This document shows positions 1 through 64,000 of a stretch of DNA of 64,000 nt, piece by piece. How positions within the stretch are numbered: the stretch's first letter is position 1; each line of letters begins with the position of its first letter. Both the position numbers and the translations under genes were made by a program. The notes beneath the pieces are model-generated. The model was not told where the DNA came from, did not search any database, and saw only the letters and a program-made list of their open reading frames with translations. This stretch comes from Armatimonadota bacterium (GTDB lineage: Bacteria; Armatimonadota; SYMT01). The stretch is taken from the NCBI GenBank assembly GCA_041690135.1, contig JAWLHY010000001.1, forward strand, positions 672,001-736,000, given 5' to 3'.

Positions 1-465
1 GGCGGATTGATAAGGATCAGGATAAAGAGTCCCGGGTAATGCCGAGTTCCCTGACCAGGGGGCTTGCCCTAGCTGCGCCGGGTAGACTCGCGTCGCTTGC
101 AGGATCATGGCAGGATTGATGTGCTTCGACGGAAGGCTCATCGGGGCTGAGAAGTTGGTGCTGGTCTCTCGCTCCTCCATACGGCCCGTACGGGCGCAAT
201 GACGGTCGAGGGCATCGCCTGAATGTTTACCACCCGAAGGGTGGCCCGAGCACCTGACCACCCGAACACCCAGGCACCCGAACACTCCCTTTTCCGATTC
301 GTTTCATTCGCCCAATTCGCGGATCACTTGCCAGAAAGCCTGAATGCCCAACGCCCAAACGCCTGATCCGTAAAGCCGTCCTGTTGCTGGGGTAACGGAA
401 AGCCAGAATCATCATTGAGGCCGGGCCGGACCGTTCGGCCTGCAAGCAGGCTCCCAGCATTCACC

Positions 466-2112
466 GTGTCCACTTCCAACGCCAACGCATGTCCCCGCTG
501 CCGGCAAGAAACGACCGCGGGGGATAACTTCTGCCGCTGCTGCGGGTACCCGCTGCGGGGCCAGGCGGATTACACCCACGACCTGTGCGAAACGGTCGTG
601 GAGACGTTGCCGTGCGGGTTGTTCATTCTGGATGCCGCGACCCGGGTGGTCTACTGGAACCGCACGCTGGAAGCCCAGAGCGGCGTGCGCCGCCGTGACG
701 CCTTACGGCGCTCCATCGTCGACGTGATGCCCCATCTGCAAAGCCAGATGCACCGGATCTCCCGGGTGTTCGCGACCGCCCTGCCGTTGCGGATCGACCA
801 GGTGGCGCGGGAGGACGCCCGTGGCGAAGAGGTGATGGAGTCCTTCTGGCTGGGACCGCTGCTGTTGGAGAACGGAACGCCCGCACTCCTCGGCCTGGTG
901 GAAGACATCACCCAGAAGGTCCGCGTGGACAGCCACCTCATCCGGTCCGAGCGGCTGGCGGCGGTGGGGGAGTTGGCGGCGGGGGTGGCCCACAACTTTA
1001 ATAACATCCTGGCCGCCATCGGGGGCGACGCTCAACTACTCAAGCTCATCGCGGAAGAGGAAGACCTTCCGGAGCATATCGTGGAAGCCGCCCGCCAGAT
1101 TCACAACGAAACCATGCGGGGTGGGCGGATCGCCCACGACCTGCTCTCCTTTGCCCGCGGCGCGGAAGCCCGCATTCAACGCGTGGAGGTGCGCGAAATC
1201 GTCGAGGACGCCGCGCGCCTCATCTCGAACCATCCTTCCGCCCGCAGCGCCCAGATCCAGGTGGAACTGCGGGACGACCTGCCTCACGTGGAGGCGGACA
1301 CCAACCTGCTCCACCAGGTCTTCTTCAACGTGATGCTGAATGCGCTCCAGGCCATGCCCAATGGCGGCATTCTCAGTGTCAGCGCCGGTCTCCGCGGCGG
1401 CGATCAGGACCCTGCCTCGGGGATGTTGGACCTCAAGTTCCACGACACGGGAGTCGGCATCTCCCGCGAGCACCTCCGCCGGATCTTCGACCCGTTCTTC
1501 AGCAAACGCGCGAACGGCACGGCCGGCAGCGGCCTCGGGCTCCCGGTAAGCCTCGCCATGATCCAGGGGATCGGAGGCGACATCCACGTGACCAGCGCGG
1601 AAGGGATCGGCACCACGGTCACGGTCAGCCTGCCGATCGTGGAACGGCGCTCCGTCCGGCGGAGAGGCAGCCACGGGGCCCACCGGGGACGCGCGCTGGT
1701 AGTGGATGACGATGCCAACGTCCGCCGGACCCTCGGGACCCTGCTGACACGAAGGGGCTTCGACGTGGTCGCGGTGGAAGACGGCGCGGAAGCTCTGAAA
1801 TGCCTGATCGGCGCCGAACCCGATCGGCCCTTCGATGTCATGCTGACGGAGTTGATCCTGCCGAAGGTCAACGGGATCACGCTCATCCGCGAAGCCCTGA
1901 CCCACCAATCCGAGTTGGCGATCCTGGTGCTCACGGCCGCGACGGAGCAACGGCTGTTGCTGGAAGCCATCGATGCGGGCGCGCGCGCCGGTCTCAACAA
2001 ACCACCGGACTTTGGGGAACTGGTTCGTCTTGTGGAGCTACTCGCCGGAGGCCAACCTATGAAGCCCGGCGATACCAGGGAGGAACACCTGCAAGAAACG
2101 TGCCAACTGTAA
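466..2112 (+). CDS. Hybrid sensor histidine kinase (N-terminal zinc ribbon, PAS, HisKA, HATPase_c, C-terminal receiver-like domain)
   Basis: CPRC...FCRCCG ribbon; H-box AGVAHNFNN; N-box NVMLNALQA; DTGVG, FDPFF and GSGLGL boxes; VVDDD receiver start. GTG 466 chosen within the ORF open from 415. Confidence 0.9.
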   Translation: MSTSNANACPRCRQETTAGDNFCRCCGYPLRGQADYTHDLCETVVETLPCGLFILDAATRVVYWNRTLEAQSGVRRRDALRRSIVDVMPHLQSQMHRISRVFATALPLRIDQVAREDARGEEVMESFWLGPLLLENGTPALLGLVEDITQKVRVDSHLIRSERLAAVGELAAGVAHNFNNILAAIGGDAQLLKLIAEEEDLPEHIVEAARQIHNETMRGGRIAHDLLSFARGAEARIQRVEVREIVEDAARLISNHPSARSAQIQVELRDDLPHVEADTNLLHQVFFNVMLNALQAMPNGGILSVSAGLRGGDQDPASGMLDLKFHDTGVGISREHLRRIFDPFFSKRANGTAGSGLGLPVSLAMIQGIGGDIHVTSAEGIGTTVTVSLPIVERRSVRRRGSHGAHRGRALVVDDDANVRRTLGTLLTRRGFDVVAVEDGAEALKCLIGAEPDRPFDVMLTELILPKVNGITLIREALTHQSELAILVLTAATEQRLLLEAIDAGARAGLNKPPDFGELVRLVELLAGGQPMKPGDTREEHLQETCQL

Positions 2113-2175
2113 GTGGACTGGTAACGCGGACCCATTCGCTCGAACAGTTCGGACCACCTGTCAGGGATTCGTGCA

Positions 2176-3597
2176 GTGGCACTCCAACAACGCCAGACGC
2201 AGGCACAGCGACTTCAGCAGCGAGCCGACCCGCAAATGCTCCTGACCAACCGGCTGCTCCAGATGTCGGTCCTCGAATTGCAGCAGTGCGTTAGCCAGGA
2301 AGTCGCGGATAATCCGGCGCTGGAATGGCCGGAGGAGTTGTGCGCCGCTTGCCGCAGCGTGGGTCGTTCCTGTCTCGATTGCCCGCTCAACCCCGGAGCG
2401 GGGCCACGGCCGGCGGTGTGGGACCATGATTTCGCTCCCTGGGAAGAAGGATCCAACCCGGCCGATCCCTATGAATATGTTTCGGTCCAGGAAACGCTGG
2501 CGCACCATCTCCGTGCCCAACTGTTTGCCGGGGTCGCGGAATGTGATCAAGGCGTGGGACAGTACCTGATCGACAGCATCGACAGTGATGGTTATCTTCG
2601 CAGTGACGTCGAAGAGGCAGCGCGAGTCCTGGAGGTGCATCCCGCGGAAGTCGAACGCGTCTTGAAAGTGATCCAGACCTTTGAGCCCACCGGGGTGGGG
2701 GCGCGAAACCTCCGGGAGTGCTTGCTCATTCAAACCGAAGCCCGGGCGAGCGATCCGGCTACTCCCGTCGTGGTGCTCCCCATCCTTACCGCCTACTGGA
2801 AGGAACTGTCCACCGGCAAATGGAGGGCGATCGCACGGGGCTTGCGGGTGAGTCAGGCCGAGGTCGAGGGGTCGATCGGATGGCTGCGCCGCAATCTCAG
2901 TCCCTACCCGGGTCTCTGCTTTCGTCCGCATTGGGAGAGAACTCCCCAGGGATCCGCGGCACCGGCCCGGCCGGACGCGATCGTGTCGTTCGATGAGGGA
3001 GGAAGACTCCGGCTCCGCCTACCCGGCGAGGAGGGCCCTGGTCCAGTCCTTAATTCCGACTACTCCCGCACCCTGGTGAGCATCCGGGAGAAGCATGGCA
3101 CGCAGCCCTCTCCGGAGGAGCGAAACGTTGAGGAGCTTGTTGTCCGGGCACAGATGCTCCTCAAGGGCCTACACGACCGCGTCTGTCTCCTGCGCAGGGT
3201 CGGCGAATGCCTGCTGGAGGAACAGGAGCAGTACCTGCGAAGTGAGCGAGAAGAGGATTTGCGACCCCTAACCCAGGCACAACTCGCCGCCTTTATCCAG
3301 GTACACGAGAGCACCGTGAGCCGGGCCGTCGCGGAGAAGTTTCTCCAACTGCCCAGCGGACGCGTGCTGCCGTTGAGCTTCTTCTTCGACCGGGCCGTCT
3401 CTTATCGCCGTCTCGTGGCAAACGTGGTCGCCGGCGAGGACCCCGCCGCGCCCTACAGCGATCAGGAGATCTCCGATCGCCTGCGCCGGGAGGGGGTATT
3501 CATTGCGCGGCGGACCGTGATGAAATACCGCGAGGAACTGGGCATCCTCTCCTCGCGGCAGCGGGCACGCACCCCTGGATCCTGTGGGACAAGTTGA
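2176..3597 (+). CDS. rpoN: RNA polymerase sigma-54 factor
   Basis: Gln/Leu-rich region I, NPALE, IQTFEPTGVGARNLRECL, HESTVSRAV helix-turn-helix, RpoN box ARRTVMKYRE. Confidence 0.95.
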   Translation: MALQQRQTQAQRLQQRADPQMLLTNRLLQMSVLELQQCVSQEVADNPALEWPEELCAACRSVGRSCLDCPLNPGAGPRPAVWDHDFAPWEEGSNPADPYEYVSVQETLAHHLRAQLFAGVAECDQGVGQYLIDSIDSDGYLRSDVEEAARVLEVHPAEVERVLKVIQTFEPTGVGARNLRECLLIQTEARASDPATPVVVLPILTAYWKELSTGKWRAIARGLRVSQAEVEGSIGWLRRNLSPYPGLCFRPHWERTPQGSAAPARPDAIVSFDEGGRLRLRLPGEEGPGPVLNSDYSRTLVSIREKHGTQPSPEERNVEELVVRAQMLLKGLHDRVCLLRRVGECLLEEQEQYLRSEREEDLRPLTQAQLAAFIQVHESTVSRAVAEKFLQLPSGRVLPLSFFFDRAVSYRRLVANVVAGEDPAAPYSDQEISDRLRREGVFIARRTVMKYREELGILSSRQRARTPGSCGTS

Positions 3598-3598
3598 G

Positions 3599-5026
3599 AT
3601 GAGCGACAAAACACCAGCGAGCCGGGGCCGTCTGGTCGTGGTTGACGATGAAGCCTCCGTGGCGCGGGTGCTAAACACTTTTTTCGCCCGCGAAGGATGG
3701 CACGTGCAGTCCTTCGATCGGGCCACCGAAGCGCTTCCCGCCATCGTGGAGGGGGAGGTGGATCTGGTGCTGACCGACCTCTCCATGCCGGAGATGGACG
3801 GCATCCAGTTACTGCGGGCAATGCGAGACCGGGGCTGTGAAATCCCCCTACTGGTCATCACCGCCTATGCCACCGTGGACAGTGCGGTAGAAGCGATGAA
3901 GCTGGGGGCCTTCGACTACCTCAGCAAGCCGTTCGACCTGGAGAAAGTGAAGGTCTGCGTCCAACGCGCCTTCCTCCACCGCCAGCTCCAGCGGGAAAAC
4001 GAGCACTTGCGGCAGGAACTGAAGGCCCAGTATCAGTTCGGCAATCTGCTCGGAAACAGCCCGCGGATGGGCGAGGTTTACCGGCTGATCGAGAAGGCTG
4101 CCAGGAGCCGGGCCAACGTGCTGCTGCTGGGCGAAAGCGGTACCGGAAAGGAGCTGGTCGCACGGGCGCTCCATTACAACAGCCTCCGTGCCAACAAACG
4201 GTTTGTACCGGTCTCCTGCGCGGCGCTACCGAGCGAGCTCCTGGAAAGCGAGTTGTTCGGTCACGAGAAAGGGGCCTTCACCGGCGCCAACTGGCAGCGA
4301 ATCGGCCGGTTCGAGCTGGCCGATGGCGGCACGCTCTTTCTGGATGAGATCGGCGACGTGAGCCCTTCGGTACAGGTCAAGCTGCTTCGCGCCATCCAGG
4401 AGCGAGAGATCGACCGCGTGGGTGGGGCCAAGCCGATCAAAGTGGACGCCCGCCTGGTCACGGCGACTCACCGCAACCTGGCGGAAGCGATCGAGAAGGG
4501 GCTGTTCCGGGAGGACCTCTACTACCGGCTGCGCGTGGTGGAGATTCAACTACCTCCGCTCCGCGATCGCCGCGAAGACATCCCGCTTCTCGCGAGCCAC
4601 TTTCTTGAGAAATATGCGCGCCGCGATGGCCGGCCTCTGGAGAGTTTCTCCCCCGGCGCTCTGGAAGTGCTGGAGCAATATGCGTGGCCCGGCAACGTCC
4701 GCGAGTTGGAGAACGCCGTGGAGCATGCGGTCGTGCTGGCCGACGACGACGCACGCACGATCGACGTGGACCTTCTACCGGAGCACGTCACCGGTTGGCG
4801 GACCGCCCCGCGCGCCTTCCTCACCGCGTCCCCTCCCGTTTCCGGCGCTACGGGTAAGACCCTGCGGGAGACCCTGGACGAGGTCGAGCGCCGGACCCTG
4901 GAAGAGACGCTGGAGCGGTGCCAGTGGGATCTCGAACGCGCCGCCGCCGCCCTCGGCCTCTCTTACCGGTCACTTTGCCACAGCGTCCGCAGGCATCACC
5001 TGTCCGGGTACCGGCGGGAAGCGTGA
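3599..5026 (+). CDS. Sigma-54-dependent response regulator (NtrC/AtoC/ZraR family; REC-AAA+-Fis HTH)
   Basis: REC with LTD; Walker A GESGTGKE; GAFTGA loop; LFLDEIG; WPGNVRELEN. Confidence 0.95.
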   Translation: MSDKTPASRGRLVVVDDEASVARVLNTFFAREGWHVQSFDRATEALPAIVEGEVDLVLTDLSMPEMDGIQLLRAMRDRGCEIPLLVITAYATVDSAVEAMKLGAFDYLSKPFDLEKVKVCVQRAFLHRQLQRENEHLRQELKAQYQFGNLLGNSPRMGEVYRLIEKAARSRANVLLLGESGTGKELVARALHYNSLRANKRFVPVSCAALPSELLESELFGHEKGAFTGANWQRIGRFELADGGTLFLDEIGDVSPSVQVKLLRAIQEREIDRVGGAKPIKVDARLVTATHRNLAEAIEKGLFREDLYYRLRVVEIQLPPLRDRREDIPLLASHFLEKYARRDGRPLESFSPGALEVLEQYAWPGNVRELENAVEHAVVLADDDARTIDVDLLPEHVTGWRTAPRAFLTASPPVSGATGKTLRETLDEVERRTLEETLERCQWDLERAAAALGLSYRSLCHSVRRHHLSGYRREA

Positions 5027-5033
5027 GGTGTAG

Positions 5034-5059
5034 TGCGTATTGCGTATTGCGTATTGCGT
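5034..5059. repeat. Short tandem heptamer repeat (TGCGTAT) x3.7
   Basis: tgcgtat tgcgtat tgcgtat tgcgt directly after the stop codon. Confidence 0.85.
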
Positions 5060-5187
5060 GAGGTCTGGGGCAGGGGCTGCGCGGGGTTGGCCGTGAGGCG
5101 CTCCGTGATCGGAAGCCGCGAGCCAAGATTGCCCCTAGCGGTCTAGCCGAATAGGCCTAGTATCCAGCGTCCTTATCGTAATCATAA

Positions 5188-5240
5188 TCTTCATCCTAAT
5201 CCGCGAAGCCATCGTAGTCTTCATCATAATCCGCGAAGCC
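5188..5240. repeat. 23-bp direct repeat TCTTCATC(C/A)TAATCCGCGAAGCC in a low-complexity tract
   Basis: Copies at 5188-5210 and 5218-5240 with one mismatch. Confidence 0.8.
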
Positions 5241-5373
5241 CGGGAACCCTTAGACTGCCGCACGCGATACTGTGTAGTGGCGGAGTTGACCGGGAGAGGC
5301 ATTCGCCGTATGCTGGCTCCGGAAGTGCTTGTTCCGAGAGCAGGCTGCCCTGTCCGTTCGGGAGGAGAGCGTC

Positions 5374-6519
5374 GTGCGGCGAGACAACTACGGCCCGGCC
5401 ACCAGCCTGGGCATCCTGGAAGACGTCTTCAACTGGGGTCTGAAGCTGGGCGCCCTGGCCATCCTGGTGGTGACCGGTTACTACATCTATGGGACCGTGG
5501 CCGCCAGCGACCAACTGTTCCGCGGCGTGGCCCAGCCCGGAAAGTACATGACCGTTCCGGAGTTCCAGAAGAACGTCCAGAACATGCAGCTCCTGATGAA
5601 CGTGCTGTTCATCGCGAGCCTGGTGGTCATCGTCTCCGCCCTGGGCCGGTACCTCCCTTATGTGGAGACCGGCGCGGTCTTGTTGATCGTGGGTGTGGCG
5701 CTCTTCTTCGGGATGCCACTGCTCATCGATAACATGGGCGGGCCGGCGCAAGGTCTTCCCAAGCAGCTAGCCCGCATCCTCGAGCCCCGGCGGTATCTCG
5801 CCAGTCAGTTCGGCTTCTGCGGCATGTTGTTCCTCGGGGCGGGAATCGCGGACCTGATCGTCCATGCCGTGATCCTTGTGGCCTCCGCTCGGAATCGACG
5901 GCCCAAGCCGACCGCCGAGAACGCCCAGACCGCCGCGCAGGTACGCAAGCAGCAGAACAAGTTCCTTGGTCCCTGCTGGGACCTGCCCTTCTGCCGCGAC
6001 ACCGAGAAGAAGATGTGCCCGATCCGCAACAGCAAGCGGCCGTGCTGGCGCACCGGGCGCGGTTGTTACTGCGATCAGAACATCATTCTCACGCTTAGCG
6101 GCGGGAACCTGTACGCGGCCAGCCGCGGCTCCTCGGGCTTCCTCTCCGCTTCCGCCACGGTGGCGCGCCCGAAGTCGTGGAGTGAGAAGCGCACACAGTG
6201 CCTGGGCTGCCCCGTCTATCTTCACCATCAGAGCCAGAAGTACCAGGTGATGGCGCCCCTCTCCATCATCGGGACGATCGGGGCAATCGTCTTCTACTGG
6301 TCCACGGTCCGCAATCTCTATCCAGATACGATGCGCGCGGTGGGGCGGGCTCTTTCCGGCTTCAGCTTCGGTCCCAGCCCGGGCGGCGTGCCGGCGTGGG
6401 CCAACGACCTGGCGGCGAACCAGGGCATCATGTGGATGCTGCTGCTGGTGGCCGGAGTGCTGCTCATCGCCTACTTCCTCCAGGCCGTGGAGTGGATCCT
6501 CTATCGCCTCGGCCTGTAG
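5374..6519 (+). CDS. Polytopic membrane protein with cytoplasmic Cys-rich (two-CW-like) domain
   Basis: About six hydrophobic segments; CWDLPFC...CP...CWRTGRGCYC...CLGCP; RBS GGAGGAG at 5361 before GTG 5374. Confidence 0.75.
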   Translation: MRRDNYGPATSLGILEDVFNWGLKLGALAILVVTGYYIYGTVAASDQLFRGVAQPGKYMTVPEFQKNVQNMQLLMNVLFIASLVVIVSALGRYLPYVETGAVLLIVGVALFFGMPLLIDNMGGPAQGLPKQLARILEPRRYLASQFGFCGMLFLGAGIADLIVHAVILVASARNRRPKPTAENAQTAAQVRKQQNKFLGPCWDLPFCRDTEKKMCPIRNSKRPCWRTGRGCYCDQNIILTLSGGNLYAASRGSSGFLSASATVARPKSWSEKRTQCLGCPVYLHHQSQKYQVMAPLSIIGTIGAIVFYWSTVRNLYPDTMRAVGRALSGFSFGPSPGGVPAWANDLAANQGIMWMLLLVAGVLLIAYFLQAVEWILYRLGL

Positions 6520-6530
6520 TGCGGCTATAA

Positions 6531-6556
6531 TTCCCCAGCCCCGCGGGGCTGGGGAA
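6531..6556. promoter_or_regulatory. Perfect 26-bp palindrome immediately after a TATAAT, upstream of bioB (operator or terminator candidate)
   Basis: TTCCCCAGCCCCGCGGGGCTGGGGAA equals its own reverse complement; TATAAT at 6526-6531. Confidence 0.45.
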
Positions 6557-6605
6557 GCCCGCCGGTTCTCGGAAAGCGGCTCCCCCGGAAGTTGGCAGGC
6601 CGCCC

Positions 6606-7637
6606 GTGAGCATCACCGAAACCGTTTCACTCCATCCCGTAACCGACTGGAGCGCCCTCGCACGGCGCGTGCTGGCCGGTAGTCCCATCGACCGCCAGGA
6701 AGCGCTGGCGATCCTGCAGTCGCCGGACGATTCTCTCCTCAGTCTTCTCGCCGCGGCGTTCGAGATCCGCCGGTCGCACTTCGGCAAGCGGGTCCAGCTT
6801 TACTACCTGGTGAACGCGAAGAGCGGGCTTTGCCCCGAGGACTGCCACTACTGCTCGCAGTCCCGCATCTCCACCGCGCCGATCGAAAAGTACCCGCTCA
6901 TGGCGCATGAGGAGATCCTCGCCGGGGCGGAGCGGGCCGTGGCCAGCCAGGCCTGCACTTATTGCATCGTCACCAGCGGCCGCGGGCCGACGAACCGCGA
7001 AGTGGACCACCTCGCCGATGCGGTTCGCGAGATCAAGGAGCGCTACTCCCTACGGATCTGCGCGTGCATGGGGCTCCTCTCGGACAGCCAGGCCGAGCGC
7101 CTGCGGGAAGCCGGCGTGGACCGCTTCAACCACAACCTGAATACCGGCGAAGAGCACCACGGCAATATCTGCACCACCCACAGCTACGAAGACCGGGTGC
7201 GCACCGTCGAGAAGATCAAGGCGTCCGGTATCAGCACCTGCTCCGGCGGCATCATCGGGATGGGAGAGCGGGACGAGGACGTGGTTGACCTGGCGTTCGC
7301 GCTGCGGGACCTGGAAGTCGAGTCGATCCCGGTGAACTTCCTCCACCCCATCGACGGCACCCCGCTGGCGGGCACCTGGAGCCTGAACCCTCGCTATTGC
7401 CTGAAGGTGCTGTGCATGTTCCGGTTCGTGAATCCCTCGCGGGAGATCCGCATCGGCGGCGGGCGGGAACTGCATCTCGGCGCGCTCCAACCCATGGGGC
7501 TCTATCCGGCCAACTCGCTGTTCGTGAGCGATTACCTGACCACCCGGGGCCAGTCCGCCGAGGACGACTTCCGGATGATCGAGCAGTTGGGCTTCGAGAT
7601 CGTCCAGCCCGCGGAGCGCCGTGGAGCGGCTGTTTAG
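6606..7637 (+). CDS. bioB: Biotin synthase
   Basis: Radical SAM motif KSGLCPEDCHYCSQS, FNHNLNT, SIPVNFL. Confidence 0.97.
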   Translation: MSITETVSLHPVTDWSALARRVLAGSPIDRQEALAILQSPDDSLLSLLAAAFEIRRSHFGKRVQLYYLVNAKSGLCPEDCHYCSQSRISTAPIEKYPLMAHEEILAGAERAVASQACTYCIVTSGRGPTNREVDHLADAVREIKERYSLRICACMGLLSDSQAERLREAGVDRFNHNLNTGEEHHGNICTTHSYEDRVRTVEKIKASGISTCSGGIIGMGERDEDVVDLAFALRDLEVESIPVNFLHPIDGTPLAGTWSLNPRYCLKVLCMFRFVNPSREIRIGGGRELHLGALQPMGLYPANSLFVSDYLTTRGQSAEDDFRMIEQLGFEIVQPAERRGAAV

Positions 7638-8442
7638 CGTGCGCATGCGGGCCGCGGCCGGCGGTCCGCACGAGCGGGGCGGGACCCACATTTCGGGAGC
7701 CGAGCGCCTGGTGCCGGAAGGGGAGGTGGAAGCCACCCTTGCGGCGCTCCTCCGGCGTGCCCAGGAGCGCGGCCTCGCGCCGGATTTCATCCGGTTCACC
7801 GTGGAAGCCGTGGCGCCGGAAGAGTTACACCATGTTCCCGCGCTGCCGATCACCACGGTCCGGACGGCCGGAGCGGACGAGGCCGAGCGGGCAGCGCGGC
7901 ACCTCCTGTCTGAAGCGGGAGCGGGGGAGGGGGCACTCGAATCCGCCTTTGCCGCGCTACGGAGCGGCTGGAATCCCGCCGGCCGACCTTTGCGAGGCGC
8001 GGCGTTGGTCGACCAGCGGAGCGGGGCACGACTCGATCCAAATCCCGAACGCGGCGTGCGTGTCTCCCGGCTCGATTACAGCGCCATCGGGAGAACGACA
8101 GCGGGGCAGATGCTGGCCGAGCACGGGCTTTCGCACTTCCGGGTGCGCGAGGCGCTTGCCATTGCCACGAAGGTGCTCTGGGCCGGGGTGACCGCCGAGC
8201 TCTGCTGGTCGGACGAGCCGGATTACACCACGGGTTACGTGGCCACCCGGCAGCAAGGCTACCTGCGGTTTCCCGGTTTCAAACCGGCCGGAGCCCGCGG
8301 CGGACGGGCCTTCTTCATCGATCCCGCCACCCTGCCGTCCGGCGGGGTGACGGACCTGATCTTCCGGTTGGAAGAGCAGTGCGTGCTGATCGAACCCCCG
8401 ATCCATGTGCGGGGGAGTGTGGACTGGAGCAGTTGGCAGTGA
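7621..8442 (+). CDS. bioW: 6-carboxyhexanoate--CoA ligase (pimeloyl-CoA synthetase)
   Basis: SVRMRA, HISGAER, RGVRVSRLD, REALAIATKV, AELCWSDEPDYTTGYVA; operon context. Confidence 0.93.
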   Translation: MERLFSVRMRAAAGGPHERGGTHISGAERLVPEGEVEATLAALLRRAQERGLAPDFIRFTVEAVAPEELHHVPALPITTVRTAGADEAERAARHLLSEAGAGEGALESAFAALRSGWNPAGRPLRGAALVDQRSGARLDPNPERGVRVSRLDYSAIGRTTAGQMLAEHGLSHFRVREALAIATKVLWAGVTAELCWSDEPDYTTGYVATRQQGYLRFPGFKPAGARGGRAFFIDPATLPSGGVTDLIFRLEEQCVLIEPPIHVRGSVDWSSWQ

Positions 8443-9785
8443 CGGACTATGCGGAGATCCTGCGCAAGGAGCGGGAGCACCTCTGGCACCCGAACACCCA
8501 GATGCGCGACTGGGTGGCGGACGAACCCCTTTTCATCGCGGACGGCGCCGGCGTGAAGGTGCGGGACCTCCAGGGACGCGAGTACTACGATGCGAACTCG
8601 TCCCTGTGGGTGAACGTGCACGGCCATCGCAAGCCGGAGTTGGACGCGGCCATCGTGGAACAACTCGGCAAGATCGCCCACAGCACCTTCCTGGGCCTGT
8701 CGCACGCGCCCGCCGCGGAACTGGCCGCCCGCCTGGCGGCGATCGCCCCGGCGGGTCTCTCGCGCGTCTTCTACTCGGACAGTGGGTCGGAGGCGGTGGA
8801 GATCGCCATCAAGATCGCCTACCAGTATTGGCAGCACCGCGGTGAGCCGGAACGTCATCTCTACATCGCGCTGGAGGAAGGCTACCATGGGGATACGCTG
8901 GGCTCCGTCAGCGTCGGCTGCATCCCGCTCTTCCACGCGATCTATAAGAAGCTGCTGTTCGAGGCGAAGTTCGCTCCCAACCCGGCCCGGACCGCCACGG
9001 CGGAAGAGGCCGCGGCGGGGCTAGAGGCGATCCTGAAGCAGCACCGCGGGCAGGTGGCGGCCGTGATCCTGGAGTCGGTGGTCCAGGCCGCCGCGGGAAT
9101 GCTCGTGGCGAAGCCAGGATACCTCCGCCGCGTGCGCGAGCTGTGCGACCGCTACGACACGCTGCTGATCGCGGATGAAGTGGCGACCGGCTTCGGGCGG
9201 ACGGGCAAGATGTTCGCCTGCGAGCACGAAGGGGTTTCCCCGGACCTGATGTGCATTGCCAAGGGATTGACGGGCGGCTACCTGCCGCTGGCGGCGACCC
9301 TGGCCACCGAGCAGATCTATGCGGCGTTCCTGGGCGAGTACCGCGATGTGAAGACCTTCTTCCACGGTCACTCGTATACCGCGAACCCGCTCACCTGCGC
9401 CGTGGCGCTGGCCAACCTCGACATCTTCGAACGAGAGCGCGTGATCGAGGGCCTGGCCCCCAAGATTGAAGCGGTGGGGGAAGGCCTGTCAGCATTCCGC
9501 GCGCTCCCCCACGTCGGGGAGATCCGCCACTGTGGATTGATGGCGGGGATCGAGCTGGTCCGGGACCGGGAGACGCGCGAGCTGTATGCCTGGGAAGAGG
9601 CGATGGGAGTGCGGGCCTGCCGCCGGGCGCGCCGCTACGGCTTGATTACCCGCCCCCTGGGCAACACCGTCGTCTTCATGCCGCCGCTCGCCAGCACCGT
9701 GAAGGAACTGCGCGAGATGCTGGCGATCATCCATCGCGCAGTGCGCGAGGAGACGGAAGGCGACGGAACGGCGGAAACGGAGTAG
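8439..9785 (+). CDS. bioA: Adenosylmethionine-8-amino-7-oxononanoate aminotransferase
   Basis: LWHPNTQM, SSLWVNVHGH, YHGDT, DEVATGFGRTG, AKGLTGGYLP, FFHGHSYT. Confidence 0.95.
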   Translation: MTDYAEILRKEREHLWHPNTQMRDWVADEPLFIADGAGVKVRDLQGREYYDANSSLWVNVHGHRKPELDAAIVEQLGKIAHSTFLGLSHAPAAELAARLAAIAPAGLSRVFYSDSGSEAVEIAIKIAYQYWQHRGEPERHLYIALEEGYHGDTLGSVSVGCIPLFHAIYKKLLFEAKFAPNPARTATAEEAAAGLEAILKQHRGQVAAVILESVVQAAAGMLVAKPGYLRRVRELCDRYDTLLIADEVATGFGRTGKMFACEHEGVSPDLMCIAKGLTGGYLPLAATLATEQIYAAFLGEYRDVKTFFHGHSYTANPLTCAVALANLDIFERERVIEGLAPKIEAVGEGLSAFRALPHVGEIRHCGLMAGIELVRDRETRELYAWEEAMGVRACRRARRYGLITRPLGNTVVFMPPLASTVKELREMLAIIHRAVREETEGDGTAETE

Positions 9786-9791
9786 ACCCAG

Positions 9792-10952
9792 GTGAGCTCC
9801 CTCGACGAAGCGCTCGCTCCCGAGCTGGAACGCCTGCAAGTGGGCACGCTTTACCGGCATGTGCGGCGCCTGGAACCCGCGGACGGGCCGCGGGCGGTGC
9901 TGGACGGGCGATCCGTGCTGATCTTCGGCTCGAACGACTACCTGGGACTCGCTCGCGAGCCACGGGTGGTGGATGCGGCCCGGAAGGCGGCGGCGGAGTG
10001 GGGGAGCGGCGCCACGGGCTCTCGGCTGACGACCGGCTGCTTCGGCCTGCACGCGGACCTGGAACAGGAGATCGCCGCACTCAAAGGCACGGAAGACGCC
10101 CTGCTGTTCGGCAGCGGCTATCTCGCCGCCGTCGGGACGATCCCGGCGCTGGCTGGCAAGGGAGATCTCATCCTTAGCGACGCGCTGAACCACGCGTGCC
10201 TGATCGACGGCTGCCGCCTGAGCCGCGCGGAGGTACGGGTCTACCGGCACGGCGATGCGGCGCACGCCCGCGAACTCCTGGCCGACGGAGCGAGCTTCCG
10301 CCGGCGGCTGCTGGTGACGGACGGGGTCTTCAGCATGGACGGCGACCTGGCACCCCTGGAGGCGCTCCAAGAGTTCTGCGAGGAGACGGATACCTGGCTG
10401 ATGGTCGACGATGCCCACGGGACCGGGGTGCTGGGAGCGACGGGAGCCGGAACCGCCGAGCACCTGGGCCTTTCCGGGCAGGTGCCGATCCAGATGGGGA
10501 CGCTGAGCAAGGCACTGGGTGCCGAGGGCGGGTTCATCGCGGGATCGCGGGTCCTGATCGACTATCTCCGCAACCGCGCCCGCAGCTTCATCTTCTCCAC
10601 GGCGCCTGTCCCCGCCACGGTCGCCGCCGCGCGCGCCGCGCTCCGGTTCGTCCGCGAAGAGCCCGAGCGGCACACGCGGCTGCGCGAGATCTCCCAGCGG
10701 ATGCGGCAAAGCCTCCGTGAGCTCGGTTTCCAGGTTCCATCGGGAGACACCCCCATTGTCCCGGTAATCGTCGGGGAGGCCTCTCGCGCGCTCCGCCTGG
10801 CGGAAGGCCTGGAAGAACGCGGGGTCTGGGTTCCGGCGATCCGTCCCCCTACCGTCCCCGAGGGAACTGCCCGTCTTCGGGTCAGCCTGAACGCCTCTCA
10901 CACCGACGCGGACCTCGAACGGGCCCTGGCGGCTTTTCACGCACTCCGATGA
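9792..10952 (+). CDS. bioF: 8-amino-7-oxononanoate synthase
   Basis: SNDYLGL, DGVFSMDGD, VDDAHG, GTLSKA, AIRPPTVP. Confidence 0.96.
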   Translation: MSSLDEALAPELERLQVGTLYRHVRRLEPADGPRAVLDGRSVLIFGSNDYLGLAREPRVVDAARKAAAEWGSGATGSRLTTGCFGLHADLEQEIAALKGTEDALLFGSGYLAAVGTIPALAGKGDLILSDALNHACLIDGCRLSRAEVRVYRHGDAAHARELLADGASFRRRLLVTDGVFSMDGDLAPLEALQEFCEETDTWLMVDDAHGTGVLGATGAGTAEHLGLSGQVPIQMGTLSKALGAEGGFIAGSRVLIDYLRNRARSFIFSTAPVPATVAAARAALRFVREEPERHTRLREISQRMRQSLRELGFQVPSGDTPIVPVIVGEASRALRLAEGLEERGVWVPAIRPPTVPEGTARLRVSLNASHTDADLERALAAFHALR

Positions 10953-11677
10953 ACTTGCAGACTCGCACCCCAGGAATCTTCATCACCGGCACGGACACGG
11001 GAGTCGGCAAGACGGTCATCACCGCGGCCCTCGCCGCCGCCCTCCGCCACCGGGGCATGGATGCCGGGGTGATGAAACCGATCCAGACCGGCTCCGAACG
11101 GACTGCCACCGGTCTTACCGCCCCCGATGGGGAATACCTCGTCCGGGTGTCCGGTGTTTCCGATCCTCTGGAACGGGTCTCTCCGTGCCGGTTCCGGGCT
11201 CCCCTGGCACCCCTTTCCGCGGCCCGGCTCGAAGAGCGCGAGGTGGACCTGGATGCCGTCCGCACCGCCTACGAGGAGCTCACGGCCCGCCATCCGTTGG
11301 TCCTGGTGGAAGGCGCGGGAGGCCTCGCCGTCCCGATCCGGGAGAGCTATCTGATGAGCGAACTGGCGTACGACCTGGGCCTTCCGTTGGTCGTGGTCGC
11401 GCGCCCCAGCCTTGGCACGATCAACCACTCCCTGTTGACGGTCCACTTTGCGCGGGCTGCGGGGCTGCGGGTGCTGGGGATCATCGTCAACAACTACCCG
11501 GCGGACCCGGGAGAAGCCGAGCGCACGAGCCCCGCCGTGATCGAGGAGTTTTCCGGAGTGCCGGTCCTGGGGATCGTTCCCGCCGTGCCCGATGCCGGTC
11601 CGGATGGGGATGAGGTGGTCGTAGATTTGCGGGAGCACGCTCTGGTCGATCGGCTTCTAAGGGTTTGGGGGAAGTAA
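10949..11677 (+). CDS. bioD: Dethiobiotin synthase
   Basis: GTDTGVGKT, KPIQTG, VEGAGG, LGTINH. Confidence 0.96.
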   Translation: MNLQTRTPGIFITGTDTGVGKTVITAALAAALRHRGMDAGVMKPIQTGSERTATGLTAPDGEYLVRVSGVSDPLERVSPCRFRAPLAPLSAARLEEREVDLDAVRTAYEELTARHPLVLVEGAGGLAVPIRESYLMSELAYDLGLPLVVVARPSLGTINHSLLTVHFARAAGLRVLGIIVNNYPADPGEAERTSPAVIEEFSGVPVLGIVPAVPDAGPDGDEVVVDLREHALVDRLLRVWGK

Positions 11678-11792
11678 CTGAACAGTTTTTGACCGCTCGG
11701 CACGAGCCTGATTCTCCACCCGGGTCAGCGAGCCTTGCCGGAGTGACGGCGCGGAATGGGTTCCGAGCTACAAATTCCGGCAAACGGCAGCC

Positions 11793-11941
11793 GTAGGGAA
11801 CGTCTCGCCGCAGCGTTCCGCTCGGGTTGGATCTGATCCCGTTGGGCCAAGTCATGGCGGCGCCGGCTTCGGTCCGGTTCGATTTGGCCCAACGGGATCA
11901 ACTTTGGTGCCTGCGGAATGGAACGGCGTCACATTCCCTAC
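11793..11941. repeat. Nested inverted-repeat element (GTAG-REP doublet / REPIN-like)
   Basis: Outer arms GTAGGGAACG (11793) and CATTCCCTAC (11932-11941); inner perfect 17-bp arms TGATCCCGTTGGGCCAA (11834-11850) and TTGGCCCAACGGGATCA (11884-11900). Confidence 0.75.
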
Positions 11942-12073
11942 CATCCAGGGGTTCGCCTGACGCGGCACGAGCCTGTGGCATCTCCTATCTCGAAAGCTCG
12001 CCTTCGATAGGCGCGGCCGAAGGCGTTAGAGGCAGTACGGGTGCGGGTCCAGAACCTCCCGTAGTGCATTCCG

Positions 12074-12670
12074 GGTGCGGGGGCGTGATCCTGGTCGGGG
12101 ACAGCGACCGCGACCCTACGGAACCAGAACGGTTACCGTGGTGCAGAACGGGTGCGAGTGCGTGATTCTGGTCGGGGACAGCCCTGCCTCCGTCGGGTGT
12201 ACGACGCGGCCCTACCTGACGACCACCGGAGTACGTTCCCGGTGCGAAGACAGGGGCATTGTGGCTTCACGGGCGGGCGGGATGCCCACCCCACCCTGGT
12301 CACCCGGCGGCTGCCGTGGCGGGCGAGACGCCCGCGCCACTTTGGTCACCCGGCGGCTGCTGTGGCGGGCGGGCCACCTGCGCCACTCACCACGCACCAA
12401 TCACCCACCCTGGAGCGTAGCTCCAGGCGAGGCGGGGAAGCATACGGATCCGCAGTTGGCCGGCTCCGGTTTCCTGGGTGGCTACGGTCTTGCACACACC
12501 CATCTTTTCAGGACAGGGCAACCAGAGCCGATGCCCCTTCGGATTGGGTCCGCCAGACGGGTGCCGATCGTAGAGTCGCCCGTCCCACTCCGCCACCACC
12601 CCTCACCACTAATCCACTACTCCACCACTCACGACTCACGACTTCTGGCGGGCGAGACGCCCGCGCTCCT
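12074..12670. repeat. Cluster of REP-like palindromes and direct repeats
   Basis: Two GCGTGATYCTGGTCGGGGACAGC units; tandem ~46-bp units TGGTCACCCGGCGGCTG..GTGGCGGGCG..GCGCCACT (12297-12388); GCGGGCGAGACGCCCGC hairpins near 12319 and 12648; CCACTCA-type heptamer tract. Confidence 0.75.
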
Positions 12671-12699
12671 TCCCCTCACCCCTCGCCAATCCCCACAGG

Positions 12700-14217
<1,518 letters not shown>

Positions 14218-14352
14218 GGTGGTTTTTGGATCGGGAAAGGACTGGGGACCGGTTGGAGGCATTATAGCAGCCAGCGACGGTCCACAGGCAGGGAATGCCC
14301 CTTCCGGCGCCCAATCTGGGCGGGGGCGTAGATCTGATAACGGGATTTTTGA

Positions 14353-16323
14353 ATGAGCGTTGTTGATACCATCTTAACTTCCGACCGGGCCGAGGTGTAT
14401 GAAATCCGGACGCGAGCGCCAGGGCCGGCCGGCCGGCTGCCGCTGACGCCGGACATGTTGATCAACCGGCCCAGCGGGGACGTGTTCGGCCTTACCCAGA
14501 ATGCCGGCATGGGTTGGGAGCCGAGTGAGCTGGATCGCGACCAGTACCTGATCCTGAGCACCCAGGGCGGGATCCGCGCCCCCGACGGGCGCCCGATCGC
14601 GCTGGGCTACCACACGGGCCACTGGGAAGTCGGGCTGCTGATGCAGGCGGCCGCCCACGAATTGCGGCGGCTGGGCACCCTTCCGTTCGCCGGCTTCGTG
14701 TCGGATCCATGCGATGGGCGGACGCAGGGCACGACCGGGATGTTCGACAGCCTGGCCTACCGGAACGACGCTGCCACGGTGTTCCGGCGCCTGATCCGCT
14801 CGCTGCCCACGCGGGTGGGGGTGATGGGGGTGGCGACGTGCGACAAAGGCTTGCCGGCGATGATGCTGGCGCTGGCCGCAATGCGCGATCTGCCCTGCAT
14901 CCTGGTACCGGGCGGCGTGACGTTGCCCGCGGAGAACGCGGAAGATGCCGGGAAGGTGCAGTCGATCGGCGCGCGCTACGCCCACGGCGTGATCTCCCTG
15001 GAAGAAGCGCAGGATCTGGGCTGCCGCGCCTGTGGGACTCCCGGAGGCGGGTGCCAGTTCCTGGGGACCGCCGGCACGTCCCAGGTGATTGCCGAGGCAC
15101 TGGGGCTCTGCTTGCCGCACGCGGCCCTGGCCCCCTCGGGACAGCCGGTATGGACGGATGCCGCCGTGCGCTCGGCGCGGGCCCTGACCCGCATGGCCGC
15201 GGAAGGGCGCACGATGAAAGACATCCTCACGCCGGCCGCAGTCCGCAACGCGATGATCGTCCACGCCGCAGTGGGGGGCTCGACCAACCTGCTGCTGCAC
15301 CTGCCGGCCGTGGCCCACGCCGCGGGACTGGAGCGCCCTTCGTCCAAAGAGTGGGAGGAGATCAACCACCTCGTGCCGCGGCTGGTCGATGTGCTGCCGA
15401 ACGGCCCTATGGGTCATCCGACGGTCCGCTTCTTCCTGGCCGGCGGCGTGCCGGAAGTGATGCTCCACCTCCGCCGCATGGGGCTCCTCGACACGGACGT
15501 CCTCACCGTTTCCGGCGAAACGCTGGGCAACGTGCTCGACTGGTGGGAGGGCTCGGAGCGACGGACGCGGCTGCGCGAGATCCTGCAGGAGCGAGACGGC
15601 GTCGATCCGGACGATGTAATTATGGCGCCCGACGTGGCGCGAGACCGGGGGCTGACGAGCACCGTTACCTTCCCACGGGGCAACCTCGCTCCGGAAGGCT
15701 CGGTGATCAAGAGCACCGCTATCGATCCGACCGTGGTCGGCGCGGATGGCGTCTACCGCCACGAGGGGCCGGCACGGGTTTTCACTCGCGAGGCGGATGC
15801 CATCGCCGCGGTGAAGAACGGCGGCATCCAGGCTGGCGACGTGATGGTCCTGATCTGCCGCGGTCCCCTGGGTACCGGCATGGAGGAAGTCTTCCAGCTT
15901 ACCTCCGCGCTCCGCTACCTTCCGTTCGGCAAGCAGGTGGCGTTGATCACGGACGCCCGGTTCTCCGGGGTTTCCACCGGCGCCTGCATTGGGCATGTGG
16001 GACCGGAAGCCCTGGCGGGCGGCCCCATCGGCAAGGTGCGCGACGGCGATATCGTGCGGGTGGTGGTCGACCGAAACCGGCTGGAGGGCAGCATCGATCT
16101 CGTGGGGGAGGGCAAGCGTCGCTTCTCGCCGGAAGAAGGGGCGCAGATCCTGGCGGCGCGCACACCGCGCGAGGATCTGGCGCCGGACCCCTACCTGCCG
16201 GACGACACGCGCCTGTGGGCCGCGCTCCAGCAGGTGGGCGGCGGCACCTGGGGCGGTTGTGTCTACGACGTGGAAGCGATTCTGGAAGTGCTGGAAGCCG
16301 GGCGGAAGGCCCTCGGTCGGTAG
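14353..16323 (+). CDS. yagF: YjhG/YagF family D-xylonate dehydratase (IlvD/Edd family)
   Basis: [57 protein letters not shown]-like C-terminus. Confidence 0.88.
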
Positions 16324-16344
16324 TGCCGGCACCGCGATTGTGAA

Positions 16345-16396
16345 CAGGCGACTGAAGTCGCAAGCTGAAAAGGCACTAAGTCGGCCTGCGCCGACT
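16345..16396. repeat. REP-like hairpin pair (GCGACTGAAGTCGC; AAGTCGGCCTGCGCCGACTT)
   Basis: Two short imperfect palindromes in the intergenic region. Confidence 0.55.
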
Positions 16397-16470
16397 TGCG
16401 AAACACCCTGTCGCCGACGCTCTCGCGGCCATGGCGAAGGGAACTGAGCTCCAGTTATCGAGGGGGACCG

Positions 16471-17007
16471 ATGATGAACACCGAATACCTGGTTCTGACC
16501 GCGGTCGGCACCGACCGCCCTGGCATCGTGGCCGAAATCACCGAACTCGTGGCGGAGAAGGGCGCCAACGTGGCGGATAGCCGCATGGCGTTGCTGGGCG
16601 GCGAGTTCGCCCTGATGATGCTTCTCGCCGGAGAGGCGGACACGCTCTCCGGTCTGCGGAACGCGCTGGGACAGACCGCCGAGCGGCTCGGCTTGCAGGT
16701 GATCTTCAAGGAGACCGGAAGCCCCGCGACGCACCGGGCCGGTGGTGTACGCTCCTATCGGATCGACGTCCACGCGCTGGACCATCCCGGCATCGTGCAC
16801 GCGGTCACCGCCCGGCTGCGGGCACTGGGCGGCAACATCGTCTCCCTGGAGACCAGCGCCTACCAGGCGTCGGTCACCGGGACACCGCTCTTCTGCATGG
16901 AGCTCCAGGCCGACTTTCCCGGCGAGGTGGGCGCGGCCCGCCTGCGCGAGGCCCTGGACGAGGTGGGTGAAACGGCGAACGCCGATGTGGACGTCCGGCC
17001 GGCATAA
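16471..17007 (+). CDS. Tandem ACT-domain protein, glycine cleavage system repressor GcvR-like
   Basis: LTAVGTDRPGIV, NVADSRMALLGGEFA, DHPGIV. Confidence 0.85.
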   Translation: MMNTEYLVLTAVGTDRPGIVAEITELVAEKGANVADSRMALLGGEFALMMLLAGEADTLSGLRNALGQTAERLGLQVIFKETGSPATHRAGGVRSYRIDVHALDHPGIVHAVTARLRALGGNIVSLETSAYQASVTGTPLFCMELQADFPGEVGAARLREALDEVGETANADVDVRPA

Positions 17008-17100
17008 CGAGACCGGCAGTCGTATGGATTGGGGGGGACGCAGTGCTGCCCCGACGCAAAGAGGTGCGTGTGCGCGGACATTAGCGCGCGCCCCGTATCG

Positions 17101-17142
17101 CCCTCACCCCCTTCCCCCTCTCCCACGCTGCGGGAGAGGGGG
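17101..17142. repeat. CCCTCACCCC...CCTCTCCC/GGGAGAGG REP-like hairpin
   Basis: ccccctctcccacgctgcgggagaggggg stem-loop between convergent genes. Confidence 0.55.
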
Positions 17143-17198
17143 TGTCCGTGCCAGTACGGGGCAAGAATTCTGTTTGGTGGAAGCCGTCACCTCAGCGC

Positions 17199-17876
17199 CT
17201 ACTGGCAAAGCAATGCCCCTAGTCGCCGCGTTTGGTCGCGGCGCCGTGTGTAGAGGGACTCCGTCGCCTCGTGCACGAGGTCGAGGACCTCGGGTTCGGC
17301 CAACTCGGGGGAGCCGGCGCGGAAGGGTGGCTGGGGGTTGTACTCCAACTGGAGCTGGATTGCCTGGGCAGCCTGGTCCCCGGCGATGTGGGCTGCGAGG
17401 AAGAGCCCCATGTCGATGCCGGCGCACACGCCCCCGGCGGTGATGCGGCTGCGGTCCAGCACCACCCGGTTACGGACCGGCTGGGCTCCCAGGTCTCGCA
17501 GGCAGTCCAGATAACGCCAGTGAGTGGTGGCGCGATAGCCCTTGAGCAGGCCCGCCGCGCCGAGCAGCAGGGACCCGGTGCAAACGGCGGCCAGCCAGCG
17601 CGCCGTCTCCGCCTGCTGGCGGAGAAATGCCAGAAACAGAGGGTCCTCCATCCGGTCGATCTGCCCGGGGCCGCCCGGCACGAGCACGGCGTCAAAGGCC
17701 GGGGCTTCCGTCCAACCATACTCGGCGTGGAGACCGAGGCCGTGCTGGGCGCGGATGGAGCCCGCTGCCGGGCCTACAGTGGTAACCGTGACCTCCGGCA
17801 CCCGCGCCAGGACCTCAAACGGCCCTACGGCGTCCAGCGCCGTTACATCGGGAAACAACACCAATCCGATCCGCAC
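17199..17876 (-). CDS. DJ-1/PfpI family protein (isonitrile hydratase InhA-like)
   Basis: LDAVGPFEVL, VPGG, VCTGSLLLGAAGLL, ATTHW, QLEYNPQPPF. Confidence 0.92.
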   Translation of the reverse strand: MRIGLVLFPDVTALDAVGPFEVLARVPEVTVTTVGPAAGSIRAQHGLGLHAEYGWTEAPAFDAVLVPGGPGQIDRMEDPLFLAFLRQQAETARWLAAVCTGSLLLGAAGLLKGYRATTHWRYLDCLRDLGAQPVRNRVVLDRSRITAGGVCAGIDMGLFLAAHIAGDQAAQAIQLQLEYNPQPPFRAGSPELAEPEVLDLVHEATESLYTRRRDQTRRLGALLCQ

Positions 17877-17908
17877 TGCTCACTGCCCTCCTACCGCTAG
17901 ACTGCGCG

Positions 17909-20098
17909 CTAGTGTGCCACGCCGGACGGTTCGGCGTCAATGGCCCCTTCAAGGGCTCCGCGCAGCACCGGAAGCGTTCCCACCCGTACATAGGGTCGGT
18001 CCTGACCGCGAGCGCGCATCAACTCGTCTCCGGCCAATACGCCGACCCAAAGGTGCAACTCTTTACCCCACTGAGCGGGGGGCACGTAGACCTCGAACTC
18101 TTCCAGTAGTCCGTGGGGAAGCTGCGCGCGTTTCTTCGCGCCGCGGACCTGTCCCAGGTGGTGGTTGTTGTGGAACTCGGGTACGCCGTCGGGGCGGGTT
18201 GGGTAATTGCCCTCGGCATCGGCAAAGAGGACGCGGGCCACGGCCGACTTGCCTAGTTCGGGATCGTTGACACGCCAGAGGTACTTCAGGCGGTACCACG
18301 GCACTCCGTCGCGTACTTCCGCCGCCACGTCATACGCCAGCAACTCCAATCCCGGCGGATCCTTGCGCGGGCCGTCGTGAGGATCGAAAGCCGCGGCGGG
18401 CTGGCTGTCTTCGTTTAACTCCACCTCCCGGGAAGGCGGCGTCTTGCGCAGTTCGAAGAACGGCACGTTCGTGGTGGTCACGTGGGCGTACTGGTCGAGG
18501 ATCCCCTTCATCCACGGCTCTTCGAGCGTATCGTCCGGCGCCAGAACATAAAGGGGACGGTGCCCGTAGTTGTCCGCGACGATCTGCGTGAGCAGGCAAT
18601 TGTCGGTGTGGAATCCTCGCGGGGCTCGCAGGTAGCAGTCCGGGGGGTTGACCCGCAACCCCTCCGCCTTCAAACGCGTGGTGAGGCGCAGTCGCTCCGG
18701 AAGAAGCGCGTTGTAGATACTGACGATGGTAACGTCGGTGCGGCGGCGCTCGACGTACCGGACATAGAGGAGGGGGAAGTAGGGATTATCGCCTGCGGCG
18801 ATCAGCACGGCGTTCGGCTTCAAGGCCTGAAGCGCCGCCCGGGCGTAGGTGTGGGCGGTCCAGTCCTGGCTCTTGTCATTGGCGGCCCAATTGCTGGCAA
18901 GCGAGGAGCCGGGCAGCATCAGCAGCGCGGCGGATAGCGCCAGCCCCAGGGTTTTCCGGCGGGAAGGCGCGACCTGCACGCGTTTCCAGAGGAGCGCCAA
19001 CCACACCCCCACGAGGCGGAGCCCGTAGCCGATCCAGAGAGCCACCACCAGGTGTGAAACGAGGTAGTAGACCTCGATGTCGTAGATGTCGTAGTTGATC
19101 GAGTAGAGCACGTTCACCGCATACACCAGCGCGGTGACGGCCAGCCAGCGCGGGCGCCGGCGCAGCATGCTCAAGGCGCCGAGCAGTCCCAGGGCGAGGA
19201 GAGCCGGGGGGAACTGGGTGAGCAAGAACCCCGGGTTCTCCGCGGTCGGCGCCGCCGCGTACTTGCCGAACTGCGTGGCGAGCTCCGCCAGGTCCTTGCT
19301 GAACATGTTCGTGCGGTACTGGCGCCCGCTCACGTGGTCCAGGAAGTTCTGCCAGGTGCGGGGGTCGCCCCAGTTAGCGGGTGGATCCCGGTGGGCGGCC
19401 CAGGGGAGGTAGAGATAAAGCAGGAGGGGCAGCAGGAACAGCGGCAAGGTCCAGAACAACTGCCGTGCGAACGCGCCGCGGTGCTTCGACGTGGCGGCCA
19501 GCACCACCAGGGCCGGCGCCACCAGCACGCTCATCAGGTGATGCGTGAAGGATAGCCCGTACACCAATGCCGTGACGGCGAGCCACCGCCGGGAGCCGGT
19601 GCGATCCCACTCCAGCACGGCCAGCAAGGTAGCGGCAGTGAGCAGCAGGTGAAAGGCATAGACTTCCGCGATGACCGCCTGGCTCCAGAACGTTCGGCTA
19701 AAGGCGAAAAGGAGGGCGGCAGCCAACGCGGCAGGCCGCGAGCGGGTCAGGCGGAAAGCGACCAGGAAGAGGAGTGCGACTGCCGCCGCGGCCGAGAGCG
19801 CGGAGAGCAGGTTCATCCGGTAGGCTATTGACCCGAACGGGAAGCAGCGCAAGAACGCGTGGCCCAGAAGCATGTAGGTCGGGTAGCCGGTGGGGTGGGG
19901 CACTCCCGCGAAGTAAGCGGCCGTGGTCAGCTCCGGGCTATCCCCCCAGGCAATCGAAACGCACAGCGTGCGGACATAAACCGCCAGCGACAGGAGGCCG
20001 AGCAGGGCCGCCATCACCCCGGGCCGGCGGAACCAGGAAAGGCCCTGCCGCGAGAACTGTGGGGCGTACTTCCGGGGGACTGTCTCAGCTTCGCTCAC
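17909..20098 (-). CDS. DUF2723 / TMEM260-like membrane glycosyltransferase (protein O-mannosyltransferase-like)
   Basis: GDSPEL, GVPHPTGYP, FWSQAVIAEVY, YLYLP, GDNPYFP; many transmembrane segments. Confidence 0.88.
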   Translation of the reverse strand: MSEAETVPRKYAPQFSRQGLSWFRRPGVMAALLGLLSLAVYVRTLCVSIAWGDSPELTTAAYFAGVPHPTGYPTYMLLGHAFLRCFPFGSIAYRMNLLSALSAAAAVALLFLVAFRLTRSRPAALAAALLFAFSRTFWSQAVIAEVYAFHLLLTAATLLAVLEWDRTGSRRWLAVTALVYGLSFTHHLMSVLVAPALVVLAATSKHRGAFARQLFWTLPLFLLPLLLYLYLPWAAHRDPPANWGDPRTWQNFLDHVSGRQYRTNMFSKDLAELATQFGKYAAAPTAENPGFLLTQFPPALLALGLLGALSMLRRRPRWLAVTALVYAVNVLYSINYDIYDIEVYYLVSHLVVALWIGYGLRLVGVWLALLWKRVQVAPSRRKTLGLALSAALLMLPGSSLASNWAANDKSQDWTAHTYARAALQALKPNAVLIAAGDNPYFPLLYVRYVERRRTDVTIVSIYNALLPERLRLTTRLKAEGLRVNPPDCYLRAPRGFHTDNCLLTQIVADNYGHRPLYVLAPDDTLEEPWMKGILDQYAHVTTTNVPFFELRKTPPSREVELNEDSQPAAAFDPHDGPRKDPPGLELLAYDVAAEVRDGVPWYRLKYLWRVNDPELGKSAVARVLFADAEGNYPTRPDGVPEFHNNHHLGQVRGAKKRAQLPHGLLEEFEVYVPPAQWGKELHLWVGVLAGDELMRARGQDRPYVRVGTLPVLRGALEGAIDAEPSGVAH

Positions 20099-20271
20099 GC
20101 TTCATCCTTCCGGTGGAAGCAGAGGCTCGAGTCGGTCCATCGAGGCACTCCCACCAGGAAGAGTATCGGCGAGTCCGCGCCCACGGATAGGGTAACCGCC
20201 CCCTGATCCTCACTCGCGCGGGGGCAGCACGCTCCAGGTGGGCTATAATTCCGAACAATGAGGGACACGCC

Positions 20272-21060
20272 GTGGAGTTGATCAACTGGCCCTGGTTGGA
20301 GGATCTCCTCGTCCGCGCTTGCGACGCCGAAATTCGCGCGTTCGGACAGACCCATCCCCAGGAGCGCTTTTTCGCTTTCGCACTCGAGTTCGACGGCCTG
20401 ACGGGAACGCTCCATCTTTCCTACGGGACGCGGGAGGCCGTCGAGGCCGCCGTGGCCTCGCTTCCCCCCACGGACGCCGAGGCGATGGCCTGTTACCGCG
20501 CGATCGAGCTCCGTCCCGAGAACTGGGAGCACCGCTGTCGCCCGGTGCTCGACCCGACCGGCTCGTGGGACGCGGCGGAGCGGATCCTGGAGAAGTTCCG
20601 GGCGAACGTCTCCGGCGACCGCCAGGCCGACTTGCTGGCGGACCTGGATCCCGAAGCGGACGAGAAGGCTGGGGAAGTCGCCGAGTTTTACTGGCTGCGG
20701 TTCGAATTCCTGGCCGAGTGCGTGGTGCGTCGGCTCCATGAAAAGGATTCCTTCAACACGCTGAACCGCGAGACCGAGTTTCTTGCGTATGCGTGTAATG
20801 AGCACGAGTACCTGGAAGAGCTGGAGGACCGGCTCCAGAAGCACTATCCGCGCTATCGACGGGCGACGGCCGAGTGGGTAGCGCATCCCCGGTTCGGGCT
20901 TCCCTCCTTTCAGGGTTGCCGGGGCGAAGGGTGCCACGCTCCGCGTGGCTCGCGGGACCTGCAGCGGTGCACGTGCTGTCACCGCTGGTACTGCGAGGCG
21001 TGCCGGTCCAGCCATCGGCATCCCGAACTCGCCCACCGCTTGTCCCTTTTCATCGATTGA
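20272..21060 (+). CDS. DUF4303-like protein with C-terminal Cys/His zinc finger
   Basis: HPQERFFAFAL N-terminal motif; C-terminal CRGEGC...CTCC...CEAC...HRH; upstream TATAAT and GAGG. Confidence 0.6.
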   Translation: MELINWPWLEDLLVRACDAEIRAFGQTHPQERFFAFALEFDGLTGTLHLSYGTREAVEAAVASLPPTDAEAMACYRAIELRPENWEHRCRPVLDPTGSWDAAERILEKFRANVSGDRQADLLADLDPEADEKAGEVAEFYWLRFEFLAECVVRRLHEKDSFNTLNRETEFLAYACNEHEYLEELEDRLQKHYPRYRRATAEWVAHPRFGLPSFQGCRGEGCHAPRGSRDLQRCTCCHRWYCEACRSSHRHPELAHRLSLFID

Positions 21061-21083
21061 TCACGCACCCGGGAGACGGAAGC

Positions 21084-22415
21084 ATGCGACGCCGCACCCT
21101 CCTGGCCCTGGGACTGCTGGCCGCCGGACTGTACGCCGGCACCGCAGCCCAGGCCAACCTCGAAGAGTACGTCAAGAACCCCACGTCCGAGTATTCCTGG
21201 ACCAAGCAGAACGAAACGGCGGCCGGCCCCGTGAAGATCATCAACCTCAAGCTTCGCTCGCAGGTGTGGCGGGAGATCCCGTGGGACCACACCGTGCAGA
21301 TCTTTCTGCCGCAAAAACTGACTCACCCGAAGACGGCCCTGATGTATGTGACGGGCGGCGATCCCAGCTTTAGCGGTACGGTCCTCGGCGCCTCAGTCGC
21401 CCCGAAGGTCGAAGCGCCCGTCATCGTCCTCTACAACATCCCCAACCAGCCGTTGTTCAAGATGAAAGAGGACGACCTGATCGCGCACACGTTCGACCGG
21501 TACATCGAAACCGGCGACGAGACCTGGCCGCTCCTCTTCCCGATGGTCAAGAGCGCCGTGCGGGCGATGGATGCCGTCCAGGCCCTGTCGCGCCAGGAAT
21601 GGAACACGCCGGTGGAGGATTTCGTGGTGACGGGCGCCTCGAAGCGCGGTTGGACCACGTACCTGACCGGCGCTTCGGATCCCCGCGTGCGGGCGATCGC
21701 GCCGATGGTGTTCGACAACCTGAAGTTTCGGGCGCAGATGCCGCGACAGGTAGAGCTGTGGGGCAAATACAGCGAGCAGATCGATGACTATACCCGGCGC
21801 GGATTGCAGCAGAAGATGGAGACGCAGCGGGGGCGGAAGTTGACCACGATGATCGACCCGTGGTTCTACCGCAAGAACCTGAAGATGCCGAAGTTGCTGG
21901 TCCACGGCGCGAATGACCGGTACTGGGGAACGGACTCCACCCGGCTCTACTGGGACGACCTGCCGGGCGACAAGTACCTGCTGAGCATTCCTAACGCGGG
22001 GCATGGACTGGAAGATCAGAACCGCCTCCTGAACACCGTGGGAGCCTTTTTCCACCTGGTGGCGGCCGATCGGAAGCTGCCGGAGTTGACTCCCCGCTTT
22101 CAGGTGAACCGGAGCGGTATCAAGCTGCGCGTCCGCACCAGCGAGCATCCAAAAACCATGCGAGCCTGGGTGGTCCGCGCGGAGGACCTCGACTTCCGTC
22201 CCATGAAGTGGCAGGAGCAATCGATGGAGCGGGACGGCCACCATTGGGAAGTCAAGCTGGAGCGTCCCGAAACGGGTGGGGTCGCGGTCTTCGCCGAGGC
22301 CGAGTACGAGATCGACGGGCGGACCTTTACGCTTTCCACCCCGGCGCGGGTTTACGGCAAGCGACCGGAAAGGGTCGCGGCCACGACAGATAAGTCCGGT
22401 AAGGCGAGCGACTAG
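21084..22415 (+). CDS. PhoPQ-activated pathogenicity-related protein PqaA family (secreted alpha/beta hydrolase)
   Basis: Signal peptide; PNQPL, EDDLIA, WPLLFPMVKSAVRAMD, GASKRGWTT, PNAGH. Confidence 0.88.
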   Translation: MRRRTLLALGLLAAGLYAGTAAQANLEEYVKNPTSEYSWTKQNETAAGPVKIINLKLRSQVWREIPWDHTVQIFLPQKLTHPKTALMYVTGGDPSFSGTVLGASVAPKVEAPVIVLYNIPNQPLFKMKEDDLIAHTFDRYIETGDETWPLLFPMVKSAVRAMDAVQALSRQEWNTPVEDFVVTGASKRGWTTYLTGASDPRVRAIAPMVFDNLKFRAQMPRQVELWGKYSEQIDDYTRRGLQQKMETQRGRKLTTMIDPWFYRKNLKMPKLLVHGANDRYWGTDSTRLYWDDLPGDKYLLSIPNAGHGLEDQNRLLNTVGAFFHLVAADRKLPELTPRFQVNRSGIKLRVRTSEHPKTMRAWVVRAEDLDFRPMKWQEQSMERDGHHWEVKLERPETGGVAVFAEAEYEIDGRTFTLSTPARVYGKRPERVAATTDKSGKASD

Positions 22416-22420
22416 CTTTC

Positions 22421-23158
22421 ATGAGCGAGCCGCCCGATTCCCGGCTGAGGCCCAGCGGAGGGTACCGGCGGCTGCGCTCGTTTCAGGTGGCCACGGTCAT
22501 CTACGACGGCACGGTGGCCTTCTGCGGACGGTTTATGGATAGCCGCTCCCGCACGGTGGACCAGATGGTGCAGGCGGCGCGGAGCGGCCGGCAGAATATC
22601 GCCGAAGGCAGCCGGGCCGCGGCCACCTCCAGCCAGACCGAGTTGCGCCTGGTTAATGTCGCCCGCGCCAGCCTGGACGAGTTGCTGCTGGACTACGAAG
22701 ATTTCCTCCGCCAGCGCAGCCTGCGACAGTGGGGGAAGGACGACCCGGAGGCCCGAGCCGTTCGTCGGGTTGGGATGCAGCCTTCCGAAGGGGGCGGCGC
22801 ATCTGGGGATGCCGACTATAGTCACTGGCTCACCCACACCGACCCCGCGGTGGCGGCTAACGCATTGATTTGCCTGATCCACCAGGCAAACTACCTGCTG
22901 GACCGGCAGATCGCGGGCATTGAGCGGCAGTTCATCAACGAGGGCGGGTACAGCGAGAAACTGGCGGCTGCCAGGCTGGCACAACGGGAGCGGCAGCGCC
23001 AGGGCTGCACTGCCGAGCTTGCGAGTTCCGGTGCACCCACTTGCCGCCTCTGCGGCAAAAGCATGGTCTTGCGCACGGTTCGCAAGGGTGAACGCGCCGG
23101 CACCCATTTTTGGGGCTGCTCGGGATACCCCGAGTGCAAAGGCACACGCTCAGTTTGA
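22421..23158 (+). CDS. Four-helix-bundle (23S-IVS-like) protein with suffix domain and topoisomerase C4 zinc finger
   Basis: GGYRRLRSFQ, DQMVQAARSGRQNIAEGS, ARASLDELLLDYEDFLRQ, EGGYSEKL, C-x2-C...FWGCSGYPEC. Confidence 0.9.
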   Translation: MSEPPDSRLRPSGGYRRLRSFQVATVIYDGTVAFCGRFMDSRSRTVDQMVQAARSGRQNIAEGSRAAATSSQTELRLVNVARASLDELLLDYEDFLRQRSLRQWGKDDPEARAVRRVGMQPSEGGGASGDADYSHWLTHTDPAVAANALICLIHQANYLLDRQIAGIERQFINEGGYSEKLAAARLAQRERQRQGCTAELASSGAPTCRLCGKSMVLRTVRKGERAGTHFWGCSGYPECKGTRSV

Positions 23159-23192
23159 TCCGACGGATCCGACGGATCGGACGGATCCGACT
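23157..23192. repeat. 9-bp tandem repeat GATCCGACG x4 at the stop of the four-helix-bundle gene
   Basis: gatccgacg gatccgacg gatcggacg gatccgact. Confidence 0.9.
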
Positions 23193-23202
23193 GATAACAA
23201 CC

Positions 23203-24147
23203 ATGAACCCAAACCGCACCGTACTCCTGATCACCCTGGCAGCCACCACCCTGGCGGTAGGTGCTACCGGCCAGCGGAAGCCCGACCTGGGGCCGAATGC
23301 CAGCCTGAACGGGCGCCGGCCGTTCCCGCCGAACAATCCCTGGAACACGCCCGTGGACCGGTTGCCGGTGGACCCCAATTCGGACCGGCTCATCGCCAGC
23401 ATCGGCCACACTCGCCTGCATCCCGATTTCGGCGCCAACCTCGGGGGCAAACCGTACGGCATCCCCTACATCGTGGTGGCAGGAAATACTCGCAAAGTCC
23501 CCGTGACATTCGAGTACAAAGACGAAAGCGACTCGGGGCCGTATCCCATCCCGCCCAATGCGCCCATCGAAGGCGGGCCCCAGGCCGATGGGGACCGGCA
23601 CGTACTGGTGGTCGACCGGGACAATTGGAAGCTTTACGAACTGTTTAGCGCGTTTCCACAGGGCCGCGGCTGGAAGGCCGGATCGGGCGCGGTTTTCGAT
23701 CTCAATTCGAACAAGCTGCGGCCGGCGGGCTGGACTTCCGCGGACGCGGCGGGGCTGCCGGTTTTCCCCGGCCTCGCCAGGTATGACGAGGTGGTTCAGC
23801 AGAAGGCGATCCATCACGCGCTCCGCTTTACGGCGCGGGTGACCCGCAGGGCCTATGTCCATCCCGCGAGGCACTGGGCGAGCCGGCGAACCGAACCCAA
23901 CCTACCGCCGATGGGAATGCGCGTCCGCCTGAAGGCGAACTACGATATCTCGCGCTTCCCGCCGGCCGCCAGGGTCGTTCTGACCGCACTCAAGAAGTAC
24001 GGGATGATCCTGGCCGATAACGGCGGCAACTGGTTCGTCTCGGGCGCCCCCGACCCCCGCTGGCCGGATGCCGAGATCGAGGCTTTGAAGCGCGTCAACG
24101 GTCGCGACTTCGAGGTCGTGAAGATGGGAAAAGTCGTGACGGACTGA
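23203..24147 (+). CDS. Conserved secreted hypothetical protein
   Basis: Signal peptide; conserved-looking motifs YGIPY, GDRH, SADAAGLP, HALRFT, MGMRVRL, YGMILADNG; strong host codon bias. Confidence 0.8.
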   Translation: MNPNRTVLLITLAATTLAVGATGQRKPDLGPNASLNGRRPFPPNNPWNTPVDRLPVDPNSDRLIASIGHTRLHPDFGANLGGKPYGIPYIVVAGNTRKVPVTFEYKDESDSGPYPIPPNAPIEGGPQADGDRHVLVVDRDNWKLYELFSAFPQGRGWKAGSGAVFDLNSNKLRPAGWTSADAAGLPVFPGLARYDEVVQQKAIHHALRFTARVTRRAYVHPARHWASRRTEPNLPPMGMRVRLKANYDISRFPPAARVVLTALKKYGMILADNGGNWFVSGAPDPRWPDAEIEALKRVNGRDFEVVKMGKVVTD

Positions 24148-24259
24148 GACGGCTACGTGGCGGCGGTACTTACCTGCCGCCAAGCCATAGGGCCCGTAGG
24201 GGATGCGAGGTAGGCCAATAGGATGGACTGAAAACAAGCGTGGGCCAGATCGGCAATCG

Positions 24260-24649
24260 TCAGTTAGTGGCGCCATGGGATCTGAGCAGGGCTACGATCC
24301 GCTGGTTCTTCCGCCCTTGGGCGATGGAGAGGGCAGGTTCAAACCAGCGGCCGGTGGAGTTAGGATCGGCACCCTTTCGGAGGAGAGCTTCCACTACCCG
24401 CTGGTCGTTATGTTCGACGGCTGACCCTAAAGCGCTGTAGGAATAGTTGTGGAGTGGCCACCAATAATCGACGCGGGCGTTAGGGCTCCCGCCGCGGATG
24501 ATCGCCTCTTCCACCTTTGCAGCGCTGCGAGAGTATGCTGCAGAAAGCACCGCTGCATCCAGTTGACCCTGGCGAATACGTCCGAAAGCACCCGCGACTA
24601 CTCCAAGCGCGACCGCAAGCATGATGAGATAACAGAGGGGTCGTTTCAT
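24260..24649 (-). CDS. Membrane-anchored ankyrin repeat protein
   Basis: N-terminal TM; ALGSAV...VVEALLRKGADPN, IVALLRSHGA. Confidence 0.75.
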   Translation of the reverse strand: MKRPLCYLIMLAVALGVVAGAFGRIRQGQLDAAVLSAAYSRSAAKVEEAIIRGGSPNARVDYWWPLHNYSYSALGSAVEHNDQRVVEALLRKGADPNSTGRWFEPALSIAQGRKNQRIVALLRSHGATN

Positions 24650-24673
24650 CGTGGCCCGGTGCTCGGAACGACG

Positions 24674-26026
24674 TCATGCGAGGAGTGCGCGGATTGGCTC
24701 CCCGGTGGCGATGCGCCATGGGCGGTCGAGGTGGTCGCGGTATTCCTTGGCGGCGTCGATACCGAGCAGGGAGTAGATGGTGGCGACCACTTCTTCCGGG
24801 GTGTACCCGATGCCTTCCGGATAGGCGGCTTCGCGGTCGGAGCCGCCGAGCACCTGTCCCGTCTTGATGCCGGCGCCGGCAAACAGGGCGGCGTTGCACG
24901 CCGGCCAGTGGTCCCGGCCCGCCTGGGCGTTGACCTTGGGAGTGCGGCCGAACTCGCTCATTACCAGGACCAGGGTGCGGTCGAGCAGGCCGCGTCGGGT
25001 CATATCCTCCAGCAGGGCGGAATAGGCGGCGTCCAGGTTGGGGCCGTGGGTCTCACGGAGAGTCTTGAAGTTGTTATCGTGCGTGTCCCAGTACATCCCC
25101 CAGTAGGTGGTGTCGATCGTCACGAAGCGGGCGCCATGCTCGATCAGGCGCCGAGCCAGCAGGCAACTCTGCCCCAGCACGTTCCGGCCATAAGCGTCGC
25201 GGAGGGCCGAAGGCTCCTGCCGAAGGTCGAAAGCGCCCCGGAGATGAGCGGATCCGACCAGGTCGTAAGCTTGTGCGTAATGCGTATCGCGAGCGGCCAG
25301 GCTTTCCACGACCGCATCGTGATCGCGAAAGCCCTGTTCCACGCGTCCCAGCAACCGGCGCCGCCGCTCGAAGCGGTTTTCGTCCACGGCCGCCGCGCGA
25401 GCGAGGTCTCGGACATCGAACTTGTCGCTGTTGGGATCGCCGTTCACTTCGAACGGCGCGCACCGTCTCGACAGGAAGGCGTTGTACGCCCCGTTGTAGG
25501 AGGCGACCGGCACGCAGATGTAGGGAGGCAGTGCGTTCCTGGGGCCCAACTCCTGCACGACGACCGAACCGAGACTGGGCTGGTCCTGGCTGGGGTCGCG
25601 GAGCGCGAAGAAGGGCCGTACCGGCTTGTAGCCCGTGAGCTGCCAGACGTGGGCGCCCTCGTGCTCTCCGCGGTTGTGGGTGATGCCCCGCAGCATCGCG
25701 AACTTATCCGCGTGCCTGGCGACCCGGGGGAGCAGTTCGGAGATTTCCAACCCGGCTACATTGGTCTTGATCGGTTTGAACTCGCCCCGGACTTCCGCGG
25801 GGGCCTCGGGCTTCATGTCCCACAGGTCCTGATGGCTGGGCCCCCCGGAAAGCCAGATCAGCAGGACCGAGTCGGCGGGGGCGGCGCGGGTACGGCCGAC
25901 GGCCGCCTGGGCGGCGCGAGCCCGCAACAGGTCGTCCAGGCCCAGCCCCAGGGCGCCCAGCCCGCCGACCTGCAGCACACCGCGACGGTTGAGCCGTCGA
26001 AAGCCATCACAACAGGTATCGCGCAT
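24674..26026 (-). CDS. DUF1501 domain protein (Tat-like N-terminus)
   Basis: NRRGVL, WLSGGPSHQDLWDMKP, CLLARRLIE, WDTH, SEFGRTP, GRDHWP. Confidence 0.93.
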   Translation of the reverse strand: MRDTCCDGFRRLNRRGVLQVGGLGALGLGLDDLLRARAAQAAVGRTRAAPADSVLLIWLSGGPSHQDLWDMKPEAPAEVRGEFKPIKTNVAGLEISELLPRVARHADKFAMLRGITHNRGEHEGAHVWQLTGYKPVRPFFALRDPSQDQPSLGSVVVQELGPRNALPPYICVPVASYNGAYNAFLSRRCAPFEVNGDPNSDKFDVRDLARAAAVDENRFERRRRLLGRVEQGFRDHDAVVESLAARDTHYAQAYDLVGSAHLRGAFDLRQEPSALRDAYGRNVLGQSCLLARRLIEHGARFVTIDTTYWGMYWDTHDNNFKTLRETHGPNLDAAYSALLEDMTRRGLLDRTLVLVMSEFGRTPKVNAQAGRDHWPACNAALFAGAGIKTGQVLGGSDREAAYPEGIGYTPEEVVATIYSLLGIDAAKEYRDHLDRPWRIATGEPIRALLA

Positions 26027-26242
26027 CGCTTCCCGCTTCCTCGTGCCGCTCGGGACCCCTTCCGTGACTGGGAATTAAGACACGTTGGCGAGGGGGCGGT
26101 TGCGCGGAAACCTCCAGCCGCGGTGGGCGAGGTACTGCGGTTTTCTTGGTTGTGACCGGGATTACTCGCGAGGGAGGAACGTATTGTCCGGAGCGCGGAA
26201 GTGACTGTCAGACATCCCTCGCGCCACCGGAGTCCCGCCTAC

Positions 26243-29200
26243 ATGGTCTCGTTTCGTATTCCCCTCCTGGTTCTTGCCGGACTCTCGCTCCTGGGCGCCG
26301 TTTCGGCGCAGGAACCGGGACCCAGGCTCCGAACTATCCGCGGCATGCGCTACCCGGCGCTCTCTCCGGACGGCTCCCGCATCGCCTTCAGCTATCGCGG
26401 TGATCTCTGGACCGTGGCGGCGACCGGCGGCACGGCGACCCGGCTGGCGGAACTCTCCGGTTGGGATATGCGCGCGCGCTGGTCGCCGGATGGGAGAACA
26501 TTGGCCTTCAACAGCACGCGGAACGGAAATGCGGATCTCTATGTCCTTCCGGCCGAAGGCGGAGAACCCCGCCGCCTGACGTATCACACCGGCGCGGACA
26601 TCCTGGGGGGGTGGTCTCCGGATGGGAAGAGCCTGGTCTTCTACAGCTACCGGGACTCCCGCACCTACGATCTCTACTCCATCGACGTCGAATCCGGCCG
26701 TCTGCGGCAGTTAACACGGGATGAAGTGATCGTTTCTTCCCCCGTCTGGTCGCCGGATGGGAAGGTGGTTGCCTATAACCGTGGCGGTGCTTCGTGGGCG
26801 CGCAAGAACCTGCGCAGTTCGGGGGCCGCCGACATCTGGGAACTGCCCCTGGAAGGGGACGCGCCCGGAACTCCCCGCCGCCTGACCGGGACCGACTCTC
26901 CGGAACTCTGGCCGCTCTACTCCCCCGACGGCAAGAGTCTCTATTTCGTCTCGGACCGGGATGGGCGGAGCTCTGTCTGGAAGATGCCCGCCCGAGGCGG
27001 ACGGCAAGCGCGCGTGTTTCACCACCCGGGCTCGCATATCCACTACCCGGATCTCTCCCGTAACGGCCGGACGCTGGTCTACGAGACGGACTTTTCACTC
27101 TGGACTGTCGATCTCACCGCTTCTCGACCGCAGCCCCGGCGCCTGGAGATCTCCGCCACCGTCGATGACACGTCGCGGGTCGAGACCCGGAAGCTGACCT
27201 CGGGCGCGACAGAGGTGGAAGTTTCGCCGGACGGCTCGCAGCTCCTGCTGGTCCTCCGCAACGATCTGTTCATCATGCCGTCCTCCGGTGGGGAGGCGCG
27301 TCGCCTGACCGATTCCCTCGCGAGGGACTACGATGCGGTCTGGTCGCCGGACAGCCGCCACGTCATCTTCGTCTCGGAGCGTGAGGCGAACGTGGACCTG
27401 TATCAGGTGGAAGTGGCGACAGGAGAGACCCGGCGCCTGACCACCGACCCGGAGCCGGACACTTCTCCCAACTACGCGCCGGACGGCACGCGGATCGCCT
27501 TCCTGCGGGGCGCCAACGGCCGAGAAGTCCGCACGCTTTCCCTGCTGGGCGGGCGGGAGACGCTGGTGGCCGAGGGAGGGTTCCTGAACAGCCCGCGCTG
27601 GTCGCCCGACTCGCGCTGGCTGGCCTATTCCCGGCGCACTCCGGCCGCCATCACCAACGTGTACGTGCGGGCAGAGGCGGGCGGTCCCGAGATCAACGTT
27701 ACCCGCTGGTCCGGCAGTAACTTCGGACCGGTCTGGAGCCCGGACGGCAAGCGCCTGGCGTTCTACTCAAACCGGTCGGGAACGACGGACCTTTACACGG
27801 TGGAGTTGACCCGGCCGGGGAAAGGGGGCGCCGTGGGATCCGGGGGTGCGGCGGCGCCTCCCCAGGTGGAAGTGGATGCCGCGGGCATCGAACGCCGCGT
27901 GAGGCCGCTGGTCGAGCGTACCGCGGGCAGCAAAGGCTCCCTGACCTACACTCCGGGTGGCAGTTCCTGCCTGTTTACGCTGAACGGCAGTTCCGGGGTG
28001 TGGGCCGTGCCCGCTACCGGGGGAACGGCTCGCCGCGTGGTGGATAACCTCTCCGGTATCCTCCGGTTGTCCGGCGATGGCTCGACGCTCTACGCACTCA
28101 CCCCGAGTAGCGGCCGCATTCAGAAGGTGCCCCGCACCGGCGGAGCCCCGACCACCGTGGGATACTCCGCGACCGTGCCGATCGACCTGGCCGAAGAGCG
28201 CCGCCAGACATTCGACCAGGCCTGGCGCCTCCTGGCGGATTACTTCTACGATCCCAAGATGCATGGAGTGGACTGGGCCGAGGTGCGACGGCGCTACCGG
28301 CCGATCGTGGATGAATGCGTTACCCTGGACGACTTCCACGTGCTGCTGAGCGAGATGGTCGGCGAGTTGAACGCCTCGCACACGGGCGTGTCGGAAACGC
28401 GTACGCCCTCCAATGCGAGCGATACGGCCCACCTAGGGGTGACCTTCGACTGGACCCATCCCGGTCCCGGCCTGAAGGTGAGAGAGGTGCTCCCGGACGG
28501 TCCCGCCGACACGGAGCCGAGCCGCATCCGACCGGGTGAGTTCATCCTGCAACTGGCCGGTAAAGACGCCTCGCCGCAGGAGAGCTTCCACGCGCAGTTG
28601 GCGGGCCTGGCGGGGAAGCGGGTGGACCTGCTGGTTAACTCCCGTCCGGACCGCAACGGGGCACGAACCGTTTCCCTGACGGCGATCCGGACCGCGGCGG
28701 CGCGGGATCTAGTCTACGAGCGGTGGGTGCGGGAGCGCCGGGAGACGGTGAGCCGCCTCTCTAACGGCAAGCTGGCCTACCTCCACATCAAGGTGATGCA
28801 GCGGGCCGACCTGGCGCGTTTCGAGCGGGAGTTACTGACGGAGGCCCACGGGCACGCCGGACTGGTGATCGACATCCGCTACAACACCGGAGGGCGCATC
28901 CACGACGAGCTGTTTGCCCTGCTGACGCGGAAGGTCCACAGCTTCGAAACCCCGCGCAGCGCCCCCCAAATGACCCAGCCGTTCGGCGCGTTCGACCGGC
29001 CCATGACTCTGCTGATCAACGAGCACTGCTTCAGCGACGCGGAGATCTTCGCGAATGGGTTCCGCCACCTGAAGCTCGGCAAGATCGTGGGACGACCTAC
29101 CGCCGGCGGGGTCATCGGCACGGGTGATATTCCGCTGCTCGACGGCCAGACCACCTTCCGGGTGCCCCGCACCTTCTGGCAGCGGGTGGATGGGACGAAC

Positions 29201-29335
29201 CTGGAGAACCTCGGCGTCCGTCCGGATATCGACGTTCCGGTCACGCCCGGAGATATTCTCGCGGGAAAGGACCCCCAACTCGAGCGCGCGGTGAAGGAGC
29301 TCCTGCGCAAGGTAGGAAGGAGTCCCTCTCAATAG
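26243..29335 (+). CDS. Tricorn-like S41 peptidase with PD40/TolB beta-propellers and PDZ domain
   Basis: Repeated WSPDG; YDPKMHGVDW; GELNASH; IDIRYNTGG; catalytic CFSDAE; ENLGVRPDI. Confidence 0.93.
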   Translation: MVSFRIPLLVLAGLSLLGAVSAQEPGPRLRTIRGMRYPALSPDGSRIAFSYRGDLWTVAATGGTATRLAELSGWDMRARWSPDGRTLAFNSTRNGNADLYVLPAEGGEPRRLTYHTGADILGGWSPDGKSLVFYSYRDSRTYDLYSIDVESGRLRQLTRDEVIVSSPVWSPDGKVVAYNRGGASWARKNLRSSGAADIWELPLEGDAPGTPRRLTGTDSPELWPLYSPDGKSLYFVSDRDGRSSVWKMPARGGRQARVFHHPGSHIHYPDLSRNGRTLVYETDFSLWTVDLTASRPQPRRLEISATVDDTSRVETRKLTSGATEVEVSPDGSQLLLVLRNDLFIMPSSGGEARRLTDSLARDYDAVWSPDSRHVIFVSEREANVDLYQVEVATGETRRLTTDPEPDTSPNYAPDGTRIAFLRGANGREVRTLSLLGGRETLVAEGGFLNSPRWSPDSRWLAYSRRTPAAITNVYVRAEAGGPEINVTRWSGSNFGPVWSPDGKRLAFYSNRSGTTDLYTVELTRPGKGGAVGSGGAAAPPQVEVDAAGIERRVRPLVERTAGSKGSLTYTPGGSSCLFTLNGSSGVWAVPATGGTARRVVDNLSGILRLSGDGSTLYALTPSSGRIQKVPRTGGAPTTVGYSATVPIDLAEERRQTFDQAWRLLADYFYDPKMHGVDWAEVRRRYRPIVDECVTLDDFHVLLSEMVGELNASHTGVSETRTPSNASDTAHLGVTFDWTHPGPGLKVREVLPDGPADTEPSRIRPGEFILQLAGKDASPQESFHAQLAGLAGKRVDLLVNSRPDRNGARTVSLTAIRTAAARDLVYERWVRERRETVSRLSNGKLAYLHIKVMQRADLARFERELLTEAHGHAGLVIDIRYNTGGRIHDELFALLTRKVHSFETPRSAPQMTQPFGAFDRPMTLLINEHCFSDAEIFANGFRHLKLGKIVGRPTAGGVIGTGDIPLLDGQTTFRVPRTFWQRVDGTNLENLGVRPDIDVPVTPGDILAGKDPQLERAVKELLRKVGRSPSQ

Positions 29336-29493
29336 GAGCCAAGCAGCGCGGCCAGTTGGGGGTGTGTCGCGAGGAAGGGCAGGATGTTGGTACCCTCTGC
29401 CAGTTGGGGTTGGGCAAGGAGTGAGCGAAACTCCTGAAGTTCGCGCTCACATTCCGCAAGCACCAGTGACAATTCGCTCAGCTCCCTGCTCAT
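29329..29493 (-). pseudogene. Truncated N-terminal fragment resembling stand-alone Shedu (SduA/DUF4263) nuclease
   Basis: ECERELQEFRSLLAQPQLAEGTNILPFLATHPQLAALLGSY* resembles the N-terminus of DUF4263 proteins as recalled; ends where it meets the convergent S41 gene. Confidence 0.45.
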
Positions 29494-29626
29494 GCGACGT
29501 GCTGAACCAGTCCGCATAGCGTCGATGGGAACACTTGATGGGCTGCGTTTACTATTGGCCATGGGTCTGTGTGACATACTAACTGCGGTTGGTAGGGTCT
29601 ATCTCTGGTCTTCAGGAGTGGTCAGA

Positions 29627-30091
29627 ATGAAGTTACGAGTTTCGCAAACGGCGGCTACCGGCGTGCTGGCGGGGGTGCTGGCACTGGGGTGGGGCGTGCG
29701 GGAAGCACAGTGGGCCTCCGCACAGGGCAAGCGGGTCCCGAACGGCACCCGGAACCTGGCGGAAGTGAAGGTGGAAGAGGCCCAGGATGGGGGCAAGACC
29801 ACCGGAAAAGTCGCGGTCTTCCTCGACGGCGCCACCGCGGGCACGCGCAGCCTGCACGCCGGCCGGTTCATTCTCAACCCGGGCGCCGAGCCGCACGCGC
29901 CGCATAAGCACCCGGATGAGGAAGTGCTCATCGTTACGCGGGGTACGGGTGAGGTCTACTGCGACGGCAAGACCACCCCGGTGAAGCCCGGCGCCATTAT
30001 GTATTCCGACCCGAACGTGGAGCACGGGATCAAGAACACCGGCACCAAGCCGCTGGAGTTCTACTGGGTGAAGTACGTCCCCGCGAAGTAA
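29627..30091 (+). CDS. Exported cupin domain protein
   Basis: Signal peptide; PHAPHKHPDEE and PNVEHGIKN cupin motifs. Confidence 0.88.
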   Translation: MKLRVSQTAATGVLAGVLALGWGVREAQWASAQGKRVPNGTRNLAEVKVEEAQDGGKTTGKVAVFLDGATAGTRSLHAGRFILNPGAEPHAPHKHPDEEVLIVTRGTGEVYCDGKTTPVKPGAIMYSDPNVEHGIKNTGTKPLEFYWVKYVPAK

Positions 30092-30107
30092 GGCCGGAGG
30101 CACCCCC

Positions 30108-30878
30108 TTGGAGAAACGGAAAGTCCTGGTAACCGGCGCCGCCGGGCGGATCGGGACGGCCTTCCGCAAGGCCTACGGCGACCGTTATATGCTTCGCCTG
30201 GTGGACCGGCGGCCGGTTCCGGACCCCGAGGGCCACGAGCACTGGTCTGCCGACCTGGTGGACCTGGAAGAGGCCCGCAAGGCGTGCGCGGGTATCGATA
30301 CGGTAATCCACCTGGCGGCCGATCCCAGCCCGCGCGCGACGTTCTACGACACGCTGCTGCCGCTGAACATCCAGATGACCTACAACCTGTTCCATGCGGC
30401 CCGGGAACAGGGGTGTCGCCGGCTGATCTTCGCCAGCAGCATCCACGCGGTAAACGCCTATCCCCTGGATTACCAGATCCACCCGTCCGACCCGGTGCTG
30501 CCCGGCGACCTCTACGGGGTGACCAAGGTCTTCGGCGAGGCCCTGGCGGCATACTACGCCCACCGGGAGGGCTTAAGCTGCATCGCCATCCGGATCGGGG
30601 CGTTCGGGACAGCCGAGAAGGTGGCGGAATGCTCCGACTCCCGCATGCTGGCGCTCTGGATCAGCGACCGCGACCTGTCGCAACTGCTCCACCGGTGCGT
30701 GGACGCGCCCGACGACGTGCGCTTCCTGATCGTACAGGGAGTGTCGGACAACCAGTTCAAGCGGATGGATATCGGCAATGCCCGGGAGATCCTCGGCTAC
30801 GCACCGCAGGATAACGCCTTCCAGATCAGCAGCAAAGTCGAAATGGAGCCGCGCCGGCCGGACGATCCGGATGTTTAG
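30108..30878 (+). CDS. NAD-dependent epimerase/dehydratase (uronate dehydrogenase-like SDR)
   Basis: TGAAGRIG, IHLAA, FASSIHA, YGVTK, WISDRDL. Confidence 0.9.
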   Translation: MEKRKVLVTGAAGRIGTAFRKAYGDRYMLRLVDRRPVPDPEGHEHWSADLVDLEEARKACAGIDTVIHLAADPSPRATFYDTLLPLNIQMTYNLFHAAREQGCRRLIFASSIHAVNAYPLDYQIHPSDPVLPGDLYGVTKVFGEALAAYYAHREGLSCIAIRIGAFGTAEKVAECSDSRMLALWISDRDLSQLLHRCVDAPDDVRFLIVQGVSDNQFKRMDIGNAREILGYAPQDNAFQISSKVEMEPRRPDDPDV

Positions 30879-30931
30879 TTAAACCCTACCGGGGCCCGAT
30901 GGTTCGCATCGGGCCCCGGTAGGGTTTAACT
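30877..30931. terminator. Long perfect hairpin between convergent genes (bidirectional terminator)
   Basis: 25-bp arms AGTTAAACCCTACCGGGGCCCGATG / CATCGGGCCCCGGTAGGGTTTAACT, loop GTTCG, followed by a T run. Confidence 0.8.
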
Positions 30932-30942
30932 TTTGCAAGGAA

Positions 30943-32031
30943 CTACCGCTTCTTTGCCACCGGCTTTCGGGCGGCGGGCTTACGGGTGGCCGGCTTCTTC
31001 GCAACCGGCTTTTTGGCGGGGGTGGCCGGGACCTCGACGAAGGTGGTGACTGTCTGCCCGTCGATGGACATATTGGGAGGCGCCTGGCCGTTACCCGCTC
31101 CGGCGGCCGCGGCTCCCGGCAACTGCAGACCCCCCAACTTCAGGTTGAGGGTGGCCGTGTACTGACCCGAGACGATCGCGCCGCGGGCGATATCGAACCG
31201 AGTGGTACCGCTGACATCCTGCGACGACCCGGGCATGCCGTCCGGACCGGGGACCGAACCGCTGCCGATCGATTCGATCAGCGCGTACCGGACGCCGTTC
31301 TTCGTCTCCATTGATTTCAAGGTGTGGGTGTACTTCACCTCGATCTCCGGGGACGCGCCGGGAACGGAGCCGGGGCCACCCACGTCTGGTCGGCTCTTCA
31401 TAACCGTTTCCCAACTCTCGCCCACGGCCACCGGTTTATCGGGAAACTGCAAGAAGGAATTGGTGATCTCCCGTAATAGGGGGGAGTTGGGAGCTTTGGC
31501 GCCCGGAATGGGAGATTGCACTCCGAAGGGGTCCCGCCGCAGGGAGAAGGGGGTATTGACGCCCTTGAGGGCGGCAGCGGGGTTGCCGGGGCCGCCGGGA
31601 AGGCCCCCTTCCTGGGGCTGTCCATTAATCAGGGTGGTGACCTTGTTGTTCACCGACTTCATCACGATATCGGTGCCCAGGACGTTCATCGCCATCGACA
31701 TGCTGTCCACGCGCACCGAGAGGGTGCCGGTACCCTGGCGCGTCCCAAGTACCTTCTCCACCAGGATGAAATCGATCTTCTGGTTCATGGGAATCGGACC
31801 CAAGCCGCCCCCGCCCTCGCCGAGGGAGAGCGTGAGATCGTTTTGAGCCGTGCCCCGGAACTTCTGGATCTGCCCGGTGGTGTACTTGTAGCCGAGCTTC
31901 ACCGTCTCGGCACCGCCACTCTCCGCGGGCGGTGGAGGATCCGTTTGGGCGGAGCTGTAAGGTGCGGCAAGCAGCAGGAACGCTGCGGCCAAAGTGCCGG
32001 AGGCCAGGTAGGGTAATGGATTGCGTTTCAT
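30943..32031 (-). CDS. Secreted beta-rich hypothetical protein with Lys/Pro/Ala-rich tail (DUF6263-like)
   Basis: Signal peptide; LGYKYTTGQ, PDKPVAVGESW, GTTRFDIARG; tail KKPVAKKPATRK. Confidence 0.7.
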   Translation of the reverse strand: MKRNPLPYLASGTLAAAFLLLAAPYSSAQTDPPPPAESGGAETVKLGYKYTTGQIQKFRGTAQNDLTLSLGEGGGGLGPIPMNQKIDFILVEKVLGTRQGTGTLSVRVDSMSMAMNVLGTDIVMKSVNNKVTTLINGQPQEGGLPGGPGNPAAALKGVNTPFSLRRDPFGVQSPIPGAKAPNSPLLREITNSFLQFPDKPVAVGESWETVMKSRPDVGGPGSVPGASPEIEVKYTHTLKSMETKNGVRYALIESIGSGSVPGPDGMPGSSQDVSGTTRFDIARGAIVSGQYTATLNLKLGGLQLPGAAAAGAGNGQAPPNMSIDGQTVTTFVEVPATPAKKPVAKKPATRKPAARKPVAKKR

Positions 32032-32069
32032 CGGGAGCACTCCCGGCTGCGCCTGAGTGGCAGCCTGTT

Positions 32070-33149
32070 TCAGTGGGCCGGCTTTGGTGGCTTGGACCGT
32101 GCCTCCCCCTGGGGGCTTTTAGGGACAGCACGCTTCAGGCTCGTAGGGCGGACCTCGGAAATGTCGTAGGAAAAGCGGAGCTTCACGGAAGCGTTCGGAG
32201 CAGATGTTCCCACGGCAAGTCCAGTTTCATCGACCGGAACACACCTTACTATACCTTCGTTATCGCCGCTGAGTTGCGCGGACACCACCCTTCCCCGGCT
32301 CACGTCGAAGCGAACCGTACCGCGGTAGCTCAGTCGAGAGGGAGGCAAGCCCGGATCAGTTTGCGCCCGGCCACGTGCAACAACCGATATCACCGCAACC
32401 TGGCTGCCATTCCGCTTCTCCACGGCTTTTAGTGTGTAGGCGGTGACCAGAACAACCGCCGGATCGGCGTTAGGGTCCGGCTCGCCGGTGGGCAGTGTGG
32501 GGACACTGCGCGTGCCCCAGGTTTGACCGACTTTGACCTCGCGGTCGGGAAATGCCACTAACGGTGCGAGCAGTTCGCTCACCAACGGGTTTGCCGCAGG
32601 AGGGTAACCCGGCGCAAGCGTGGCGTGACCGTGCGGGTTGCGGAGCACGATCATGGGAGAGTTCAACCTCCGCACATCCTGAATGCCGGCGGAAAGTCCC
32701 GTGGCGCCTGGGGAGAAGTGCGCGGCGTCCACCAGGGCGCCATTTACCCGGATGGAAGGCTGATTCCCCACCGCTTTCAACTGGATACGACCGTCGGGGT
32801 ATGTTTGGTCCGTGCTGAAGCTATCCAGTTGGAGTCGCGTGGCGCCCACTCCGTCTTTCACCTGCAATACCTCCTCGCGAATGATCATCTCGAAGGTGCC
32901 CCCGCCTTCCGTCACCCGCTCCTCTCCCGCGTATTGAATGACCGCCCGCAGTTTGGCGACCTTCCGGAGCTTCAGGACTTGCTTCGGCCGGTACTTGTAC
33001 GTGAGCCGGACCCCTTGAGCGGCTATCGCCGAGTCGCCCGGAACGGCGCACGGCAAGCTGAGTAATAGCAGGTAGGGAAGGGCGCGGCGCTGGCCGTTGC
33101 GGAGACTGTGAGGATGGGTAGTGGTGGAAATGACCTTTGAAAGAACCAT
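32070..33149 (-). CDS. Secreted hypothetical protein, diverged tandem paralog of 30943-32031
   Basis: LTYKYRPKQ, FPDREVKVGQTW, GTVRFDVSRGRVVS shared with the neighbour; start uncertain. Confidence 0.65.
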   Translation of the reverse strand: MVLSKVISTTTHPHSLRNGQRRALPYLLLLSLPCAVPGDSAIAAQGVRLTYKYRPKQVLKLRKVAKLRAVIQYAGEERVTEGGGTFEMIIREEVLQVKDGVGATRLQLDSFSTDQTYPDGRIQLKAVGNQPSIRVNGALVDAAHFSPGATGLSAGIQDVRRLNSPMIVLRNPHGHATLAPGYPPAANPLVSELLAPLVAFPDREVKVGQTWGTRSVPTLPTGEPDPNADPAVVLVTAYTLKAVEKRNGSQVAVISVVARGRAQTDPGLPPSRLSYRGTVRFDVSRGRVVSAQLSGDNEGIVRCVPVDETGLAVGTSAPNASVKLRFSYDISEVRPTSLKRAVPKSPQGEARSKPPKPAH

Positions 33150-33497
33150 TGAAGAGTCGGCGACCGGTAAGAAGGCATCAGGCTACCAGATACCTCAGGT
33201 TGTACTACGCCTCCCGCAACCGTCGGGAAGTGAGGATGGGAGGGGCTTGTTCACCTTGAATGATGGTTCCAGACCACTTTTCCAACAGTCCATTCTTTCT
33301 TTGGAAGATCCTTCGCGCCGGACCCCGCAGCCGGTCCCGGTGCCGCTTCCTACGGAAGTAAGAGAGGCCTCTCCGCGAAACGATTGATCGCGGTTGGGGC
33401 GGCACCGGGTAAGAATAAGCCAGACGTGGACAGCATTTGAGGTCCCCACGACAGACATGGAACGGGACGGCAGTCCGCTTGCTGATCCGCAGGTGCA

Positions 33498-35561
33498 ATG
33501 CAAAACCCTGGTAACCACCGTATCACCATCCTCCTGGTGGAGGACAATCCGGACGACGTGGAGCTATTCCGCGAAACCCTGCGGGGCGCTTCGCTATCCG
33601 CATTTGATCTCGCCCAGGTCGACCAACTCCGGCAGGCGCTGGCGCGGTTGGAAGTCGGCGGCATCGACGTGGTGCTGCTCGACCTGACCCTGCCGGACGG
33701 CGATGGAATCGAAAACCTGCGGCGGCTGCACGCGGCGGCGCCGGAGATCCCGATCATCGTCCTTACCGGCTGCGACGATGAAGAGCTAGCCCTTGCGGCG
33801 ATGCGAGCGGGCGCCCAGGACTACCTGGTGAAGAGCCAACTCGAAGGGCCGCTGCTGGCACGGGCGGTGCGATACGCCATCGAGCGCAAGCGGGCGGAGG
33901 ACGCGCTCCGCGAGCGGGAAGTACGTTTGCGCCTGCTGACTGAACACGTGCCGGCCGTGTTGTGGACCACGGACGGCAACCTGTGTCTCACTTCCGTCTC
34001 CGGAGCCGCACTGGCCGACCTGGGTCTCGTGCCTGCCCAGTTGTTAGGGAAGTGCGTGGGAGAGGTCCTGCGCTCGAGCGGTCCCGACAACCCGGTACTG
34101 GCGGCCCACCGGCAGGCGTTGGAAGGGCTGTCGGCCACTTGCGAGCAGCCGTGGGGAGTCAGTATCTACCGAACGAATGTGGAGCCGCTGCGCGACCGGG
34201 GGGGCGCCGTCATCGGCTGTGTCGGCCTGGCGCTGGACGTGACGGATTCGAAACGGATGGAAGACCGCCTCTTCCACCTGGCCAACCACGACCCTCTAAC
34301 GGACCTGTTCAACCGCCGGCGCTTCGAGGAGGAACTGGGAGAGCAACTGAAGCGCGCTCGCATCCACGGGACTGCCGGCGCCGTCTTGTTGATGGACCTC
34401 GACGGCTTCAAAGAGGTGAACGACGGATACGGGCATCCGGTGGGCGATCAGTTGCTGGTACGAGTGGCCGACGAATTGAAGGGGCGGCTGCGCCAGGGCG
34501 ATCTCCTCGCCCGGCTGGGCGGCGACGAGTTTGCCGTACTGCTGCCCCACGCCAGTCAGGAACAGGCCCACGCCGTGGCCGGCCGCCTGGTCGGCAGTGT
34601 CCGCCGAGCGCAGTTGGCGGTGAGCGGTCGCACGGTCAACGTGACGGCCAGCCTGGGTATCGTCTACTACCCGGAGCACGGGGCGACCGTCGAGGAGTTG
34701 ATGAGCCATGCGGACATGGCGCTCTACCGGGCGAAAGATGCGGGCGGCGACCGGCTCCACGCCTACGCTCCCGAAGTGAGCGAAGGCCACCCCGGCGGGC
34801 CTTCGTGGGCGGTCCGGATTCGCGAGGCCCTGGCCCAGGAGCTCCTGCGTCTCTACGCCCGGCCGGTGGTGGATCTCCGCAACGGCGACGTGGCCCTCTA
34901 CAGCCTCTCCCCGCGCCTGGTGAATGGCGTGGAGGCTGATCGTCCCGGTGCCTTGCAGCGGTACGCGGAGCGCGCCGGCTTGACCGGGGAGATCGACCGG
35001 TGGGTCGTGCGGGAAGCCCTGCGGCTCCTGGCCCGGCGGCGAGAGCGAGAGAAAGAGCTGCGCCTGCACGTGAGCCTCTCCGGCAGCGCGCTGGCGGACC
35101 CGCAGATCCTCGACCTGATCCGGCAGGATCTCGGTGGGGAAGGGCTGGACCCCTCTCGCCTGGTGGTGGAGATTCCGGAGGCCGCCGTGCTCCACGATCC
35201 GGAGCGCGCCCGGAAGTTCGTCGAGACGCTCGATGACCTGGGCTGCGGGGTGGGGGTGGGGGGCGTCCGCCTGGGACTGCCTTCGGTGGACTACCTGAAA
35301 CAGGTGCCCGTCGATTTCTTCCGGTTGGAAGGCGGCCGCATCCGCGACCTGGCCCTCGACCGGGTCGACCAGCACCTGGTCCGGGCGCTGGCCGAAGTTG
35401 CCGCCGTGCTGGGGGCGGAAACCATCGCGGATAGCGTGCAGTACGACCACACCAAGCAGCTCCTTCGCGAGTTGGGGGTCGTCTACGCGCAGGGCCGGGT
35501 GGCCGGGCAGGCGCGTCCCGCCGTCGACCTGCTGGAGCTGGAAGAAGACGAAGGGGAATGA
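33498..35561 (+). CDS. REC-PAS-GGDEF protein with degenerate EAL domain (diguanylate cyclase)
   Basis: REC LLDLTLPD; HDPLTDLFNRR; RLGGDEF intact; EAL motif replaced by YSLSPRL and DDFG by GGVR. Confidence 0.9.
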   Translation: MQNPGNHRITILLVEDNPDDVELFRETLRGASLSAFDLAQVDQLRQALARLEVGGIDVVLLDLTLPDGDGIENLRRLHAAAPEIPIIVLTGCDDEELALAAMRAGAQDYLVKSQLEGPLLARAVRYAIERKRAEDALREREVRLRLLTEHVPAVLWTTDGNLCLTSVSGAALADLGLVPAQLLGKCVGEVLRSSGPDNPVLAAHRQALEGLSATCEQPWGVSIYRTNVEPLRDRGGAVIGCVGLALDVTDSKRMEDRLFHLANHDPLTDLFNRRRFEEELGEQLKRARIHGTAGAVLLMDLDGFKEVNDGYGHPVGDQLLVRVADELKGRLRQGDLLARLGGDEFAVLLPHASQEQAHAVAGRLVGSVRRAQLAVSGRTVNVTASLGIVYYPEHGATVEELMSHADMALYRAKDAGGDRLHAYAPEVSEGHPGGPSWAVRIREALAQELLRLYARPVVDLRNGDVALYSLSPRLVNGVEADRPGALQRYAERAGLTGEIDRWVVREALRLLARRREREKELRLHVSLSGSALADPQILDLIRQDLGGEGLDPSRLVVEIPEAAVLHDPERARKFVETLDDLGCGVGVGGVRLGLPSVDYLKQVPVDFFRLEGGRIRDLALDRVDQHLVRALAEVAAVLGAETIADSVQYDHTKQLLRELGVVYAQGRVAGQARPAVDLLELEEDEGE

Positions 35562-35565
35562 AAGG

Positions 35566-35672
35566 CAGATGAGGATAAGGATAAAGATACTGAGACGGTA
35601 GGATTAGGACCAGGATTACGATTGGGATGAGGGACGCAGCCGGACTAAGATGAGGATTATCATCAGGATAAG
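35566..35672. repeat. Degenerate hexamer tract GAT(A/T/G)AG
   Basis: gatgaggataaggataaagat...ggattaggaccaggattacgattgggatgag...gatgaggattatcatcaggataag. Confidence 0.65.
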
Positions 35673-35744
35673 CACACGAAGACGGACAGTTTGTACCGAG
35701 GACTCGCCGCGGGACAAGGGGTGGCCTTACATGGGGAGGGCCTG

Positions 35745-36464
35745 TTAGCGGGAGAGCGCTGCGCGGAGGAGGCGGATCACCGCTGGGTTTCCATTCTCTT
35801 TCGCGGCGGTCAGGGCGGTGTAGCCCGTGCGCGTCGTCTGGGAGGGATCGGCGCCATGCTCCAACAGCAGCTTCACGAGCGCCTCATTCCCGTCGGAGGC
35901 CGCCAGGATGAGGGGCGTGATGCCCTGTGCGCCCCGGACGTTGGCTTCGGCTCCCGCATCCAACAGTAGCGCCGAGACTTCGGCTTCTCCGTAGACCGTG
36001 GCCCAGACCAGGGGCGTGTTTCCGTCGCCGTCGCGCGCGTGGGGGTCCGCGCCCCGGGTCAGAAGTTCCCGCACGACGCCGGGATCCCTCACGCTCATCA
36101 GCGGCGTCACTCCGGAAGAGCGCTTCGCGTTCGGATCGGCGCCGTGCCGGAGCAGCACCATCGCAATCCGATCCTGCTCCGCCTGCAAAGCATTGAGCAA
36201 CAACGAGCCCCCGACCGGCTCCGGCTGATTCGGGTCAGCACCGATGGCGAGGAACAGCTCCGTTCGGCGAAGATCTCCCTGGCTCACCGCACGGAACAGG
36301 CCGGCGTCACGATAGGCGACCCCGAGCGCCACCAGCACGGCGAGGGCGAAGGCCACCCCCAGCGCCACGCCTCCCGCCACTTCCCACCGCCTGCGTCGCC
36401 GCTCCGGAGAGGCGGGCTGCACGTCCGTGCAGTCTCCTTCCAGAAAGGCAGGGGGAGGGGTCAT
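35745..36464 (-). CDS. Membrane-anchored ankyrin repeat protein
   Basis: TM segment then GADPN and G.TPL repeats; ATGA overlap with the upstream SMI1 gene. Confidence 0.9.
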   Translation of the reverse strand: MTPPPAFLEGDCTDVQPASPERRRRRWEVAGGVALGVAFALAVLVALGVAYRDAGLFRAVSQGDLRRTELFLAIGADPNQPEPVGGSLLLNALQAEQDRIAMVLLRHGADPNAKRSSGVTPLMSVRDPGVVRELLTRGADPHARDGDGNTPLVWATVYGEAEVSALLLDAGAEANVRGAQGITPLILAASDGNEALVKLLLEHGADPSQTTRTGYTALTAAKENGNPAVIRLLRAALSR

Positions 36465-36973
36465 GGGGCGGCAGCCGGAGGTGGGGCGATCGCTTCCACC
36501 GGCCCATACACGGAATCCTCGCGAATCCGGTCCCGAATCGTCGCTTCCAGCCATGCCAGGAAACTCGGCGCCACATTCCGCGGCAGCTGGTCCGGCCCCC
36601 GCTCGCGGTCCCAGCAAACGATCGGGCACTCCCCATCGTGCGCGGCCGCCGTATCCAGGCAGTATTCGCCGCCGCGGCCGTCCGGACTGACCGGCACCAG
36701 GGACAGGGGCAGGTTGGGCCTGAGGAGGAGACGGGCGTCCTGCGTGGCCTTCACCACGTGCATGTAGGCCAGTTCCGGCGAGGCGATCCCGTAGATCTGG
36801 ACCGGCCAGAAGCTGTAGCCCAGGACGCGCAAGAACTCCCGATAGCCCGTGGGGAAACTGACCCCTAGCGCCTGCTCGGCGGCGCGGATCTCGGCTTCGG
36901 GAGCGCCCGGCCCCAGTTCTTCCGGAGAGGCTTGCGTGCGGATTTGTTCCAGGAGATCGAGAAACGACGGCAT
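36461..36973 (-). CDS. SMI1/KNR4 (SUKH) family immunity-type protein
   Basis: GAPEAEIRAAEQALGVSFPTGYREFL, DGRGGEYCLD, ECPIVCWD, VAPSFLAWL. Confidence 0.9.
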   Translation of the reverse strand: MPSFLDLLEQIRTQASPEELGPGAPEAEIRAAEQALGVSFPTGYREFLRVLGYSFWPVQIYGIASPELAYMHVVKATQDARLLLRPNLPLSLVPVSPDGRGGEYCLDTAAAHDGECPIVCWDRERGPDQLPRNVAPSFLAWLEATIRDRIREDSVYGPVEAIAPPPAAAP

Positions 36974-36995
36974 GACTTAACCCCGCGACCCGGCG

Positions 36996-37025
36996 TTGAC
37001 CGGAAATGGCGGTCCGGCCTATAAT
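36996..37025 (+). promoter_or_regulatory. Sigma-70-type promoter for tRNA-Arg
   Basis: TTGACC-N18-TATAAT just upstream of the tRNA. Confidence 0.7.
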
Positions 37026-37041
37026 ACCGAAACCAGTATCG

Positions 37042-37114
37042 GCCCTCGTAGCTCAGGGGATAGAGCGCCTCCGTCCTAAGGAGGGCGTCGGGAGTTCGAA
37101 TCTCTCCGAGGGCG
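37042..37114 (+). tRNA. tRNA-Arg(CCT)
   Basis: Acceptor GCCCTCG/CGAGGGC; D-arm GCTC/GAGC; anticodon stem CCTCC/GGAGG with loop GTCCTAA; GTTCGAATC; CCA not encoded. Confidence 0.92.
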
Positions 37115-37133
37115 TTCCAACACCATCTTACCC

Positions 37134-37170
37134 AAACCGCCCGGCTGAAGCAGCCGGGCGGTTTGCGTTT
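37134..37170 (+). terminator. Intrinsic terminator after tRNA-Arg
   Basis: AAACCGCCCGGCTG-AAG-CAGCCGGGCGGTTT. Confidence 0.75.
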
Positions 37171-37393
37171 CTGTCACATCCGCAAGGGGCTTGCGGGAGT
37201 CCACAGGTGACGCAGCCCCACGGTGCGGGTTGGGTGAGTCCACCGATGACGCAGCCCTACGGCCCGTTTGGGATTGTATAGCTGGGAGGGAAGACGCCGG
37301 TGGGCTGGGGTAACCAATGGCATAGCACGCCGGCCCATACAGGATGGAGAAGATGGAAACAAAAAACGCGCTGCTTACGGGCCGCAGCAATTG

Positions 37394-37433
37394 CAAAACG
37401 CCGTTCGGTTCCATGGAACCGAACGGCGTTTTG
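37394..37433. terminator. 40-bp perfect palindrome downstream of tRNA-Val (terminator)
   Basis: CAAAACGCCGTTCGGTTCCATGGAACCGAACGGCGTTTTG. Confidence 0.7.
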
Positions 37434-37471
37434 TTGAAGGACGGAATGGGTGGCATCCACGGAGATGCCGA

Positions 37472-37543
37472 TGGGCGGTACAGGATTTGAACCTGTGACC
37501 TCTTCCGTGTCAAGGAAGCGCTCTCCCCCTGAGCCAACCGCCC
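37472..37543 (-). tRNA. tRNA-Val(GAC)
   Basis: Reverse complement GGGCGGTTGGCTCAGGGGGAGAGCGCTTCCTTGACACGGAAGAGGTCACAGGTTCAAATCCTGTACCGCCCA. Confidence 0.95.
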
Positions 37544-37716
37544 GGAACCTTTGCGCTACCGCCCGGATGGGGTGGGGGACCGCCTTCCGCGCCGGTAGCT
37601 GGCAGGCGGTATTGTAGCGTAAGCGGAGAGCGTTGTAAAGGAGTTTGTTGGGGTGGGCATTGGGCATTGGGAGAGAGGAATGCGGGGAAGAGGATGGGCG
37701 GCGCAGCGGTAGTAAG

Positions 37717-37746
37717 TTGACGGGGCCAATCAAGCGCCCTTATAAT
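37717..37746 (+). promoter_or_regulatory. Sigma-70-type promoter
   Basis: TTGACG-N18-TATAAT upstream of the 37840 gene. Confidence 0.65.
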
Positions 37747-37839
37747 TCCCCCATCCCCTTATCCGGCCCCAAGTAATGCTCGTCGTGTCCCGTCCCTCGT
37801 CGTTCCAGGTGGGCGACGGCAGGCCCGGAAAGTAACCCC

Positions 37840-38400
37840 ATGGAAGATGCTGTGGACGCCCTTCCCCGTACCGATGTCGACCTGGAAGCCGAGCTCGAAT
37901 CCCTCCGGGAATGGGTCACCAAGTCTCCGGGCTTGATGAACCACTGTATCTGGCTCGACCTGGAAGAATTCGAAGCCCGAATCGAACAGCTTGTCGCCCA
38001 GCTTCCCAAGGAAGTCCGCCGCGCCCGGCGCATCTGCCGGGAGGAGCAGCGGATCATCCAGGATGCCAAGGACGAGGCCCGGCGCCTGCTGGAAGAGGCC
38101 CGCGCGGAATCGGCCCAGATCGGGTCCGATGCGCGCTCGGAGGCGGATCGGGTGCTGGCGGAAGCGAATGCCGAAGCCGAGCGGCTGGTGGAGGCGAGCG
38201 CCATTCGCCAGCGCGCCCTGGAGCAGGCGGAAGCGACCATTGCCCGCGCCGAGGAATCGGCCGAGGAGATCCGGGAGCAGTCCTACACCTACGCCCGGCA
38301 GGTGATGGACAATATGGTCACCTCGCTGAAGCGCCTGACGACGCAGATCGAACAGGACCGCCGCCAGCTCGAAGCCAGCCAGAACGGCGACGAGGAGTAA
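37840..38400 (+). CDS. Coiled-coil DivIVA / ATP-synthase-B-like protein of the yceD neighbourhood
   Basis: LPKEVRRARRI...A..EA..LL..A heptads; typical gene upstream of yceD. Confidence 0.75.
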   Translation: MEDAVDALPRTDVDLEAELESLREWVTKSPGLMNHCIWLDLEEFEARIEQLVAQLPKEVRRARRICREEQRIIQDAKDEARRLLEEARAESAQIGSDARSEADRVLAEANAEAERLVEASAIRQRALEQAEATIARAEESAEEIREQSYTYARQVMDNMVTSLKRLTTQIEQDRRQLEASQNGDEE

Positions 38401-38411
38401 GGGAGACGTAG

Positions 38412-38900
38412 TTGTGGGTTCTCGTCCGCAACTGCGGCAGCTCTTCGATTAAGTTCGCGCCGATCGGAACGGAGACGCGCCGCTGCTTTTGGGACGGCGA
38501 GGTCGACCGCGTCCGCAACCCGCGAGAGCCGAGAATCCCTCGTCGACGGATCGAGGGACGCGATTCCCGTGGTGGAGCACGTCCCGACGCCGGACTATGC
38601 CGCGGCCGTGCGGTGGCTTGCCTCCTTCATTCCCCACGTCGCGGCGCTCCATCCGGCTTTCCACGCCGCGTTTCACGAGCGCTCCCATCGCCACGCGATC
38701 CCCGAGGAGTTTTACCAGGAGTACGACGTGAGACGATAGGGGGCCTGGGCTTGTTGGCCCTCCGCTTGGATGCGAGCCGTAACGGGCAGAATAACAACGT
38801 GGAGCGAGACGTCAGTGAGCCGGACGCAACGGCGCGGGTGCTGGTGATCCCCACGGATGAAGAGTGGATCATTGCGCGGGAAGCCCGCCAGGTGTTTTCC
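38412..38900 (+). pseudogene. ackA: Collapsed acetate kinase pseudogene
   Basis: VLVRNCGSSSIKF (N-terminus); out-of-frame PAFH...AIPEEFYQEYDVRR*G (38641-38742); C-terminal VLVIPTDEEWIIARE; ~0.5 kb versus ~1.2 kb expected. Confidence 0.85.
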
Positions 38901-38979
38901 CACCCGGGTCGTGAAACCCGGCATTCGGCGACTCTGCACAGGCAGGGTTAGCCCTGAGGGTCAAGAAAAGGAGTAGGCG

Positions 38980-39606
38980 ATGTTACTCGACCTTTCGGAA
39001 ATCGTCATGCGGCACGGTATGAAAGTGAGCCTGGATATCGACCAGCCTGCCGTGGAAGATCCGGACCTGGTGTTCGCTTCACCGCTCAAGGGCCGCCTTA
39101 CCTTTGAAAACAGCGGGGATCTGTTGAGCATCATGGGCGAGGTGAAGACGGCGCTCACCATTCCGTGCAGCCGCTGCCTGACGGATGTGCGCGAGCCGAT
39201 CGACCTGGAAGTGGAGGAACGCTTCCCGATCGATGACGTGATCCACCCGAACCGGCCGCCGGCCGAGGACGAGGAGTGGGAAACGCTGGTGAGTTCGGTG
39301 GTCTACCTGGACCAGGGGCGACCGATCCTCGACCTGGACGAACTGCTGCGGCAGTTGATCGTCTCCGAAGTGCCGATCCGAACCCTCTGCGAGGAAGCCT
39401 GTGCCGGGCTTTGTCCCGAGTGCGGCGCCAACCGGAATGAAGCCCCCTGCACCTGCGCCGAAACGCCGCGCAACACGCCGTTGGCGGGGCTGGCGGCCCT
39501 GCTGGAGGTCGATGGCGACGCCGGAAGCGGTGAGGTTGAGGACAAAGATGGGGCTCGGGATAAGGATAAGGATAACGAGAGAGGGGGACGAAAAGTAAAG
39601 GCCTGA
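38980..39606 (+). CDS. yceD: YceD/DUF177 family 23S rRNA accumulation protein
   Basis: PCSRCL, LDLDELLRQ, LCEEACAGLCPECGANRNEAPCTC; RBS AAGGAG. Confidence 0.92.
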   Translation: MLLDLSEIVMRHGMKVSLDIDQPAVEDPDLVFASPLKGRLTFENSGDLLSIMGEVKTALTIPCSRCLTDVREPIDLEVEERFPIDDVIHPNRPPAEDEEWETLVSSVVYLDQGRPILDLDELLRQLIVSEVPIRTLCEEACAGLCPECGANRNEAPCTCAETPRNTPLAGLAALLEVDGDAGSGEVEDKDGARDKDKDNERGGRKVKA

Positions 39607-39665
39607 GGTCAAGTGCAACCGTAGACGCGGTGCGCGGAGAGTTGCCGGCCCCCTCCGGATGATGG

Positions 39666-40082
39666 GTGATGTTGGAACTGCCTTTGCCTTTGGCTAGCCT
39701 CAACGGTGACTCTTCGGTACACGGCGTACGGTTTGCCGCGGGTGTGGCGGAGTGCCTCTGGGAGGATTCGGACGGGACCCCGTATCGGCTGCAGGTGCGT
39801 ACCGATACTCTCTACAGCGAGGCCGACGCGGAACACAGTTCGGTTCACCTGGAGATCGAGGAATTGGCTACTGCCCTGCCGGTTGACGTGGCTTCCGGCC
39901 GCTATCAGGCCCCTCTGGACTTCGGCGGGCAAATGAGACTCGTGCGGGAGGGCCGTCATCTCGCGTTGGGTCGCAGGCAGCAAGAATGGCCCTTCTTGCT
40001 TCGGATTCGCGGGTACCGTCTGCTGCTGGCTTGCCCGGTGCGGACGTTGGAAGATATCACGCTGCGGCCAGGCATGGATTGA
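39666..40082 (+). CDS. Hypothetical protein
   Basis: 138-aa ORF with plausible composition followed by a terminator. Confidence 0.5.
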   Translation: MMLELPLPLASLNGDSSVHGVRFAAGVAECLWEDSDGTPYRLQVRTDTLYSEADAEHSSVHLEIEELATALPVDVASGRYQAPLDFGGQMRLVREGRHLALGRRQQEWPFLLRIRGYRLLLACPVRTLEDITLRPGMD

Positions 40083-40126
40083 GTCAGCGGGAACCGCCGC
40101 GCCGGTTGCTCGCGGAAGTAGGCGAC

Positions 40127-40166
40127 AAGGGCTGCCGTACCAAAAAGGTGCGGCAGCCCTTTTTTT
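40127..40166. terminator. Intrinsic terminator between convergent genes
   Basis: AAGGGCTGCCGTACC-AAAAA-GGTGCGGCAGCCCTTTTTTT. Confidence 0.8.
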
Positions 40167-40180
40167 CTCTCCGTGCGCTA

Positions 40181-40663
40181 TTACTGCGTGGACGGGGGCG
40201 CGAACCAGCGCTTGATAGATTCCGGATCGTAGTGCATCTCCGCATCGCCCAGCAGGCTCTGGATGTACATGATCTGCCCGTGATGGTGCACCAGATCGAT
40301 CATCCCGAACAGTACGGAGTGTGCGGCCCAGAACTCGCCAAAGGGCGTGGAGATCGGTCGCTCCAGTTCGTCGCCGGCGGCATCCAGGGCGGAAGCATAC
40401 TGTTCCGCCGTCTCTCGGATCATGGTCCGCGCCTCATCGAGCGTGGCCGGGTGGGGTAGGGGATCGGAGACAAAGGTGGCACCCGAGAAGACGTGCATTT
40501 GATTGCGCATCACGCCGGCGACCTCACCAGCAATCTGAAGTGCGCTTTTCGCCTCGGGAGTCGGCTTCCAGTCCAACTTTTCCTCGGAAATCTGCTCAAG
40601 GTTTAACACCAGGCTCTCGGAGGCCCACCGGACCACCCGCGCTACGGCTTTGAGATCGACCAT
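40181..40663 (-). CDS. DinB family protein
   Basis: EEKLDWKPTPEAKS; C-terminal HHHGQIMYI. Confidence 0.8.
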   Translation of the reverse strand: MVDLKAVARVVRWASESLVLNLEQISEEKLDWKPTPEAKSALQIAGEVAGVMRNQMHVFSGATFVSDPLPHPATLDEARTMIRETAEQYASALDAAGDELERPISTPFGEFWAAHSVLFGMIDLVHHHGQIMYIQSLLGDAEMHYDPESIKRWFAPPSTQ

Positions 40664-40837
40664 GGTTCTGGTTCCTTTCGTAATGCGTCCCTACCCGGGG
40701 ATTAGAACTTATGTGTGCGTCCCGGTCCGAGGGTCATTGTGGCGGATCTTCGCCCGGGTGTCAAGCAGCCGGAGCTGAAATAGTGGCGTCGCTGAGGTGA
40801 CGGTGCCCTACGGGGCCGCGCTTCACCCATCACCCGG

Positions 40838-41467
40838 TCAAAGTCTGGGCCGCGGGGAAAAGCGCCAGATGAGCCATCTGTTGGCGCTTTTCTTCGCTCC
40901 GTGGCGCTCCAACAACTCGATCAGGCCTGGGTGGCGCCCCACATAAGTGAGTGCGGTGTGACCTTTGCGGGTACGGGCGTCCGCCGCGGCGCCGTGGTCC
41001 AGCAGTACTCGGAGGCCTGTGCGGGACTGCAGCCAGGCGGCCCACATCAGGGGAGTGCGACCCTCGTTGTCGCGTGCGTTCACGTCGGCGCCGGCCCGAA
41101 GCAGGAGGCGGATCAAAGTCTCGTCCCGCGAGCCCGCCGCCGACATGAGCGCGGTATGTCCGTCTTGTGTGCGGGCGTTAACGTCCAGGCCGGCATCGAG
41201 TGCACGACGCACGAGGACCGGATCGCCGACCTTGGCCGCCAGCATCAGTACCGTGAAGCCATCCGCACGCCGGACTTGAATCCGTGCCCCGCGGTCCAGG
41301 AGACGGTGAACCACACGGGCTGATTGCCGGTCGAAGGGGGCGTTGTTCAACTCGCGGATGAGGGCTTCATCCAGGTTCTTCTGACGAAGCCAGAGACCGA
41401 GCAGTCCGGTGACCACGATCAGGAGGGCCAGGGCGGACGCAACTTCCAGGCGGCGTTTGCTGTCCAT
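40838..41467 (-). CDS. Membrane-anchored ankyrin repeat protein
   Basis: N-terminal TM; GFTVLMLAA, GHTALMSAA, GADVNARDNEGRTPLM. Confidence 0.9.
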   Translation of the reverse strand: MDSKRRLEVASALALLIVVTGLLGLWLRQKNLDEALIRELNNAPFDRQSARVVHRLLDRGARIQVRRADGFTVLMLAAKVGDPVLVRRALDAGLDVNARTQDGHTALMSAAGSRDETLIRLLLRAGADVNARDNEGRTPLMWAAWLQSRTGLRVLLDHGAAADARTRKGHTALTYVGRHPGLIELLERHGAKKSANRWLIWRFSPRPRL

Positions 41468-41475
41468 AAGGTCCC

Positions 41476-41796
41476 TCACCGGCGGCGCTCCCAGGACGAC
41501 CAGCGCCATTGAATGACCCACGGGCCCACCCGCAGACGATTGAGGTGCCCAGATAAGGGCGCCAGGTCGACACCGCTCAGCCCCATCGGGGGTGGGGCCC
41601 CCGCCAGCGGCCGTTTCCCGGCCAGGCTGTAGAACTCCCATCCCGTGACCCGGCGGACCGGCCCCAGAAGCCAAACAAGCACCATCACGCCCAGGGCCGC
41701 CACCAGCACACCCAGCAGCAGGCAGCCCAGGCGCAACACCCCCTGGGGACGCTTTCCGGGCCGTTCTCCAGCCGGTATCGAAGAGGCTCGCAGCAT
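41476..41796 (-). CDS. Small hypothetical membrane protein
   Basis: One strong TM segment; co-oriented with neighbours. Confidence 0.45.
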   Translation of the reverse strand: MLRASSIPAGERPGKRPQGVLRLGCLLLGVLVAALGVMVLVWLLGPVRRVTGWEFYSLAGKRPLAGAPPPMGLSGVDLAPLSGHLNRLRVGPWVIQWRWSSWERRR

Positions 41797-41898
41797 CAAC
41801 GGAAAGAGACGGGAGTCCGGACGCTTCGGTTTCGCCTCCGCGGACCAGGGGTTAAACGGCAAATTTATATCAAACTTACGAGTGATGGGTCGGGGTGG

Positions 41899-42426
41899 TT
41901 AGATACCATAGACAAAAACGTAAGCAGTGCCCGTCTCGCGTACGTACCAGATGGTCCGTTCCAGGCTGCTGTGATCGCCAAAGACGCAGGTATCTACCTT
42001 CCGTGCTTGGTATAGATTGCGCCAATTGAGGCGACTGGTTGTGTCGTATTCATCCAGGCGCGAATCCCAAATCTCTCCGAAATCACGCAGTTCCTTATTG
42101 TCCTGGACGCCACGCCGGGTCGGAGCTATGAGAGTGTTGGCACTCTCAAGCAACTGCTCCAGAACGGGGTCGGAAGTCCGGAAGACGAGCCAGACGTTAG
42201 TACCCGCGAGCCACGACTCGCCGGTAGCTCGCAGGTGGGTGACCCCCGGCGGCACTGGCTGTTTGAAGGCGAACTCAAAGGCCTGTTCCGGTGGTCGCAG
42301 CCCGTACCGACGCCGGAAGGGGCCATCCGCCAGATCCGCGCCACAGCTACGCATGACGAAACCGCCCAGGCCCAGAAGGCCTGCCATCCCCAGGGTGAGA
42401 AACAGGAGGCGAGACAGGCGCATCAC
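41899..42426 (-). CDS. Hypothetical exported protein (paralog 1)
   Basis: Signal/TM; PEQAFEFAFKQPVPPGVTHLR...WLVFR...RLNWRNLY shared with the neighbour. Confidence 0.7.
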   Translation of the reverse strand: MMRLSRLLFLTLGMAGLLGLGGFVMRSCGADLADGPFRRRYGLRPPEQAFEFAFKQPVPPGVTHLRATGESWLAGTNVWLVFRTSDPVLEQLLESANTLIAPTRRGVQDNKELRDFGEIWDSRLDEYDTTSRLNWRNLYQARKVDTCVFGDHSSLERTIWYVRETGTAYVFVYGI

Positions 42427-42899
42427 CTAAAATCCTGGTCTCCGAGGCAGTAGAGGTACACGGTGCTGGATTCGCGATCAACCCACATCTGAGCGTCCTG
42501 GTATATTTTCCGATGAAAGGTTTCGAGACGCCGCACGGTGTAGATCTCGCGCCAGCGCAGCCGGTCTTGGGGATCGTGCCACCGCAACGGCAGTTCCCAA
42601 TGCTGCTGCCAGGTGCGAAGGGTCTTCCGCTTGTCGTAAGGCCCACGCTCAAAGGATCTACTGCACAGGGAGTCAATGACCGCCTCTGGAGCCCGAAAAC
42701 GCATCCAGGCGCCCTTGCAGGGCGACCAACACTGACCCACAACCCGGAGGTCAGTTACGCCCTCGGGAACTTCGCCCCGGAAAGTCAGTTCAAAGGCGCG
42801 CTCCGGAGTGCGTTGGAAGGCGCGACTTCCAATGGCGCCGACCAGGCTCACGGCGGCGACCAGTCCCAGGCTCATCGCCACCAGCCGAGTAACTCTCAC
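42423..42899 (-). CDS. Hypothetical exported protein (paralog 2)
   Basis: GTG after GAGGTGAAGG; PERAFELTFRGEVPEGVTDLR...WMRFR...RLRWREIY; stop overlaps next start. Confidence 0.7.
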   Translation of the reverse strand: MRVTRLVAMSLGLVAAVSLVGAIGSRAFQRTPERAFELTFRGEVPEGVTDLRVVGQCWSPCKGAWMRFRAPEAVIDSLCSRSFERGPYDKRKTLRTWQQHWELPLRWHDPQDRLRWREIYTVRRLETFHRKIYQDAQMWVDRESSTVYLYCLGDQDFR

Positions 42900-43027
42900 A
42901 CCTTCACCTCGCTTTGACGGGAGTGACCTCGTGAAAACCCGTAGGAACAAATCATGAATGCACCGTAACGTAAGGTGGCCGGGAATCTGGATTCGCAAGA
43001 ACGCCCCAGCGATCCGGAGGCACGAAA

Positions 43028-43807
43028 GTGACAACCAAAGCGGCAGATTGGACCCCCGAAGGTGAACCGGACCCGCTCATGGTCTTTTACGAGGCGAGAG
43101 CCGATACCCGGAAGGGGCGCTATGAGGAAGCCCTGGCAAAGCGGCTCTGGTTCCACAAGCATGCGTTGGATACCAAGCCGGAGCTTACGGGCGTGCGCCT
43201 GTCATACGCGCTTCAGGACTGGCTGGAGTTGGGCGAGGTATACCCACCAGCACTGACGGCTCTGGAGGAGTTGCATGCTGAGTGCAGAGCGTCTCTAGAG
43301 GCGGGAACCGGTACCCGCGACATATTCCACGACTACGCCTCGTTCAATCGTGCTATTGGGAAGGAGAGCGATACGGCGGGGATGTTCCGGGTATTGTCGG
43401 AACGGTACCCCAGGTTGGCCTCCGTGGTTTTCGATATGGCACTGCCATCGCTGGTCCGAGCCCGCGCATACGAGCTCTGCAATCGCTTCCTTCGCCCAGC
43501 ACGAGATCTGCGCCGGATGCGGAAGCTGTTCAGAATACAAATGAATTTCGCGGCGGATCCGACGTTAGGCGGACAAATCAACCTGTCGTCTGCGCCCGAC
43601 CCCAGTGTGGGTGAACAGCTCAAGTTCTTCGGTGAGCAGAAATTCTCGAATGACGCCAGGCTGCTGGTTGCGCTCCTGGTGGTCAATGGTCGTCAAGCCG
43701 AAGCGGTGCGTGTTGCCCGAGTGGCCAAGCGGGTTTGGTGGGATGCCGAATTCCACCACCTGATCGAACAGGCGCTTCAAGGCGAGGTCCCGGAACCCTG
43801 GCCCTGA
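43028..43807 (+). CDS. Conserved hypothetical helical protein
   Basis: RBS GGAGG; GRYEEALAK..WFH..AL...GVRLSYAL..W.ELG..YPPA; ends VPEPWP. Confidence 0.75.
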   Translation: MTTKAADWTPEGEPDPLMVFYEARADTRKGRYEEALAKRLWFHKHALDTKPELTGVRLSYALQDWLELGEVYPPALTALEELHAECRASLEAGTGTRDIFHDYASFNRAIGKESDTAGMFRVLSERYPRLASVVFDMALPSLVRARAYELCNRFLRPARDLRRMRKLFRIQMNFAADPTLGGQINLSSAPDPSVGEQLKFFGEQKFSNDARLLVALLVVNGRQAEAVRVARVAKRVWWDAEFHHLIEQALQGEVPEPWP

Positions 43808-43819
43808 TCGCACCCAGAA

Positions 43820-43849
43820 TGCTAACGAAAAGCGCCATTATCATTAGCA
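43820..43849. other. Putative tyrosine-recombinase crossover site (12-6-12 imperfect palindrome)
   Basis: TGCTAACGAAAA-GCGCCA-TTATCATTAGCA, arms 10/12 complementary, AT-rich in a GC-rich genome. Confidence 0.5.
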
Positions 43850-44010
43850 GGCGAACGTGCCTTTTACGGCCACTTCATCAACCTGCCACCACGGTTGGCT
43901 TTACCGCCAGGTGGATCGCGTGTCCGCAGCGGCAGCTGAACTTCGGCATGGCTCACCTCCGGGATCGGCTCCTGCTCATGTTGCTTTACGAAAGCTCACT
44001 ACGAGTCGGT

Positions 44011-44580
44011 ATGGAAACGCTCGAAGAACTTCGCACCGCACTCCGCTCTGCCCAGTGGTACAGCCGCCTCGACCAGCCCTTTGACCACCCCTGGGTCATC
44101 TGTGTCAGCAATCTCGAAAGGCCGGAGATCGACGAGCCCTGGTGGTGGATCACCTCGATCCTGCTGGAAGAGGAACAAGACCCTTTCCACGGGGAGTTCC
44201 TGAACGTGGGCTCTCAACGGGTGGAGTTAACGCGCGATATTGTGAAGATTGCCCTCGCGTCCTACCGAACTGCTCCGGAGCATCCTGCCCTTCGCGCCTT
44301 CGGTTGGGACCATTACGAGGCGGCCAAGCTGTGTTTGATGCACGCCTGCCGCTTCGCTGCACGCGAGATCGTGCTGGAACAGCAAGGCGGCTGGTCTCTT
44401 GTCGTTGACCTGTTCTGCCGAGGCCACTACCCCTTCGGCGTGGCGCAGAGCGGTAGGACCGTCGTCCTCGGGAAGTCTCGCAGTCCGGTAAGCACGGAAG
44501 CGTGGAAGTACACGGGGCCGGAAGCTCCGCCCATAAAGGCCACTGCCCGTCTCACGACCTACGAATCGTATTCCTCATAG
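44011..44580 (+). CDS. Hypothetical protein (immunity-like)
   Basis: ATG 44011; aromatic-rich with LFCRGHYPFG near the C-terminus; tail overlaps the convergent ORF. Confidence 0.55.
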   Translation: METLEELRTALRSAQWYSRLDQPFDHPWVICVSNLERPEIDEPWWWITSILLEEEQDPFHGEFLNVGSQRVELTRDIVKIALASYRTAPEHPALRAFGWDHYEAAKLCLMHACRFAAREIVLEQQGGWSLVVDLFCRGHYPFGVAQSGRTVVLGKSRSPVSTEAWKYTGPEAPPIKATARLTTYESYSS

Positions 44581-44960
44581 GTACGGAAGAGCCAATCTTC
44601 CCAGCCTTCAGGCTGCGGTAGTTCCAGGCCGCCCTGGTGCGGCCCCACCACATAATGCCCCTCCGGGTTCGGATCATTCTCATACCACTCATGACCGTAT
44701 AGGGATCTCTGGAAATCCTCGGGGCGGCTTGGAAGACGGTCAACACACTCCCGTGAGCAGGCGTGCACCAACAGGGGTAGGACGTCCACAGGTAGTTCGT
44801 CTTTAGCCACGGGCCACGAGATCCAATACTGGAGCGGACCGCTTTCGGTGAATTGGCCCGCGCACACGCTGCATACCGCCGGTACGATCTCGGGGAAGAG
44901 CTGCGGTAGGCGCGGGAATGGCGGGCGGTACTTGCATTTCCGCCTTCCATAATACACCAT
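44559..44960 (-). CDS. Hypothetical protein with CxxC...HACSREC zinc-binding motif
   Basis: CSVC...WIS...DVLPLLVHACSRECV...PHQGGLEL.QP. Confidence 0.6.
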   Translation of the reverse strand: MVYYGRRKCKYRPPFPRLPQLFPEIVPAVCSVCAGQFTESGPLQYWISWPVAKDELPVDVLPLLVHACSRECVDRLPSRPEDFQRSLYGHEWYENDPNPEGHYVVGPHQGGLELPQPEGWEDWLFRTYEEYDS

Positions 44961-45004
44961 TTCTCACCAGTAAACGGAGCGAGGCAATCTGATTGAGTGC
45001 AAGA

Positions 45005-45505
45005 ATGCCCAATGAACAGCCCACCGGCAGCGCCCCTCCCCGCTTCACGGTTCGCGCGGCGATGGACCGTTTCAACGCATTGCTCAACCTCAACGAGGAC
45101 GAGGGTATGCAGGATTGGGAGATTGAACTTGCCGATCCTGAACGCGTGGCGGAGTTCTGCACGCTCTACGAGACCCCGAAATTTGACCCCGACACCAGGT
45201 TCGCACTGATGCAGCTTATTGTCGCATCCCTGGACGATTGCCTGAGCATGCATCCCACCGCCGATGCACCCGATCTGGAACAACGCGTGGAGCGCCTGCT
45301 CCGTGCCGAGTTCCTGCTCCATCTGCATACGGTGAACGACTGGCAGTGCATTGAGAATGACCTGGACGATGCGTTTTGCGTGGCGCCCATGATGCGACGC
45401 ATCTGGCAAGAATGTTTCCGCGAAGAGTACGGTCAGTGGCTGGATGAGGTCGTGTACGGGTGCCGCCCCGAGAGCGATGCTCCGGTTGACCCCAGTGCGT
45501 CATGA
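45005..45505 (+). CDS. Hypothetical protein (immunity-like)
   Basis: MQDWEIELADPERVAEF...RFALMQLIVASLDD...VAPMMRRIW. Confidence 0.7.
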   Translation: MPNEQPTGSAPPRFTVRAAMDRFNALLNLNEDEGMQDWEIELADPERVAEFCTLYETPKFDPDTRFALMQLIVASLDDCLSMHPTADAPDLEQRVERLLRAEFLLHLHTVNDWQCIENDLDDAFCVAPMMRRIWQECFREEYGQWLDEVVYGCRPESDAPVDPSAS

Positions 45506-45518
45506 CCTGCAGTAGCCC

Positions 45519-45978
45519 TCAGGGTTGGTAATCTGCAAAAGATCCCGCAAGCGAATGCCGGAGGAACTCTTGTAAATCACGCGTAAAGCTCGCAAGACGT
45601 TCGGTGTCAAACTCAAGCTCACCCGACAGGCTTTGACGGACGCTGCCCCACCGAACATGCCGGTGCGCTCCCACCTCGTACCACAGCGCAAAGTGCCCGG
45701 CAGCGTCCCGCTGGTCGAGGAACAGGCCCAACTCCCCGGGGCCCAAGCTGACCAGCCGCGCCTGCCCTGTACGAGTGCGCTCGCAGGCCTCGACGGCTGT
45801 GAGAAAGTCGTCGAGGTCCCAGGTGTCCACCTGGGCCGAGAAGCTGCCGTCCTTGAACGCTCACGCTGAACTGGACGCTTGGAAAGCGCTTACGGACGAT
45901 CTCGCTCGCAATGAGCTGGATGCGTGAGCGCCCATCCGCACCCGGCAAGTTCAGCTCCAGTTGCACGCTTCTGTCCAA
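45519..45978 (-). pseudogene. Frameshifted WapI-like immunity protein
   Basis: ORFs 45619-45978 and 45519-45830 join (SVSVQ|DGSFSAQVDTW) if one base near 45853 is removed. Confidence 0.55.
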
Positions 45979-46007
45979 TAGTCCGAGCGTCTACTCCCTG
46001 GCAGGCC

Positions 46008-46439
46008 CTAAGCCGGTTTCACCAGAATTGGCCGCGCATTCTCGTCGAGGATGTCGCCTTCCCAGAAGAGCAGCGACTGCGTGTTGAAACAGATGGTCCC
46101 GATAAGGGTCTCGAGTCTCTGAAAGCGGCTTTCCTCGTCGAAGTCTGGGTGAACCATGATGCCCAACACCAGGCGCATGCTCCGCATCCGCTGGATCATT
46201 TCCGGTTGGAGTTCAACGCCGCGGGCTTTGGCGAGGTTGTGTGCATAGGCGATCAAACCGTCCAGGTGACCGGGGTGCTTGCTCTCCAGCATCACGTTAA
46301 TGGTAATCGTGAGGTCCGGCCACTCATATTCGTATGCTCGGAGGGTTCCGTCCACTCGCGCCATGGTGAACCTGGCACCATCCGCCAGCGCAGCCATCTG
46401 TCTTTCCGGCAGTTCCGAGATGGGGCAATAGATCGTCAT
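46008..46439 (-). CDS. Hypothetical protein
   Basis: ATG right after AAAGGGGA of the repeated leader; ends EGDILDENARPILV. Confidence 0.7.
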   Translation of the reverse strand: MTIYCPISELPERQMAALADGARFTMARVDGTLRAYEYEWPDLTITINVMLESKHPGHLDGLIAYAHNLAKARGVELQPEMIQRMRSMRLVLGIMVHPDFDEESRFQRLETLIGTICFNTQSLLFWEGDILDENARPILVKPA

Positions 46440-46442
46440 CAG

Positions 46443-46730
46443 TCCCCTTTCACCGTCACCGAACTGTTTCCTATCGGACGAGAGGCTTCCTCTAAAGGCG
46501 TGCGCTTGGATTTTCGTTACCAAGCTTTGGGAGCGTGCCACGTGGGAAATGCTGAAGGGGGCGATGAGGCGCAGGCCGGACAAAGGCCAAGGGCAACCCC
46601 TTGCTCAAGGACGTTAGTCCCCTACTGGGGAATTGGCGGGGAGCACCTGGCGCGTCGGGTTATGGACTCACGCTCGCAAGCCCGCCGATGCAATCGGCGA
46701 CTCCACACTAAACGGCAGAGCGGATGCTGG
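46443..46730 (-). repeat. Repeated non-coding leader, copy A
   Basis: Aligns with 47954-48205; 39-bp identical core at 46669-46707; homology stops at the RBS. Confidence 0.9.
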
Positions 46731-47088
46731 GTGAGCAGGGTGAATATGGTGCGAAGCCGGTCATTTTCTTTGGAAGCCTACGGCGTACATGAGCGGCAGG
46801 GCCCCGCGAGGCTTCCTGGCGCGGCGGTCGCCGTAGCATCCCGCCGGGATGTAGGCGGCGACTCCGGGCAACTCTTCGAGGAGTAGCTGCATTGCCTGAA
46901 AGAAGTGGAAGGGTGATTGGTAATGGTTGCCGGCCCGCTGCACAGGCAGAACGAGCAGATTTCCTTGAGTTGTGGCGTCAAGACTCGGACCATCCACCCT
47001 TCTCCGTAAAGGTGCTCTTAAAGTGGGTGCTTAACTGCTCCTCGGGACTCGTTGGAGACGATTCGGGTAAGTTCGCTATGAGGCTTTC

Positions 47089-47439
47089 GTGAACACAACC
47101 ATTCGGGAGTTCTGGGCGGGTCTACCCCGCTGGTGGAGACTGTCCCCACTCATCATTCTATCGGCGCTTCTGTTCTGGCTGCTGTGCGGCGCGTTCGGAC
47201 TCTGGTCGCGGACCTGGGTTCTCGGAGAGTTCGGCCCGCACGGGGAAGCCCTGGCCATGCAGGTGCAAACGCAGGCGTCGGAAATGGCCGGCGAAGTCGA
47301 CCCCGGTGCGGAGGTGTACTTCGAAGCGATGTTGCCACTGAGCGGTAAAGTCCCTCCAACAGCGGTTCAGTACCGGATTACCACCAATTCGAAAAAGCTG
47401 CACGAGGCCTGGGTTTCGCGGTCGCCTGACGGTCGATAG
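47089..47439 (+). CDS. Hypothetical membrane protein
   Basis: GAGG RBS, GTG start, N-terminal TM segment. Confidence 0.5.
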   Translation: MNTTIREFWAGLPRWWRLSPLIILSALLFWLLCGAFGLWSRTWVLGEFGPHGEALAMQVQTQASEMAGEVDPGAEVYFEAMLPLSGKVPPTAVQYRITTNSKKLHEAWVSRSPDGR

Positions 47440-47451
47440 GGACTCGGGGCC

Positions 47452-47946
47452 TTACTCGTCACTCTTGGGAATCGGCTTGCCGGAAAGCATGAACCCCACC
47501 CGGTCGTTGGGGTACACCTGAACTTTCACGGTAGCCGTATCGGACAGGCCATGGTACACCAGCAAACGATAGGCCTGAATCTCGCTCGGATGACCTCCCT
47601 TCTCGGGTGTCTCCGCTATTAGTCCTTGGGCACGATCTTCGTCCGGCGGTCCGAATGCCGACAGCATGTCTTCCAGGCATTTCAGCCCTTTGAACAGCCG
47701 CAGAAGGCGTTGTCGCTCTCCCTCGGAGATCCTCATGAATCGCGAATGCCGCAGGGATTCCGGAGTTTTACCGCCACACCAGGGGCAGTGCCGGATGACC
47801 AAGCTCCCCTTCCCGTGCGCGGCCGGATAGACGAAGCGGAATTCGTGGGTCTCGGCGTCGAACTCGATCGGGTGATCCGGCGACTCCGCCATCGTACGCA
47901 ACCAGGTACAGTCGCAGAATGCGTCGGTCTTTGAGCACGGGTGCAT
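47452..47946 (-). CDS. Hypothetical protein with CPWCG motif (DUF6980-like)
   Basis: CDC...PIEFD..THEF...IRHCPWCGGKTPES; ATG follows the repeated leader RBS. Confidence 0.7.
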   Translation of the reverse strand: MHPCSKTDAFCDCTWLRTMAESPDHPIEFDAETHEFRFVYPAAHGKGSLVIRHCPWCGGKTPESLRHSRFMRISEGERQRLLRLFKGLKCLEDMLSAFGPPDEDRAQGLIAETPEKGGHPSEIQAYRLLVYHGLSDTATVKVQVYPNDRVGFMLSGKPIPKSDE

Positions 47947-47953
47947 CGGTCGT

Positions 47954-48205
47954 TCCCCTTTCACCGTCACCGAACCGTTCCCTATCAGACGAGTGGCTTC
48001 CTTTGAAAGCGTGTGGCTGGATTATCATTACCAAACTTTGGGGGGCATCCCAGGTGGGAAATGCAGCAGACCGTTTGCTCAAGGACGTCAGTCCCCTACT
48101 AGGAGGCTGACGGGGGGCGCCTGGCGAGTCAGGACCCGTACGCACGCTCGCAAGCCCGCCGATGCAATCGGCGACTCCACATTGAACGGCAGCGCGGGTG
48201 CTAGG
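47954..48205 (-). repeat. Repeated non-coding leader, copy B (with partial extra unit at 48224-48255)
   Basis: 39-bp identical core at 48143-48181; GCGACTCC.CA.TGAACGGCAGCGCGGG.GCT locally duplicated. Confidence 0.9.
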
Positions 48206-48295
48206 TAACTGTACTGATGCGGTGCGACTCCGCACTGAACGGCAGCGCGGGCGCTCTATAACCACGCTGGATGCGGTGCGATGCCGGGAGGCGGT

Positions 48296-49246
48296 TCACT
48301 TGTGGCGGTCCAGGCGCCAGCGGGTGGTGAAGGCATGGCGTTTGCCGGGGGCGAGGTCCTGCAGCGGGCTGAGCAGCTCGAGCTCCATGTAGGGAAGCGG
48401 GTCGGGATTGGACCAGATCTCCTGGGCGCATCCCCCGTCGGGATATTCCCTCCCCCGCTCGTAGCGCGCGGAGACGGTCATCCGCAGCCCACCAGCGCGG
48501 GCCGCCGCCCAGCCTTCCGGCGAGTCGCCGCCGATCTTGCCTCCCCTACCCGGGTGGCGGCGCAGGCATGCCCGGTCCCGGGTGACCCGGAGCGTCTCCG
48601 GGACCGGTGGGCTGTTCTTGAATATCAGAAAGCCTTCCGGAAACCGACCGTTCCGGTGCAGCGGCAGGCAAGCCTCGTCCGGCGCATCCACCTGGGCCAC
48701 TTCCCACACCGACCACCGCGCCGCCTGGCTGCCGGTGTTCACCAGCGTGTTCCGGAGTGTCACTTCGGAGCCGGTCCGGGCCAGCGAGATCTCCCGGATG
48801 AAACGGAGGCCGGTCCGAGGGCTGCGGGTACCAGTCACCCGGAGGCGCCGACCCTCCAGGACTTCCACCGCGTGCGGGCCGCGATCCAGGTATGGGTCCG
48901 GCGGCCACCCCCAGCGGTCCTGCGGCGCGGGCCAGAGCTTATCGCCGCCGTAATTCACCCACTCCTTCTGCTCCCCCTCCGGGGCGATGGTTTTGCCGGC
49001 GAGCGCCGGGTTTTCCCACAGGAAGTTCTTCTCCCCGGAGTACCCGTACCGCATGATCCGCCCGATCTGCGGGACGAACACCAGGTCGACGGTTCCGTTC
49101 GATAGCTGGTAAGCGCCGGGCCAACCCTGGTATTCCAGGCGCCGGACCTCCACCCGCTGCTTCTCCCCGGAGGCGCCCACCGCGAATGGACTCACGGCCA
49201 CGCACCCCAGCAAAGCCAGCACACGTACGCTTCTCCAGCAAACCAT
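48296..49246 (-). CDS. Secreted DUF4380 / galactose-mutarotase-like protein
   Basis: Signal peptide; VPQIGRIM, NYGGDKLWPAPQ, YPDGGC, YMELELLSP. Confidence 0.8.
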   Translation of the reverse strand: MVCWRSVRVLALLGCVAVSPFAVGASGEKQRVEVRRLEYQGWPGAYQLSNGTVDLVFVPQIGRIMRYGYSGEKNFLWENPALAGKTIAPEGEQKEWVNYGGDKLWPAPQDRWGWPPDPYLDRGPHAVEVLEGRRLRVTGTRSPRTGLRFIREISLARTGSEVTLRNTLVNTGSQAARWSVWEVAQVDAPDEACLPLHRNGRFPEGFLIFKNSPPVPETLRVTRDRACLRRHPGRGGKIGGDSPEGWAAARAGGLRMTVSARYERGREYPDGGCAQEIWSNPDPLPYMELELLSPLQDLAPGKRHAFTTRWRLDRHK

Positions 49247-49442
49247 ATTCCCGCCTCTCCCCTCTCAATCATCACGGAGCCCAGTTCTCTGAAGAGTCGG
49301 TTCCTGCCTCCCGGGGGCACCTCACGCACGTTCGACGGCAGCGCGGCGGAGATTATCATTACCATTCCCTCTCCGGGCGGACCGACTATCTGGATGGTGG
49401 GTGCCGGAGCGGTGTCCCCTGTTCAGTTCGGCGGGAGGGAGC

Positions 49443-50393
49443 ATGTCGGATCTGGTGCGGAGAGAGCGGGCGCAGGTCGGCGGTGGGGAGCTGCTGAGGC
49501 TCTTGCTGGCGGATAAGCGGAGCGAGGCCACGAAACGGGCTTATGCGGCGGACCTGCGGGACTTCTTCGGCGAGGAGCTGAACCCGCGGGAGGTGGAACG
49601 GTTCGTCTCGCAGCCGCCTGCGGAGATCGCGCGGGTGCTGACCACCTATAAGGGCGAGCTTCTCGCCCGCGGGCTAACCGAGGCGACGGTCAACCGGCGG
49701 CTCGCGGCGATCCGGTCGCTGCTCAAGTTCTGCTACCGCCTGGGATGGTCGCAGACCGACGGGCGGTCCCTGGTTGAGGGTGAGCGGGTGGTGGCGTACC
49801 GCGACACGCGCGGCGTAACACCGGAGATCGTGAAAAAGCTGTTCACCGCGGCGAACACGGGAGACCTGACCGGCCTGCGCGACGTGGCGCTCCTCCGCCT
49901 GCTGTGCGAGAACGCGCTTCGCCGGGCCGAGGTGTGCGCCCTGAACGTGGAGGACTTCCGTCCGGAAGAGCGTCGCCTCAACATCCTGGGCAAGGGCAAG
50001 GGGACCCAGAAGGAGCCGGAAACACTCTCCGAGCGGGCCATCGAGGCGCTGAACCGCTACCTGGCGGTGGCCGGCCACGGCGGGAACCCGGAGGCGCCGC
50101 TGCTGCGGAACGTCGATCCTCGGCCGGAGTACAACGGTCTGCGGCTCACGGGCGACGGGATCTACCACATCGTCCGCGACCTGGGCGCGCGCGTCGGCGT
50201 CCCCAGTCTCACACCGCACAAGCTACGCCACACGGCCATCACCATCGCGCTGGACCTGACGGATGGGAATGTCCGCGCGGTGCGGGACCTCTCGCGCCAC
50301 GCCCGCCTGGAGACCCTCCAGCGGTATGACGACAACCGAAGGAACTTCCAGGGAAGCGTTTCGGAGAAGCTCTCCAACCTGTTCGACGAATAG
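49443..50393 (+). CDS. Tyrosine recombinase/integrase (XerC-like, N-terminal SAM-like domain)
   Basis: KRSEATKRAY, ATVNRRLAAIRS; catalytic R (LRRAE), K (GKG), HxxR (HKLRH), H (SRHA), Y (LQRY); RBS GGAGGGAG. Confidence 0.95.
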   Translation: MSDLVRRERAQVGGGELLRLLLADKRSEATKRAYAADLRDFFGEELNPREVERFVSQPPAEIARVLTTYKGELLARGLTEATVNRRLAAIRSLLKFCYRLGWSQTDGRSLVEGERVVAYRDTRGVTPEIVKKLFTAANTGDLTGLRDVALLRLLCENALRRAEVCALNVEDFRPEERRLNILGKGKGTQKEPETLSERAIEALNRYLAVAGHGGNPEAPLLRNVDPRPEYNGLRLTGDGIYHIVRDLGARVGVPSLTPHKLRHTAITIALDLTDGNVRAVRDLSRHARLETLQRYDDNRRNFQGSVSEKLSNLFDE

Positions 50394-50472
50394 CCGGAAC
50401 TTCCGATCCTGGCAAGACGACAGATGAGAGTGAGCGGGCGTGCAGTCCGGTAGTCCCGCACTGGGGTCCTCC

Positions 50473-51741
50473 ATGTCCAAACCGACAGCCGGGCACTTCC
50501 CCTTCCCGATCTCTCGCCCCACACTCCTACAGCAACTCGGAACCCTCGGCGACCTGCTTGAGAACCCGGTTCGAGACCGCGAGCTTCGCAGCCGCATGCG
50601 TGGAGGCCGCACCTACTGGATCACAGGCGGCTACGCTACGGCAGTCAGTGTCTTCGTTCTCTTCCTCTACGGATGGCTTCCGCACCAGTACCAGGGCGTG
50701 GAGATGAAAGCGGCCGCTCCCGGAATTGCGCAAAGCCTCTGGGTATGGGGCTGTGCGCTTCAGGCGGTGTTGCTGAGTTTCTTCGTTCCCGCCTTCACCG
50801 CGGGCAGCATCGCTCGCGAGCGCGAGCGTGAGATGCTGGACCTGCTGTTCCTCACGCGCCTGAGCGCGCTGCGAATCTGCTACGGAAAGCTCGCCGCCGG
50901 GGTTGGGCACGGTTTCATCCTGTTCCTGGCGTCCCTACCACCCCTCGCCCTGTCGTTCACCCTGGGCTCGGTGAGCCCCGTCCAGGTCATCCAGTCGACG
51001 GCCGTCCTGGCGACCTGCGTGTGCTTCGCCGGCGCGTTGGGCCTCTGCCTCTCGTGTATCGCACCCAGAACGGTGACGGCCTCGACCTGGGCGTACCTTC
51101 TCCTGGGCTTCGGGTTGGTGGGCTTGCCCCTGGTCCTGGTGCACTTCGCCAGCGGGCCGTGGACTTCGCAAGTGTCCGATGCCGAAATCGCCGGGATGAT
51201 CATTGCATGCCTGGCGGGAACGTTCCCCCTGGCAGTGCTCCTGGGCGGCATCGGGCTGCGCGTGCGAGAGGGTTGGAAGGAGCGAGAGACGGGAAAGGAA
51301 TGCTCCGCCACGCGGGCCGATTGGCTCCTCTTTTGTGGCTTCTCCTGGTGCGTGACGGCGCTCTCGCTTTGGCTCCCCGGGATGAGCGAACTCGTCCAGA
51401 GCGGCCGCTACCTGCTGGTGCTCCACCCCATTACGGTCCTGCTCTCGACTTCCCCCGGGCCGCAGAGCACAGGGGTCGATCCGCTCCAGGGCCTTGTATT
51501 CTGCGGAATGGCCAGTGCGAGCAGCGTGCGGTCCAGCCCAACGATGATCCAGTTACTGCCGGACTGGCTGCGTGAGCCCGTGGACTCCCTCTTCTGGACT
51601 CTGGGCGACATCGCAAACTACACCGGCTGGAATTCGCTTGGGGACCACCTCTGGTGGATCTACTGCATCATCTTTCTCGGAGCAGCGGCGTGGCTCTTTC
51701 TCATCACGGCCATGCGGGTGAAGCGGCTGCGCGAGGGGTAG
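50473..51741 (+). CDS. ABC-2 type permease-like membrane protein
   Basis: NPVRDRELRSRMRG, PAFTAGSIAREREREMLDLL..T.L, GKL; multiple TM segments. Confidence 0.85.
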   Translation: MSKPTAGHFPFPISRPTLLQQLGTLGDLLENPVRDRELRSRMRGGRTYWITGGYATAVSVFVLFLYGWLPHQYQGVEMKAAAPGIAQSLWVWGCALQAVLLSFFVPAFTAGSIAREREREMLDLLFLTRLSALRICYGKLAAGVGHGFILFLASLPPLALSFTLGSVSPVQVIQSTAVLATCVCFAGALGLCLSCIAPRTVTASTWAYLLLGFGLVGLPLVLVHFASGPWTSQVSDAEIAGMIIACLAGTFPLAVLLGGIGLRVREGWKERETGKECSATRADWLLFCGFSWCVTALSLWLPGMSELVQSGRYLLVLHPITVLLSTSPGPQSTGVDPLQGLVFCGMASASSVRSSPTMIQLLPDWLREPVDSLFWTLGDIANYTGWNSLGDHLWWIYCIIFLGAAAWLFLITAMRVKRLREG

Positions 51742-51831
51742 AGACAACCGGGGCACAGGGGACGTAACCACCGCAGGGCGCAAGGCGTCCATACAGGTAG
51801 CGCCGGGAGGCCGCTGGAGTGCGGGTGCGGA

Positions 51832-51862
51832 TTGACGCGCGCGCCCCGCGGCCTCCTATAAT
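51832..51862 (+). promoter_or_regulatory. Candidate sigma-70 promoter for the moxR locus
   Basis: TTGACG-N19-TATAAT (long spacer). Confidence 0.5.
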
Positions 51863-51931
51863 CTACAAGACTCACACGCGGAATCGCCGGACGGGCGAGA
51901 TCCGGGTGCGGGACCTTCGGAGATCGATTTG

Positions 51932-53743
51932 ATGACCCAGGAACAGGTCCTCCGGGACAAAGTGGGCGAGGTGCGCACCCGCATCCGCCTGCTGGTCACC
52001 CAGCAATGGATCTGCACGGCCCTCACCGTGTCGCTCCTGACCGGTCTGCTGCTGGTGCTGGCGACCAAGATGCGCTGGTGGACGGATGCCGTCGACTACC
52101 TCTGGGCGCTGGTCTTGCTGGGCGCGGCCGCGGGGTTCGCGATCGGGTGGACCCGCAGCATCACCCCGCAGGTGGCCGCGCAGGTCGCGGATGAGAAGGG
52201 CGGCCTGAAGGAGCGCCTCTCCACCGCGGTGGAGCTGGCCGCCTCCCCCACCCGCAGCCAGATCGCGGAGGTCCAGATCTCCGATGCCGCCGAGCACGCG
52301 CGGCAGTTGAATGTTTCCCAGGTGTTGCCCTGGAAGGCTCCGAAGCAGCTCCGCTACGTGGGCGCCGCCGCCGTGGTGCTGGCCGCCGCCGTGTTCGTGC
52401 CGGAGCTCCCGATCTTCCACAGCAAGCAGGAGCGCCTCGACGCCCAGGTGATGAAGAATGAGGGCACCCGCCTTCAGAAAGTCGCCAAGCAAGTCGAAGC
52501 CAAGCTGAAGGAGAAGAAAGAGAAAGAGTCCGACGAAGAGATCCTCCGCCGGGTCGCCAAGGAGATGCAGAAGCTGGGGAAAGACCAGGCGAAGTCTCGC
52601 GTCTCCAAGAAGCAGGCCATGCTGGCGATGAACGATCTGCAGAAACAGATCAAGGAAGAGGAGAACAAGCTCGCCGGGGGGCCCGCCGGGAAGTCGATGG
52701 AGAAGGTGACGGCCGACCTGAAGGCCGCCGCCGACAAGCAGACCCAGCAGGGCAGCAACGACGCCGGCAAGACGCTGAAGCAGATGGCCGAGAACCTGGA
52801 CAAGCGCGACTTCGATGCCGCCAAGCAGCAGTTGGAGGACCTCGCCAAGAATATCCAGTCCGGCAGCCTGAAACCGGAAGAGGCCAAGCAACTGGCGGAA
52901 ACCATGGAGCAGATGTCCAAGGCCATGGCCGGCTCCAACCTGGACCAGGCCTCGCAGGAGCTCAAGGACGCGGCCTCCAAGCTGCAGGACGCGGTGAAGC
53001 AGGCGGAACAGATACAGCAAAAGATGCAGCAGGCGAAGACCGACGCGGAACGCCAGCAGCTTCAGGAACAGATGCAGCAGGCCCTGAACCAGGGGATGCA
53101 GCAGGCGGCGGCGCAGTGCAGTAAGGCGGGCGGCACATGACAGTCCGCCGGAGGGCGTCAGCGGTCCGCTGACCAACTAGCAGAAATGTCGAAGGCGCTC
53201 CGGTCCGCCCAGCAGTCGCTGCAGCAGGCCGGCCAGGAAACGGCCCAGGGCGGTGGCAGCCAGGGCGACCAGAAGAAAGACGGCCAGGAAGGGCAGTCCG
53301 GCTCCCGAGGCCAGCAGGGCGAACAGGGTGACCAGGCGGGCGAGGGTCAGAATGAGGCCAGCGAAGCGGAGATGGGCGCGGAGTTCGGCGCTTCCCAGTC
53401 CGCTTCCCAGAGCAGCAGTGACTCCGGGGACCCCGGCGCCTCGCAGCGCCGGGGCGGTGGACGCGGCAATGCCGGCCGCGGTGTCGGCGGGAACGTCGGC
53501 GCTCAGCAGCCGCTTCCGGGCAAGAAGAACGACAAGCTCGTTCGCGGCACGGTCAATGATAAGGGCAAGAAGCTGAGTCGCTCCTACATGGGCACGCCGG
53601 ACCCCACGCAGGACCGGGCCGCCTACTACAGCGTGGTTCCCGATAAGGTGAAGGCGGCCGAAGCTTCGCTGAACCGGGAAGAGATCCCCACGGGATACAA
53701 GAAGGCCGTCCGCGACTACTTCAACTCGATACAGCCTCGATAA
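51932..53743 (+). CDS. Membrane-anchored coiled-coil protein (DUF4175-like) with in-frame UGA; probable selenoprotein
   Basis: ORFs 51929-53140 and 53186-53743 share a frame with only TGA 53138-53140 between; N-terminal TMs, LKERLSTAVE, Q/G-rich linker and C-terminal IPTGYKKAVRDYF make one typical protein. Confidence 0.7.
53157..53173 (+). promoter_or_regulatory. Putative bacterial SECIS hairpin
   Basis: GTCAGCG-GTC-CGCTGAC, perfect stem with a GU-containing apical loop ~22-23 nt after the UGA. Confidence 0.6.
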
Positions 53744-53756
53744 GGAAACTCCAGTC

Positions 53757-54803
53757 TTGTCTTCAACGGAAGCCCTCCCACCCAACGGCGCCGCCCGGGC
53801 GCAGGTCGAAGCACGCGCCCGGGAGTTCATGGACCGCTACCGCAGCGTGCGGCAGGAGATCGCGAAGGTCGTCGTCGGCCAGGATGCCGTCGTGGAGTCG
53901 GTGCTCGTCGCCGTCCTGTGTGGCGGTCACGCCCTGCTGGAGGGGGTGCCCGGGCTCGGCAAGACGCTGCTGGTGCGGACCATCAGCCAGGCGCTGAACC
54001 TGGAGTTCAACCGCATCCAGTTCACTCCCGACCTGATGCCGGCGGACATCACCGGCACGAATATTGTGGTGGAAGACCCCTCCGGCCGGCGGGTCTTCCA
54101 GTTCCAGCCCGGTCCGGTGTTCGCCAATATCGTGCTGGCGGACGAAATCAACCGGGCCACGCCCAAGACCCAGTCCGCTCTGCTGGAAGCCATGCAGGAA
54201 CATTCCGTAACGGTGGCCGGCACCATCCACCGGCTGGATGAGCCGTTCTTTGTGCTCGCCACGCAAAACCCGATCGAGCAGGAGGGGACCTATCCCCTAC
54301 CCGAAGCGCAGCTCGACCGGTTCCTGTTCAAGGTTCTGGTCCCGCAACCCCGGCTGGAGGACCTGGCCGCCATCGTGGACCGCACCACCGGCACCCAGGC
54401 CAACCATGCCAGTGCCGTGCTGAACGGCGAGCAGATCATGGCGATGCAGCGCCTCGCGCGCGAGATCGTGGTGGAAGGCCAGGTGCGGGACTACGCCCTG
54501 AAGATCGTGCTGGGGACCCACCCGGATAGCGAGTACGCCCCCGACGCCGTGAAGCGGTTCGTCCGAGTCGGCTCCAGCCCTCGCGGCGCCCAGGCGATCA
54601 TCCTGGCGGCCAAGGTCCACGCGCTGCTCCAGGGTCGCTACAACGTTGCCTATGACGACATCGACCACGTCGCCACGCCGGCACTGCGGCATCGCCTCAT
54701 CCTCAACTTCGAGGGGGAAGCGGAAGGGGTGACCACGGACAGCGTGGTGGCGGACATCCGGAGCCGGGTGCGGGAAGCGGCGCGGCCGCAAGTGGGAGTG
54801 TAA
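53757..54803 (+). CDS. moxR: MoxR family AAA+ ATPase
   Basis: EGVPGLGKT, RIQFTPDLMPADITG, LADEINRATPKTQSALLEAMQE, ATQNPIEQEGTYPLPEAQLDRF. Confidence 0.96.
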   Translation: MSSTEALPPNGAARAQVEARAREFMDRYRSVRQEIAKVVVGQDAVVESVLVAVLCGGHALLEGVPGLGKTLLVRTISQALNLEFNRIQFTPDLMPADITGTNIVVEDPSGRRVFQFQPGPVFANIVLADEINRATPKTQSALLEAMQEHSVTVAGTIHRLDEPFFVLATQNPIEQEGTYPLPEAQLDRFLFKVLVPQPRLEDLAAIVDRTTGTQANHASAVLNGEQIMAMQRLAREIVVEGQVRDYALKIVLGTHPDSEYAPDAVKRFVRVGSSPRGAQAIILAAKVHALLQGRYNVAYDDIDHVATPALRHRLILNFEGEAEGVTTDSVVADIRSRVREAARPQVGV

Positions 54804-54903
54804 GTCGGCGGCAGGGAAGAGCGGGCGGGGCGCCGAATAGAGGTGCGGGAAGAACGCGGTTACGTTTGAGAACCCGCGGTTTTCGGCACCTTGAAGGCAA
54901 ACG

Positions 54904-56082
54904 ATGAGCCCGAGGAACCCCGCAAATCCGGCCGGTAAGTTCCCGCTCGCCACCTACTGCCTCATCCTGGCGCAGTTGGTGGTGTGGATCGTCGTGCGCC
55001 GCTTCTTGCTGCAGGGCGGAGAGTGGACGCAGTTCGCCCTCTACCCGGGCGCTCCGGATGAACTGGGGCTGATCATCTCCCCCTTCATCCACATCGAGCC
55101 GGTCCACCTGGGGATCAACCTGGCCGTGCTCTGGCTGTTCGGCACCAGCCTGGAGCGGACGGTCGGCTCGTTCCAGTTCCTCTTCTTCTACCTGGGCGCC
55201 GCCTGGTTTTCCTCGCTCATGCAATGGGCGGTCTCCACGGCGTTCCAGGTCCATCCCAACCTGGCGGCCAGCAATGCGGCCGTGGGCTCTTCGGGAGCAG
55301 TCGCGGGGATCATGGCCGCGCACCTGGTGCGCTTTCCGCGCGCCCGCCTGAGCCTGCCCTTCAACCGCTCGTTTACGGTGCCCGCCACCCCCATCCTCAC
55401 GCTGTGGGTGGTCTATACCCTTTTCCGCGCGATCATCACCACGGTCGTGGGCTACTCCGAGGGGATCGGGCACTGGGCCCATTTCGGCGGGTTCGTGTTC
55501 GGCCTCGCCATGGCGCAGTTGATGGGCCTCCATCACCTCGCCCGGCGCGAGATGCTGGCGCAAACGGCAGAGGAGGCGTACGCCAGCGACAACCTGCTGG
55601 TGGCTGCCCGGGCCTGGTCCGCGCTGCTGGCCATGCGGCCATCGGACACCCATACCCGTACCGCCCTGATCACGACCCGCCTCGCCATGAGCGATGTTCC
55701 GGGCGCCCGGCGGCTGGCCCGCGAGGGCCTGGAAGCGCTGGTAAAAGCGAACGACCGCCCCACGGCCATCGAGTTGTACGAAGAGTACGTGGAGTTGGTG
55801 CCGGAGTTGGACCTTCCCCCCGGCATCCGGTATCGCCTGGGCTGTTGGCTGGCGGATGCGGGGCGTGACGAACTGGCGTTCCGCGCGCTGTGGGAGAGCG
55901 TCCGCGAAGACGGCGCCACGCCCTCTTCCGCGGCGGCGCTCTACCGCGCGGGCAAGCTGGCGCTGGAGCGCCTCCAGAGCCCCCGCCACGCGCGCCAGGC
56001 CTGGAACTGCCTCCTGGAGCAGTTCCCCGATTCGCCCTGGTGCGACGCGGCCCGCGATAGCCTGCGCCACTTGCCGGCTTAA
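54904..56082 (+). CDS. Rhomboid family intramembrane serine protease with C-terminal TPR-like domain
   Basis: HLGIN, VGSSGAVAG, WAHFGG; helical C-terminus ending FPDSPW. Confidence 0.9.
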   Translation: MSPRNPANPAGKFPLATYCLILAQLVVWIVVRRFLLQGGEWTQFALYPGAPDELGLIISPFIHIEPVHLGINLAVLWLFGTSLERTVGSFQFLFFYLGAAWFSSLMQWAVSTAFQVHPNLAASNAAVGSSGAVAGIMAAHLVRFPRARLSLPFNRSFTVPATPILTLWVVYTLFRAIITTVVGYSEGIGHWAHFGGFVFGLAMAQLMGLHHLARREMLAQTAEEAYASDNLLVAARAWSALLAMRPSDTHTRTALITTRLAMSDVPGARRLAREGLEALVKANDRPTAIELYEEYVELVPELDLPPGIRYRLGCWLADAGRDELAFRALWESVREDGATPSSAAALYRAGKLALERLQSPRHARQAWNCLLEQFPDSPWCDAARDSLRHLPA

Positions 56083-56159
56083 TCCTGACTTCTGGTGCCT
56101 TCTGGTGCCCTCTGCCGGCGGGTTTGAGTTTGCGGGGCGCACGGTGTATCATGGAGCCC

Positions 56160-56525
<366 letters not shown>

Positions 56526-56563
56526 ACCCTTTCGCCCCGCTTCACGACTTCTCCCACAACCCC

Positions 56564-57667
56564 ATGACGCCCCAGCAAGAACTCTCCGCAAAGCTCAAGC
56601 GCGTACGCGCACTGTTGGCGCGCACCGGCCGCCGGGGCGCCCTGCTCCACACGGTGGCAAACTTTGCCTGGCTCACCGCCGGCGGCCGCAACCACGTCAG
56701 CATCGCCGCCGAGCGCGGCGTGGGCGCGCTCCTGGTGACGCCCGATATGGCCTACCTCCTGGCGGACAACATCGAGCTGGCGCGGCTGCAGGAAGAGGAG
56801 CTGGCGGGCCTGGACCTGAAGCCGCGAGAGTTTTCCTGGTGGTCCGGCAGTATCGTGGAGGAAGCCCTCAAGCTCGTTCCGGCGAGCGAGTTGGTGACCG
56901 ACTTCCCCCACCCCGGCGCGCACGTGCTCTCCGCGGACGAGATGATGGCCCTTCGCAATCCGTTGTTGTCCATAGAGGTGGAGCGGTACCGGGCGCTGGG
57001 TCGAGACGTCGCCATCGTGATGCAGCACGCCGCGTTCCACTGCCGGCCCTCCCTCTCCGAGCACCAATTGGCCGGGATGCTCGCGCAGGGGCTGGTGGAC
57101 TTCGGCATCCACCCCGGCGTGACGCTGGTTGCCACGGACGAGCGTGTCTATTCCCGCCGGCATCCCATTCCCACGGGGCGCCGCCTGGAGAAGTACGCCA
57201 TGCTGGTGATCGGCGGTCGCCGCGACGGGCTGAGTCTTTCCATCACCCGGCTCGTCCATTTCGGTCCGATCCCCGAGGAACTGCAGCAACGACATCTCGC
57301 CTGCGCCCGCGTGGATGCCGCGATCCTGGCCGCGACTCGTCCCGGTGCGGCCATCGCGGGGGTGTTCCACGTCGCCCAGGAAGCCTACGCCGCCGAGGGC
57401 TATCCGGACGAGTGGAAGCTCCACCACCAGGGCGGTCCCACCGGGTACGCGGCGCGCGACCTGAAAGCCACCCCCACCTGTGCCGGCACCGTTCAGAGCG
57501 GCCAAGCCTTTGCCTGGAACCCGAGCATCGCCGGCACCAAGTCCGAGGACACCGTTCTGGTGACCGACGACGGAATCGAGGTCCTCTCCACCACCCCGGA
57601 TCTCCCCGTGGTGCGAGTCACCGCTGCCGGCAAGGCGTTCGAGCGAGCCGCGATTCTGGAGAGATGA
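56564..57667 (+). CDS. M24 family (Xaa-Pro-type) peptidase
   Basis: NFAWLTAGG, RRHPIPT, WKLHHQGGPTGY, AWNPSIAGTKSEDT. Confidence 0.88.
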   Translation: MTPQQELSAKLKRVRALLARTGRRGALLHTVANFAWLTAGGRNHVSIAAERGVGALLVTPDMAYLLADNIELARLQEEELAGLDLKPREFSWWSGSIVEEALKLVPASELVTDFPHPGAHVLSADEMMALRNPLLSIEVERYRALGRDVAIVMQHAAFHCRPSLSEHQLAGMLAQGLVDFGIHPGVTLVATDERVYSRRHPIPTGRRLEKYAMLVIGGRRDGLSLSITRLVHFGPIPEELQQRHLACARVDAAILAATRPGAAIAGVFHVAQEAYAAEGYPDEWKLHHQGGPTGYAARDLKATPTCAGTVQSGQAFAWNPSIAGTKSEDTVLVTDDGIEVLSTTPDLPVVRVTAAGKAFERAAILER

Positions 57668-57671
57668 TTCT

Positions 57672-57778
57672 TGAAGGATGAAGGCGGAACAATGAAGGAT
57701 GAAAGCAGGGGACGGTAGGCAGGGGGCAGTCTTTTGGGTTTGCAGGTTGGCAAGTTGGAAAGTTTGCAGGTTAGAACC
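57672..57778. repeat. Short imperfect tandem repeats (TGAAGGA heptamers; GTTKGCAR octamers)
   Basis: tgaaggatgaagg...tgaaggatgaaag; gtttgcaggttggcaagttggaaagtttgcaggtt. Confidence 0.7.
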
Positions 57779-57861
57779 CTGGAGACCGGAGCCAGGTGCG
57801 GTCGGGCACCTGAATGCCTGAACGTTTACCTCCCCCACAGGGGGGCCTGAACAGCTGAACA

Positions 57862-58076
57862 ATGTTGTTGGCAAATTATCCAGGATCGGCTGCAGCGCAT
57901 GCGTCGGGTACCCCGAAGGGGTGATGGATTGCACTGCGCCGCTACCGACCCGGTGTCGGCATTGGCGATCCGGGTGAGCCGCGACGACTGCGAGACCATA
58001 GGCTTCCGCAGTGCAACTGCGGACGAAGTATTTCGCGGGCAGTCCAACTGCCCGCGATCGTATTTACAAACAGCAT
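57862..58076. mobile_element. Putative MITE (~215 bp) with imperfect terminal inverted repeats
   Basis: ATGTTGTTGGCAAAT vs reverse complement of right end ATGCTGTTTGTAAAT (12/15); internal hairpins; interrupts a CCTGAACA octamer array. Confidence 0.5.
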
Positions 58077-58159
58077 CCTGAACGCCTGAACACCCGACCA
58101 CCCGACCACCCGAAACCCTCCCCGCCCTCCGTTGTCCCAGGACACCAGGGGGAACTGTA

Positions 58160-59542
58160 ATGCTCTCGATCTCTCGGTGTCCCGGTACTTTTGGACGACG
58201 CGCCTTCGTGCGGTCGGGGATTCTTGGGCTCTGGAGCCTGGGCCTGACGGACCTGTTCCGAATGGAGGCCTCCGCCGCGCAAGCTCCTGCTTCCGGGCGG
58301 GTGCTCTCCCCCACCGGCGCCACCGGGAAATCGATCATCGTTCTCTGGTTGTGGGGCGGTCCCAGCCACATGGAAACGTTCGATCTGAAGCCGGATGCGC
58401 CCGCGGAGTACCGGGGCGAGTTCAAGCCGATCAAGACCAACGTGCCGGGTATCGAGATCTGCGAGCACCTTCCGCGCCTCGCGAAACTGGCCGACAAGTA
58501 CGCGCTGATCCGCTCCTGTCACCACGACAGCACCGGGCACGTTAACAGTACCCACACGGTGATGACGGCCTTCCAGGGCGAGGAGGTGGAAACGCCTCCC
58601 TACAAACCGAAGTACCCGGACGTGTGGGCGGTGATCAACCATGCGCAGGGGGACTGGTCTCGGCGCATACCCCCTTACGTGGCGCTGCCGCGCACCCGGT
58701 ACGATGGGGCCGCCTACCTGGGCTCCGCCGCGGACCCCCTCATTGTGAAGGGCGACCCGAACCAGAAGGGGTTCCGCGTGGACGACCTCTGCCCGCGGAC
58801 GGAACTCCAGGCTCGGATCTCGCGCCGGGCCACCTTGCTCGAGCGGTTCGATGCTACGCGCCGGGACGTGCACACCGCCACAGAAGCGACTTCCCTCGAT
58901 GCCTTCCAGCAGCGCGCCCTTTCCGTGTTGACCAGCGACGCTGCCGCCCGGGCGTTCGACATCGATCAGGAGGATCCGAAGCTGCGGGACCTGTACGGCC
59001 GGCACGAGGTGGGCCAGCGGTGCTTGCTCGCGCGCCGCCTGGTAGAGGCCGGGGCGCGCATCGTGACGATCGACTTCCCCTGCGTGCCGGGTCAGAAGGC
59101 CTTTAGCTGGGACGACCACGCCAGCGTGTGGAATATCTTCGAGCAGATGAAGATCCGCCTGCCCGTTCTCGACCAGGTGGTCTCCGCCCTGATCACGGAT
59201 CTATACGACCGCGGCCTGGACAAAGATACGATGCTGGTGGTGATGGGGGAAATGGGCCGTACGCCGAAGCTGAGCAACCATAACGGCCAGCCCGGTCGCG
59301 AGCATTGGGGGCGGGCCATGTCGGTGCTCCTTGCCGGGGGCGGTCTGCCGATGGGACAGGTGATCGGCCAGACCACGGATCGGGGTGAGGAACCGAGCGA
59401 ACGGGCTCTTAAGCCCACCGATCTGCAGGCGACGTGGTACCGCTACTTTGGCATTCCGCTGGATACGCAGTATCTCGACCGCACCGGGCGTCCCATTCCG
59501 ATCCTGCCGGACGGGGAGCCGATCCGGGAGTTGATCTCCTGA
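58160..59542 (+). CDS. DUF1501 domain protein
   Basis: GRRAFV, WLWGGPSHMETFDLKP, CLLARRLVEAG, WDDH, GEMGRTP, GREHW. Confidence 0.93.
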   Translation: MLSISRCPGTFGRRAFVRSGILGLWSLGLTDLFRMEASAAQAPASGRVLSPTGATGKSIIVLWLWGGPSHMETFDLKPDAPAEYRGEFKPIKTNVPGIEICEHLPRLAKLADKYALIRSCHHDSTGHVNSTHTVMTAFQGEEVETPPYKPKYPDVWAVINHAQGDWSRRIPPYVALPRTRYDGAAYLGSAADPLIVKGDPNQKGFRVDDLCPRTELQARISRRATLLERFDATRRDVHTATEATSLDAFQQRALSVLTSDAAARAFDIDQEDPKLRDLYGRHEVGQRCLLARRLVEAGARIVTIDFPCVPGQKAFSWDDHASVWNIFEQMKIRLPVLDQVVSALITDLYDRGLDKDTMLVVMGEMGRTPKLSNHNGQPGREHWGRAMSVLLAGGGLPMGQVIGQTTDRGEEPSERALKPTDLQATWYRYFGIPLDTQYLDRTGRPIPILPDGEPIRELIS

Positions 59543-59821
59543 GCCGGCTTTTTTCACCACGGAGCCACAGAGGGCACACGGAGAAGGGGAACAGAGAAGT
59601 AAAGGCAAGTCGCGTTGCAGGACCGGAATGCGCTCTCCACAGGCCGCGGCATCATTTGCGAAATTCGTTGGGCCATGCAAGCAATCGTATCGCTGTTCGC
59701 TGACCATCATTGCGGGGTCGGCGAGGGGCAATCGGTTGGTTTCACAGGTATACTGTCCTGGGCTTGTGGGTGTCTCTCGTCTGACCCAGCGGCTACTGAC
59801 TGCTTGATAGAGGATGTGTGA

Positions 59822-60334
59822 ATGAAGACTTTTGCTCGATGGCTGATTACCGGCGTCGCGGTGCTGATCGCGACGGGGGCGAGCGCCGCCGAAGACGGTA
59901 AGAAGAAGCGGGGCCAGCTTCAGGCAAACCGCGCCGGCTGGATGCTGGGAATGTACGTGGGAGAGGAGCGTGGCCAGCCCTACCCCTTCGTGCTGGAAGT
60001 CGCTCCCAACAGCGAGGCCAAGATCAAGGGCATCCGGGCCGGCGACGAGTTGATCCGGCTCAACGATCAGGAAACCAGCCCGCTGAAAGAAGCCTTCGAG
60101 CGCGCGAACAAGCTGCGCCCCGGACGCTACGTGGACGTGTGGGTCCGCCGCGGGGTCCAGACCATCAAGGTGGAGCTGCGAGTTCCCAAAACGGCGAATG
60201 CCGCCGAGGATAGCGCGAACGCCAAGGAAAAGGACGAGAAGGACGGGGAAGACGCCGGCGACGAGAAGAAAAAGAAGAAGAAAAAGAAGCGCGGCCCCGT
60301 CGTGATCAAGCCGATCCCCGCTGAAGGCAACTGA
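59822..60334 (+). CDS. Exported PDZ domain protein with charged poly-Lys tail
   Basis: Signal peptide; VLEVAPNSEA..GIRAGDELIRLND. Confidence 0.8.
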   Translation: MKTFARWLITGVAVLIATGASAAEDGKKKRGQLQANRAGWMLGMYVGEERGQPYPFVLEVAPNSEAKIKGIRAGDELIRLNDQETSPLKEAFERANKLRPGRYVDVWVRRGVQTIKVELRVPKTANAAEDSANAKEKDEKDGEDAGDEKKKKKKKKRGPVVIKPIPAEGN

Positions 60335-60647
60335 TCGCGGTCGCTCCGGCGCGGACCCCTGCTGCTTCCGTTGACCTGGAAGGGGCATTGCGGAGTCCGG
60401 CCGTGAAGATGTGCCTGTGACGACAGCGTTCCCCGTCCTTATTACCAGTTAGTCCCCTCTCCCGCGGCAGCAGTAGAGGGGACTAACTGTCCTAGGGGTA
60501 GAACCGCGACCGGTGGTAGACGCCGTTCCCCCGCGTGCCGTCCTCAAATCCGCCATGACCGGTGACGGAGGATGGATCTGATACTCGGGAAGAACAGACG
60601 ACCCGGTGGTCCCGATCCCCACCCCTGACCCATAGCAAGAGTGAATC

Positions 60648-62087
60648 ATGCCAGTTGCGCGCCGCTCTCCCGCAGGTTTTCTCTCCCTCGGTCTCGTGCT
60701 TGCCGCCTCCGGATTGCTCTGCCGGGCCGGCTTTACGCAAGGGAAGGCGGCCGAGCGCCCGCCGAACGTGGTCCTCATCTTCGCGGATGACCTGGGCTAC
60801 GCGGACGTAGGGTGTTTCGGCGCCCAGGGATATAAAACGCCCCACCTGGACCGGCTGGCGAAGCAGGGAATGAAGTTCACCGACTTCTATGTGAGCCAGG
60901 CGGTCTGCTCCGCTTCGCGCGCCGCGCTCCTCACGGGCTGCTACTCCAACCGGGTCGGGATCCTGGGCGCACTTGGGCCCGGCGCGAAGACCGGCCTCAA
61001 TCCCGCCGAGACCACCCTCGCGGAGATGCTGCGGGACCGGGGGTATGCCACCGCCATGTTCGGGAAGTGGCACCTGGGCGACCACGAGAGTCTCCTGCCG
61101 CGGAAGCACGGCTTCGACGAGTACTTCGGCATCCCCTACTCCAACGACATGTGGCCGAACCACCCGACGAACAAGCGGTACCCGCCGCTTCCGCTGATCG
61201 AGAACGAGACGGTGCTCGAGCACAACCCGGACCAGACCCAGCTCACCACCGCAATCACAGAGCGCTCCGTCAAGTTCATCAACCGCAATCGCGAGCGGCC
61301 GTTCTTCCTCTACGTCCCCCACCCCATGCCGCATGTGCCGCTCTTCGTCTCCAAGAAGCACGCGGGCAAGACCAAGCGCGGGCTGTTCGGCGACGTGATC
61401 GAGGAGATCGACTGGTCCGTCGGCCAGATCACGGAGGCGCTCGAGAAGAACGGTCTCACGCGCAACACGCTGGTGATCTTCACCTCGGACAACGGACCGT
61501 GGCTCTCCTATGGTGACCATGCCGGTTCCGCGGGTCCCCTTCGGGAAGGCAAGGGCACCTCGTTTGAAGGCGGCGTGCGGGTCCCGGCCATCTTCCGTTG
61601 GCCCGGGCGGATCAAGCCCGGAACCGTCAGCCGGGAGCCGGCCATGACGATCGACGTGCTGCCCACCGTGGCCGGATTTACCGGGGCGTCCCTACCGAAG
61701 GACCGAACGATCGACGGGAAGGACCTGCGTCCCCTGCTCTCCCAGGAGAAGGGCGCGCGGAGCCCGCACGAAGCGCTTTACATCTACTGGGGCGGCCATC
61801 TGGATGCCGTGCGGAGCGGGAAGTGGAAGCTCCACCTTCCCCACGAATACCGCAGCCTGAAGGGCCAGCCCGGCTCCGGCGGACTGCCGGGTCCCTACGT
61901 TCAGAAGAAGATCGAACTCTCCCTGTTCGACCTGGAAGTCGACCCGGGAGAAACCAAAGATGTTGCCGCGGAGCATCCGGGCGTCGTCCAGCACATGCAG
62001 CAACTCGTCGAGCGCGCCCGCCAGGACCTGGGCGACACCGGCACCGCCCGCAAAGGCGCCGGCGTCCGTCCCCCCGCCCGTCTCTGA
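60648..62087 (+). CDS. Sulfatase (formylglycine-dependent arylsulfatase family)
   Basis: PNVVLIFADDLGY, CSASRAALLTG, GKWHLG, FTSDNGP, EGGVRVP. Confidence 0.96.
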   Translation: MPVARRSPAGFLSLGLVLAASGLLCRAGFTQGKAAERPPNVVLIFADDLGYADVGCFGAQGYKTPHLDRLAKQGMKFTDFYVSQAVCSASRAALLTGCYSNRVGILGALGPGAKTGLNPAETTLAEMLRDRGYATAMFGKWHLGDHESLLPRKHGFDEYFGIPYSNDMWPNHPTNKRYPPLPLIENETVLEHNPDQTQLTTAITERSVKFINRNRERPFFLYVPHPMPHVPLFVSKKHAGKTKRGLFGDVIEEIDWSVGQITEALEKNGLTRNTLVIFTSDNGPWLSYGDHAGSAGPLREGKGTSFEGGVRVPAIFRWPGRIKPGTVSREPAMTIDVLPTVAGFTGASLPKDRTIDGKDLRPLLSQEKGARSPHEALYIYWGGHLDAVRSGKWKLHLPHEYRSLKGQPGSGGLPGPYVQKKIELSLFDLEVDPGETKDVAAEHPGVVQHMQQLVERARQDLGDTGTARKGAGVRPPARL

Positions 62088-62317
62088 ACCACAAATCCCG
62101 GGTCATGTTGGGTTTGTCGCGCGTCCTATCGGTGGAAGAGGCTTCTGCGGAACCTCCTCCCGGCGAATATTCGTCAAAACGTTTGTTCGCCGGATCGCCG
62201 CCACCCTGGCAATCCCCGCTTCCCACTCCGCATGGAAAGCGGGGGTAGGGCATCCGCGACCGAGTCCGTACTCCGTACTCTGAACCGTAACTCAACCATC
62301 AGATAGGAAAGCAAAAA

Positions 62318-63232
62318 ATGAGCCGTATCTGTCGCCGTGGGACCTGGCTACCCCAGGTGGCGACGCTTCTGCTGTTCGCAACCGTTGCGCTCGTCGCACA
62401 GCCGGCGGAAAGCTCCCGAGACGCCACAAACCCCGGAGCCGTGAGCGCGCGTGCCTACCAGCCGCAGATCGGCGCGCCTGGGGCGCGGATCATCGTCGGT
62501 TGGAACCGGCCGAGCCGCGTGCCGAGCAGCTACGTCCGCGGATATGTCGTCTGGCGCAGTGACTTCTTCCAGCCGATCCAGCCGGTGGGCGGCGCGTTCG
62601 GCGATACGCTCCGCCAGTTCCTGGACACCGAGGCGACCCGGACCGTCACCATCTTCGACGGAACTCCGGGAGACGAGGCCGGAAGTCCCACTTCGGTCGG
62701 GCCGATTCCCGGTCTCCAGCCAGGTCAGCGCTACAGCTACCAGATCTCTGCCGCTTACGAAAACGGTCTTCAGGACCGGGACCGGGACGGGATGCCGGAC
62801 GTGGGCGATGAATACATGTCGCCGCTCTCCGTCAACACCCGGTATGTCACCGCGATCGCACCGCCCGTCCTGGCGTCGCTCAACGGCCGGCAGGCGGTCC
62901 ATGGCGTGCAGGTGGATCTTCAGGCGCTCACGATTGAGTGGCAGCAGACCCCGGGCGCGGACCGCTACGTGGTCTGGATCAGCCCCGATCCCACCTTCCG
63001 GCGCGGGAAGCTTGCGTTCAAAGTACCTCCCACGGTCCCGGTGGACCTGGGCGGTCCCGAAACGGTGGCGACCACGGTCAACGCCTTCCGTGGGAAGCTT
63101 CGCCGGTCGCAGCGGGTGTTCATTGCGGTAGGGGCGAGGAACTCCTATGATCCCAAGCCCAGGCCGTTCGGCGCCATCTTCAGCGCCCCGGTGCAGGCGG
63201 AAGTCGAGTTCACTCCTCCCCCGCCTCCCTAG
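62318..63232 (+). CDS. Secreted beta-sandwich (FN3-like) protein with Dx[DN]xDG loop and poly-Pro C-terminus
   Basis: RBS AGGA; signal peptide; GLQPGQRYSYQISA; DRDRDGMPD; ends PPPPP. Confidence 0.7.
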   Translation: MSRICRRGTWLPQVATLLLFATVALVAQPAESSRDATNPGAVSARAYQPQIGAPGARIIVGWNRPSRVPSSYVRGYVVWRSDFFQPIQPVGGAFGDTLRQFLDTEATRTVTIFDGTPGDEAGSPTSVGPIPGLQPGQRYSYQISAAYENGLQDRDRDGMPDVGDEYMSPLSVNTRYVTAIAPPVLASLNGRQAVHGVQVDLQALTIEWQQTPGADRYVVWISPDPTFRRGKLAFKVPPTVPVDLGGPETVATTVNAFRGKLRRSQRVFIAVGARNSYDPKPRPFGAIFSAPVQAEVEFTPPPPP

Positions 63233-63556
63233 GCTCCGTTCGTATGTGGGGAGTGGGATCTACCGATTCCTACTCCCCACCACCTGTGTCACTCGCGTCT
63301 TCCCCTTCCACCACTTGGAGATCCGGGGGACTCGGCATCACGATCCTCGGGAGCCAGAGCGTGCTTTTACGCGAGGCCGTGGCTGCGTACCCGGCGACCT
63401 TCCAGTCCGTGGGTACCCGACACATGCGCCGGAGCTACGAGCCGGTTCTCACCGAAAACTGAACTGCCCAGCCCTTTGATAAAGCTCGATACAGGTGGCC
63501 GGGATCTGCCACTTCCCGGCACAGGAAAACTGTGCCGCCCGGACCAATCTGGAACC

Positions 63557-64000
63557 ATGCTGGATCATCCGCTGGTCTTCATTCCGCTGATGGGCGTGGT
63601 GCTCTACGTCTCCGGGTTTCTCCACGAGGTCGGCCACGCTCTGGTGGGGCGGGTCTGCGGGTATACCCCCACCTCTCTGGGCATGGGGACGGGACACCCA
63701 TTCCTGGTGTTCGGCTGGAAGGGCATCCGGGTCTACCTGGCCCGGGCCCGGCCGCTGCAGGGGCTGGCGTTTCTGGTGCATCCCGCCATCATCCCCGACC
63801 GCAGGTCGGCCGCTCTCACGATGGGCGGCGGCATTTTCGCCAACGCCCTCCTGTGCGGACTCTTCCTCGCGCTGGCTGACCTGCTGCCGGTGGGGGAGAA
63901 TCTCTGGCGGGGTTCCGCCGCGCTGAACGGGCTCCTGGCCACGATCAACCTCGTGCCGATGGCGGTGCGGGTCGGCAGCACGATCCTGCGGTCGGATGGA
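63557..64000 (+). CDS. Site-2 protease (M50 family), truncated by window end
   Basis: Own translation MLDHPLVFIP...FLHEVGHAL...GGIFAN...INLVP...SDG (HExxH and NxxPxxxxDG motifs). Confidence 0.88.
   Translation, partial: MLDHPLVFIPLMGVVLYVSGFLHEVGHALVGRVCGYTPTSLGMGTGHPFLVFGWKGIRVYLARARPLQGLAFLVHPAIIPDRRSAALTMGGGIFANALLCGLFLALADLLPVGENLWRGSAALNGLLATINLVPMAVRVGSTILRSDG

Follow-up and report, generated by a model that had tools for sequence, protein, structure and literature searches.

Upstream of a moxR gene in the window (the whole stretch of 64,000 nucleotides analyzed here) lie two consecutive open reading frames, 51929/51932-53140 and 53186-53743, which raise the question of whether they are two genes or one gene with an internal TGA read as selenocysteine (Sec).

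Reading frame and the internal TGA

Translation bore out the proposal of the initial annotation that the two open reading frames are one frame, with the TGA at 53138-53140 as the only stop between them. The read-through product reads ...AQCSKAGGT-U-QSAGGRQRSADQLAEMSK... and ends in ...YKKAVRDYFNSIQPR-TAA (the TAA being 53741-53743), which puts Sec at residue 403 of 603, in line with the length of about 603 residues and the position near 403 first estimated. The start was taken as ATG 51932, 9 nt downstream of a GGAG at 51919-51922; TTG 51929 is also possible. The features of the proposed gene are as follows.

51932..53743, forward strand: probable selenoprotein gene, 603 residues with Sec403 (from the frame, the translation and homologues that stay in frame over their full length, among them Cys forms with a single ORF)
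53117..53119, forward strand: Cys396, 7 residues before Sec, a candidate partner thiol in its own sub-lineage (from Cys positions in close relatives)
53138..53140, forward strand: TGA probably read as Sec (U403), within K-A-G-G-T-U-Q-S-A-G (from the TGA/Cys column across relatives and an independent DNA contig)

The TGA is present in other data. A soil-metagenome DNA contig, which is independent of this assembly, is identical over 53073-53223, TGA included, and a contig from an RNA library (a source that is no proof of transcription) covers 52964-53194 with the TGA present and all 10 of its differences upstream of 53102. These two contigs together show that the TGA is not an assembly error, which settles the check on its reality that had been proposed. 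Sequencing runs shared little of the stretch, the best of them being a soil DNA run with 0.31 of the sampled words.

Public gene callers treat the codon as a real stop, with ~45 calls of 400-407 residues ending at the TGA under the label "hypothetical." On that account the locus would encode proteins of 402 and 185 residues, the second made by re-initiation at ATG 53186, which lies 45 nt downstream of the TGA, and the hairpin described below would serve as a coupling, pausing or attenuation signal. Against it, the sequence before ATG 53186 contains no GGAGG-like site, as the initial annotation had suspected when it saw no obvious ribosome-binding site there. Moreover, the 15 codons from the TGA to ATG 53186 are conserved in frame as protein (x-S-x-G....SAD.L..MS), and the homologues with Cys in place of Sec are single uninterrupted ORFs. 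Together with the hairpin and SelA data given below, this makes a genuine stop very improbable.

Sec, Cys and motif-less forms among homologues

Homologues with the TGA inside the motif [KQ]AGG[TG]-U-x[SG]xG were found in 49 genomes from 20 family-level groups of Armatimonadota. A set of 85 loci comprises 49 with the TGA in a GG[TG]-U-type motif, 11 Cys forms (often CxxC) and 25 without the motif; 60 of these loci were hand-picked (36 flagged with the TGA and 24 without), so the proportions are not family frequencies, and related genomes are not independent samples. The same column holds TGA in 12 and Cys in 3 of the first 20 aligned homologues, and the Sec/Cys column is invariant in alignment A1 (14 sequences). 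The alternation of TGA and Cys that had been suggested as a check is thus found in one conserved column, where it is also represented by three full-length public Cys forms (P0007, P0008 and P0009). Downstream of it, the alignment with 13 homologues stays in frame through the last 200 residues. The 25 motif-less loci indicate that Sec or Cys is not essential to the basic role of the family. Homologues seen in Verrucomicrobiota and Chloroflexota are Cys or motif-less forms.

A change of the genetic code, with TGA as a sense codon everywhere, can be rejected, as 30 homologues use TGA as their terminal stop.

On a tree of the loci the U, C and motif-less forms are interleaved, and the well-supported branches require the U state to have changed at least 11 times; the tree was built by a quick method from hand-chosen rows, with L026 and L057 on long branches, and does not separate gain from loss.

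The position of the partner cysteine varies among relatives. The C-x6-U arrangement pointed out at the start holds for this protein, where Cys396 is the sole Cys outside the first membrane segment (C28 lies inside that segment) and precedes U403 by 7 residues, but it is not a constant of the family: among 14 close U-forms, Cys is at −7 in 5, at +3 (U-x-x-C) in 8, at both positions in 0 and at neither in 1 (L011). Family-wide, a Cys or a second Sec lies within 12 residues at 39 of 48 sites, the other 9 being without a nearby Cys; partner positions among the 48 include +3 (8 sites), +6 (10), +10 (11) and −7 (4). Two loci, L006 and L009, read exactly U-G-S-C.

The downstream hairpin and the Sec machinery

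The perfect hairpin GTCAGCG-GTC-CGCTGAC, reported by the initial annotation with its loop ~22-23 nt past the UGA, is present as described. It begins 16 nt downstream of the TGA, and 23 nt separate the UGA from its loop.

53157..53173, forward strand: putative SECIS upper stem-loop with a 7-bp stem and the loop GUC (53164-53166), −9.2 kcal/mol alone (from covariation and bSECIS constraints)

Folding of 53130-53200 against shuffles gave z = −0.75, so that the hairpin alone is not unusually stable, and its significance comes from the comparison with relatives, not from single-sequence folding. Across 13 close relatives, 94.5% of the cells of the 7-bp stem are paired, compared to 13-50% when the partner strand is slid by 1-3 columns. 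Compensatory changes occur in 5 of its 7 pairs, and the covariation score was reached by 0 of 500 shuffles. In more distant groups the hairpin occupies the same place and its loop begins 18-26 nt past the UGA, but the stem sequences are unrelated. Conservation of the hairpin, another point set out for checking, therefore takes the form of a covarying stem in close relatives and of other stems at the same spacing in distant ones. An Rfam scan of 52900-53400 returned only a chance microRNA match on the opposite strand and no SECIS match.

The constraints on bacterial SECIS (bSECIS) elements given in the Fig. 2 legend of PMC13188914 are an apical loop of 3-9 nt with G in loop position 1 or 2, an upper stem of 4-16 bp, a distance of 16-37 nt from the UGA and an energy ≤ −7.5 kcal/mol. 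The element studied here (7 bp, GUC, 23 nt, −9.2 kcal/mol) agrees with all of these. With 3 nt, its loop is as short as that published model allows. Under the constraints of the same legend, hairpins were found at 43 of 48 motif-defined sites, with five sites failing, compared to 4 of the 30 TGA codons that terminate these genes and 7.8% of other codons (3595 of 45986). A stricter test with a stem of at least 7 bp gave 43 of 50 sites, 0 of 30 terminal TGA stops and a background of 5.3%. The near absence of such hairpins at terminal stops in both tests counts further against a real stop at the internal TGA. A stem of at least 7 bp is kept at only 2 of 12 Cys-form sites (L013 and L092), and the closest Cys form, L012, has a 6-bp relic of the hairpin of the close group; these retained stems indicate that the hairpin can persist without the TGA.

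The genome encodes selA (481 bits), selB (383.6 bits against a cut-off of 242), tRNA-Sec (selC) and selD, so that all four components whose presence the initial annotation wanted confirmed were found; selD itself contains a TGA, and its element has an 8-bp stem with a short loop. In counts cross-tabulated by hand, SelA is present in 49 of 49 TGA-form genomes versus 218 of 401 (54%) of a phylum sample; among the 36 fetched genomes that lack the TGA, 23 have SelA. The restriction of the TGA form to SelA-positive genomes is evidence against a real stop. It also weighs against a second account, in which the UGA would be read through without selenium by hairpin-stimulated near-cognate insertion of Trp, Cys or Arg, so that short and long forms would coexist. 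Downstream structures can boost stop-codon read-through in general, which lends this account some plausibility, but the residue that takes the place of Sec in relatives is Cys, as is typical of Sec sites, and the hairpins, in their geometry and in the G of their loops, agree with the SECIS model of the SelB type and resemble the genome's own selD element. We therefore consider selenium-free read-through to be very unlikely. Finally, errors and decay do occur, as in the metagenome contig L103, a near relative in which a 1-nt deletion in the hairpin loop breaks the frame, but a nonsense mutation, pseudogene or sequencing error is effectively refuted by the comparative data, given the same TGA and motif in the 49 genomes, 20 family-level groups and further metagenome contigs, the in-frame conservation past the TGA and the independent DNA contig that is identical across the site.

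The TGA/Cys alternation, the covarying hairpin, the presence of selA, selB, selC and selD and the SelA-positive genomes together support the core claim of a selenoprotein. We conclude with high confidence from these comparisons that 51932-53743 is probably one gene for a 603-residue membrane-anchored selenoprotein, with the UGA at 53138-40 decoded as Sec by the canonical bacterial route. By analogy with known bacterial Sec insertion, from which the steps are taken, SelB carrying Sec-tRNA(Sec) would bind the stem-loop at 53157-73, 16 nt downstream of the UGA, and the SelB-bound complex would hand over Sec once the ribosome arrives at the UGA.

Protein architecture, MoxR and relation to known families

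The predicted protein comprises a membrane domain, a long helical domain, a low-complexity stretch and a C-terminal module, and its gene lies between a permease-like gene and moxR.

50440..51741, forward strand: ABC-2-type permease-like membrane protein (ABC2_membrane_2-like), a recurrent upstream neighbor (from domain search and gene order)
52007..52414, forward strand: membrane domain, hydrophobic segments ~26-45, 57-73 and 142-161 (from hydropathy, charge counts in 14 of 14 sequences, conservation and model helices)
52187-52237, forward strand: residues 86-102, within the loop 74-141, with the most conserved motif of the family, AD-x-[KR]-x-GLKERLSTA-x-EL (from conservation)
52415..53254, forward strand: long all-helical domain, residues ~162-441, with U403 within helix 371-441 (from the AlphaFold2 model)
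53267..53635, forward strand: low-complexity Gly/Gln/Ser-rich stretch, residues 446-568, predicted disordered (pLDDT < 50 at 446-542 and 545-568)
53588..53740, forward strand: conserved C-terminal module ...MGTPDP...YY.V.P....AAE.SL.REEIP.GYKK.V..YF.SI.. (from conservation and the model)
53757..54803, forward strand: moxR (AAA_3 ATPase), 13 nt downstream of the selenoprotein gene (PF07726, 213.5 bits)

The AlphaFold2 model made with A1 has mean pLDDT values of 73-97 for 10-residue blocks over residues 161-440 and a whole-model mean of 76.3. The C-terminal module is predicted to form two helices (570-582 and 587-600), and P556, A576, E577, P586, V593, Y596 and F597 are invariant in 14 sequences. 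A Foldseek search of the model against the PDB gave no matches at E ≤ 0.001, the best rows being designed helical bundles and transporters, and Pfam at E ≤ 1 returned only scattered sub-threshold matches for the protein and five distant homologues. The helical domain that bears Sec, termed a soluble coiled coil in the initial annotation, would more likely lie on the outer side of the membrane according to the positive-inside rule.

In 48 of 85 loci the next gene downstream is a moxR homologue, and in 10 of the 84 other loci the permease-like gene was found upstream, as far as their short flanks reach. The genome has five AAA_3 paralogues, three of them near a DUF58 gene; the contig of the moxR studied here contains zero DUF58 matches. 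With gene order as the basis, we infer that the selenoprotein may work with the product of the adjacent moxR gene, and the strongly conserved loop that joins membrane segments 2 and 3 could mediate this. Sec403, in the motif [KQ]AGG[TG]-U-x[SG]xG of the long helical domain and usually near one Cys (here at −7), could be joined to that Cys in a redox-active selenenylsulfide or bind a metal together with it, the pair then corresponding to the CxxC of Cys-form homologues, and this Sec/Cys redox or metal site may act together with MoxR. More speculatively, and in our judgment doubtfully, the protein might be the founding member of a non-oxidoreductase class of selenoproteins, a membrane-anchored helical sensor or scaffold with an outward Sec/Cys pair that detects or handles a metal or the redox state, and cytoplasmic MoxR might remodel it or read it out via the GLKERLSTA loop; selenium and MoxR systems would then be linked for the first time, and this would be a main reason that many Armatimonadota keep the Sec machinery.

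Recognition of the Sec codon would correct gene models in at least 49 genomes from 20 family-level groups of Armatimonadota, in which public databases mis-annotate the family as a truncated 400-residue hypothetical protein and an orphan 185-residue ORF. The prokaryotic selenoproteome would gain one more family, and since this one is a large membrane protein that contains a helical domain, the structural contexts in which Sec occurs would widen. MoxR ATPases are poorly understood, and they would gain a conserved, neighbor-encoded candidate partner with a reactive center, for which U-to-C and C-to-S changes offer a mutational handle. The many independent SECIS variants at fixed spacing could also serve as training data for models of bacterial SECIS elements, which are acknowledged to be incomplete.

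DUF4175 (PF13779) proteins have N-terminal membrane segments and a long low-complexity or helical C-terminal part. The selenoprotein resembles them in this general look only, and the label "DUF4175-like" given to it at first had to be dropped, as neither the protein nor the five distant homologues matched PF13779 even at E ≤ 1. MoxR AAA+ ATPases are known to work in systems with DUF58 or VWA partners, namely Bat/aerotolerance-type operons, RavA-ViaA and CbbQ-CbbO. The gene studied here likewise lies directly upstream of an AAA_3 MoxR, but adjacency is all that is common to both, and a Pfam search of the protein returned neither a VWA nor a DUF58 domain.

A 2026 inventory lists 119 prokaryotic selenoprotein families or subfamilies, mostly thioredoxin-like or oxidoreductase-related (PMC13188914); its Table 1, which covers the 119 families, has no entry with a comparable architecture or motif. 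NCBIfam selenoprotein models, including NF041046, gave no matches at E ≤ 0.01. Within the literature consulted, including PMC13188914, PMC12013277 and PMC13326102 (BSepDB, whose supplements could list more families), selenocysteine was not found tied to Armatimonadota or MoxR. Judged by its sequence, this is thus almost certainly a selenoprotein family of Armatimonadota that is absent from the catalogs compared (NCBIfam and Table 1 of PMC13188914).

Many members share the U-x-x-C arrangement, with CxxC in Cys forms, of the UxxC/CxxU selenoproteins and of the "UGSC-containing protein" (NF041046, in Table 1 of PMC13188914). Unlike the UxxC/CxxU redox selenoproteins, the protein studied here has no Cys at +3, and unlike in thioredoxin-fold UxxC proteins, its motif would lie within a predicted helix of a helical domain rather than at the N-terminus of a thioredoxin-fold helix. 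The closest parallel at the level of decoding is the fdhF/FdhA and SelD type, with which the gene shares an in-frame UGA followed 16-37 nt downstream by a stem-loop with a small G-containing apical loop, Cys-form homologues, a need for selA, selB, selC and selD (all present) and, in the genome's own selD, a similar 8-bp short-loop stem. The protein itself differs from that type in its predicted form, which is not an oxidoreductase or thioredoxin-like fold but a membrane protein of 600 residues that has three membrane segments, a long helical domain and a disordered region rich in Gly and Gln.

Reading frame and independent sequence data

The two open reading frames upstream of moxR share one frame across the region read (51800-53900), as the initial annotation had described. 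When the TGA is read through, that codon is the sole internal stop of 51932-53743, at residue 403 of 603. The features of the locus and its flanks are as follows:

49401-50393: XerC/XerD-like tyrosine recombinase
51929-53140: first open reading frame, ending with the TGA
53186-53743: second open reading frame
51932-53743 (+): joined frame, 603 residues
53138-53140 (+): in-frame TGA, residue U403
53157-53173: perfect hairpin, GTCAGCG-GTC-CGCTGAC
51872-53176 (-): open reading frame of 434 residues
53177-53830 (-): open reading frame of 217 residues
from 13 nt past the stop of the joined frame: moxR (AAA_3, 213.5 bits)
54904-56082 (+): rhomboid protease with a weak TPR tail, downstream of moxR
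58160-59542 (+): DUF1501 protein, downstream of moxR
60648-62087 (+): sulfatase, downstream of moxR

The sequence around the codon reads ...QQAAAQ-C-SKAGGT-U-QSAGGRQRSADQLAEMSK..., and the protein ends in ...YKKAVRDYFNSIQPR. Re-reading placed the hairpin at 53157-53173 with the perfect stem first reported, and Cys396 proved, as claimed, to be the single cysteine of the long coiled-coil part, with no other beyond the first membrane segment. For the two opposite-strand frames overlapping the gene, the likeliest explanation is that they are shadow frames of G+C-rich coding sequence.

Two contigs cover the site, and the TGA and hairpin are therefore present in independent data. Specifically, a 151-nt soil-metagenome DNA contig is completely identical across 53073-53223, and a 232-nt rhizosphere RNA-library contig, whose origin is not proof of transcription, spans 52964-53194 and shows 10 differences, each upstream of 53102. 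In the closest metagenome relative (locus L103, protein 78% identical), the hairpin loop is one G short (GTCAGCG-TC-CGCTGAC) and the frame is shifted after the Sec codon; the missing G reflects either an error in sequencing this 1.5-kb contig or decay of the gene copy.

Alternation of TGA and Cys, and the selenocysteine machinery

A six-frame search with the joined protein gave matches in 26 of 41 related genomes, many with exactly one internal TGA. In a MAFFT alignment of 20 homologues, the TGA of 12 and the Cys of three share one column, within the motif AGGT-[U/C]-x-S-x-G, and with U written as C the column does not vary in a cleaner alignment of 14 sequences. The closest named relatives, all metagenome-assembled, carry the database labels Armatimonadota (one), Actinomycetota/Actinomycetes (two) and "uncultured bacterium" (two). 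A profile search found the family in 230 of the 401 Armatimonadota genomes sampled. We fetched 60 further loci of our own choosing (36 TGA-flagged, 24 without TGA), giving 85 in total; because these were hand-chosen, the following proportions are not family frequencies: in 49 loci the TGA sits within a GG[TG]-U-type motif, another 11 are Cys forms, frequently with CxxC (for example AGQT-C-QSC, VGQ-C-QGCC and QA-C-KSC), and 25 lack the motif. The alternation of TGA and Cys that the initial annotation had proposed as a check is thus found both in the alignment and across this larger set. The profile aligned 29 of the 49 TGA loci to the Sec column; the remainder were aligned wrongly within the variable helical part, yet had the same motif when printed. 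The 49 TGA-form genomes spread over 20 family-level groups, as coded in the 401-genome search. The consensus of 48 sites, a count that omits loci L008, L049, L061 and L074, which the search pattern missed, is [KQ]-A-G-G-[TG]-U-x-[SG]-x-G.

Three loci carry a pair of in-frame TGAs, both within motif context. In L051 (genome G385), GGT-U-NSPGGT-U, the UGAs are 7 residues apart and the one hairpin, after the second, would have to serve both. L065 (G154) and L066 (G181) read GGT-U-...GFG-U, in full GGT-U-EGSGRGHRPHFGFG-U, and L065 has a separate hairpin for each UGA. In a quick tree built from the membrane domain and C-terminal module, with the Sec region excluded, U, Cys and motif-less forms are interleaved; well-supported branches require the U state to have changed 11 times or more, and some Cys forms, among them L007, L079 and L012/L013, group within U clades or next to them.

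The host genome (9.1 Mb, 25 contigs, 97% complete) encodes the full set of selenocysteine machinery whose presence had been in question: SelA (481 bits), SelD (369.6 bits), tRNA-Sec (anticodon tca) and SelB (383.6 bits against a cut-off of 242). The selA, selD and tRNA-Sec genes adjoin one another in a cluster at C1:1149693-1152363 (loci L001 and L036), and selB lies on a different contig (C8:51343-53220). The selD gene itself encodes a selenoprotein, with an in-frame TGA (KCGG-U-ASK) and its own 8-bp hairpin ~25 nt after the UGA. At E <= 1e-40, SelA was found in 218 of the 401 genomes sampled from the phylum. By hand cross-tabulation, all 49 TGA-form genomes are SelA-positive, as are 23 of the 36 fetched genomes without TGA (13 are not); we attach no probability to this co-occurrence because related genomes are not independent samples.

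The hairpin downstream of the TGA

Taken by itself, the 71-nt stretch containing the hairpin folds no more stably than shuffled sequence (z = -0.75), and the case for a SECIS therefore rests on comparison with relatives. In an alignment of 13 close U-forms that begins 6 nt before the TGA and ends 54 nt past it, the 7-bp stem has standard pairs in 94.5% of cells, versus 13-50% if the 3′ partner is shifted by 1-3 columns. Two-sided changes occur at five of the seven pairs (the outermost is, for example, G-C, A-U or C-G), and at the innermost pair, which alternates between G-C and A-U, an Arg/Gln codon change is coupled to a synonymous Ser codon change. None of 500 shuffles reached the observed covariation score, and RNAalifold recovered the same stem. 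More distant groups have unlike stems in the same place, for example GCGCGC-UGGAU-GCGCGC, UCGCACU-CGGGC-AGUGCGG, GUCUUCGC-UGGAU-GCGAAGAC and CGGAGCC-GGC-GGCUCCG. The proposed hairpin is thus conserved as a structure among relatives.

We also compared these sites with the bSECIS constraints of the Fig. 2 legend of PMC13188914 (a loop of 3-9 nt with G within its first two positions, a stem of 4-16 bp, a distance of 16-37 nt from the UGA and an energy <= -7.5 kcal/mol). The element in the window satisfies these constraints (7 bp, loop GUC, spacing 23 nt, -9.2 kcal/mol); across family sites the loop begins 18-26 nt after the UGA.

Sites satisfying the bSECIS constraints of that legend
Sites defined by protein motif alone: 43/48
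Terminal TGA stops, same genes: 4/30
Other codons, same genes: 3595/45986 (7.8%)

Under a stricter criterion (stem >= 7 bp) the figures are 43 of 50 sites, two of the 50 being spurious post-stop TGAs, 0 of 30 terminal stops and 5.3% of other codons. Only two of 12 Cys-form sites keep such a stem (L013 and L092), and L012 has a 6-bp relic. L079, a Cys form among ten U-forms of one genus, retains the peptide ...AGACALDARQW with a stem reduced to 5 bp; hence the hairpin is not required for encoding the protein. A possible second small helix enclosing the UGA (53132-53146; GG.CA / UGCC-type, columns 1-2 and 4-5 with 12-15 of the 13-sequence alignment) shows no covariation, its columns being fixed by the GGT-U-xS codons.

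Protein architecture, genomic context and known families

Our confidence in the function, topology and MoxR partnership of the protein is much lower than in selenocysteine decoding. Hydropathy indicates three hydrophobic segments, at residues ~26-45, 57-73 and 142-161. The N terminus carries a net positive charge in 13 of the 14 aligned proteins (evenly charged in L006), the first loop is short with few positive charges, and loop 74-141, which contains the family's best-conserved motif (AD-x-[KR]-x-GLKERLSTA-x-EL), is Lys/Arg-rich. By the positive-inside rule, the N terminus and loop 74-141 would be cytoplasmic and the 440-residue C-terminal part outside. An AlphaFold2 model from the 14-sequence alignment (mean pLDDT 76.3, pTM 0.48) is all-helical, with U403, modeled as Cys, predicted within helix 371-441, a predicted disordered stretch at 446-568 and two putative C-terminal helices; the model had no fold match in the PDB.

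A Cys or second Sec lies within 12 residues at 39 of 48 sites, with partner cysteines at +3 (8 sites), +6 (10), +10 (11) and -7 (4). The C-x6-U pair first proposed is seen in this protein; of 14 close U-forms, five have the Cys at -7, eight have it at +3, one has it at neither position and none has both. Most spacings share one helix face, which suggests, as a hypothesis, a Sec-Cys pair (selenenylsulfide or metal site) equivalent to the CxxC of Cys forms.

In a collection of 5.8 billion proteins, ~45 relatives are called as 400-407-residue proteins that end at the TGA and cover 67% of the query. Wherever named they are "hypothetical protein", except P0046 (336 residues), named after an SbcCD ATPase subunit, and the listed public relatives have no Pfam domains. 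P0007, P0008 and P0009 are full-length Cys-form relatives (49-53% identity). Distant full-length homologues of ~640 residues, from metagenome genomes labeled Verrucomicrobia and Aggregatilineales, are Cys or motif-less forms. Three labeled Verrucomicrobia (P0061, P0070 and P0084) have a Cys-rich stretch, C-I-G-x-C-Q-x-W-x-x-C-K, beyond the Sec-motif position, a hint that thiol-based sites are more widespread in the superfamily.

At 48 of 85 loci, within short flanks, the next gene downstream on the same strand is a moxR homologue; the upstream neighbor is an ABC-2-type permease-like membrane protein. The host genome has five AAA_3 (MoxR) paralogues (C14:181617, C6:264471, C5:126464, C13:225456 and C1:725928), three with DUF58 genes beside or near them; no DUF58 match was found on the contig of the selenoprotein-adjacent AAA_3.

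In Pfam no family reached E <= 0.01, and relaxing the limit to E <= 1 brought up sub-threshold noise only, with no match to DUF4175, the likeness initially suggested; NCBIfam gave no matches. Among the 119 families or subfamilies in Table 1 of a 2026 review (PMC13188914), none is a membrane or helical family or linked to MoxR, and none has a GGT-U motif. Two homologues have four letters in common with the "UGSC-containing protein", but there was no match to its model, NF041046. BSepDB (2026, PMC13326102) describes 111 known families, and its main text, to which our comparison was confined, does not mention Armatimonadota; our literature search found nothing tying selenocysteine to that phylum or to MoxR. 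We conclude that UGA 53138-53140 very probably encodes selenocysteine. Its standing as a new selenoprotein family is supported by the alternation of Sec and Cys, covariation in the SECIS, the co-occurrence with SelA and the machinery found in the genome. The protein family is absent from the catalogues compared (Pfam, NCBIfam and Table 1 of PMC13188914), and decoding follows the ordinary bacterial mechanism; the finding is real, in that the family is new and the kind of system it belongs to is known.
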